Origin: a virus
Taxonomy: Duplodnaviria > Heunggongvirae > Uroviricota > Caudoviricetes
DNA length: 8,514 nucleotides
Strand: one strand, 5' to 3'
IMG/VR virus record: IMGVR_UViG_2681813225_000025
Part shown: positions 1-8,514 of the stretch, piece after piece
Position numbering within the stretch: the stretch's first letter is position 1
How the letters are laid out: every line of letters starts with the position of its first letter
Made by a program: the position numbers and the translations under genes
The notes under the pieces: generated by a model
Told to the model about the DNA's origin: nothing
What the model saw: the letters and a program-made list of their open reading frames with translations, nothing else
Databases searched by the model: none

Positions 1-342
1 ATGATGAAAAAAAGTATTCTGGCGTTTCTGTTACTCACCAGTTCTGCAGCGGCGCTGGCGGCACCGCAGGTGATTACCGTCAGTCGTTTTGAAGTGGGTA
101 AAGACAAATGGGCATTTAACCGCGAAGAGGTGATGCTGACTTGCCGACCGGGTAATGCTTTGTATGTTATTAATCCGAGTACCCTCGTGCAGTATCCTTT
201 AAACGATATCGCACAAAAGGAAGTTGCCAGTGGGAAGACTAAAGCCCAACCCATTTCGGTGATTCAGATTGATGATCCTAACAATCCCGGCGAAAAAATG
301 AGTCTGGCACCGTTTATAGAACGAGCTGAAAAACTCTGTTAA
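1..342 (+). CDS. yebY: Small secreted protein (DUF2511/YebY-like), host chromosomal flank
   Basis: Complete 113-aa ORF with a typical N-terminal signal peptide ([20 protein letters not shown]|AP), TAA stop at 340..342, followed by a strong intrinsic terminator. Symbol assigned from memory of E. coli YebY (same length and signal peptide); not verified by search. Confidence 0.7.
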
Positions 343-371
343 TTACCTAAAATAGCCTTTTGATTTCCAAT

Positions 372-413
372 AAAAAAACCGCCTCAGTTCTTTCACCAGA
401 ACGGGCGGTTTTT
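372..413 (+). terminator. Rho-independent terminator downstream of the yebY-like gene (bidirectional shape: A-run, GC stem, T-run)
   Basis: AACCGCC (377..383) pairs with GGCGGTT (404..410), with inner GTTCT/AGAAC pairing (387..391 / 398..402), followed by a T-run. Lies about 30 nt after the stop codon. Confidence 0.75.
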
Positions 414-615
414 AACATTTAAGCTGATGACCACCGCGCTTTTTATTGACCATTTTGCACGCAAACTGGAAAACCTGGCGTCGTCATCTATTCTTAAAGG
501 GCAAGGCAACTAAGCCTGCATTAATGCCAACTTTTAGCGCACGGCTCTCTCCCAAGAGCCATTTCCCTGGACCGAATACAGGAATCGTACTCGGTCTTTT
601 TTTAATTGTATTTAA

Positions 616-628
616 AATCAATCAGTTG
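616..628 (+). promoter_or_regulatory. IHF-consensus site (WATCAANNNNTTR) in the att-proximal arm
   Basis: AATCAATCAGTTG matches the IHF consensus exactly, sits in an AT-rich stretch and is immediately next to tandem direct repeats, analogous to H' beside the P' arm sites in lambda attL. Confidence 0.4.
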
Positions 629-637
629 CAAGCGTCT

Positions 638-657
638 CCCCGAAATTCCCCGAAATT
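638..657 (+). repeat. Tandem direct repeat CCCCGAAATT x2 (plus a degenerate third copy CTCGAATTT at 661..669); candidate integrase arm-type binding sites
   Basis: Perfect 10-bp tandem duplication seen directly, about 80 bp from the int stop codon. Arm-site function is inference by analogy with the 10-bp-phased P' sites of lambda. Confidence 0.4.
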
Positions 658-734
658 TACTCGAATTTCTGTATTCCGGTCTTTTTTGGTTATATCACAA
701 CCAAAATACATTTAACAATCCATTTACGTTAAAA

Positions 735-1811
735 TCAGAGCAGTAAGTACGTTTTTTCTCTCTCATCAAGATACATTTTTGTTGTCTTCTCCGATGTGTG
801 GCCAAGTAGACGCTGAGCAAATTCTTCTCCACATGTTTCTTTGTACAATCGTCCAGCCAGGCTTCTGATCTCGTGAAAAGTTGGTGGGTTTTCACTGAAC
901 TGGATACCTGTTAATTTTCTGGCTGCGACAAATTTTTTTGTCAGGCCATCCGGGTGAATGCTGCCGTCAGGGCTGTTTTTTCTAATCCCGGCACTGATTA
1001 GATAATCTCCCCGGCTTACCAGGCGGCACTGTTCAACTACTGTACCAAGCCGTAGACCAGCGACAGGAAGGCTGAGTGACAGGGGGATAGCAATCATCAT
1101 TCCTGTCTTAATTTGCCTGATGTGGAGACGATCATCATAAATATCACTAAACCGCATATTCGTTATGTCTTCGCGACGTTGTCCTGTTACAAGGGCTAAA
1201 TCCATAGCTAATGGGAACCATGCCGGAAGTTGATCTGCTGCCTCCCTGATGCAGTTGTATGTCTTTAGTTTCAGTCGTTCTCTTGTAACTACTATTTTCG
1301 GTGCTCTTGTTGGCGTTACTGGATTTTGAGATATACGTCCTTCAACAATGGCCTCACGAAACATATCAGACAACACAGAACGCATTGATCCTGCCATTGT
1401 GTTTTTCCCTCCTTCAATCCACAAATCAAGAAACTCGGCAATATGGCGAGTGGTTATTTCTGTCAGTAAAATCTCTCCCAATTTTTCTTTTATTGTCTCC
1501 AGTTGATTTACCCGAATTTTATAAGTATTTCTGGACACTTTTCTCCTTATAAGAATCGTTTTGTAACGTTCAATCCAGTCTGCCATAGTAAATGAGTCGA
1601 ACCCTTTAAGTTTTTCAATTAAGGCAGCAGTAGAGTAGTTTTTGTATATATAGTGATTTGCTTCAATTGCCTGCGCGATTGCATCTCTTCTTGAAATTTT
1701 ACCTAGTGTAAATTCTTCTTTCGTCAGAGGGTTGCGCCAGTAATATGCTTTGTCCCTCCTTCGATATGTTAAGTTTTTAGGCAAATTGGGATCGTATTTT
1801 TTCCGCTGCAT
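735..1811 (-). CDS. int: Lambda-family tyrosine integrase (site-specific recombinase)
   Basis: 358-aa ORF, collinear in length and motifs with lambda Int (about 356 aa): N-terminal arm-binding region ([24 protein letters not shown] vs lambda PPNLYIRNNGYYCYRDPRTGKEF), [16 protein letters not shown] vs [30 protein letters not shown] vs PTFHELRSLSARLY, HLLGH box and a C-terminal Tyr (TKMYLDE). Overlaps the 3' end of xis as in lambda. Confidence 0.95.
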
Positions 1812-2058
1812 GTTTTAACTTCTCCAGTAACGGACTGTCTCTCCCTTGTCGCCCATTAGGCTGATGGTGTGTTATATCGGTATCAACCTTATTGGGGTTG
1901 ATATAGAAAGCTTCCGGAACCACCCTGTAACTCCTCCCGTGTAGTTCAGGTGCAGGATAAATGTTTCCATTCCTTGCCCATCGTCTCAGCGTTGATATTG
2001 ATGGTGGGTTATCCGGATATCTGAGTTTTCCCCACGTTTTGAGTGTCACAAGATTCAT
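1777..2058 (-). CDS. xis: Excisionase (Xis, lambda-like)
   Basis: Small basic protein directly upstream of and overlapping int, with a lambda Xis-like N-terminus (MNLVTLKTW...RRWARNGNIYPAPELHGRSY vs lambda MYLTLQEW...RRWVRECRIFPPPVKDGREY). Start placed at the ATG at 2058 (AAGAGG about 7 nt upstream) rather than the ORF-track ATG at 2064, which lies only 1 nt from the SD. Confidence 0.8.
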   Translation of the reverse strand: MNLVTLKTWGKLRYPDNPPSISTLRRWARNGNIYPAPELHGRSYRVVPEAFYINPNKVDTDITHHQPNGRQGRDSPLLEKLKHAAEKIRSQFA

Positions 2059-2164
2059 TGCCATACCTCTTACGATATGACCGCCAGTAAATATACAGAA
2101 TACTGGCGGGTGTGGTTGATTTTTAATAATCAGCTATGAAGTTCTAATTTGTATATAATGCAAC

Positions 2165-2353
2165 TCACGAGGACAGAAGTTTCTCGCAATTAAAATTTAT
2201 CAGCTTTACTTTCTGCTCTCTGGACACGCCTGCTTCTTTTTTCCCTGAGAGCATTTTTTCGCATTCTGATTTCGTTAATTTAGATTTTGAATATCTTGTC
2301 CAGTTAGTAGGAGTGCCACCTTCTTTTTCAATAGTGGCAGTTATTTTATACAT
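2165..2353 (-). CDS. Hypothetical small Lys-rich protein (62 aa), in the position of ydaC in Rac
   Basis: ORF MYKITATIEKEGG...CEKLLSS with a strong SD (GGAGG, 5-nt spacer) before the ATG at 2353. The longer track ORF (start 2425) would begin inside ralR without an RBS. Start overlaps the ralR stop (ATGTATAA). Confidence 0.6.
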   Translation of the reverse strand: MYKITATIEKEGGTPTNWTRYSKSKLTKSECEKMLSGKKEAGVSREQKVKLINFNCEKLLSS

Positions 2354-2540
2354 GAACACCTCCATTATTATTTCCAGTAGTTCGTTTATTCCATCTTTCG
2401 AGTGCTTCTTTTTCACTTCCACCATAGCCAGTTCGGGATTCGCATCCGTTGCATTTTGCCCGGTAATATCCTGAAATTGCTTTCACCGTAACAGATGGAC
2501 AACCACAAAACGGACATGGTTTAACATCGTCATATCTCAT
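2346..2540 (-). CDS. ralR: Lar/RalR-family restriction-alleviation protein (Cys4 zinc-binding; type I toxin-like small DNase family)
   Basis: 64-aa product MRYDDVKPCPFCGCPSVTVKAISGYYRAKCNGCESRTGYGGSEKEALERWNKRTTGNNNGGVHV with the CPFCG...CNGC motif of the Lar family; position between recT and int matches Rac. Start uncertain: in-frame ATGs also at 2552 and 2579, none with a clear SD. Confidence 0.75.
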   Translation of the reverse strand: MRYDDVKPCPFCGCPSVTVKAISGYYRAKCNGCESRTGYGGSEKEALERWNKRTTGNNNGGVHV

Positions 2541-2596
2541 AATTTTTGTCATAAAAACTGTCTCGCGTTGGCGGTGCATTACACCGCCAGGCTGAA

Positions 2597-3406
2597 TTAT
2601 TCTTCTGAATTATCGATCACACTGTATTCCCCGGTTAATACAGAGGAGTCTGCCGGATCGATTGTCAGTGGTTCCTTTTCATCCATTGATACTGCACGCT
2701 GGATTTCAATTGAGACAGGCAGGTATTTAAACAGGCGACGAATAGCCGTTTTTTTTGCCATTTCTTCCCAGTGAGTTACCCATGGCCCGTTATTACCAGC
2801 CTTACTCTGGCTGCGCACCAGCTCAATCTGTTTGCGCGTCATAACTTCAAACTGAGTACCTCCGTCTTTCAGTCTTGCGACAGCATAGACGTGGGTAACC
2901 GGGGCATCTTCGTTTTCTCCTGGGCGGTGTATTAACTTTTCATCAAGGCCAAATTCGAAATTAAATTCGTCACCTTCACGGACAACACGGGCTGACAGGC
3001 TGGCGATTTGACCTGAACGGCGAGCCAGATCAATCATGCCGCGATAGCCAATGATTAGCTGAACGTTTTTTTTACCGCTCTTTTCGTTTTTATTACCAAA
3101 AGGCAGTAAATATGCATGACCGAGGGCGCTACCTGGCTCAAGTCCGAGCTGTGAACACTGTACGATGGCACCGATAAAACTCGTCGAGTCACAGTTTCTT
3201 AGTTCCGGTACTTTACGGATTTCTGTTGTAGCAATGCGGATCATGCGTTCCGCTGTCATGTGACGTGGCAGAGCTGCTGCCAGTTGCGCTTTCATTGCCG
3301 GGCTGTTAATCACGCACAGCACATCCTTATCGTTAACTGCTGCTGGTGCACGGTTTCCCTGAGTTTTTTGCAGATCGGCTTTTGCGATAGGTGGTTGCTT
3401 AATCAT
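2597..3406 (-). CDS. recT: RecT single-strand annealing recombinase
   Basis: 269-aa product beginning [21 protein letters not shown], recognised as RecT. AGGAG lies 6 nt upstream of the ATG at 3406, and that ATG overlaps the recE stop (ATGATTAA). The 288-aa track ORF is an in-frame upstream extension lacking an RBS. Confidence 0.95.
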
Positions 3407-6059
3407 TTGCATACTCCTTAGCCCAGCGGGGCAGTGATAACGTCTTAATAGCTGGCCATTCATCGGTATTTAGGCAGTCAGCCAGGGTCCGCAGATTGCG
3501 GTGATATTCCTGCTGGCCTGCCAGTTTTGCTTCTTCGCCCATCATGAAAATCTCAACCGGATAACGTCCGCATTCAACAGTTGTGCTGGCAACCAGAAAA
3601 ACGAAAGTTGGCTGCACGCCAAACTGTGCTTCATAACCGTCACTGTAGAATGCATCCTGAACGTGATAGCGGTAGTCGTAATAAGCCGTTTTGAATCGTT
3701 GAATATCCGCTGTGGTTTTCACGTCCATGATCCAGTGAAATTCAGGAATAATTTTGTCCGGACGGCACCGACACAAAATTCCTGTTTCCGGATCTTCCCA
3801 GTAAATTGATGATTCAGCGTGTCCGGCGCTTTCAACAAGCCATTGCCCCAGCGGCAAAGCCATAACGCTTTGATACATGAGTTCAATTTTCCGGCCTTCT
3901 TCCGCAGTGATAACCGTTTTTCCTGTGCTTGCGCATTCCATCAGAAACGCTTTCTCTTCTTCTTTTCCGGCGTTTGTACGGCGGTTAAATTCAGGTGCTA
4001 CGATAAAGCGGTTACTGAATTCTTCCGGTTCAAGTACCCGGCAGTGGAAAGCGGTTCCTAAATCGAGCGTTTTTGTCTTTGTAGTGTCCACGGGAGCATT
4101 TTTACGCCACAAATACAGTGCCGGAGTATCAGCAATGTCATCGAGCTGAGACTTACTGACACCGGGACCTGCGTGGTAATTCTCATTCGAAATTCCGTAA
4201 TAAATACCTGGCTCTATGTCTTCTACGATTACGGGATCTGCGACTTCGCCAGTTTCATCACTGCAATCGCGATGCGGATCGCTGCCAGCATTCTCATTGT
4301 GCGGATGTTCAGCGCCTTCCATTTCCTCCAGACCTTTTTCCTGATATTCATTCTGATTTTCTTCATTAAAGGTTTTCTGATACGTTGCGTCGCCCATTAC
4401 CGCGCCACAGTCAGGACAGTTGCCGCCGCCAGCCTTACCGCAGGCGGTGCAAACTTTCTCCGTTTCCTGTTGTTGCACTACTGGCTCAGGCTGTTTCGTT
4501 TCTGGCTCGTTTTGTTGCGTATTTGGGTCGTTCTGTTCCGTTTCTGGCTGATTCTGGTATATAGAGTCGCGGGTCTGGATCCCCTTAACCCATTTCGGAT
4601 CATTCGGGTCGCTAATCCCTTCAACAAATTCTCCGCGAGAGGCAGCCAGTAATTTGTCTGCATCGACAGGATTTTTGGGCGGAATGTTTTTCCGGGCTTC
4701 ATGGAGTTCTGCCCGCAGTTTCTGATATTTCGCATCAACAGAATTTACCTGTGACTGAGCATCCAGCGGCTGCGTGTCCTGATGATGTTCAGTTGCATCC
4801 GGTTCCACTGTTTCAGCCGTTGCCTGTTCATCTGCCATTGCGCAAGATGGTTGCAGTTTTTCTTCATCATCCTGTTTTTCTTCTTCTTCTGTTACACGCT
4901 GCGGCATCGGGGCAGAGGAACGACCGCAGGCAATATCCACGATTTCCGGATCAGGGTTGGCATGATCAGTTTCAGTCAGTACTTTGTTCAGATATTCAGT
5001 GACGTGTGCGGGGGTAACCTCGATCCCAATTGGTGCTTCTTTTACGGACGCAACCACGATGGCGCGGGAATAATCCAGCCCGCCAGGCATGGTGATGAAT
5101 TTGTCGCGGAAAACAGAAAAGGGCGGTTTATTTTCAGCGATAATTTCCTCGACACGTTTAGCGTGTGCCGGATGAAGGTTATAAATGTCCACGTCCATTG
5201 AACGAGCCAGTACGCCAGTGGCTACGTCGCGCGCCAGTGACGTCAGATCGTGAACGAAACCTTCGCCGCGATCGGTGAGGTTCCCGCCGCCAGCATTAGC
5301 GCCGGAAGCCGTGCGCGTGATGCGTGAAACACGATTTCCTTTCATCCACTCTTTTGTCAGCAGACCACGATCGGTGTAGTCTGCGTCCAGGTATGCTTCG
5401 AAAAAAGCAGTCATCAGCCCCAGGCTTGAATTGCCTGGATTAGGGAAAACTCTGTCAGTATCACGCACCAGTTTGTGGAGATCGCGAATTTCCAGCGGGT
5501 CGAGCAGGCTGGTTTTGTGGGAAACAGCCAGGGCAGTAACAGCTGGTAGCTCTTCAGCTCGTGCAATGTGTAATGCCTGGAGTTCGTCGCGTGAAACGTG
5601 CGTCACCGGTTTTTCGCTGCCGTGTTGAGCAAGCCAGCGAATGGGCAGCTCCTGACCGGAAATCGGGAGTAGCATATTCTCCTCAATCTCCGTCATGTCT
5701 TCGCCATTAACATTGGTATTGTCAGTGCTGGCTGGTTTGTCCTGCGCAGAGGATGAGGGCGCGATAAATACCATTGTGATGCCATCTTCCCCGCCTTTTT
5801 CGTAACGGTTGCAGAATTCCGTATCAAATACGCCTTCTGGCGGGAGGTCATCAACAACGGGCAAATTGACGCGAACAGGTTTTTTGAAGTCATCTTCATC
5901 GTAGCCAGCATCATCAATCGCAACAGCACCACGGGAGATGGCAATGGATAATTTTTTCGCTTCAGCCCAGTAAAAACCGCCTTTAATACCGAGACGTTTT
6001 CTGACTTTGTCATTTTTTGCTTCGTAATACAGTGGGTAAACTTGTTTATCGGTGCTCAT
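3399..6059 (-). CDS. recE: RecE exonuclease VIII (5'-3' dsDNA exonuclease, nuclease domain at the C-terminus)
   Basis: 886-aa ORF ending ...[14 protein letters not shown], with the C-terminal nuclease region recognised as RecE. Central Cys-rich segment ([16 protein letters not shown]) and a Q/E/P/T-rich low-complexity linker. GAGG-type SD upstream of the ATG at 6059. The N-terminal about 100 aa look divergent from my recollection of K-12 RecE. Confidence 0.9.
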
Positions 6060-6166
6060 TGTTTTTTAACCTCAACTCAGATTAAAATTCGTTTGTTCAG
6101 TGAATAATCTTGCCGGATACACACTGTTCATAGCCTGTGCCATACGCAGGCTATTTCTTTCAGATT

Positions 6167-6436
6167 TCACCTTTTAATTTCATTGCAATAAGAGTTGCCA
6201 GAAATTCGGCTTTTTTTTCTGCGGGCAGATTCTTTCCGATATGCACCAGGCACATTTTTTTTGACGCCTTCGTTAAGTGTTTTAACGTTGCCTGATGGAC
6301 CGTCGATATCAACCACAGTGAAAGGGGTTTCTTTATTTTCTGTTTTAATCACGTAGCCAATACGCTTTCCTTCCAGGCTGACTTCGTGAACAATGTCATC
6401 AGTAGTAACAACAGTGGCTTCATAACTGGTAATCAT
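6167..6436 (-). CDS. racC: RacC-like small prophage protein
   Basis: 89-aa product MITSYEATVVTTDDIVHEVSLEGKRIGYVIKTENKETPFTVVDIDG..., with AAGGAG 6 nt upstream of the ATG at 6436. The track ORF extends 16 codons further upstream without an RBS. Identity from memory of Rac gene order and size. Confidence 0.7.
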   Translation of the reverse strand: MITSYEATVVTTDDIVHEVSLEGKRIGYVIKTENKETPFTVVDIDGPSGNVKTLNEGVKKNVPGAYRKESARRKKSRISGNSYCNEIKR

Positions 6437-6510
6437 GTTTTTCTCCTTAATTAAGGTTGAGCGAATCCCTGCCATTGCTGGCATAAATTCAGTTTCGGAT
6501 AGTCAGTTAA

Positions 6511-6681
6511 TTAAAGTTCGTGTGCCATCTGGTCTTTTTCGGCACAGATTTCACTACAATATTTTTTCATTTCCGTCGTTGGTATAACTCCACGCATGAA
6601 ATGAAGTGGTCTTGTAATGATTTTGCTTTCTTCAATTTCTTTATTGCAAAGGTGATAAGCACATTTTATTTTCTTAGTCAT
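6511..6681 (-). CDS. ydaE: YdaE-like small Cys-rich (putative metal-binding) protein, 56 aa
   Basis: Not in the ORF track (below its size cutoff). Hand-translated: [59 protein letters not shown] stop at 6511..6513. Start ATG overlaps the kilR stop (TAATG); an in-frame ATG two codons upstream (6687) is an alternative start. Confidence 0.65.
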   Translation of the reverse strand: MTKKIKCAYHLCNKEIEESKIITRPLHFMRGVIPTTEMKKYCSEICAEKDQMAHEL

Positions 6682-6902
6682 TACCATGACTCCGCCTTTA
6701 CAGGTAAACCATCACGACCGAGGAAGACTCTAATCATGCAGTCAGAAATGCATGTTTTTGTAGTCAGGCTACGAATATAAAGTTTTCGCTTTTTAATATT
6801 GTTTGCCGAGGCGATATATGTCCGACCTTCATGAAGAACATAATCGCCAGGAGTCACACACTGACGTGGTATTTCATCAGTTCCGAAGTGATGAGCAATC
6901 AT
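6681..6902 (-). CDS. kilR: KilR-like cell-division inhibitor (FtsZ-targeting killing protein of Rac)
   Basis: 73-aa [43 protein letters not shown]... with AAGGAG 6 nt upstream of the ATG at 6902. Size and position match kilR of Rac. Confidence 0.75.
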
Positions 6903-6948
6903 AATTATCTCCTTAATAAATTTCTCGTATTAAGAAAATTCCAGAAAA

Positions 6949-7503
6949 CTATTTAATACTCAGCAACTGCTCGACGGTCATATTTTTAATTGCGCTTCGG
7001 TTTACAAGAGTCCAGCCCTGTTTCTCCAGATAAAGGCGGAAAGTGTCCAGGGTACAGACGAGAGCGCCATCAGGAACGGTTTCAGTGAATTCGACGTTGC
7101 CGAATTTGTCGAAGCGAACAACCAGAGTGCGCCCATCGCCCGGAATGATTTTGTTTGTGGGAGTGGTATTATTCTGGCGCAGTTCTTTCTCCATGCGATC
7201 GAACTCAGCGATGTAGGCTTCTTTAAATGCAGCGGCTTTTTTGCCGGTGAAGCCCATCACCAGGAAAACGAAGCCGTTTTTGGTGATTTGGTACATTGGG
7301 AGTTTGCGACCGGTTGAGTCGGTATATTCGCTCGACACAAAATTGTGCTCAGTGAATTTTGCTGAACAGTCCAGATTGCGAATTTTATCCAACACTCGTT
7401 CGTGGCGTTTACCAAAGAACTCAGCGATCGCAATAGACGTAGTGACAGCGCGTCCATTTTCGATGGTTACGTCAGGGTGAGAAAGGGTATGGATAGTAGC
7501 CAT
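6949..7503 (-). CDS. Phage regulatory protein Rha family (N-terminal Rha domain, uncharacterised C-terminal domain)
   Basis: Residues from MATIHTLSHPDVTIENGRAVTTSIAIAEFFGKRHERVLDKIRNL...YTDSTGRKLPMYQITKNGFVFLVMGFTGKKAAAFKEAYIAEF match the conserved Rha-domain pattern (TTS..IAE.FGKRH..VL..IR ... PMY.MT..GF..LVMG.TG.KA..FK.AYI..F). Start set at the ATG at 7503 (GAGG 8 nt upstream) so the Rha domain is N-terminal as usual. The same frame stays open to an ATG at 7800 (283 aa, GGTGA-type SD), so a longer product cannot be excluded. Confidence 0.7.
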   Translation of the reverse strand: MATIHTLSHPDVTIENGRAVTTSIAIAEFFGKRHERVLDKIRNLDCSAKFTEHNFVSSEYTDSTGRKLPMYQITKNGFVFLVMGFTGKKAAAFKEAYIAEFDRMEKELRQNNTTPTNKIIPGDGRTLVVRFDKFGNVEFTETVPDGALVCTLDTFRLYLEKQGWTLVNRSAIKNMTVEQLLSIK

Positions 7504-7667
7504 GATGGCAGCCTCGATAGTCAGTTTAAATAACTCACCACCAAGGCTTTCCACGACCATAAGGGTGGTGAGACGTACAGGGGTGGAAATACCGGTGACT
7601 ACCGAAACCGGCCAGCCTTTCGGCTGCCCTGCACGCCCCACCATAATCTGAATGTGGCTGTGCATTA

Positions 7668-7700
7668 CGCATAAAAAAACCGCATGAGCGCGGTTATGCG
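7668..7700 (-). terminator. Candidate intrinsic terminator on the minus strand (stem AACCGC/GCGGUU, loop GCUCAU, then a U-run)
   Basis: Plus strand reads cgcataaaaaaaccgcatgagcgcggttatgcg; on the minus-strand RNA the hairpin is followed by 5 or more U. Lies between the upstream small genes and the Rha start, inside the alternative 5' extension of the Rha ORF. Confidence 0.4.
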
Positions 7701-7863
7701 CAGTAGTCATCATCGGGTTTCCACGCCCGGCACCCGCTTTATGAGGTGCAGGTGCACTATAATTCCACCCGTTCTGGTTTTCAATAGCTACATCCAACAT
7801 TTTCTCTCACCTTTCATCACTGAAGTGAACTTTGTTGATGCGGTGCCTGGTGCCTCCAGGTGA

Positions 7864-7885
7864 CGTTAACCAGTTAACAATTAAC
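7864..7885. repeat. Short tandem array with 8-bp period: GTTAACCA, GTTAACAA, TTAACGCC (GTTAAC is itself palindromic), next to a GTGCCTG/GTGCCTC tandem at 7842..7856
   Basis: Read directly from the sequence in an otherwise non-coding stretch; operator- or iteron-like appearance. A GATAAT -10-like hexamer follows at 7890..7895 on the plus strand. Confidence 0.4.
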
Positions 7886-7970
7886 GCCGGATAATCCACC
7901 CATAACACTGATGCTTTTAACTGTGCCGCGTGCGCTCAGCCGCATTCACCGCAAGCATCACAAAATTCAC

Positions 7971-8017
7971 TTTAAAAAGGGGCGGCAGGGCAGCCACGGA
8001 GTAGAACTGATGCCGCC
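7971..8017 (-). terminator. Candidate intrinsic terminator or structured RNA element on the minus strand (7-bp GC-rich stem GGCGGCA/UGCCGCC, then CCUUUUU)
   Basis: Plus strand 7981..7987 ggcggca pairs with 8011..8017 tgccgcc; an A5 run on the plus strand at 7974..7978 gives a U5 tail on the minus-strand RNA. The loop is large (23 nt), so the call is tentative. Confidence 0.3.
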
Positions 8018-8216
8018 AAAGACTACACATAGCAATGTCGTTATTTACAACCGGAGGCGCACTCCCACCATTTAAATTTGACAGACAAGACCGACTCTTT
8101 ATGGATACCGGAAATGCGCCTTCGTGTTATGCCCGGTTTTATTTCACCACCTCCGGGCTTTGGTGGCCTCGGCTATACCTCTACAGCGAGAATATTGAAT
8201 TAATCCAGTAAATGGA

Positions 8217-8369
8217 TTAGCTGGTATTTTTGGCAAGCCAGCGACGTGCGCCTGTTTCAGTTTTAAATGTTTTGCTTTTGGTATACGTCATGGCGGTGAA
8301 CGTTCCATCCTGGTTGGGGAACACGCCACACACTAGGGATTCGTTGTTGCCGAGGTCGATTTTTTGCAT
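8217..8369 (-). CDS. ydaF: YdaF-like small prophage protein (50 aa)
   Basis: Not in the ORF track. Hand-translated: MQKIDLGNNESLVCGVFPNQDGTFTAMTYTKSKTFKTETGARRWLAKNTS, TAA stop at 8217..8219, immediately followed by a perfect 7-bp hairpin (TAATCCA/TGGATTA). Weak RBS. Identity from memory of Rac gene order and size. Confidence 0.5.
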   Translation of the reverse strand: MQKIDLGNNESLVCGVFPNQDGTFTAMTYTKSKTFKTETGARRWLAKNTS

Positions 8370-8379
8370 TTTGCGAATC

Positions 8380-8514
8380 TCACATCTTGTTGCTGCATAT
8401 AGCGGCTTCTGCCTGCCAGAGATCCCAGTCGTTGCTGCGTAGAGCCTGTACAGCTTGGCTGTAAGTGATACCGCAACAATCCATCAAATACTGAACTACT
8501 TCGTAATGCACCAT
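8380..8514 (-). CDS. ydaG: YdaG-like small prophage protein (44 aa); start codon is the last 3 nt of the window
   Basis: Hand-translated: MVHYEVVQYLMDCCGITYSQAVQALRSNDWDLWQAEAAICSNKM, TGA stop at 8380..8382. Because the ATG sits at the window edge, an upstream extension cannot be excluded. Confidence 0.5.
   Translation of the reverse strand: MVHYEVVQYLMDCCGITYSQAVQALRSNDWDLWQAEAAICSNKM

Follow-up and report, generated by a model that had tools for sequence, protein, structure and literature searches.

A lambda-type attachment site as the likely prophage–host junction in the sdsR terminator

We analyzed an 8,514-nucleotide stretch of DNA, hereafter the window, and conclude that the segment 573–734 is very probably the attL (BOP′) of a lambdoid prophage that entered the host chromosome by lambda-type site-specific recombination, in the intrinsic terminator of the small-RNA gene sdsR (ryeB). 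The initial annotation had placed a prophage–host junction with an attL-like arm at 414–734, immediately after a host gene terminator. The junction is real and carries an attL-type P′ arm, but it lies at 573–604, within the sdsR terminator, and not at 414. The features of the window and of the attachment site are collected in Table 1.

Table 1 Features of the window and arrangement of the attachment site, with the offsets of the sites from the crossover centre in this element and in lambda.
Feature	Position	Strand	Basis or description	Offset, this element	Offset, lambda
yebY (DUF2511), host gene	1–342	+	Pfam DUF2511, E 4.8e-45; annotated yebY in K-12 and strain 155		
ryeA (sraC) body, antisense to sdsR	370–607	−	Rfam SraC_RyeA, 176 bits at 463–607		
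yebY terminator hairpin	~378–413		Read from the sequence		
sdsR (ryeB), small-RNA gene	500–603	+	Rfam SdsR_RyeB, 113 bits at 504–603; K-12 annotation mapped by alignment		
Exact core CGAATACAGGAATCGT, 16 bp, common to attL and attR	573–588		Strain 155 attR, MG1655 empty site, PP818812 attP		
Putative H′-type IHF site, AATCAATCAGTTG	616–628	+	Exact fit to WATCAANNNNTTR	+32	+32
P′1, candidate arm-type Int site, CCCCGAAATT	638–647	+		+54	+52
P′2, candidate arm-type Int site, CCCCGAAATT	648–657	+		+64	+63
P′3, candidate arm-type Int site, ACTCGAATTT	659–668	+	7/10 copy	+75	+73
int, lambda-family tyrosine integrase, 358 aa	735–1811	−	Pfam, structure matches, lambda Int alignment		
xis (excisionase), overlaps int start	1777–2064	−	Pfam Exc PF07825, E 6.5e-14; excisionase in strain 155 annotation		
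Rac-type early-left module: DUF1187/rcbA-like, ralR + RalA RNA, recT, recE, racC, ydaE, kilR	2115–6902	−			
H2-like				−48	−48
H1-like				−115	−126
P1-like				−151	−144
P2-like				−130 (direct)	−113 (inverted)

The yebY hairpin is followed by host DNA (414–604) that encodes the convergent small RNAs SdsR/RyeB (+) and RyeA/SraC (−), and phage DNA accounts for 589/605–734 only of the segment 414–734. The arm motifs had been described as directly following the host gene terminator; in fact, some 160–190 bp of host DNA with the sdsR/ryeA locus lie between the yebY terminator and these motifs. In the alignment with E. coli K-12 MG1655, the window is identical up to position 588, then reads GTAC for GTGT and TCTTTTTTT for TCTCTTTTT (window first), and all similarity is lost after ~604, which places the junction inside the sdsR terminator. 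The gene order in MG1655 is yebY, ryeA/sdsR, pphA and the site is empty there, providing the uninterrupted locus in a related genome that had been called for. The prophage is inserted between yebY and pphA. It does adjoin yebY, as initially proposed in opposition to ttcA, but its real target is the 3′ end of sdsR, internal to ryeA. The K-12 ryeA gene is 272 nt long (1571–1842 of the compared MG1655 locus), and its start site is located 53 bp beyond the core, to its right. Window positions 300–604 are matched by all 5426 complete E. coli genomes.

The exact core is embedded in a longer imperfect identity between attL and attR, which spans 573–604 (32 bp, 3 mismatches). To the right of position 588, the bases are of phage type in attL and of host type in attR. 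The attR was read in the near-identical prophage of strain 155 and not in the window's own chromosome; over the whole window, the best complete E. coli genome is 95% identical. The strain 155 prophage is lambdoid, ~47 kb long, extends from int to nleC and ends next to pphA, and over positions 300–1000 it is 99.9% identical to the window. Its attR, next to pphA, reads ...ttgttgaCGAATACAGGAATCGTgttcggtctctttttatctg (in a fuller reading, ...ttgttgtttgttgaCGAATACAGGAATCGTgttcggtctctttttatctg...), so that a repeat of the core at the far prophage end, which had been sought as a check on the junction, is found in this relative. From the proposed recombination, the matching attR at the pphA-proximal end would be expected to read ...TTGTTGA-CGAATACAGGAATCGT-GTTCGGTCTCTTTTTATCTG. 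The phage genome PP818812, which is 97% identical, carries an intact attP composed of the P arm, CGAAAACAGGAATCGTATTCGGTCTTTTTTTAATTG, the IHF site, the repeats, and int. Copies of the core are therefore observed in attL (window), attR (strain 155), attB (MG1655), and attP (PP818812), as a core duplication implies. At the population level, 228 of the 5426 complete E. coli genomes carry attL continued into int and 228 carry a matching attR, the latter count being obtained with a 341-bp probe of which at least 80% of the length had to be covered. The match of this probe to the empty-site genomes begins exactly at the first base of the core.

The junction could also be a fossil, with the prophage of the window defective and its att sites past recombination, as in the cryptic prophages of K-12. 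The early-left region is indeed Rac-like, and Rac is cryptic in K-12; in the strain 155 relative, recT and tail genes are frameshifted and an IS insertion is present; the attL of S. flexneri CP182556 shows point decay in the core, and the attR evidence comes from strain 155 and not from the window's own genome. Against this, int and xis are intact ORFs, the catalytic residues of int are conserved, the core, the H′ site, and the repeats are undamaged in the window, and the databases contain a free phage genome, 97% identical, in which attP is intact. We consider loss of function unlikely, though still the most credible of the alternatives; it bears on present-day activity only and leaves the identity of the sequence features unchanged.

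Two variants of the attL were encountered in other genomes. In S. flexneri CP182556, point changes and a 1-bp deletion affect the core and the terminator, while E. coli CP178302 keeps the host-type GTGT at 589–590 and has an extra T in the T-run, which suggests different attP alleles or crossover outcomes. The record PP818812.1 is named 'Actinobacillus phage vB_Apl-pPE4' (pPE4 below). Its int/attP region is 97% identical to that of the E. coli prophage and its attP carries an enterobacterial sdsR terminator; the assignment of this record to an Actinobacillus pleuropneumoniae host looks doubtful. In strain 155, the last gene before attR is the type III effector gene nleC (~22414–23400 of the compared locus), and pPE4 has tail-fibre genes in its place.

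The IHF site and the repeats are all flanked by the host junction on one side and, on the other, by the 3′ end of int, whose stop codon is at 735–737 on the minus strand. Both elements of the arm that had been reported at the outset, the exact IHF consensus and the tandem pair of CCCCGAAATT with a degenerate third copy, could be read directly. The tandem 10-bp duplication was also recovered by a repeat search (family D3), and the arm-repeat consensus is roughly CCYCGAAATT. No further exact copy of CCCCGAAATT was found across the window beyond the tandem pair; with up to two mismatches allowed, it occurs 7 times in the window versus 9 expected. The IHF pattern has two occurrences in the 8514-bp window, counting both strands, versus 0.57 expected, the second exact match being inside recE (3863–3875), and the probability of a chance match inside the ~130-bp arm is ~0.01.

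We compared four att sequences: a composite attP assembled from the strain 155 attR and the window attL, and those of pPE4, Salmonella ZC-S1_prp, and Flyfo siphovirus Tbat2_3, the last two retrieved by tblastn against phage genomes. The integrases of these relatives are 98%, 73%, and 50% identical to that of the window, respectively; as two of the four att sequences are near-identical, they represent effectively three independent lineages. An integrase search of the genome collection returned two loci only, both 94% identical. With A578, in the invariant core ACAGGA, as the zero point (the anchor), a PWM scan gave three repeats per att sequence, at +60, +70, and +81 in each of the four. Three also have the exact IHF consensus at +38; Tbat2_3, the most distant relative, does not. 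The sequence of the repeats drifts by lineage (CCCCGAAATT; CCTCGAAATT; CCCCGAAATA / ACCCGAAAAA / TCCCGAATTT), and their position and copy number are constant. Similarly, the IHF site varies at N or R positions only (TCAG, TCAT, TTAG, TGGG, final G or A), and the spacer beside it varies freely among the aligned sequences. On the other arm, the PWM scan gave motif matches at −145 and −124 from the anchor, the second in direct orientation. These P-arm sites are weak matches with scores of 8–13, to be read against a background of 5 matches with scores of at least 9 in 7754 bp, both strands. The opposite strand has IHF sites with one mismatch at −42 and −109. A high-scoring candidate P-arm site of strain 155, CCCCGAATTT, was rejected: it is 471 bp from the core, outside the limits of a lambda-like attP, and is absent from pPE4. 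It lies ~100 bp downstream of nleC, and we take it to be a chance match or to belong to the nleC moron.

For the comparison with lambda, the crossover centre was set at window position 584, 6 bp to the right of the anchor. The analogy with the H′/P′1–P′3 organization of lambda attL, drawn at first from the motifs of the window, holds in the spacing, which is within 1–2 bp of that of lambda. The order is the same, with the core, a single IHF site, and three tandem 10-bp arm-type sites, and int adjoins the P′ arm in both phages. The two H′ sites have ATCAATnnnTTGCAA in common and the same orientation, both integrases possess an arm-binding domain, and xis overlaps the start of int in each case. 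In contrast, the arm motif is ~CCYCGAAATT here and of the CAGTCACTAT type in lambda, and the core corresponds to the sdsR terminator instead of the gal-bio attB. The attP–attB identity is ~32 bp and imperfect here versus 15 bp in lambda, and 67 bp separate P′3 from the int stop codon, whereas P′3 abuts int in lambda.

The integrase itself is lambda-like. It comprises the Pfam domains Arm-DNA-bind_1 (PF09003, residues 3–58, 29.7 bits for a cut-off of 22), Phage_int_M, and Phage_integrase (E 1.1e-16 for the catalytic domain). Its identity to lambda Int amounts to 39% across 347 aa (E 2e-84), and it matches the full-length lambda Int structures 5j0n and 1z1b with an E-value of 1.6e-72, while its N-terminal domain matches the structure of the lambda Int N-domain, 1kjk (E 3e-4). 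The TGQR, KTG, HEIR, and GH motifs and the Tyr of MYLD align with the catalytic residues R212, K235, H308/R311, H333, and Y342 of lambda. With the 411-aa IntR of the K-12 Rac prophage, BLASTP revealed no significant similarity (E 1.5). The early doubt that this 358-aa protein could be a Rac integrase was thus well founded.

The tandem CCCCGAAATT could be sites for another protein (Xis, a repressor, or Fis), or belong to a terminator or regulatory element of int. In favour of this, tandem direct repeats are also what lambda Xis recognizes, the copies seen here follow the int stop codon and are rich in T on the sense strand of int, and an inverted repeat (574–585/665–676) and a second CGGTCTTTTTT (677–687) overlap or adjoin P′3. 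However, the Xis sites of lambda are in the P arm and not between H′ and int. The number of the repeats, their spacing, and their distance from H′ and the core match those of lambda P′1–P′3 within 1–2 bp, a related motif occurs at the P1-like position of the other arm, and the arm-binding domain of int needs arm-type sites. Nor is there a convincing terminator fold on either strand: the candidate extra terminator at 655–700 (+) folds at −2.6 kcal/mol with z = 0.44 and was discarded. We therefore regard these other roles as very improbable. That the IHF consensus and the repeats arose by chance in AT-rich intergenic DNA has a negligible probability: degenerate IHF patterns are common, another exact match exists in recE and the repeat with up to two mismatches is no more frequent than expected (7 versus 9), but both exact copies of CCCCGAAATT are confined to this arm, the site positions are kept at integrase identities down to 50% while the flanking bases diverge, the IHF site varies at degenerate positions only, and the site geometry equals that of lambda.

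A scan of 330–900 for promoter and terminator consensus sequences gave no match, and missed the yebY and sdsR terminators too, so that it carries little information here; it lends no support to a phage promoter in place of that of ryeA. Just after P′3, a second copy of CGGTCTTTTTT at 677–687 matches 592–602, and the segment 665–676 forms an inverted repeat with the left half of the core (574–585). GTATTCCGGTC is conserved in ZC-S1 and TATTCGGTC in Tbat2_3. The 665–687 element may be a remnant of an att duplication that occurred earlier, or may represent a secondary core-like site.

Returning to the lambda-type attL, the conserved sites lend themselves to a mechanism modelled on lambda. The phage attP carries a copy of the last ~30 bp of sdsR, and strand exchange would have taken place inside the 16-bp exact identity, most likely at ~581–587 (GGAATCG), a position taken from the lambda geometry that lies almost exactly on the 7-nt terminator loop of sdsR (580–586). 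The arms of the terminator stem would then serve as inverted core-type Int sites; these sites and the exact 7-bp overlap are what we infer from this geometry. On integration, phage DNA supplies sdsR with a near-native 3′ end, and the original one is left at attR, by pphA. Phages that target tRNA genes likewise supply a surrogate 3′ end to the targeted RNA gene. By analogy with lambda and from the conservation of the sites, we infer that Int occupies 638–668 and IHF 616–628. Int, encoded next to the arm, would contact the arm-type sites through its N-terminal arm-binding domain, and with the DNA bent by IHF at H′, a single Int protomer could span one arm site and one core site. Intasomes would assemble as in lambda, both the integrative one and, with Xis, the excisive one.

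This mechanism is textbook lambda and the sdsR/ryeB hot spot has been documented before. In Salmonella, phages are already documented to attach at the sdsR locus (Balbontin et al. 2008, J Bacteriol 190:4075, as cited in PMC7380047, PMC3333887, and PMC3603311), and 'RyeB' is already in use as an att-site label for prophages (PMC10111431). According to the review PMC7380047, PhiW104 and islands in Salmonella enterica have their att site in the last ~23 bp of ryeB, internal to ryeA, and lysogeny at this site alters the 5′ part of ryeA, as is also stated in PMC3333887 and PMC3603311. The Salmonella prophage ZC-S1_prp shares its core and the arrangement of its arm sites with the present element. 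Unlike the PhiW104 case, the host here is E. coli and the phage is lambdoid with a Rac-like early-left region. What appears new is an explicit site map for this integrase lineage, with its arm motif, hairpin-loop core, and lambda geometry at 39% protein identity. Current concepts are left unchanged by this attL. Its interest is that a prophage family found in ~4% of complete E. coli genomes can now be assigned an att site in the terminator of the RpoS-dependent sRNA SdsR, with the core, IHF, and arm sites mapped at base resolution and directly testable. The element offers a natural second specificity (the ~CCYCGAAATT arm motif and the hairpin core) on an otherwise lambda-identical scaffold, which would be useful for comparing arm recognition by Int or for orthogonal integration tools.

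In the lysogen, the last ~15 nt of sdsR, from position 589, come from phage DNA and carry 3 substitutions with respect to K-12. Folding indicated that the terminator hairpin is kept in the hybrid SdsR, with one internal mismatch, and the folding energy of the whole RNA is −28.6 versus −32.5 kcal/mol for native K-12 SdsR. Since ryeA starts on the right-hand side of the core in K-12, 53 bp away from it, the ryeA body of the lysogen lacks its native promoter and 5′ end, which are displaced to attR. Judging from the K-12 and Salmonella literature, the insertion probably cuts the ryeA body off from its promoter and the first ~53 nt, and also disconnects pphA from sdsR. In K-12, where the RyeA promoter and start sites have been described, inactivation of the ryeA promoter increases SdsR and sdsR-pphA read-through, and both the ryeA-promoter and the sdsR-pphA connections control SdsR toxicity and pphA expression (PMC6610125). 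For Salmonella, the review PMC7380047 describes lower ryeA and higher ryeB transcription with PhiW104 at the sdsR site. By analogy, PhiW104-like and K-12-like RNA effects would be expected in this lysogen, and RyeA interference and sdsR-pphA read-through would probably be removed.

A further and decidedly speculative possibility is that the prophage controls the SdsR/RyeA pair and sdsR-pphA read-through, ryeA being cut from its promoter and int being convergent on sdsR. Lysogens would lose RyeA interference, and read-through from int on induction would supply an antisense RNA to SdsR that depends on the state of the phage. If true, although we find it doubtful, this would amount to lysogenic conversion via a host stress-regulatory sRNA and not to a neutral choice of att site, in lysogens that make up the 228 genomes counted above.

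Beyond xis, the window changes character. The K-12 Rac prophage aligns with positions 1750–2650 and is ~95% identical from 2115; the aligned part 2115–2650 takes in the DUF1187/rcbA-like gene, ralR/RalA, and the beginning of recT, and beyond 2650 the Rac-type assignment is based on Pfam, the Rfam RalA model, and the annotation of strain 155. The similarity starts abruptly at ~2115, just past xis, and int-xis is unrelated to intR-xisR. The element is thus, as had been suggested, a mosaic of a Rac-type recombination and kil module and a different integration module, with the breakpoint at ~2115. Like K-12 Rac, it has ralR/RalA, recT, recE, racC, ydaE, and kilR in the same order. It differs from Rac in its integrase (358 aa versus 411 aa for IntR, with no significant similarity), its xis, and its att site, sdsR instead of ttcA. 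The recE gene encodes 886 aa here, versus a 2601-bp (866-codon) recE in K-12. At 2169–2347 (+), a full-length RalA antitoxin sRNA (219 bits) runs opposite to the ORFs of DUF1187 and ralR (Lar family), an antisense arrangement also seen in K-12 Rac.

At the far end of the window, a 283-aa ORF (6949–7800, −) carries the Pfam domains Phage_ASH (residues 14–108) and Phage_pRha; no gene is listed at the matching position in the annotation of strain 155. The Rfam families C4 antisense RNA and isrK match at 7561–7648 and 7673–7749, within the 5′ third of this ORF and on the same strand, and its 'Ash' part may be the RNA leader of an antirepressor module of the P1 c4/ant-like or Gifsy isrK type. A homologue of the DicF antisense sRNA is present at 7980–8031 (−, 60.9 bits), just upstream of the C4/isrK/Rha unit.

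Follow-up and report, generated by a model that had tools for sequence, protein, structure and literature searches.

What does the interval at positions 2165-2579 of this viral DNA encode, and is the small cysteine-rich protein read from it one half of a type I toxin-antitoxin pair? The initial annotation had taken the interval as one gene, a RalR-like candidate toxin. That reading has to be divided: within the window (the whole stretch of 8,514 nt that was analysed) the interval holds two minus-strand genes, ralR and DUF1187/rcbA, and, on the plus strand, RalA. We are highly confident that these are the type I toxin-antitoxin module RalR/RalA of a Rac-like lambdoid prophage and, overlapping it, the DUF1187/rcbA gene. 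The features discussed below are as follows.

2154..2159, plus strand: probable -10 box (TATAAT) of ralA, read from the sequence and an alignment
2165..2353, minus strand: DUF1187/rcbA (ydaC) coding sequence, 62 aa (Pfam, NCBIfam, PGAP), overlapping the 3' end of ralR by 8 nt
2169..2347, plus strand: RalA antitoxin sRNA, 179 nt (Rfam RF02694), antisense to DUF1187/rcbA
2231..2246, plus strand: pairing element, RalA nt 63-78, UGCUUCUUUUUUCCCU, 16 nt, with an 11-nt core at 2231-2241; direct-repeat family D1
2314..2347, plus strand: RalA terminator, a 6-bp stem (UGCCAC/GUGGCA) with a 14-nt loop, then GUUAUUUU
2346..2540, minus strand: ralR coding sequence, 64 aa and stop codon (ORF, NCBIfam, Pfam); PGAP gives the same coordinates in an identical record
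2403..2418, minus strand: RalA target in the ralR mRNA, nt 123-138, AAGUGAAAAAGAAGCA; last base of the Gly41 codon and codons Ser42 to Ala46
2541..2596, minus strand: recT-ralR spacer and ralR leader, with in-frame ATGs at 2552 and 2579
2569..2589, minus strand: GC-rich hairpin between the recT stop codon and ralR, enclosing the non-conserved ATG 2579
2597..3406, minus strand: recT (ORF list and PGAP), stop codon at 2597-2599
2609..2638, minus strand: promoter-like TTAACC-18-GATAAT in the 3' end of recT, a candidate promoter of ralR's own (consensus scan)
3399..6146, minus strand: recE (ORF list and PGAP)

The prophage and its RalR protein

The DNA of the window is that of a Rac-like lambdoid prophage from E. 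coli of the Shiga-toxin type. A 651-nt segment around the feature is 100% identical to the O111:H8, O45:H2 and 2014C-3061 E. coli chromosomes and 99.8% identical to O157:H7, all of them of that type, and 1922 of the 5426 complete E. coli genomes (35%) have related sequence, mostly at 90-95% identity. As annotated by PGAP in NZ_CP027548.1, the order of the window is yebY, integrase, excisionase, DUF1187 family protein, ralR, recT, recE, ydaE, kilR and a Rha-family regulator; likewise, ralR, DUF1187, recT, recE, kilR and ydaE stand in Rac order in 2014C-3061 (PGAP). Whereas the K-12 Rac prophage is located at ttcA, this prophage adjoins yebY and the ryeA/ryeB sRNA locus (Rfam places SraC/RyeA at 463-607 and SdsR/RyeB at 504-603) and has a different int-xis module. 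Similarity to K-12 Rac starts near 2116 and is 96% across the next 520 nt. In the early-left operon recE-recT-ralR-rcbA, ralR is the last-but-one gene and follows directly downstream of recT, which is the location of RalR in a Rac-type early-left operon.

Translated from ATG 2540, the 64-aa product reads MRYDDVKPCPFCGCPS...AKCNGCES..., and its residues Cys9, Cys12, Cys30 and Cys33 form a CxxC...CxxC zinc-ribbon motif (C9-P-F-C12 and C30-N-G-C33) that is invariant in an alignment with Citrobacter-type homologues. The protein passes the cut-offs of the NCBIfam RalR equivalog NF007260 (165 bits, cut-off 113), of the Lar family model TIGR03655 (54.6 bits, cut-off 39.6) and of Pfam PF14354, Lar_restr_allev (53.1 bits, cut-off 28.6); it also matches PHROG 599 (phrog_599), a "Lar-like restriction alleviation protein". 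The identical gene in NZ_CP027548.1 is named ralR by PGAP, with the product name [quoted passage not shown]. Both the CPFCG...CNGC Lar-family motif and the RalR identity that had been read from the letters alone are thereby confirmed. RalR is a Lar-family Cys4 zinc-ribbon protein, and metal binding is predicted from its sequence. It is one residue apart from K-12 RalR (Asp5 here, Asn5 in K-12), and its gene is under purifying selection, with a dN/dS of about 0.02-0.07 and 13 of the 18 variable sites of the core at codon position 3.

Does the structure suggest a function? A single-sequence AF2 model of modest to low confidence (pLDDT 67.6) has a beta-beta-beta-alpha topology. A Foldseek comparison of this model with the PDB returned nothing below E = 0.4, the best matches being HicB N-terminal and dsRBD-like fragments, and no nuclease site is suggested by this low-confidence model without a significant fold match. 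Similarly, a sequence search of the PDB yielded no hit for DUF1187 and, for RalR, just one to CbpD that is spurious; a relative with a solved structure did not come to light. K-12 RalR is toxic when over-produced and has been reported to be a non-specific DNase (PMC4041452); carried over from these experiments, toxicity and DNase activity would be expected of the RalR of the window. Type I toxins are in general small hydrophobic membrane peptides, and RalR, a hydrophilic Cys4-containing protein, is not one. Its non-hydrophobic character is a known atypical feature of RalR and no argument against the homology.

Where does translation of ralR begin? The minus-strand ORF at 2346..2579 encodes 77 aa and contains in-frame ATGs at 2579, 2552 and 2540, among which the initial annotation had not chosen. 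We collected 89 related loci, which gave 37 distinct alleles of the 541-nt region. Seven of the 37 have lost ATG 2579, either through a change to ATA or ATT or because a frameshift or stop codon separates it from the gene; ATG 2552 is kept in every allele; and at position 2540, 36 alleles have ATG and one has TTG. The 39 nt ahead of this codon contain 16 variable columns versus 18 in the 195-nt core (Fisher P = 5e-6), or 4.5 times the core's variable-site density, and they have neither a third-position excess (5/16, P = 0.66) nor codon periodicity. Residues between 2552 and 2540 vary freely (TKI, RKI, SKI, RTI, TKT, RKV), whereas the 64-aa core is nearly invariant. Citrobacter-type RalR homologues (59-66% identical over a full-length alignment) begin exactly at the MRYD/MMYY position, where the stop codon of the upstream gene overlaps as ATGA. 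Finally, the NF007260 alignment covers residues 14-77 of the 77-aa ORF, exactly the 64-aa form. Because the extension is variable and lacks periodicity, because ATG 2579 has been lost repeatedly and because the Citrobacter-type starts match, the comparison of alleles and homologues favours ATG 2540, with the upstream extension behaving as a non-coding leader; a start at ATG 2552 would add only unconstrained residues.

Could the true product nonetheless be the 77-aa form from ATG 2579 or a 68-aa form from ATG 2552, with the GC hairpin serving as a switch of translation by uncovering or masking the upstream start? Both here and in K-12 no stop codon interrupts the frame back to 2579, ATG 2579 sits in the hairpin loop, ATG 2552 is universally kept, and a good Shine-Dalgarno sequence is absent at all three ATGs. 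We nevertheless consider a longer RalR improbable, given the losses of ATG 2579, the variable extension without third-position bias, the free variation of residues ahead of a nearly invariant core, the Citrobacter-type starts and the curated equivalog that aligns end to end from Met14. The 77-aa isoform was rejected on the comparative grounds of the ATG 2579 losses and the unconstrained extension.

The hairpin itself is well defined. GGCGGTG (2570-2576) and CACCGCC (2582-2588) are an exact inverted repeat, just as had been noticed at the alternative starts, and in minus-strand RNA the structure extends to 2569-2589 with eight Watson-Crick pairs and one U-G; the loop takes in the A and U of ATG 2579, whose G belongs to the closing pair. 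Shuffled windows contain on average 0.26 (sd 0.59) perfect 7-bp hairpins with five or more G/C, and the window itself has two overlapping registers of this one hairpin. The 71-nt leader at 2530-2600 (minus strand) folds at -22.4 kcal/mol (z = -4.2; 0/200 shuffles as good), and in the fold a weak A-U hairpin of the ralR leader pairs ATG 2552 with ATG 2540. The GC hairpin is identical in K-12 and carries no compensatory changes among the 37 alleles. An intrinsic terminator at this position was considered and rejected, there being no U-run within 12 nt on either strand; the hairpin may instead stabilise an mRNA end or mask the spurious ATG. The TTAACC and GATAAT hexamers farther upstream are likewise identical in K-12, although such matches are expected by chance 1.8 times per region; they hint, weakly, at a transcript from 2638-2609 (minus strand) that would start just upstream of the hairpin. 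Transcripts of ralR have been reported in an uninduced lysogen by Guo et al. (PMC4041452).

RalA and its pairing with ralR

Is there an antitoxin RNA beside ralR? The initial annotation had found none by eye and had supposed that one might overlap the region. RF02694 matches 2169-2347 of the plus strand, inside the interval, over model positions 1-179 (219.2 bits versus a gathering score of 170, E = 5e-53), and a comparison with K-12 ralA leaves eight of 179 positions different (171/179 identical, 95.5%). The possibility that no RalA homologue lies nearby thus falls away, and the interpretation as RalR with RalA stands because the homologue lies within the interval. RalA is convergent with ralR, and its final 2 nt at the 3' end are shared with the ralR stop codon. 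In the K-12 RefSeq record, ralA (b4714) occupies the same relative place: it lies opposite rcbA and within it, and likewise reaches 2 nt into the ralR stop codon. Although the PGAP record identical to the window annotates ralR, it does not list ralA, in contrast to K-12 RefSeq.

The initial annotation had also suggested a search for a promoter and a terminator that bracket such an RNA. A Rho-independent terminator is present at 2314-2347, and of the promoter there is a probable -10 box: the TATAAT at 2154-2159, TACAAT in K-12, precedes by 10 nt the RalA 5' end mapped in K-12 through primer extension by Guo et al. 2014 (PMC4041452), but no good -35 was found for it. The terminator corresponds to the Rfam consensus helix 146-151/166-171, whose pair 146-171 alternates between U-A and U-G among the alleles; for K-12, a RalA of 179 nt was deduced, whose 3' end consists of a GC stem of 5 bp with a 14-nt loop, followed by U4 (PMC4041452). 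A promoter and terminator scan of 1950-2750 reported neither element for ralA. It missed the terminator because the 14-nt loop exceeds the scan's loop limit of 8 nt, and it missed the promoter because there is no -35 box, so the scan is uninformative for RalA.

With respect to RNA structure, the changes U7A and U36C break pairs 5-36 and 7-34 of the 13-bp 5' helix, and the minimum free energy fold uses a shorter 5' hairpin; the 5' stem-loop is said to stabilise RalA. No covariation was found in the RF02694 structure: among 21 distinct alleles, 0 of 48 pairs are changed on both sides and the score equals that of shuffles, in a test of little power since the alleles are 97% alike. Hfq is required for K-12 RalA (PMC4041452). 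By analogy with K-12, the window allele would be expressed, would bind Hfq and would have antitoxin activity.

How might RalA act on ralR? In K-12, a 16-nt element from RalA nt 63 pairs with the ralR coding region through 11 contiguous perfect pairs (PMC4041452). Cells in which a construct expresses ralR alone are rescued, according to Guo et al. 2014 (PMC4041452), when RalA is provided in trans, and silent mutations of either 16-nt copy abolished this rescue while compensatory ones restored it (PMC4041452). In the window, the 11-nt core TGCTTCTTTTT is repeated exactly between the RalA element and the ralR target, and the element lies where Guo et al. 2014 mutated nt 63/64 (PMC4041452). The contiguous pairing consists of 11 Watson-Crick pairs and one G-U with ralR nt 127-138. 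The whole 16-nt element makes 13 Watson-Crick pairs and one G-U here versus 14 and one in K-12, with A75C (C in the window, A in K-12) costing one A-U pair. The ralR target is invariant in the 37 alleles. Longest-run statistics were used in place of whole-length duplex folding, in which the real RalA-ralR mRNA duplex was not separated from shuffled ones (z from +0.5 to -2.75); of 1000 dinucleotide shuffles, 22 reached a match of 11 nt as well, which puts the probability of such a match by chance at about 0.02, only modestly significant in silico. Two IMG/VR alleles (L050 and L059) delete RalA nt 59-70, a loss of 12 nt, and keep ralR intact. Binding of the toxin mRNA by an adjacent antisense RNA, as expected of a type I system, is indicated here by homology and by the conserved pairing element, its function being transferred from K-12.

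We propose that transcription of RalA would run towards ralR from a promoter immediately past the stop codon of rcbA and yield an Hfq-dependent RNA of 179 nt, and that nt 63-74 of this RNA would pair with ralR codons 43-46 and block RalR synthesis. The native ralR mRNA probably runs through rcbA, because ralR and rcbA overlap by 8 nt without a terminator between them, and it would then carry the full RalA complement. RalA would thus be perfectly complementary over 179 nt to the 3' part of the ralR-rcbA mRNA, and since the native mRNA would contain this complement, action in cis as an antisense RNA through a 179-bp duplex is also plausible.

DUF1187/rcbA, phylogenetic range and alternative readings

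Does the gene opposite RalA encode a protein? DUF1187 matches Pfam PF06688 at 128 bits (cut-off 20.7) and NCBIfam NF007283 at 139 bits, and its ATG at 2353 is preceded by a GGAGGT Shine-Dalgarno sequence. It has 62 aa in the window, ending seven codons earlier than the 69-aa form of K-12. Between the window and K-12 there are seven synonymous versus one non-synonymous change (dN/dS 0.03); two Citrobacter-type loci compared with each other (L009 and L010) give 17.5 versus 4.5 (dN/dS 0.05); and the window compared with Citrobacter gives a pS of 0.82 and a pN of 0.22. Four of the other five frames have ratios of 1.3-2.6, and the fifth, the antisense frame that shares its third positions with DUF1187, has 0.23. 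The third-position excess of DUF1187 is significant (P = 3e-5 to 1e-3), and the natural 12-nt deletion preserves its frame. Guo et al. concluded that ydaC makes no protein, on the grounds that an N-terminally tagged product went unseen and that start and stop mutations of ydaC left antitoxin activity unaffected (PMC4041452). These data show that the DUF1187 protein is not the antitoxin; they do not thereby establish its absence. Because its dN/dS is about 0.03-0.05, DUF1187/rcbA is, on the evidence of codon substitutions, probably a real protein under strong purifying selection, against what was claimed in 2014. At synonymous sites rcbA has not diverged significantly less than ralR (7/37.5 versus 11/37, P = 0.29), and therefore no extra constraint from RalA is detectable.

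A search of viral contigs with the DUF1187 alignment returned only near-identical E. coli alleles, and the divergent clade was reached via a Citrobacter-protein seed. Seven of eight Citrobacter-type loci carry the RalR-DUF1187 pair, with a spacer of 11-18 nt, and by sequence comparison this gene pair is a conserved unit. The RalA-ralR pairing is absent from the Citrobacter-type pairs, where the longest complementary run is 7-8 nt, the chance level. Likewise, these loci score only 29-35 bits with the RalA model (gathering score 170), and no antisense promoter-like site was found in the Citrobacter-type locus in which one was looked for. The trans pairing of RalA and ralR is thus, judging from these loci, probably restricted to the Rac lineage of E. 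coli. Support for RalA comes from experiments and not from sequence comparison, and the K-12 mutagenesis is not contradicted.

Which alternatives have to be weighed against a RalR/RalA module? RalR could primarily be a Lar protein, with anti-restriction and modification-enhancing activity, made together with RecE and RecT on derepression of the early-left operon, its toxicity a matter of over-expression; RalA would then be mainly a cis-antisense RNA of rcbA, and the trans pairing a lineage-specific extra or a coincidence. The family names and models speak of restriction alleviation (PF14354, TIGR03655, phrog_599), and ralR lies within the recET operon, not in a free-standing cassette. RalA overlaps rcbA over all of its 179 nt and ralR by only 2 nt, and rcbA is by dN/dS a real coding gene. 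The modest chance probability of the 11-nt match, the absence of the pairing from the Citrobacter-type pairs and the natural deletion of the pairing core that leaves ralR intact point the same way. However, Guo et al. 2014 saw no effect of RalR on restriction-modification, albeit in an hsdR-deficient host, and the rescue of ralR-only cells by RalA in trans, lost by silent mutation of either 16-nt copy and regained by compensatory ones, also speaks against this reading (PMC4041452). On balance we think such a Lar protein with an incidental RNA unlikely, if far from negligible. That the ORF and the RNA match are chance features without function has in its favour only the small size of the features. 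With curated model scores far above their cut-offs, purifying selection on ralR and conservation of the module in 35% of complete E. coli genomes, we give this virtually no credence, and the Rfam and NCBIfam scores together with dN/dS refute it.

Several observations stand against the module: A75C, U7A/U36C, the 22/1000 shuffles, the lack of covariation, the Citrobacter-type loci and the 12-nt deletions. A three-part overlap is a tentative way to read the locus, somewhat less likely than not: a translated and selected RcbA would be RalR's conserved partner in prophages of enterobacteria generally, RalA would be specific to E. coli Rac and act mainly in cis, and the trans pairing would be secondary or recent.

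Relation to known systems and meaning

The RalR/RalA module of the window is already known, as the orthologue of a system described in 2014 that has Rfam and NCBIfam models. Its closest counterpart is RalR/RalA of K-12 Rac (b1348/b4714; Guo et al. 2014, PMC4041452), with which it shares the recT-ralR-rcbA order, ralA antisense inside rcbA, the 11-nt pairing core, the terminator and the hairpin upstream of ralR; RalA differs in A75C within the pairing element and in the two changes that open the 5' stem. RalR also resembles the Lar family (PF14354/TIGR03655) as a small CxxC...CxxC zinc-ribbon protein of a phage early region. The lambda Ral protein is a functional analogue that alleviates type I restriction from a lambdoid early operon, and we know of no antisense RNA partner for it. 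Its identity is 24% (PMC4041452), and it is not homologous in any useful sense. Restriction alleviation by Lar of Rac goes back to King and Murray 1995, as cited in PMC4041452, and, as far as that paper's account goes, the 1995 and 2014 papers disagree on whether members of the RalR subfamily act in restriction alleviation or as DNases.

Among type I systems, TisB/IstR-1, ShoB/OhsC and ZorO/OrzO similarly have the antitoxin RNA next to, not opposite, the toxin ORF, with a short complementary stretch of 16-21 nt (PMC4041452). However, RalR is a zinc-ribbon protein and soluble, in contrast to the small hydrophobic membrane peptides TisB, ShoB and ZorO, and RalA, unlike IstR-1, OhsC and OrzO, lies antisense, over its entire length, to the next cistron downstream in the toxin operon. 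In this respect the yonT/SR6 system of SPbeta, as far as it is described in PMC5848175, is comparable: the toxin is encoded on a polycistronic prophage mRNA, and the antisense RNA extends over the 3' end of the toxin gene and into the ORF that follows. The organism is a different one and the sequences are unrelated, and for RalA a cis action is our proposal.

What does the locus add? Mildly new are the evidence that selection acts on DUF1187/rcbA as a protein and the narrow phylogenetic range in which the RalA pairing occurs, both of which bear on how the published model is read. DUF1187/rcbA raises a modest question, that of selection at the protein level versus the founding paper's conclusion that no protein is made. 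Finally, PGAP genomes name ralR and omit ralA, so that the antitoxin looks absent in about one third of E. coli genomes, yet it is present.

Position and architecture of the prophage

Two Rfam sRNA matches lie in the window directly between yebY and the prophage integrase, which gives this order of features:

1-342, yebY
463-607, minus strand, SraC/RyeA (176 bits)
504-603, plus strand, SdsR/RyeB (113 bits)
735-1811, minus strand, prophage integrase

Since the bidirectional RyeA/RyeB sRNA locus is found between these two genes, the prophage adjoins that locus, whereas K-12 Rac is located at ttcA. The stretch separating the start of the excisionase gene from the DUF1187 stop codon contains an inverted repeat (2081-2109), whose 9-bp arms, CCGCCAGTA/TACTGGCGG, match perfectly and enclose an 11-nt loop. 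Similarity to K-12 Rac starts a few bases past the repeat, at about 2116. Here the int-xis module meets the recET-ralR-rcbA module.

At the other end of the window, the immunity region (7561-8031, minus strand) holds a cluster of phage regulatory RNAs:

7561-7648, minus strand, C4 antisense RNA (79 bits)
7673-7749, minus strand, isrK (63.6 bits)
7710-7762, minus strand, c4-a1b1 target (sub-threshold match)
7839-7953, minus strand, STnc100 (sub-threshold match)
7980-8031, minus strand, DicF (60.9 bits)

Two of these RNAs, C4 and isrK, overlap a Rha-family/antirepressor-like ORF (6949-7800) in its 5' portion.

Variation among related loci

Two IMG/VR loci (L050 and L059) have a 12-nt in-frame deletion, equivalent to window positions 2227-2238, that removes nucleotides 59-70 of the antitoxin sRNA RalA, including most of its pairing core with the ralR mRNA; despite this deletion, the ralR and DUF1187 frames are both intact. 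In another related locus, L041, DUF1187 is frameshifted by a 2-nt insertion within an A-run. Citrobacter-type prophages (L009, L010 and L172-L177) retain the RalR-DUF1187 pair, but the gene upstream of it is a 96-100-aa ORF rather than recT. These same loci lack the GC hairpin that follows the recT stop codon, the RalA pairing core and any antisense promoter-like site.

The module also occurs at 88.6% identity in a record that bears the name Actinobacillus phage vB_Apl-pPE4 (PP818812.1, database match H30), and in a 2.9-kb contig (L006), binned to an uncultured Roseburia MAG, with a RalR identity of 98%. Both host labels, Actinobacillus and Roseburia, look doubtful.

Expression of ralR and coding status of DUF1187/rcbA

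Within the recT 3' end, the minus strand carries a promoter-like TTAACC-18-GATAAT site (2609-2638), both hexamers of which are the same in K-12. The ralR transcripts reported for uninduced K-12 (PMC4041452) imply that ralR has a native promoter, for which this site is a candidate. A weak A-U/G-U hairpin of 8 pairs (2540-2556, minus strand) joins two candidate ralR starts, ATG 2552 and ATG 2540, and no candidate ralR start has a good Shine-Dalgarno sequence; together, these features suggest that ralR translation initiation is intrinsically poor.

DUF1187/rcbA (2165-2353, minus strand), to which the whole of RalA is antisense, stops 7 codons sooner in the window than in K-12. The 2014 study concluded that no protein is made from ydaC, its K-12 name (PMC4041452). 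The strong Shine-Dalgarno sequence GGAGGT belongs to DUF1187/rcbA, and this signal and a dN/dS of about 0.03-0.05 argue that DUF1187/rcbA is translated.

Follow-up and report, generated by a model that had tools for sequence, protein, structure and literature searches.

Organization of the locus

The stretch of viral DNA analyzed here (the window; 8,514 nt) carries on its minus strand a gene for a 184-residue Rha-family protein (6949-7503), flanked by kilR (6681-6902) and by a ydaF-like DUF1391 gene (8217-8369). Between the flanking genes, the minus strand from 8216 to 6916 comprises two separate units: a small RNA (sRNA) with its leader (8216-7823) and an inserted cassette (7822-6916). The order is thus ydaF, DicF/KilS-type sRNA, leader, IsrK-C4-Rha cassette and kilR (Table 1). 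In alignments, homology to K-12 Rac was lost past AAAGTTCAYTT (7823) and was regained at the kilR Shine-Dalgarno sequence, GGAGATAATTATG (6915). Aligned to both K-12 Rac and Qin, the insertion is clean, has its own promoter and lies between the conserved DicF/KilS leader and the kilR Shine-Dalgarno sequence.

Table 1. Features of the locus and the evidence for each
Feature	Coordinates	Strand	Evidence or description
DicF/KilS-family sRNA	7980..8031	-	Rfam DicF (RF00039), 60.9 bits (gathering 48)
Conserved 5' leader	7823..7979	-	Usually adjoins the gene for the division inhibitor (Rac, kilR; Qin, dicB)
Inserted cassette, 907 bp	6916..7822	-	Promoter, IsrK-like RNA, C4-like RNA, Rha gene, short 3' spacer
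Annotated N-terminal extension ('Ash' domain, 99 codons) of the 283-aa ORF	7504..7800	-	PGAP; Phage_ASH
Sigma70-like promoter (TTGAAA, 17-nt spacer, TATAGT)	7756..7784	-	Consensus scan, 10/12
IsrK-like RNA with decoy/target elements a1, b1	7673..7749	-	Rfam isrK, 63.6 bits (gathering 50)
a1 element	7718-7724	-	In hairpin loop of IsrK-like RNA
b1 element	7701-7709	-	In IsrK-like RNA
Intrinsic terminator of IsrK-like RNA	7678-7695, then U7	-
C4-like antisense RNA	7561..7648	-	Rfam C4 (RF01695), 79.3 bits (gathering 45); outer stem enclosing two hairpins
b' loop	7596-7607	-	In C4-like RNA
a' element	7583-7589	-	Single-stranded, in C4-like RNA
Target region on Rha mRNA	7512..7554	-	a2 (7548-7554), b2 (7512-7523)
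Rha-family protein, 184 aa, probable antirepressor	6949..7503	-	Pfam, TIGRFAM

In K-12 Rac, the order is ydaF, sieB (on the opposite strand), kilS sRNA, leader and kilR. The present locus lacks sieB: alignment to K-12 found no counterpart of the sieB DNA in the interval. An earlier note on this DNA had assigned the Rha gene to the sieB slot. In K-12 Rac, sieB is indeed found between kilR and ydaF, but the position of the Rha block is a different one. The same note suggested that the whole block may be a swapped-in module. This description fits the 907 bp of the cassette only; comparison with Rac and Qin identifies 8216-7823, which holds most of the upstream 'structured DNA', as ancestral and common to both prophages. 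The DNA is indeed structured, with the DicF, isrK and C4 families of Rfam all above their gathering thresholds. Finally, the claim that 7504..8216 contains no convincing minus-strand ORF is correct for 7801-8216, which has no minus-strand ORF of at least 40 aa, but not for 7504-7800, where the Rha frame stays open back to an ATG at 7800.

The interval is variable, as the note had supposed. The ydaE-kilR region was found in 1794 of 5426 complete E. coli genomes; the cassette haplotype occurs in 376 of these kilR-bearing genomes (~21%) and the alternative K-12 sieB/kilS haplotype in 1370 (~76%). The suggested alternation with sieB across Rac-like prophages holds to the extent that the haplotypes vary, but the site taken by Rha is not that of sieB.

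The DicF/KilS-family sRNA and its leader

The sRNA region is colinear with K-12 kilS and with dicF. It contains a terminator-like hairpin (7997-7982) followed by T5, and the homologous 5' leader of the DicF/KilS-type sRNA reaches up to ~8185. Synteny is shared with the ydfA..dicF..dicB segment of Qin and the ydaF..kilS..kilR segment of Rac. By model match and position alike, the sRNA qualifies as the positional orthologue of KilS of K-12 Rac and DicF of Qin. In K-12, KilS has been verified by Northern analysis (PMC8175672). The 5' part of the sRNA aligns to KilS and to the 3' half of RprA (~21/22 nt, counted by eye), and the 5' targeting sequence of K-12 DicF was absent from the sRNA in the alignment. 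Thus, unlike in Qin, the 5' seed is KilS/RprA-like and not DicF-like.

The leader is ~95% identical to the dicF-dicB spacer of K-12 Qin and colinear with the kilS-kilR spacer. In both K-12 loci, as here, a DUF1391 gene (ydfA/ydaF) comes before an sRNA whose terminator hairpin is of the DicF type, and a nearly identical leader of ~150 nt comes next. The division inhibitor then follows in K-12, whereas here the cassette parts the leader from kilR. An STnc100-like match at 7839-7953 scored 39.3 bits, under the gathering score of 47. An independent STnc100 sRNA was rejected as the main reading of this segment, as the match is sub-threshold and the stretch corresponds to the conserved dicB/kilR leader.

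An IsrK-like RNA and a C4-like RNA precede the Rha gene

Transcription from the promoter in the cassette is predicted to start at ~7749, which is also where the isrK model begins (position 1). The 11 copies described below keep the -35 and -10 positions, and similarity to phages starts at the promoter/IsrK +1 rather than at the ATG at 7800. A search for a LexA box near the promoter revealed no convincing site. Applied to the IsrK-like RNA, the c4-a1b1 model scored 24.6 bits, below its gathering threshold of 46.7.

Within the C4-like RNA, an AUG (7642-7644) opens an upstream reading frame of the orf45 type. The RNA has an invariant CACCACC 3' tail, which is merely suggestive of processing by RNase P. 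Further downstream, the b2 element contains a GAGG Shine-Dalgarno sequence (7512-7515) located 8 nt 5' of the ATG at 7503, and every copy that has a Rha-type gene retains GAGG followed by ATGGCTAC.

Complementarity and covariation

Whole-molecule RNAduplex calculations of C4 against its flanks yielded unrealistically long duplexes and were uninformative for IsrK. They were replaced by a scan of the loop against the transcript and by covariation counts. The b' loop pairs with b2 (7523-7512, the Rha ribosome-binding site) at 12/12 positions, compared with 0.03 such matches in shuffles, and a' pairs with a2 (7554-7548) at 7/7. Matches to a' are present in the IsrK loop and 3' of C4.

Covariation was evaluated using 11 diverged copies from E. 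coli, Shigella, Citrobacter, Stx phages, mEp460, cdtI, phiP27, P88 and a Salmonella phage. This diversity was taken from a phage collection, the scan of species-representative genomes with Rha having given just 5 loci. Across the 11 copies, the elements a1/a'/a2 and b1/b'/b2 co-vary three ways. Specifically, 98.7% of a1-a' cells are paired, with double changes in 6/7 pairs; for b1-b', the values are 98% and 8/9 pairs, and for b'-b2, 80% and 7/12 pairs. The outer stem of C4 is 100% paired, and hairpin 1 has compensatory changes in 4/5 pairs. None of 500 shuffles reached the observed covariation score, and slid controls were 38-49% paired. As expected of C4 (RF01695), the RNA combines the model score with a consensus fold bearing compensatory changes, targets that overlap a ribosome-binding site, and upstream a1/b1 elements.

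The annotated N-terminal extension

PGAP annotates the frame that is open to ATG 7800 as a 283-aa ORF, and the translated leader matches Pfam PF10554 (Phage_ASH) at 3e-19 (69.9 bits; cut-off 26). If this Ash-Rha fusion were the real product, 7504-7800 would be coding and would not contain RNA genes. The strength of the Phage_ASH match speaks for such a protein, as do an AGGTGA-like Shine-Dalgarno sequence at ATG 7800, the long form annotated by PGAP in hundreds of genomes and the frame being open in nearly all copies. The match, however, spans 7761-7477, from the -10 box across IsrK, the terminator and C4 to the ribosome-binding site, and the matched stretch does not evolve as protein-coding DNA. 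In the leader (7749-7504), column entropy is flat by codon position (0.651/0.634/0.650) and the invariant columns are evenly spread (32/27/33), in contrast to the Rha gene, for which the corresponding values are 0.58/0.48/1.08 and 35/45/6. Based on this lack of codon periodicity, the Phage_ASH match would mirror the translation of conserved RNA genes.

Several further observations argue against the fusion. The ORF contains a promoter and a U7 intrinsic terminator, and overlaps two Rfam families that score above threshold and bear compensatory changes. Conservation among phages begins at IsrK +1 and not at the ATG, while a Shine-Dalgarno sequence and an ATG are conserved at 7503. In P88, indels are not divisible by three and the sole gene annotated over the RNA region is on the opposite strand; in Gifsy-1, the frame stops before anrP. 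The Gifsy-1 authors note that the nucleotide sequence is conserved and the amino-acid sequence is not (PMC4825925). The same 'N-terminus' is joined to differing C-termini in 5 different PHROGs. On this evidence, we consider the 283-aa fusion highly improbable. The segment 7504-7800 is best read as an open frame that spans the promoter, the IsrK gene with its terminator, and C4, and not as a protein domain. The earlier note was therefore right to distrust an ORF here, the reason being that the stretch evolves as RNA and not that an ORF is absent. The true Rha start is most likely ATG 7503. A longer product of 231 aa from AUG 7644 is conceivable, as the frame opened by the C4 AUG continues without a shift into Rha.

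The Rha-family protein

The gene between kilR and the ydaF-like gene encodes a clear Rha domain, in agreement with the earlier note: PF09669 matches at 9e-31 (106.7 bits; cut-off 29.9) and TIGR02681 at 2e-31 (109.6 bits; cut-off 45.95). The N-terminal Rha domain spans residues ~10-111 and is followed by a C-terminal module (residues ~101-184). The protein matches phrog_995 at 2.7e-83. The C-terminal domain (~85-90 aa) is as hard to place as had been stated, with no Pfam match even at E ≤ 1. Thus, the profile-HMM searches proposed for the 184- and 283-aa versions recovered the Rha domain, and Phage_ASH on the longer one, but left the C-domain without a Pfam family. The proposed structure prediction proved uninformative: the AlphaFold2 model of the 184-aa protein, built with close homologues, was poor (pLDDT 44.6), and a structure search found no match to the C-domain fold. 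A sequence search of the PDB returned nothing meaningful. A phmmer search of the C-domain against 1.84 billion representatives yielded 27 matches; several were to long, repetitive proteins and are likely to be spurious.

PHROG profiles were more informative. The C-domain matches phrog_25059 and, at ~1e-6, phrog_2379, the family of Gifsy-1 AnrP, and is also found fused to AntA, ORF6N and Rha N-domains. At the level of these profiles, it is a small module common to AnrP and to AntA- and ORF6N-type antirepressors. The link to AnrP is by PHROG profile only, direct BLASTP of Rha against AnrP being non-significant (E 0.2), and the N-domains, Rha here and ORF6N in AnrP, are unrelated.

By analogy, Rha is a probable antirepressor: in many phages, the genes that follow the IsrK-C4 leader carry the annotation antirepressor, Ant, Rha or derepression protein. 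The RNA switch could also operate as proposed below with Rha acting as a DNA-binding transcription regulator of phage or host promoters instead of a repressor-binding antirepressor. The database name, 'Rha family transcriptional regulator', the 'transcriptional regulator' label of the best PHROGs (995, 821, 518) and the difference between the Rha and AnrP N-domains are in keeping with this possibility. Against it, the N-domain also matches PHROGs that bear the label anti-repressor or Ant (phrog_373, 63, 10324), the C-domain is common to AnrP, AntA and ORF6N antirepressor-type proteins, and the cargo that follows the IsrK-C4 leader is consistently of the antirepressor type, including a 76-aa P2-type derepression protein. 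We consider a transcription regulator unlikely, while leaving it a minor share of the probability.

Relation to P1 immI and Gifsy-1

The immI operon of phages P1 and P7, c4-icd-ant, is said to have been described by Citron and Schuster in 1990; its C4 antisense RNA is reportedly cut from the transcript that carries its own target. Two short elements of C4 form pairs with a2/b2, which lie at the ribosome-binding site of the first gene downstream, copies of the sites, a1/b1, lie upstream, and the a/b sequences set specificity. In P1, C4 is excised by RNase P and represses ant in vivo; a separate small ORF, icd, lies between c4 and the antirepressor gene, and its translation is the regulated step. 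The present cassette shares with immI the C4 RNA (RF01695), a2/b2 at a ribosome-binding site and the upstream a1/b1, and its copy-specific three-way covariation parallels the specificity set by the a/b sequences. Unlike immI, the cassette has an intrinsic terminator between a1/b1 and C4 and has no icd, b2 covering the Shine-Dalgarno sequence of the Rha gene itself. No separate ORF of the icd/orf45 type was found here; the frame from AUG 7644 runs in frame into Rha.

The order in Gifsy-1 is isrK, C4 (69 bits, within 'orf45'), a b2-covered Shine-Dalgarno sequence and anrP. Because 'orf45' holds a C4 RNA, the Gifsy-1 IsrK/orf45 system and the classical c4 systems of immI appear to be one family. 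The cassette and the Gifsy-1 isrK-orf45-anrP(-isrJ) locus have in common a promoter, IsrK with its terminator, a C4-type RNA, a b2-covered Shine-Dalgarno sequence and then the gene, together with the a1/b1, a'/b' and a2/b2 complementarities and an upstream frame from an AUG in the 5' end of C4. As in the Gifsy-1 IsrK locus, the isrK model is matched above threshold, the start falls at model position 1 and the terminator precedes the downstream gene. The C-terminal module of AnrP is related at the profile level only. The loci differ in their N-domains (ORF6N in AnrP, Rha here), in the upstream frame, which ends at AUGA in Gifsy-1 and is fused in frame to the gene here, and in location, after Q in Gifsy-1 and in the early-left operon 5' of kilR here. 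In addition, isrJ lies downstream in Gifsy-1, whereas the Rfam scan found no isrJ match within the window.

Experimental results for Gifsy-1 are given by Hershko-Shalev et al. 2016 (PMC4825925). They report that transcription from PisrK reads through, that IsrK supplied in trans activates anrP translation 140-fold, that an RNA of ~80 nt arises by processing and that AnrP raises antQ mRNA. The authors attribute activation to a structural switch in cis and not to titration of free C4 RNA. The passages searched make no mention of the 'antisense' RNA of P1.

Proposed switch and alternative explanations

Based on these comparisons, we consider it likely that 7822-6916 is a self-promoted, RNA-gated antirepressor cassette of the P1-immI/Gifsy-1-IsrK kind, located beside kilR. 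The internal promoter would produce a short IsrK-like RNA ending at its own terminator, while read-through transcripts would continue through the C4-like RNA into Rha and probably on into kilR. The b' loop and a' of C4 would pair with a2/b2 on the mRNA, covering the Rha Shine-Dalgarno sequence and leaving Rha untranslated. The look-alike sites a1/b1 of the IsrK-like RNA would base-pair with these two elements of C4, whether in cis or in trans, such that a rise in IsrK would free the ribosome-binding site and switch on Rha. The protein, composed of a Rha N-domain and an AnrP-type C-domain, would most likely bind and inactivate a prophage repressor. The direction of regulation, with C4 repressing and IsrK activating, is modelled on the P1 and Gifsy-1 homologues, as are the presumed RNA processing, the antirepressor activity and its target, and the co-transcription of kilR.

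The earlier note had raised the possibility of a moron for superinfection exclusion or anti-phage defence that substitutes for sieB. The interval is polymorphic, its common alternative haplotype bears sieB, and the cassette is moron-like in having its own promoter. Nevertheless, none of the proteins scanned with PADLOC (Rha, the long ORF product, KilR and YdaF) gave a hit, all parts match a regulatory antirepressor module, and the insertion point of the cassette differs from that of sieB. Moreover, in other phages the cassette lies within the pR operon, between cII-like and replication genes, or after Q. Since the RNAs are known phage sRNA genes and the switch is of a known kind, we regard the block as an ordinary mis-annotated regulatory cassette without a new defence gene, and give an exclusion or defence function hardly any credence. 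That the cassette is an inactive relic within a decaying cryptic prophage also seems improbable. Rac-like prophages are often defective, and one copy has a truncated Rha of 111 aa. In the present copy, however, the ORF is intact, b'-b2 pairing is 12/12, and the promoter, terminator and Shine-Dalgarno sequence are all present; across 376 complete genomes, the cassette is maintained at 91-98% identity.

Implications

Reading 7822-6916 as an RNA-gated antirepressor cassette has consequences for annotation. Part of the sequence of the 283-aa 'Rha family' proteins in RefSeq is the translation of a promoter and of two small-RNA genes, and these sRNAs carry no annotation of their own. The same apparently applies to the Pfam Ash family.

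E. coli genomes contain up to 10 places (median 2) that match the query interval, a count that is in part due to the DicF/leader segment. Because each IsrK-C4 copy has its own a/b 'address' and there are several matching places per genome, co-resident prophages might run orthogonal RNA locks on their antirepressors, with the lock of the Rac-like prophage also gating kilR and being linked to haemolytic-uraemic syndrome variants. We put this extension forward as doubtful speculation. If true, a lock directly 5' of the FtsZ inhibitor gene kilR would gate arrest of host cell division as well. In O157:H7, 'kilR upstream variants', of which four classes are distinguished, have been reported to predict haemolytic-uraemic syndrome (PMC12711010), and under the same speculation these variants could be tagging whether the cassette is present or absent.

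The cassette reveals no new defence system. Rather, in about one-fifth of Rac-like prophages, including those of O157:H7, it would place an RNA-gated antirepressor directly 5' of kilR, whose product is a toxic FtsZ inhibitor. The adjacency of the cassette and kilR thereby offers a testable route from stress signals to prophage cross-talk and division arrest.

An inserted block upstream of kilR

The window covers the left arm of a prophage of the Rac type, whose insertion site adjoins yebY and the ryeA/ryeB (SraC/SdsR) sRNA pair (Rfam). Its genes lie on the minus strand in the map order integrase, excisionase, ralR with RalA RNA, recT, recE, ydaE, kilR, the Rha ORF, ydaF-like, and ydaG-like. 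The order in K-12 Rac is kilR, a 175-bp leader, the kilS sRNA, sieB on the opposite strand, ydaF, and ydaG. KilS, an sRNA derived from the 5′ UTR of kilR, has been verified by Northern blotting (PMC8175672). In alignments, the K-12 kilS leader, kilS, and kilS-kilR spacer run colinear with window 8185-7823, and 7997-7826 shares ~95% identity with the hairpin of Qin dicF and the dicF-dicB spacer. Homology to K-12 stops after 7823 and restarts at 6915, the Shine-Dalgarno of kilR. This delimits an inserted block of 907 bp, the cassette, at 7822-6916. The earlier note had proposed a swapped-in module at 6949-8216 in the sieB slot. The insertion stands for 7822-6916, but 8185-7823 is shared with Rac, and sieB, absent from the window, is an indel of its own, located between ydaF and the leader of the sRNA.

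The slot is variable among syntenic Rac-like prophages. Among 5426 complete genomes of E. coli, 1794 contain the ydaE-kilR segment. In 376 of the 5426, at least 80% of the interval discussed here was present, and in 1370 at least 80% of the K-12 interval, so that two haplotypes account for ~97% of kilR-bearing genomes. Other lambdoid phages carry the same cassette within the pR operon, flanked by a cII-like gene and the replication genes. A 2025 study identified kilR, together with four variants of the -25 region upstream of it, as predictors of HUS in O157:H7 (PMC12711010). The knockout primer of that study fits the K-12-type junction, and other O157:H7 genomes bear the cassette, which meets kilR at window ~6903-6925. 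The reported upstream variants may partly reflect its presence or absence.

Elsewhere in the prophage, the integrase adjoins the convergent SraC/RyeA and SdsR/RyeB pair beside yebY (463-607 and 735-1811), a locus that is known in Salmonella as a hot spot for the insertion of horizontally acquired DNA. A full-length RalA antitoxin RNA, scoring 219 bits, lies across the ralR toxin region at 2169-2347; thus, the window retains an intact type I RalR/RalA pair of Rac. The 58-aa YdaE-like protein (6511-6687) scored 31.7 bits against the eukaryotic Rtr1/RPAP2 zinc-finger family, just short of the cut-off of 33; the resemblance probably reflects only a common cysteine pattern.

RNA elements and their pairing

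Four minus-strand Rfam matches lie within the structured DNA ahead of Rha, as listed in the table. The predicted transcription start of the sigma70-like promoter is position 1 of the isrK model.

Features of the window and of the homologous Gifsy-1 locus
Feature	Position	Strand	Evidence or remark
kilR	6681-6902	minus	
Shine-Dalgarno	7515-7512	minus	GAGG; 3′ of C4, 8 nt before ATG 7503
C4 antisense RNA	7648-7561	minus	Rfam 79.3 bits (gathering score 45)
IsrK-like RNA terminator	7695-7678	minus	intrinsic, then U7
isrK	7749-7673	minus	Rfam 63.6 bits (gathering score 50)
sigma70-like promoter	7784-7756	minus	TTGAAA, 17-nt spacer, TATAGT
STnc100-like	7953-7839	minus	Rfam 39.3 bits (gathering score 47), sub-threshold
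DicF	8031-7980	minus	Rfam 60.9 bits (gathering score 48)
ydaF-like	8217-8369	minus	
Gifsy-1 isrK	34316-34240		Rfam 79.3 bits
Gifsy-1 C4-family RNA	34214-34131		Rfam 69 bits; within orf45
Gifsy-1 anrP (STM2616)	34076-33513		
Gifsy-1 isrJ	33480-33406		Rfam 100.3 bits

The DicF-family sRNA (7980-8075, minus) looks chimeric: the 3′ hairpin is DicF-like and the 5′ part, ACATTGCTATGTGTAGTCTTTGG, matches K-12 KilS. As counted in the alignment, this 5′ part also agrees at about 21 of 22 nt with the core sRNA RprA (3′ half), a hint that the targeting sequence of this prophage sRNA resembles that of RprA.

In the second hairpin of C4, the loop, UUUCGGUAGUCA, is 12 nt long and pairs at 12 of 12 positions with 7523-7512, Shine-Dalgarno GAGG included; shuffled transcripts yielded 0.03 such matches. 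The loop is also complementary over 9 nt to 7709-7701 in the IsrK-like RNA. Similarly, the adjoining single-stranded UUUCCAC pairs with GUGGAAA at 7554-7548 and at 7724-7718, the latter in the loop of an IsrK hairpin. The phage P1 immI operon is arranged a1 b1 - c4(a′ b′) - a2 b2. The cassette has the same layout, with a1/b1 on the IsrK-like RNA, a′/b′ in C4, and a2/b2 at the Rha ribosome-binding site.

Covariation was evaluated using 11 diverged copies: the window, O157:H7, two from one Shigella genome, Citrobacter braakii, a Stx1 phage, and phages mEp460, cdtI, phiP27, P88, and Salmonella phage 118970_sal3. Elements a and b vary between copies, yet change jointly at all three sites. The proportion of paired cells was 98.7% for helix a1-a′ (both-side changes in 6 of 7 pairs), 98% for b1-b′ (8 of 9), 80% for b′-b2 (7 of 12), and 100% for both C4 hairpin 1 (4 of 5) and the C4 outer stem (3 of 17). 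The observed covariation score was attained in none of 500 shuffles, and pairing in slid controls was 38-49%. The 3′ end of b2 is GAGG in every copy, followed by ATGGCTAC in the ten Rha-type copies, which argues that ATG 7503 is the conserved, regulated start. The two copies in Shigella flexneri CP182556.1 have differing a and b sequences that match one another within each copy, as would follow from insulation between co-resident copies.

Gifsy-1 homologue and proposed switch

The Gifsy-1 elements sit immediately after the Q gene. According to the passages on the IsrK locus in Hershko-Shalev et al. (PMC4825925), PisrK transcripts partly read through the IsrK terminator, and anrP is transcribed but not translated, its translation increasing ~140-fold with IsrK in trans. 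There, orf45, conserved in nucleotide but not amino-acid sequence, yields a processed ~80-nt RNA, STnc1160; it is translated and is required for coupled translation of anrP. The same passages describe a 287-aa orf45-anrP fusion in Shigella dysenteriae and an increase, brought about by AnrP, in the mRNA of antQ, an antiterminator, with growth arrest as the result; those found by term search do not mention phage P1 or connect the locus to immI. The link from Gifsy-1 to C4 comes from Rfam and alignment in the present analysis, and STnc1160 is probably the C4-family RNA that orf45 harbours in full. The "c4 antisense RNA" and "c4-a1b1" motifs are widespread in gamma-proteobacteria and phages (Weinberg et al. 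2010, PMC2864571).

The cassette is probably a self-promoted RNA switch acting on an antirepressor. In the off state, C4 a′b′ would pair with a2b2, occluding the Rha ribosome-binding site; in the on state, a′b′ would pair with a1b1 of IsrK, in cis or trans, leaving that site free. From the Rha stop at 6949 to the start of kilR at 6902, no terminator was predicted, so read-through from the cassette would also supply kilR. We infer the direction of control, RNA processing, a targeted repressor, and kilR co-transcription from P1 and Gifsy-1.

The Ash extension

The earlier note saw no convincing minus-strand ORF in 7504..8216. This holds for 7801-8216, which has no ORF of at least 40 aa, but 7504-7800 is open in the Rha frame up to ATG 7800. 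PGAP annotates this 282/283-aa form in near-identical prophages, such as the Rac-like prophage at ttcA of O157:H7, and Pfam Phage_ASH matches residues 14-108. Nevertheless, the extension was rejected as protein. Over 7749-7504, column entropy in the aligned copies is flat by long-ORF codon position (0.651/0.634/0.650; invariant columns, 32/27/33), versus 0.58/0.48/1.08 (35/45/6) in the first 105 Rha codons. Similarity to phage copies starts at IsrK +1, not ATG 7800, and the P88 copy has indels not divisible by three, the sole gene annotated in its RNA region being on the opposite strand. Finally, the long-ORF "N-terminus" is common to five different PHROGs with different C-termini, and the Ash "domain" is fused to several unrelated ones. 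The extension evolves like RNA, and the Pfam match accordingly extends from the -10 box across IsrK, its terminator, and C4 to the ribosome-binding site. Both PF10554 (Phage_ASH) and residues 1-99 of the "Rha family" proteins in RefSeq seem to be a translated promoter-IsrK-terminator-C4 leader. The Phage_ASH-like stretch corresponds to window 7477-7761 and occurs also in P0001-P0120 and PHROGs 995, 821, 6928, 3960, and 29966.

The frame from AUG 7644-7642, at the C4 5′ end, is open to the downstream gene start in 12 of 12 copies (window, and equivalents in loci L002-L013 and L015), and the other two frames usually contain 1-6 stops. In Gifsy-1 this frame is orf45, whereas in the window it is fused to Rha. 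Because the frame is open in the 12 copies and Gifsy-1 orf45 is translated, ribosomes may cross the RNA region, and such translation may be a conserved feature although the peptide is not conserved. The fusion makes a 231-aa form possible, and the Rha product could also be this form.

Rha protein

As the earlier note had recognized, the 184-aa product has a clear Rha domain (Pfam PF09669, 9e-31; TIGR02681, 2e-31) and a C-terminal domain of ~90 aa that resisted placement: the last ~85-90 residues had no match in the Pfam profile search, and a model built with the alignment of C-domain relatives (pLDDT 83) matched no known fold in structure comparison. The full-length model was poor. The protein belongs to phrog_995 (2.7e-83), and its N-domain has further matches among PHROGs that carry the label anti-repressor or Ant. 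The C-domain matches phrog_25059 (labelled unknown function) and, at ~1e-6 over profile positions 108-180, phrog_2379, of which AnrP, with an ORF6N N-domain, is a full-length member. Only 27 C-domain relatives were found among 1.84 billion cluster representatives; the informative ones have Rha, AntA, or ORF6N N-domains, and two again bear the translated IsrK-C4 leader. Cargo of the RNA leader elsewhere includes, in the P2-like phage P88, a "derepression protein" of 76 aa. Domain sharing and the consistent cargo of the leader suggest that Rha is an antirepressor. The earlier suggestion of an exclusion or defence function is supported by nothing, and the PADLOC defence-system profiles gave no match to Rha, the long ORF, KilR, or YdaF.

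The finding is real and explainable. As far as our searches show, the location has no earlier description; the cassette itself is of a known regulatory kind and is accompanied by a systematic annotation error.

Follow-up and report, generated by a model that had tools for sequence, protein, structure and literature searches.

Organization of the Rha locus

The window, which is the whole 8,514-nt stretch of DNA analysed here, comes from a tailed-phage record (IMG/VR IMGVR_UViG_2681813225_000025). A minus-strand open reading frame (ORF) of 283 aa occupies positions 6949-7800, and its translation in the ORF listing starts MLDVAIENQNGWNYSAPAPH. A second in-frame ATG lies at 7503, which separates a 99-codon extension from a Rha-family gene of 184 aa. 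The reading frames of the locus, with the start signal of the long frame and the nearest upstream RNA gene, are as follows.

6949-7503, minus strand: Rha-family regulator, 184-aa form, starting at the ATG at 7503, a start predicted to be antisense-controlled
7504-7800, minus strand: 99-codon ORF segment of the eta or 'Ash' type, in frame with Rha and overlapping the RNA cassette
7535-7672, minus strand: orf45-like ORF of 45 codons in another frame, counterpart of Gifsy-1 orf45
7807-7811, minus strand: GGTGA, SD-like sequence of the long ORF, 6 nt 5′ of the ATG at 7800
7980-8031, minus strand: DicF sRNA gene, co-oriented and upstream (Rfam RF00039, 60.9 bits against a gathering score of 48)

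The initial annotation of this DNA had described a frame open from 7800 to 6949 whose ATG carries its own GGTGA, and this description holds. The frame of the extension is free of stop triplets, whereas either of the other frames has six. The AAGG core of the long-ORF SD is conserved among the aligned relatives, and no upstream ORF overlaps the start of the long ORF. The RefSeq annotation at the locus consists of the 283-aa form, with nothing else labelled, and PGAP annotates an 852-nt CDS at three related loci (L001, L002 and L003). Within the long product, the Rha part is recognized by Pfam Phage_pRha (PF09669; 106.7 bits, aa 120-205 of the long ORF) and by TIGR02681 (109.6 bits, aa 10-111 of the 184-aa form).

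At L001, where the locus is near-identical, ydaF and a repressor-side gene lie upstream in the same orientation. DicF belongs to an early operon whose transcripts would carry the ATG at 7800. The upstream promoter lies beyond the window, and the DicF terminator stands between that promoter and the ATG at 7800.

An RNA cassette within the extension

Judged by its sequence, the interval 7504-7800 is an antisense-RNA immunity cassette of the type of P4 (PLE-seqA-cI-seqC), P1 immI (c4) and Gifsy-1 (isrK-STnc1160). Its predicted parts are listed below.

7756-7784, minus strand: sigma-70-like promoter, TTGAAA-17-TATAGT (motif scan, 10/12 matches)
7673-7749, minus strand: IsrK/seqA-like sRNA (Rfam RF01394, 63.6 bits against a gathering score of 50)
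7749-7730, minus strand: IsrK-like hairpin 1
7729-7714, minus strand: IsrK-like hairpin 2, with b1 in its loop
7724-7718, minus strand: target copy b1, GTGGAAA, in the loop of IsrK hairpin 2
7709-7701, minus strand: target copy a1, TGACTACTG, within the IsrK-like sRNA
7695-7678, minus strand: intrinsic terminator, AACCGCG-CTCA-TGCGGTT, with a T-run to 7673, at the IsrK-like 3′ end
7561-7648, minus strand: C4/CI-like antisense RNA (Rfam RF01695, 79.3 bits against a gathering score of 45)
7643-7627 with 7582-7566, minus strand: outer stem of C4, 17 bp
7607-7596, minus strand: a′, TTTCGGTAGTCA, in the C4 apical loop
7589-7583, minus strand: b′, TTTCCAC, in the C4 junction
7512-7554, minus strand: mRNA target region, which holds b2 and a2
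7554-7548, minus strand: target copy b2, GTGGAAA, downstream of C4
7523-7512, minus strand: target copy a2, TGACTATCGAGG, which includes the GAGG SD
7515-7512, minus strand: GAGG, the SD of the ATG at 7503, inside a2

The −10 element of the internal promoter ends 6 nt before the 5′ end of the IsrK-like RNA. A promoter-like site, recognized as a sequence motif only, occurs at the same position in 12 of the 12 lineages checked, including P4, N15 and Gifsy-1, and the predicted promoter is probably the equivalent of PisrK in Gifsy-1 and PLE in P4. The ATG at 7800 is upstream of the −35 element (7784-7779). It lies 51 nt 5′ of the predicted transcription start, so that the 283-aa form cannot be encoded by RNA initiated at the internal promoter.

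A hairpin of AACCGC/GCGGTT followed by a T-run had been pointed out within 7668-7700, and it was recovered here as the terminator of the IsrK-like RNA. A terminator scan taken alone does not rise above chance, with 2 sites found and 1.8 expected. The C4 match covers the full length of the Rfam model (positions 1-87). Its predicted fold has an energy of −49.3 kcal/mol (z = −6.6), and in the alignment of relatives the C4 stems are 98-100% paired, with compensatory changes. The Rfam c4-a1b1 family gave a sub-threshold match at 7762-7710 on the minus strand, and matches to STnc100, RprA, RT-3 and CRISPR-DR15 were all below their gathering scores.

At the sequence level, every constituent of an IsrK/seqA-C4/CI cassette is present: a C4 RNA, an IsrK element with its terminator, a target over a ribosome-binding site and a promoter. 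We consider it highly probable, from the Rfam matches and the covariation described below, that an internal promoter here would yield an IsrK-like sRNA and, by read-through, a C4 RNA directed at a target over the Rha SD. The transcription start, the RNA processing and the repression in this reading are taken over from the homologous systems.

Covariation of the pairing segments

We collected 89 related loci, which are mostly E. coli prophages and not phylogenetically independent, and aligned their unique leaders. Two short segments, a and b, differ from locus to locus, and each has three copies that change in concert. In the window, a′ is complementary to a2 at 12 of 12 positions, including the GAGG, and b′ to b2 at 7 of 7, while the upstream copies b1 (7/7) and a1 (9/9) are likewise paired with C4. 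Across alignment A1, 95-96.5% of the cells form a standard pair, and none of 500 shuffles reached the observed values. When one partner was slid by 1-3 columns, about 40% of the cells were paired. Changes on both sides of the helix were found in 7 of the 12 pairs of a′:a2 and in 8 of the 9 pairs of a1:a′.

The segments come in 16 a′ types and 6 b′ types, which form 20 combinations (n = 36 sequences). Both b′:b1 and b′:b2 pair at 7 of 7 positions in all 20 combinations; b′:b2 was counted with an anchor-based script, since MAFFT splits b2 around a 3-nt length difference. In at least 20 variants, all three copies of a specificity segment change together, which argues that the ATG at 7503 is a regulated start.

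A conserved hairpin sequestering the SD and the AUG was also considered. In the window, the translation-initiation region is predicted to fold strongly by itself (−32.5 kcal/mol, z = −6.5), yet the consensus among relatives amounts to only 8 invariant pairs with no covariation, so that such a hairpin is at most putative.

The probable regulated start of Rha

The Rha part of the frame has a classical coding signature. Variable columns number 98/68/152 over the three codon positions, and dN/dS ranges from 0.11 to 0.36. The start of this part, GAGG-N8-ATGGCTAC, is almost invariant among the relatives, and GAGG-N8-ATGGCT is also present at the start of P4 kil.

Two related loci, L010 and L057, carry Rha behind a different, unrelated leader. 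An alignment of homologues had been proposed as a way to find where conservation begins, and in these two loci Rha homology begins exactly at the ATG at 7503. Their leader matches sRNA-Xcc1 (67 bits), and inside this match the segment CTTCTTAACTG has complements in the SD region of Rha and in an upstream copy. By its sequence, the leader of L010 and L057 appears to repeat the antisense logic with another RNA family.

The invariant GAGG-N8 spacing, the onset of homology in L010 and L057 and the coding signature of the short form together point to the ATG at 7503 as the antisense-controlled start of a 184-aa Rha-family protein. The initial annotation had offered a 184-aa gene preceded by a leader as one of its two readings. 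The part of that reading which concerns the start is upheld, in that this ATG appears to be regulated, with a2 lying over its SD.

Resemblance to the P4 immunity region

A close parallel to the whole arrangement is P4. In the account of P4 given in PMC10111431, which summarises Sabbattini 1995 and Forti 1999, the CI RNA lies within eta, and the constitutive promoter PLE is internal to eta. The same account describes Kil as a truncated product that arises when transcription reads through. Full-length Eta, coupled to the preceding gene, comes from the late promoter upstream and from no other, and translation of Eta prevents termination and overrides immunity, an effect known for P4 only (PMC10111431).

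In the P4 sequence, a single frame of 217 open codons begins upstream of PLE, crosses isrK and C4 and ends at the kil stop; it contains '...EAAIMATTLTPSHP'. The order of parts is the same as in the window: an internal constitutive promoter, an IsrK/seqA element, a C4/CI RNA and a target over the ribosome-binding site of the short gene. In both, the long ORF has its start 5′ of the promoter and shares the frame of the short gene. P4 is matched by the two Rfam families, isrK and C4, Pfam Ash matches the window and P4 alike, and the start context '...EAAIMAT...' is common to the two.

The differences lie in the cargo, the terminator, the start of the long ORF and the setting. The cargo is a 184-aa Rha-family protein in the window and the 65-aa Kil in P4. 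The seqA-like element of the window ends in an intrinsic terminator, whereas the main immunity terminator of P4, timm, is Rho-dependent. Unlike P4 eta, the long ORF of the window has its own SD and appears not to be coupled to an upstream gene. The window is that of a Rac-like lambdoid prophage, with the cassette placed in the early-left operon after DicF.

The long frame is kept open

Among 38 unique leaders, the long frame is open in 35, with 96-99 codons to the conserved ATG. It is broken by 1-nt indels in T-runs in the remaining three (L014, L060 and L088). L060 and L089 have another promoter segment, without the upstream ATG. Length differences among the intact variants are all multiples of 3. 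In 34 intact leaders, polymorphic stop-triplet sites number 30 in the other two frames and 0 in the long frame, an outcome with a probability of (2/3)^30, or ~5e-6, under equal chances, a figure that treats the stop sites as independent, which they are not entirely. New stops arise freely in the two other frames of the hypervariable a and b segments and never in the long frame. For the IsrK part alone, the depletion of stops is only suggestive (6 polymorphic sites).

To avoid a bias from retrieval by ORF, we also scanned IMG/VR with a pattern built from C4 nucleotides only, which gave 81 unique loci with 35 combinations of a′ and b′. Between a point upstream of the −35 element and the cargo start, 79 of these 81 loci have the Ash frame open; for the other two frames the counts are 0 and 1. 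Stop triplets between −136 and +140 number 3, 252 and 416 by frame. In most lineages, the cargo ATG is in frame with the long ORF or overlaps its stop.

On balance, these counts favor selection on the translatability of the long frame and not on its amino-acid sequence. Since this openness far exceeds chance, translation of the long ORF from upstream transcripts is probable, as has been shown for P4 eta, and to this extent the 283-aa reading put forward initially gains support.

One alternative keeps the working RNA cassette but accepts the 184-aa gene alone: the long ORF would have no useful translation, and its openness would go back to a stop-free ancestor held by RNA constraints. The extension does show a dN/dS of about 1 and flat codon-position variation, its ATG precedes the internal promoter, indels disrupt the frame in L014, L060 and L088, the ATG is absent in L060 and L089, and Gifsy-1 and N15 have no long ORF. 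Such an ancestry would nevertheless have to accommodate the 3/252/416 distribution of stops over 81 loci and 35 specificity combinations, new stops in the a and b segments that are confined to the other two frames, and intact variants that differ in length by multiples of 3 throughout. It also sits poorly with a cargo ATG that is in frame or overlaps the long-ORF stop, and with P4 eta, for which the account in PMC10111431 provides an experimental precedent. We judge this alternative unlikely.

The Ash match and the coding signal in the extension

The extension had been described as resembling nothing recognizable. This is contradicted by a match to Pfam Phage_ASH (PF10554), which scores 69.9 bits against a cut-off of 26 (aa 14-108, E = 3e-19), and by matches to several PHROGs, whose families contain the fused form. 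An NCBIfam search of the extension and orf45 returned no match. The Ash match spans the −10 element of the promoter and both RNA genes and reaches codon 9 of Rha.

At the protein level, the extension behaves differently from Rha. Its variable columns are spread over the codon positions as 59/57/58, dN/dS lies between 0.5 and 1.5, and there is no codon periodicity. These values argue against a protein domain under purifying selection, as would be expected of a folded Ash domain, and stand against the 0.11-0.36 of Rha. A comparison of codon positions across 7504-7800 had been recommended at the outset, and it shows no protein-level signal. Any alignment of the encoded protein there would be confounded by the covariation of the RNA.

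The family itself leads back to P4. Pfam Ash matches aa 37-161 of P4 eta, and P4 records label the ORF of the Ash region 'put. ash gene' or 'cI gene product (AA 1-137)'. That label is a pre-1990s protein reading of the region now known as CI RNA. From these sequence matches, Pfam Ash appears to be the translation of the IsrK-C4 cassette. In the literature, the Ash domain PF10554 has been reported in Rha proteins of Stx phages without an assigned function (PMC8951638) and has been taken as a marker for P4 epsilon (PMC8628076).

A true two-domain protein of 283 aa, in which a folded N-terminal Ash module precedes Rha and the hairpin is incidental, is very unlikely. The supposed domain would have to span the promoter −10 and two Rfam RNA genes as far as Rha codon 9, its most variable residues would coincide exactly with the pairing segments a and b, whose covariation is that of an RNA, and the founding Pfam member is a P4 ORF lying over the cI RNA gene. 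Rha occurs without Ash in L010 and L057, the Ash part has no NCBIfam model, and the extension lacks the third-position excess and the low dN/dS of the adjacent Rha. The 852-nt PGAP CDS in L001, L002 and L003, the E-value of the Phage_ASH match, the fused form in PHROG families and the conserved frame speak for such a protein. The initial annotation had proposed a novel N-terminal domain within the 283-aa product, and this part of its proposal is not sustained, given the flat codon positions, the dN/dS and a start upstream of the promoter.

Most improbable of all is that 7504-7800 is a purely cis-acting attenuator whose terminator is switched by alternative folding without trans-acting RNAs; a terminator does stand between promoter and gene, alternative cis structures have been shown for the Gifsy-1 homologue (PMC4825925) and the initiation-region hairpin is strong, but the three-way a/b covariation, which includes the SD copy 150-190 nt downstream, fits an antisense RNA with two targets, the homologous C4, CI and STnc1160 RNAs are stable, processed and trans-acting (PMC4825925, PMC12197685), and no covarying pairs appear in the consensus fold of the initiation region. 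The idea of a simple attenuator in the leader, which formed part of the initial short-gene reading, likewise gives way to a predicted promoter with two RNA genes, in which the hairpin would be the sRNA's own terminator.

A proposed nested pair of genes

We therefore return to an antisense cassette placed before Rha and overlapped by an eta-like long ORF, an overall reading that we hold with moderate confidence. Transcription would start at ~7749 from the internal promoter at 7784-7756. Most transcripts would end at the hairpin, which would give an IsrK/seqA-like sRNA carrying the target copies b1 and a1, and read-through transcripts would carry the C4/CI-like RNA. The a′ and b′ segments of C4 would then pair with a2 and b2, and the a2 duplex would mask the GAGG SD and keep the 184-aa Rha off. 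The IsrK-like RNA may compete for C4.

In this arrangement, the 99-codon extension would be the counterpart of P4 eta, continuing across the two RNA genes and into the cargo gene without a change of frame. The long ORF would be translatable only from transcripts that enter out of the upstream ydaF-DicF early operon, and ribosomes on the long frame would block the action of both the terminator and the antisense target. The product would in that case be a 283-aa Rha fusion, and expression of kilR-recET downstream would escape the control of the immunity RNA. The locus would thus hold a nested pair, in which Rha-184 comes from internal-promoter transcripts under C4 control and the 283-aa form comes from upstream ones. 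For the ORF layer, that is, the eta-like bypass of immunity by the long ORF, our confidence is slightly lower and leans, by analogy, on the conservation statistics and the P4 precedent. The short gene with a leader and the long protein had been set out as mutually exclusive; they appear to be nested instead of alternatives.

The sequences suggest that the nested-gene design of P4 is widespread in lambdoid prophages. A broader proposal is that the 'Ash domain' found on many phage proteins of the Rha, Ant and Bro types is a ribosome track over an RNA-gene cassette and not a protein domain, and that in lambdoid prophages generally, with at least 35 specificities, selection preserves one translatable frame over the promoter, IsrK, C4 and the target sites, so that transcripts of an upstream induction-dependent promoter could override immunity. 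We regard the case for this proposal as evenly balanced. If it is true, what PF10554 and the long RefSeq CDS calls named 'Rha family' capture is a regulatory RNA region that is translated, not a folded module, and the P4 eta mechanism extends to a large class of prophages.

Relation to known cassettes

An IsrK-C4 cassette in a lambdoid prophage and an RNA inside a gene are both of an already known type. The locus belongs to this type because IsrK-C4 systems in lambdoid prophages were noted in 2013 (PMC3632133) and RNA genes inside genes of the Bro network in 2023 (PMC10111431). Current understanding is not overturned, and the locus is placed within a known framework. What is modestly new is the quantitative evidence for a frame selected for translatability, not sequence, and the size of the specificity repertoire. 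For annotation, the locus holds a predicted promoter, two sRNA genes and a regulated 184-aa start where RefSeq gives one CDS. The dozens of pairing specificities would be ready-made orthogonal antisense switches, and they are a likely basis for heteroimmunity among co-resident prophages.

The P1/P7 immI region (c4-icd-ant) shares with the window a downstream target pair that blocks a ribosome-binding site. In P1, the regulated ribosome-binding site belongs to icd, and ant follows. Different C4 specificities give heteroimmunity in P1/P7. Citron and Schuster reportedly described in 1990 that C4 of P1/P7 has two segments complementary to a1/b1 upstream and to a2/b2 downstream. In P1/P7, c4 blocks the ribosome-binding site of ant (PMC12197685), and the arrangement in the window is that described for P1/P7 c4 on ant (PMC12197685) and for seqA-CI-seqC of P4 (PMC10111431, PMC3632133).

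Work on Gifsy-1 describes read-through at the isrK terminator, a processed STnc1160 RNA and the control of anrP (PMC4825925). The window resembles the Gifsy-1 isrK-orf45-anrP region in having an IsrK sRNA with terminator read-through, as predicted here, and a C4-like RNA downstream (STnc1160 in Gifsy-1). The a2 copy over the SD of the cargo gene, a promoter at the same position and a 45-codon ORF at the same place are further likenesses. The cargo differs: AnrP has an ORF6N domain and is unrelated to the Rha of the window, and a comparison of Rha with AnrP detected no homology (E = 0.2). Translation of anrP in Gifsy-1 is coupled to that of orf45 by an overlap of the orf45 stop with the anrP start, whereas orf45 of the window ends 31 nt 5′ of the ATG at 7503. 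Among the relatives, the orf45-like frame is not conserved and has 2, 23, 27, 28 or 45 codons, mostly 2-28. Translational coupling from orf45 to Rha, as in Gifsy-1, was rejected here on account of this spacing and the shortened frame in most relatives.

N15 resembles the window in its isrK and C4 matches and in an annotated terminator upstream of the Ant gene. Ravin is said to have described in 1999 the anti-immunity locus of N15, with a processed small RNA controlling the antirepressor. The frame across the N15 RNAs differs from that of the window in having no ATG and in not being joined to the cargo gene. Because the RNA cassette operates in Gifsy-1 and N15 with no long ORF in frame, the long ORF is not essential to the cassette.

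The in-frame long-ORF design is also found in mEp460, ST64B, cdtI and phiP27. The ORFs of mEp460, ST64B and cdtI measure 383-386 codons from the first ATG, and their start overlaps the stop of the upstream gene. In these three phages the long ORF is coupled to the upstream gene in this way, while that of the window has no overlapping upstream ORF.

RNA structure and RNA genes around the Rha leader

When folded alone, the translation-initiation region of Rha (7495-7560, minus strand) gives a strong predicted hairpin, at −32.5 kcal/mol with z = −6.5, in which both the SD and the AUG are buried. The SD–AUG spacer is predicted to pair with the conserved GGTGGTGAG motif, which contains the stop codon of orf45, a 45-codon ORF read in another frame. 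Covariation support for this initiation-region hairpin was absent because the consensus pairs are invariant.

Two further RNA features precede ATG 7800, the start of the 283-aa long ORF:

7980-8031, minus strand: DicF sRNA gene with its own terminator-like hairpin (60.9 bits vs a gathering score of 48)
7839-7953, minus strand: partial, sub-threshold STnc100-like match between DicF and ATG 7800 (39.3 bits vs a gathering score of 47)

DicF lies 180 nt upstream of this ATG, and the sub-threshold STnc100-like match is also present in four of the compared loci (L007, L073, L010 and L057). With these two features upstream of ATG 7800, the early-left operon thus holds three or four consecutive RNA genes.

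The same Rha gene is found behind a different cassette in L010 and L057 (1287-1501). Here the Rha leader contains an RNA of the sRNA-Xcc1 family (RF02221, 67 bits), whose internal CTTCTTAACTG is the complement of both an upstream copy and the SD region of Rha (CAGTTAAGGAG), and there is no long overlapping ORF. This cassette seems to be an analogue of the IsrK–C4 design that is either independent or very divergent.

Cassettes with other cargo

The Ash frame, the long frame open across the cassette, meets its downstream cargo gene in other ways elsewhere. Where the cargo is a PF25738 derepression protein, as in phage P88 (L097, 1271-1891) and 18 IMG/VR loci (for example, L111 and L121), the cargo gene starts at an ATG in a different frame from Ash; the Ash frame nevertheless stays open for ~100 codons more, across the whole cargo gene. 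In one IMG/VR locus, L170, the TGA of the long Ash-frame ORF overlaps the cargo ATG (ATATGA), a termination–reinitiation layout in place of an in-frame fusion.

Phage P4 (NC_001609; regions 796-1440 and 1433-1720) bears on how the Ash profile is read. Its PF10554 'Ash' match is eta, over the cI RNA gene, and its epsilon (derepression) protein is a member of PF25738. PF10554 served as the epsilon profile in a survey of P4-like satellites (PMC8628076); as a satellite marker, it therefore reports the immunity-RNA region, not epsilon.

In three RefSeq E. coli loci (L001–L003), PGAP annotates the long CDS (849-855 nt) as 'Rha family phage regulatory protein' and places no RNA genes in the Rha leader region. 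One of them, L002, carries dicB in place of kilR after Rha.

Insertion site and toxin–antitoxin genes

The SdsR/RyeB and SraC/RyeA sRNA pair (113 and 176 bits) directly adjoins the prophage integrase gene (window 463-607 and 735-1811), an adjacency suggesting that the Rac-like element is inserted at the ryeA/ryeB locus and apparently not at the K-12 Rac site. A further RNA gene follows:

2169-2347, plus strand: RalA antitoxin sRNA (219 bits)

Opposite RalA lie two small minus-strand ORFs, 2165-2425 (86 aa) and 2346-2579 (77 aa). One of these is presumably RalR, and RalA with the opposing small ORF makes up the Rac type I toxin–antitoxin pair.

Follow-up and report, generated by a model that had tools for sequence, protein, structure and literature searches.

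What is encoded by an interval inside a prophage operon in which no gene is annotated? Positions 7801-8216 of the window (the whole 8,514-nucleotide stretch of DNA analysed) form such an interval of 415 bp; it lies in a Rac-like prophage of E. coli, within the early-left operon. An earlier note described hairpins, GTTAAC-type repeats and a plus-strand promoter-like element here, and suggested (i) a terminator or attenuator cluster, (ii) an operator array, or (iii) an unannotated small RNA. All the sequence features that it listed are present, each where it was placed or within a few bases, and they are parts of one minus-strand RNA locus, not a mixture of terminator, operator and promoter. The stretch is very probably the gene of a trans-acting prophage sRNA of Hfq type and of the DicF/KilS family, with the signals for its processing on either side, in identity and in anatomy alike. 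The small RNA offered as the third option is present and is missed by current genome annotation; its membership of the DicF/KilS family had escaped the note.

The operon and its non-coding interval

On the minus strand the operon runs in the order UBA-like ORF, ydaF, sRNA, isrK/C4/ant and kilR-recET. The gene ydaF (DUF1391, 100 bits) ends at 8217, upstream of the sRNA, and a DUF1391 gene (ydaF/ydfA-type) likewise precedes the sRNA of the dicBF operon. Both recE and recT are present in the window, and in close relatives kilR lies downstream of the sRNA. To the left, the non-coding RNA region probably takes in isrK and C4 as well and goes on to about 7500. A scan for promoter-like sites found no sigma-70-like promoter directly upstream of the sRNA, so that the RNA can be made only as the operon is transcribed, and in a lysogen that transcription is normally repressed.

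No plausible ORF had been noticed in the stretch, and this is borne out: minus-strand ORFs are of 37 aa at most, none is long and conserved, and the homologues differ by frame-breaking indels that are not multiples of three. A protein-coding reading was dropped on these grounds and because PGAP annotates nothing at the site. No feature is annotated there in any of the 53 complete E. coli genomes with the exact window form, nor in 385 genomes with the K-12 KilS hairpin type. HnrS, an EHEC prophage sRNA, was rejected as the identity of the RNA, being an unrelated 66-nt RNA of the late region.

The folding of both strands, proposed in the note, gives -140.9 kcal/mol for the minus-strand RNA (z = -3.0; 0/100 shuffles equally stable) and z = -2.05 for the plus strand. 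The features of the minus-strand RNA are as follows.

8047..8130, minus strand: upstream long-range helix (RNAalifold, single-sequence MFE, homology to the K-12 Qin helix)
8130-8113, minus strand: 5′ arm of the long helix, AUAACACGAAGGCGCAUU
8064-8047, minus strand: 3′ arm of the long helix, GAGUGCGCCUCCGGUUGU
7974..8068, minus strand: long sRNA form of 95 nt, counterpart of the 98-nt K-12 Rac KilS (pairwise alignment to kilS, b4833)
7974..8036, minus strand: predicted RNase E-processed mature sRNA of 63 nt, with seed, CUUU, terminator hairpin and U5 tail (Rfam DicF, fold, RNase E site)
8017..8036, minus strand: 5′ seed of 20 nt, AUUGCUAUGUGUAGUCUUUG (19/20 against the first 20 nt of processed RprA, AUUGCUGUGUGUAGUCUUUG)
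7974..8017, minus strand: DicF-type intrinsic terminator hairpin (terminator scan, inverted repeat, structure line of the DicF model), with stem GGCGGCA 8017-8011 / UGCCGCC 7987-7981, a loop that contains ACUCCG, and U5 at 7978-7974
7825..7970, minus strand: downstream structured RNA domain (homology to the K-12 dicF-dicB spacer, covariation)
7970-7947 with 7845-7825, minus strand: outer helix closing the downstream domain
7928..7943, minus strand: small hairpin GCGGC-UGAGC-GC(A)CGC inside the domain (consensus structure, nearly invariant)
7862..7888, minus strand: 'GTTAAC' hairpin of nine pairs, three of them compensatory, with 5′ arm GGCGUUAAU (7888-7880), loop UGUUAACUG (7879-7871) and 3′ arm GUUAACGUC (7870-7862)
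7846..7860, minus strand: hairpin CCUGG-AGGCA-CCAGG, seen on the plus strand as a GGTGCCT direct repeat (consensus structure)

The upstream helix has 16 bp, one bulge and one 1x1 loop, and encloses ~48 nt. Among 50 non-identical homologous leaders, RNAalifold finds GC<->AU compensation at three of its pairs (31/18, 38/10 and 32/8). The GGCGCA/TGCGCC complementarity seen earlier is the core of this conserved helix. The sequences CCGGAGG and CCTCCGG are present too, but their pairing with one another is not supported; in the consensus, CCUCCGG pairs with CACGAAGG of the long helix.

The sRNA: identity, release and seed

The covariance-model search proposed in the note places the RNA in a family. 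The Rfam model of DicF (RF00039) is matched over its full length (model 1-52) at 8031..7980 on the minus strand, with 60.9 bits against a gathering cut-off of 48 (E = 9e-13). The synteny of DicF is found as well: an early operon of a lambdoid prophage, a position after a DUF1391 gene, and homologous processing helices. The terminator hairpin has four substitutions relative to that of K-12 DicF, and the 3′ region keeps ACUCCG and a computed complementarity to the ribosome-binding site of ftsZ. In DicF it is this 3′ region that pairs with the ftsZ site (PMC5069750). As modelled, the DicF-type hairpin loop of the window should still pair with the ftsZ ribosome-binding site and thereby inhibit division. 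The predicted duplex with ftsZ -36..+11 has -32.2 kcal/mol, against -29.2 for K-12 DicF; its energy is not clearly better than that of shuffles, in a test that also misses the validated DicF-ftsZ pair and hence has little power. The canonical DicF 5′ region UUUCUGGUGACGUUU, used in pairing with xylR and pykA, is replaced by AUUGCUAUGUGUAGUCUUU, and the similarity to DicF starts only at UUUGGCGG. On alignment, the locus is orthologous to the annotated, northern-verified KilS of K-12 Rac, and its sRNA is a mosaic in which the leader and 5′ seed are of KilS type and the terminator hairpin is of DicF type.

In K-12, DicF occurs as a precursor of 190 nt made by RNase III and as a 53-nt form made by RNase E, and an internal promoter was not found (PMC10448788). 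Coordinate arithmetic places the 5′ end of the 190-nt precursor in the 3′ arm of the homologous K-12 helix. It is probable that the upstream helix of the window is an RNase III substrate that frees an sRNA precursor from the ydaF transcript, so that the sRNA would be released by processing, as DicF is. Cleavage by RNase III and by RNase E, Hfq association and expression are carried over from the literature on the orthologues, not from the window copy. The operon transcript, or an RNA with a local start near 8068 as called for K-12 KilS, would form the 16-bp helix just upstream of the sRNA, and cleavage by RNase III would release the precursor. RNase E would then cut the single-stranded RNA between AAAUAACGAC and AUUGCU to leave ~63 nt (8036..7974), consisting of the 20-nt seed, a U-rich linker, the terminator hairpin and the U5 tail. 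Such an RNA would present two target-recognition modules, the DicF-type hairpin loop (ftsZ) and the KilS-type 5′ seed (RprA targets). The 5′ end of K-12 KilS had been assigned to the start of transcription and not to processing, and the RNase III step of the KilS subfamily is therefore deduced only from DicF.

RNAs of the DicF/KilS kind are already known. The oddity of the window member, judged from its sequence, is a target-recognition end that copies the host stress RNA RprA. RprAproc consists of the last 47 nt of RprA (PMC9262595), and the same product has been described as RprA60-105, with csgD site I pairing with nt 60-97 and ydaM with nt 45-75 (PMC3465796). These last 47 nt begin AUUGCUG. 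K-12 KilS has a single RNase E site at 1418471, its nt 32, and the corresponding AUUGCU start lies 0-1 nt away (PMC8175672, supplement 6). The window seed stands in the place of the canonical DicF 5′ region, and the fold of the mature sRNA opens with the same architecture as processed RprA. Local alignment to K-12 rprA gives 27/30 identities and a score of 43, which 0/500 shuffles reach (mean 12.6, maximum 25), and the chance expectation of 19/20 matches in the region is ~4e-8. The RprA match reported by cmscan over the seed stretch is sub-threshold (RF00034, 30.6 bits against 70): the full three-stem-loop RNA is absent, only nt 51-79 of RprA are common to the window sRNA, and the element would at most work like RprAproc; it is not a member of the RprA family. 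Literature searches for a connection of DicF or KilS with RprA, or for the seed string, found none.

The seed occurs on more than one kind of hairpin. Across 117 viral contigs its core stands before at least five kinds of terminator hairpin, in a scan that demanded the exact seed and so gives no measure of its conservation. When the scan was anchored on the downstream hairpin, not on the seed, the 13-nt core GCUGUGUGUAGUC was kept in 17 of 18 RprA-type seeds, with flanks and hairpins that vary. The same 20-mer stands on an unrelated long-hairpin element in other prophages. The seed-bearing classes with the TACCAG hairpin and with the long hairpin are absent from complete E. coli genomes, the exact 24-mer pattern of seed plus stem has 0 matches among the contigs of species representatives, and with a looser seed pattern (15 specified bases) almost all of the matches listed are due to chance.

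From modelled duplexes, the predicted partners of the seed are the RprA targets bound through RprA nt 60-75, for example site Ib of the csgD 5′ UTR and dgcM. For the G-form seed found in relatives, the duplex with the csgD 5′ UTR is contiguous over 15 bp (-24.2 kcal/mol, z = -4); in the window, G->A sits opposite C-90 of site Ib and weakens the duplex (-18.0 kcal/mol, z = -2.4). Duplex prediction gives no such pairing between the DicF 5′ end and the csgD 5′ UTR. The dgcM duplex (z = -0.96) is not clearly better than shuffles and the yncL test is not decisive, by a method in which the validated DicF-ftsZ pair does not stand out either.

Actual regulation of RprA targets by the seed is put forward tentatively, as a prospect falling somewhat short of an even chance; the expression of the window copy and its choice of mRNAs are what we infer. 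The other explanation to be weighed is that the RNA acts only as DicF, through its hairpin region on targets of the ftsZ/manX type, and that the RprA-like 5′ end is a relic of recombination or common descent which leaves RprA targets unregulated. The retained DicF-type hairpin with the ACUCCG of the ftsZ-pairing region would fit such an RNA, as would a seed mismatched at a genetically defined csgD contact and a named RIL-seq partner of KilS that is yncL and not csgD or dgcM; on the other side are a core kept despite varying flanks and hairpins, its 20-mer on the long-hairpin element, homology that begins at the RNase E-made 5′ end of RprAproc, where the KilS site maps too, and a folded architecture equal to that of RprAproc. 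A pure DicF function is unlikely on this balance, though far from negligible.

To assign the blank 415-bp interval to a DicF/KilS-family sRNA gene and its maturation signals is a modest gain for annotation. Of greater interest is the presence of the processed-RprA seed in sRNAs of KilS type. Should that seed be functional, prophage induction would be tied to the envelope-stress and biofilm circuit of the host, and the locus would be a natural case in which mobile sRNAs and a core sRNA have captured or swapped a seed. As a wider and speculative proposal, one that we think possible but would not favour, the sRNA slot of lambdoid and Rac-type early-left operons may be a modular scaffold (processing helix, seed, terminator and structured spacer) that exchanges 5′ seeds. 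The KilS-type seed, a widespread module, would then copy the RNase E-processed RprA seed, and derepression would inject an RprA mimic into the Rcs/RprA regulon, reaching csgD and dgcM and hence curli and biofilm control, while the DicF-type hairpin represses ftsZ.

The downstream domain and readings in cis

The 170 nt downstream of the sRNA are homologous to the K-12 dicF-dicB spacer. The comparison of homologues proposed in the note finds the paired positions conserved: across 72 distinct homologues, 99.0% of cells in the domain are paired, against 31-49% with slid partners, eight pairs change on both sides, and 0/500 shuffles reach the observed values. The compensatory changes of the GTTAAC hairpin are UA->GU/GC in 15 sequences, GC->UA/AU in four and CG->UA in two. 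The UUAACUG in its loop is invariant in 72/72, and the base before this motif varies in two. The hairpin CCUGG-AGGCA-CCAGG is invariant in all 72, so that covariation speaks neither for nor against it. In K-12 a DicF of 72 nt is described whose 3′ end is made by RNase III (PMC5069750), and the downstream domain of the window is probably an RNase III site and a spacer that sets the sRNA apart from the transcription unit after it.

The invariant loops would also be explained if 7970..7825 were mainly a cis-acting RNA working on RNA polymerase or translation, either a put-like antitermination element or the leader of the next gene. This is rather improbable. The loop UUAACUG and the CCUGG-AGGCA-CCAGG hairpin do not change among the 72 homologues, and the domain stays the same whichever gene comes next (dicB in Qin, other ORFs or isrK in other places), but it sits downstream of a terminator that has to be overcome, and its outer helix of ~20 bp suits RNase III, as does the published DicF with a 3′ end made by that enzyme. 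The UUAACUG of the loop is complementary to an invariant CAGUUAA at 7923-7917, a possible pseudoknot, although a 7-nt complementarity within 115 nt is estimated to arise ~0.4 times by chance.

The hairpin and U5 noticed earlier are an intrinsic terminator, found by the terminator scan too, and the gating that the note attached to them is probable by analogy with dicBF: besides ending the sRNA, the terminator probably restricts how much transcription passes on into the downstream genes. K-12 has a ydfABC-dicF transcript that stops at the DicF terminator and also a longer one that reads through it (PMC10448788). In the window the terminator would halt part of transcription, and the read-through RNA would fold into the larger helix-closed domain 7970..7825, probably a second RNase III site, which would part the sRNA from the downstream message. 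To take the stretch as purely cis-acting, a terminator/attenuator cluster that meters transcription into ant-kilR-recET and releases no trans-acting RNA, would account for an intrinsic terminator inside an operon, for dicBF transcripts in K-12 that are both terminated and read through, and for highly structured flanking RNA. It is very unlikely, since DicF and KilS, the orthologues, build up as discrete RNAs that associate with Hfq and have mRNA partners, and termination needs no single-stranded seed conserved independently of the terminator sequence.

The repeats on which an operator array had been proposed are there (GTTAAC at 7865-7870 and 7873-7878, TTAAC at 7881-7885, 8 nt apart; GGTGCCT twice at 7842-7855), but Tandem Repeats Finder, with a minimum score of 30, finds nothing in 7801-8216, and the tandem-repeat reading was dropped. 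They behave as RNA helices and not as DNA sites, the GGTGCCT copies belonging to the arms of conserved hairpins. The GTTAAC copies look like an array because GTTAAC is palindromic and a single hairpin holds the copies in its arms and loop. GATAAT is present at 7890-7895, but the plus-strand promoter inferred from it was rejected: the region has two promoter-like sites against 1.0 +/- 1.0 in shuffles, and the hexamer is interrupted in many homologues and in K-12 Qin, which has extra bases there. Operator sites for a phage regulator at the GTTAAC palindromes, with a plus-strand promoter at TTAACC-18-GATAAT, can be set aside as barely credible, for three (G)TTAAC motifs spaced 8 bp apart and a 9/12 promoter-like match are outweighed by the negative repeat search, the shuffle-level promoter count, the broken GATAAT, the lack of a plus-strand gene following, and homologue substitutions that are pairwise compensatory and preserve G-U pairs sensible only in the minus-strand RNA.

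Likeness to known systems

The trans-acting sRNA that we favour shares parts with four known RNAs. STnc100 (RF02076), a gammaproteobacterial sRNA candidate, resembles only the downstream domain: 7953..7839 can be aligned with positions 31-147 of the 206 in its model, and the outer helix and the GGAGGCACC hairpin are found in both. This model is matched by the K-12 dicF-dicB spacer too, and both scores lie below the gathering cut-off of 47 (39.3 bits for the window, 34.4 for the K-12 spacer).

Processed RprA (RprAproc/RprA60-105) has in common with the window the first 20 nt (19/20, and 20/20 in many relatives), an RNase E site at the same place, as mapped in K-12 KilS, and an architecture of weak 5′ hairpin, CUUU, terminator and U tail. 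Its terminator is unrelated to that of the window, which also has no counterpart of the RprA 5′ domain with the rpoS- and narP-pairing nucleotides 28-59. RprA is a core-genome, Rcs-controlled sRNA; its genomic context differs from that of the window, as presumably does its regulation.

DicF of the Qin dicBF operon is closer. The above-threshold model score, the four-substitution hairpin with ACUCCG, the position after a DUF1391 gene and the homologous helices upstream and downstream are common to both. In contrast with DicF, whose 5′ region pairs with xylR and pykA, the window has an unrelated 20-nt seed; the spacer from upstream helix to sRNA is ~10 nt in the window and ~125 nt in DicF, and DicF is followed by dicB, whereas another gene follows the window sRNA.

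KilS (K-12 Rac, b4833) is known from Hfq RIL-seq and from a northern blot (Bar et al. 2021, PMC8175672). A single RIL-seq partner of it is named, yncL, which is not a known RprA target. Its hairpin CAUCAGUUUUUUUCUUGAAGUUCGGCUGAUG is longer than the DicF-type terminator hairpin of the window, the window seed differs from that of KilS by G->A at position 7 and by its end, UCUUUGG in place of UCCUGG, sieB is absent upstream in the window, and an isrK/C4/ant module lies there between the sRNA and kilR. In homology and position the window sRNA is nonetheless a KilS. Both RNAs share one locus of the Rac-type early-left operon, after ydaF and before kilR, and both are followed by the same downstream structured domain. 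The leader, the 3′ arm of the long helix and the seed are near-identical through ...AUUGCUGUGUGUAGUC, and the first 59 nt of KilS align to 8068..8010 with two mismatches and one gap, the divergence falling in the hairpin.

An sRNA locus in a Rac-type prophage

The window is part of a Rac-type E. coli prophage, with the following genes around the non-coding interval:

3399-6059, minus strand: recE
within the window, minus strand: recT
ending at 6949, minus strand: Rha/Ant-type gene
8217-8369, minus strand: ydaF (DUF1391)
8380-8514, minus strand: UBA-like small ORF

Segment 7601-8400 shares 97% identity with prophages of several E. coli chromosomes, where PGAP places no annotation between ydaF and the Rha gene. 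Full-length matches to SdsR/RyeB and SraC/RyeA adjoin the prophage integrase gene (735-1811), which suggests integration beside the sdsR locus; a RalA antitoxin sRNA match (219 bits) lies by a ralR-like ORF. Together these sRNA matches occupy 463-607 and 2169-2347.

An Rfam covariance-model scan finds DicF (RF00039) on the minus strand, at 8031..7980, where its 60.9 bits exceed the gathering score of 48. The hairpin followed by U5 (stem GGCGGCA/UGCCGCC, 8017-8011 and 7987-7981; U5, 7978-7974) is therefore a DicF-type intrinsic terminator. The corresponding place in the K-12 Rac prophage, upstream of kilR, is occupied by the annotated sRNA kilS (b4833), which Hfq RIL-seq data predicted and a northern blot confirmed (PMC8175672). 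Starting at the KilS 5' end and through the seed, window and KilS are nearly the same; after that the window has a DicF-type hairpin instead. The element therefore combines KilS and DicF parts in a mosaic and belongs to a known prophage sRNA family. That the locus is a processed DicF/KilS-type sRNA gene, with a long form at 8068..7974 and a predicted 63-nt mature form at 8036..7974, is in our judgement highly probable.

The minus strand folds at -140.9 kcal/mol (z = -3.0, 0/100 shuffles equally stable) and the plus strand is less structured (z = -2.05). Every motif listed in the earlier note is found in the sequence. Its suggestions of a small RNA and of a terminator hold; its operator array and plus-strand promoter are not supported. 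The promoter-like site with GATAAT at 7890-7895 scores 9/12, the number of such sites is within shuffle expectation, and Tandem Repeats Finder reports no tandem repeat.

Among 5426 complete E. coli genomes, 53 carry the window's form and 385 the K-12 KilS hairpin type, with no annotation at the site in any of them. In two of the divergent hairpin types tested (L004 and L042) Rfam does not call DicF. Deposited phage genomes with a homologous locus (H62/H74, Escherichia phage Rac-SA53, KU052037.1; H70-H73; H94, phage Tritos) are nearly all blank there, one being labelled 'DicF antisense sRNA'.

Helices on either side of the sRNA

Homology to the spacer between dicF and dicB in K-12 Qin extends over the downstream 170 nt (7970..7801), whose STnc100 match is sub-threshold (39.3 bits vs 47; K-12 spacer, 34.4). 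For 72 distinct homologues from viral contigs, aligned over seed, terminator and downstream domain, the RNAalifold consensus includes the terminator and these elements:

7970-7947 with 7845-7825, minus strand: long outer helix
7943-7928, minus strand: small hairpin
minus strand: long-range helix of 3 bp
7888-7880 and 7870-7862, minus strand: arms of the 'GTTAAC' hairpin, loop UGUUAACUG
7860-7846, minus strand: hairpin CCUGG-AGGCA-CCAGG

Standard pairs make up 99.0% of cells on this structure, against 31-49% when partners are slid by 1-3 columns; changes on both sides are seen in 8 pairs vs 0-3 in the slid controls, and the observed values are reached by 0/500 column shuffles. Three pairs of the GTTAAC hairpin are compensated (UA->GU/GC in 15 sequences, GC->UA/AU in four, CG->UA in two). 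The 'repeats' of the earlier note are RNA helices: because GTTAAC is palindromic, two arms and a loop look like an 8-nt-phased DNA 'array' (three (G)TTAAC motifs, 7865-7885), and the GGTGCCT 'tandem' (7842-7855) comes from the CCUGG hairpin (its loop and 3' arm) together with the first bases of the 3' strand of the outer helix. The GTTAAC hairpin loop UUAACUG (7871-7877, minus strand) is complementary to the upstream single-stranded CAGUUAA (7917-7923), a possible pseudoknot judging by sequence; both segments are unchanged in 72/72 homologues, so covariation has no power to test it.

Upstream, 50 non-identical leaders share a long-range 16-bp helix, AUAACACGAAGGCGCAUU (8130-8113) with GAGUGCGCCUCCGGUUGU (8064-8047), in which three pairs show GC<->AU compensation. 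Its core is the noted GGCGCA/TGCGCC complementarity; CCGGAGG/CCTCCGG is likewise present, but the partner of CCUCCGG is CACGAAGG in this helix rather than CCGGAGG. The Qin prophage has the same helix, and K-12 DicF has a 190-nt precursor with a 5' end made by RNase III and a 53-nt form made by RNase E (PMC10448788). Counting 190 nt back from the DicF 3' end places the cut, by coordinate arithmetic, within the 3' arm of the helix. Another published DicF form, of 72 nt, owes its 3' end to RNase III (PMC5069750); this end would lie where the downstream outer helix begins. On these grounds the two long helices bracketing the sRNA are best read as RNase III sites, which by homology would apply to the window's copy.

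RNA matches within the adjacent Rha ORF

In relatives, PGAP annotates the 283-aa 'Rha family' ORF (6949-7800, minus strand) over its full length. Its Rha domain begins only at residue 120; residues 14-108 match Pfam PF10554 (Phage_ASH), and all of the following overlap that stretch:

7784-7756, minus strand: promoter-like site TTGAAA-17-TATAGT (10/12)
7749-7673, minus strand: isrK (Rfam, 63.6 vs 50 bits)
7648-7561, minus strand: C4 (Rfam, 79.3 vs 45 bits)
overlapping residues 14-108: weak c4-a1b1 match

A P1 immI-like c4-ant module may have its RNA sequence translated here as the N-terminal extension, and perhaps also as part of the PF10554 family; Ant itself probably starts at the ATG at 7502-7500.

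A seed resembling processed RprA

In the Rfam alignment, similarity to DicF starts only at UUUGGCGG; in cmscan this stretch also matches RprA weakly. Positions 8046..8017 are identical to K-12 rprA nt 51-79 at 27/30 positions (score 43; shuffle mean 12.6, maximum 25, reached by 0/500). RprAproc, the RNase E product, is the last 47 nt of RprA (PMC9262595), also described as RprA60-105 (PMC3465796); the seed AUUGCUAUGUGUAGUCUUUG (8036-8017) matches its first 20 nt at 19/20 positions, where about 4e-8 such matches are expected by chance in the region. Of the RNase E sites in the Clarke et al. data, just one falls in K-12 KilS, at 1418471 (supplement 6, PMC8175672); it corresponds to KilS nt 32 and lies 0-1 nt from where AUUGCU begins.

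An exact-pattern scan finds the seed in 117 viral contigs, joined to five or more different terminator hairpins. In 25 of them its scaffold is an unrelated element with a long hairpin, which lies upstream of yfdP/yfdQ-like genes in a different type of prophage; this element matches no Rfam family and is not found in complete E. coli genomes. There (contig L020, 6904-6927, minus strand, and 24 others, e.g. L011, L013, L019) the RprAproc seed AUUGCUGUGUGUAGUCUUUG precedes a terminator-like hairpin GGCGGCCAUGCC...GGCUGGCCGCCCUUUUU. A second scan, anchored on the downstream hairpin (87 loci), gives the canonical DicF 5' region in about 63, the RprA-type seed in 18 (core GCUGUGUGUAGUC intact in 17/18) and other seeds in a few. 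Loci L221, L226, L180, L199, L172, L206 and L181 carry, on the same scaffold, CAUGUUGAUUACCUUUU, CAUGUUGAUUGGUACCUUU, GUUGGUUGGCACCGGGAACUUU and AUUGCUGUGUGAAGUACCAGUU; one of these presumably has UUGAUUGGU in common with the OmrA/B 5' end. Taken together with its 5' flank (AUCA-AUUUUCUGGUG; K-12 Qin sequence L002, 2374-2398), the canonical 5' region of DicF resembles DsrA nt 6-21 (AUCAGAUUUCCUGGUG; dsrA sequence L360), with an alignment score of 20 reached by 2/500 shuffles. This hints, weakly, that the canonical seed too may be an echo of a host sRNA that activates rpoS.

DicF uses its 3' region to base-pair with the ribosome-binding site of ftsZ (PMC5069750). The window still has ACUCCG of this region, differs at four other hairpin positions, and retains the predicted ftsZ duplex (-32.2 vs -29.2 kcal/mol). 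RprA base-pairs through nt 60-97 with csgD site I, where the GCUG/CAGC contact at -87..-90 is genetically verified, and through nt 45-75 with ydaM/dgcM (PMC3465796). The G-form seed of many relatives forms a duplex of 15 uninterrupted bp with the 5' UTR of csgD (-24.2 kcal/mol, z = -4); the window's G->A seed forms the same duplex with one mismatch (-18.0, z = -2.4), and the DicF 5' end forms no such duplex. Comparisons of the dgcM, ftsZ and yncL duplexes with shuffles are weak tests by a method of low power. The putative targets are ftsZ, csgD and ydaM/dgcM; that the 5' seed really regulates RprA targets is a tentative and somewhat doubtful proposition.

The KilS paper (PMC8175672) does not mention RprA, DicF or Rac, and no mention of the resemblance appears in the full-text literature searched for DicF with RprA, RprA-like phage sRNAs and the seed string; dicF-like Rac sequences or their seed may have been discussed elsewhere. 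What makes the element of interest is that its seed is that of processed RprA, an identity which is unreported but can be tested. DicF and KilS being known, the kind of element is known and this mosaic member is new; RprAproc has the same fold architecture as the 63-nt RNA predicted here.
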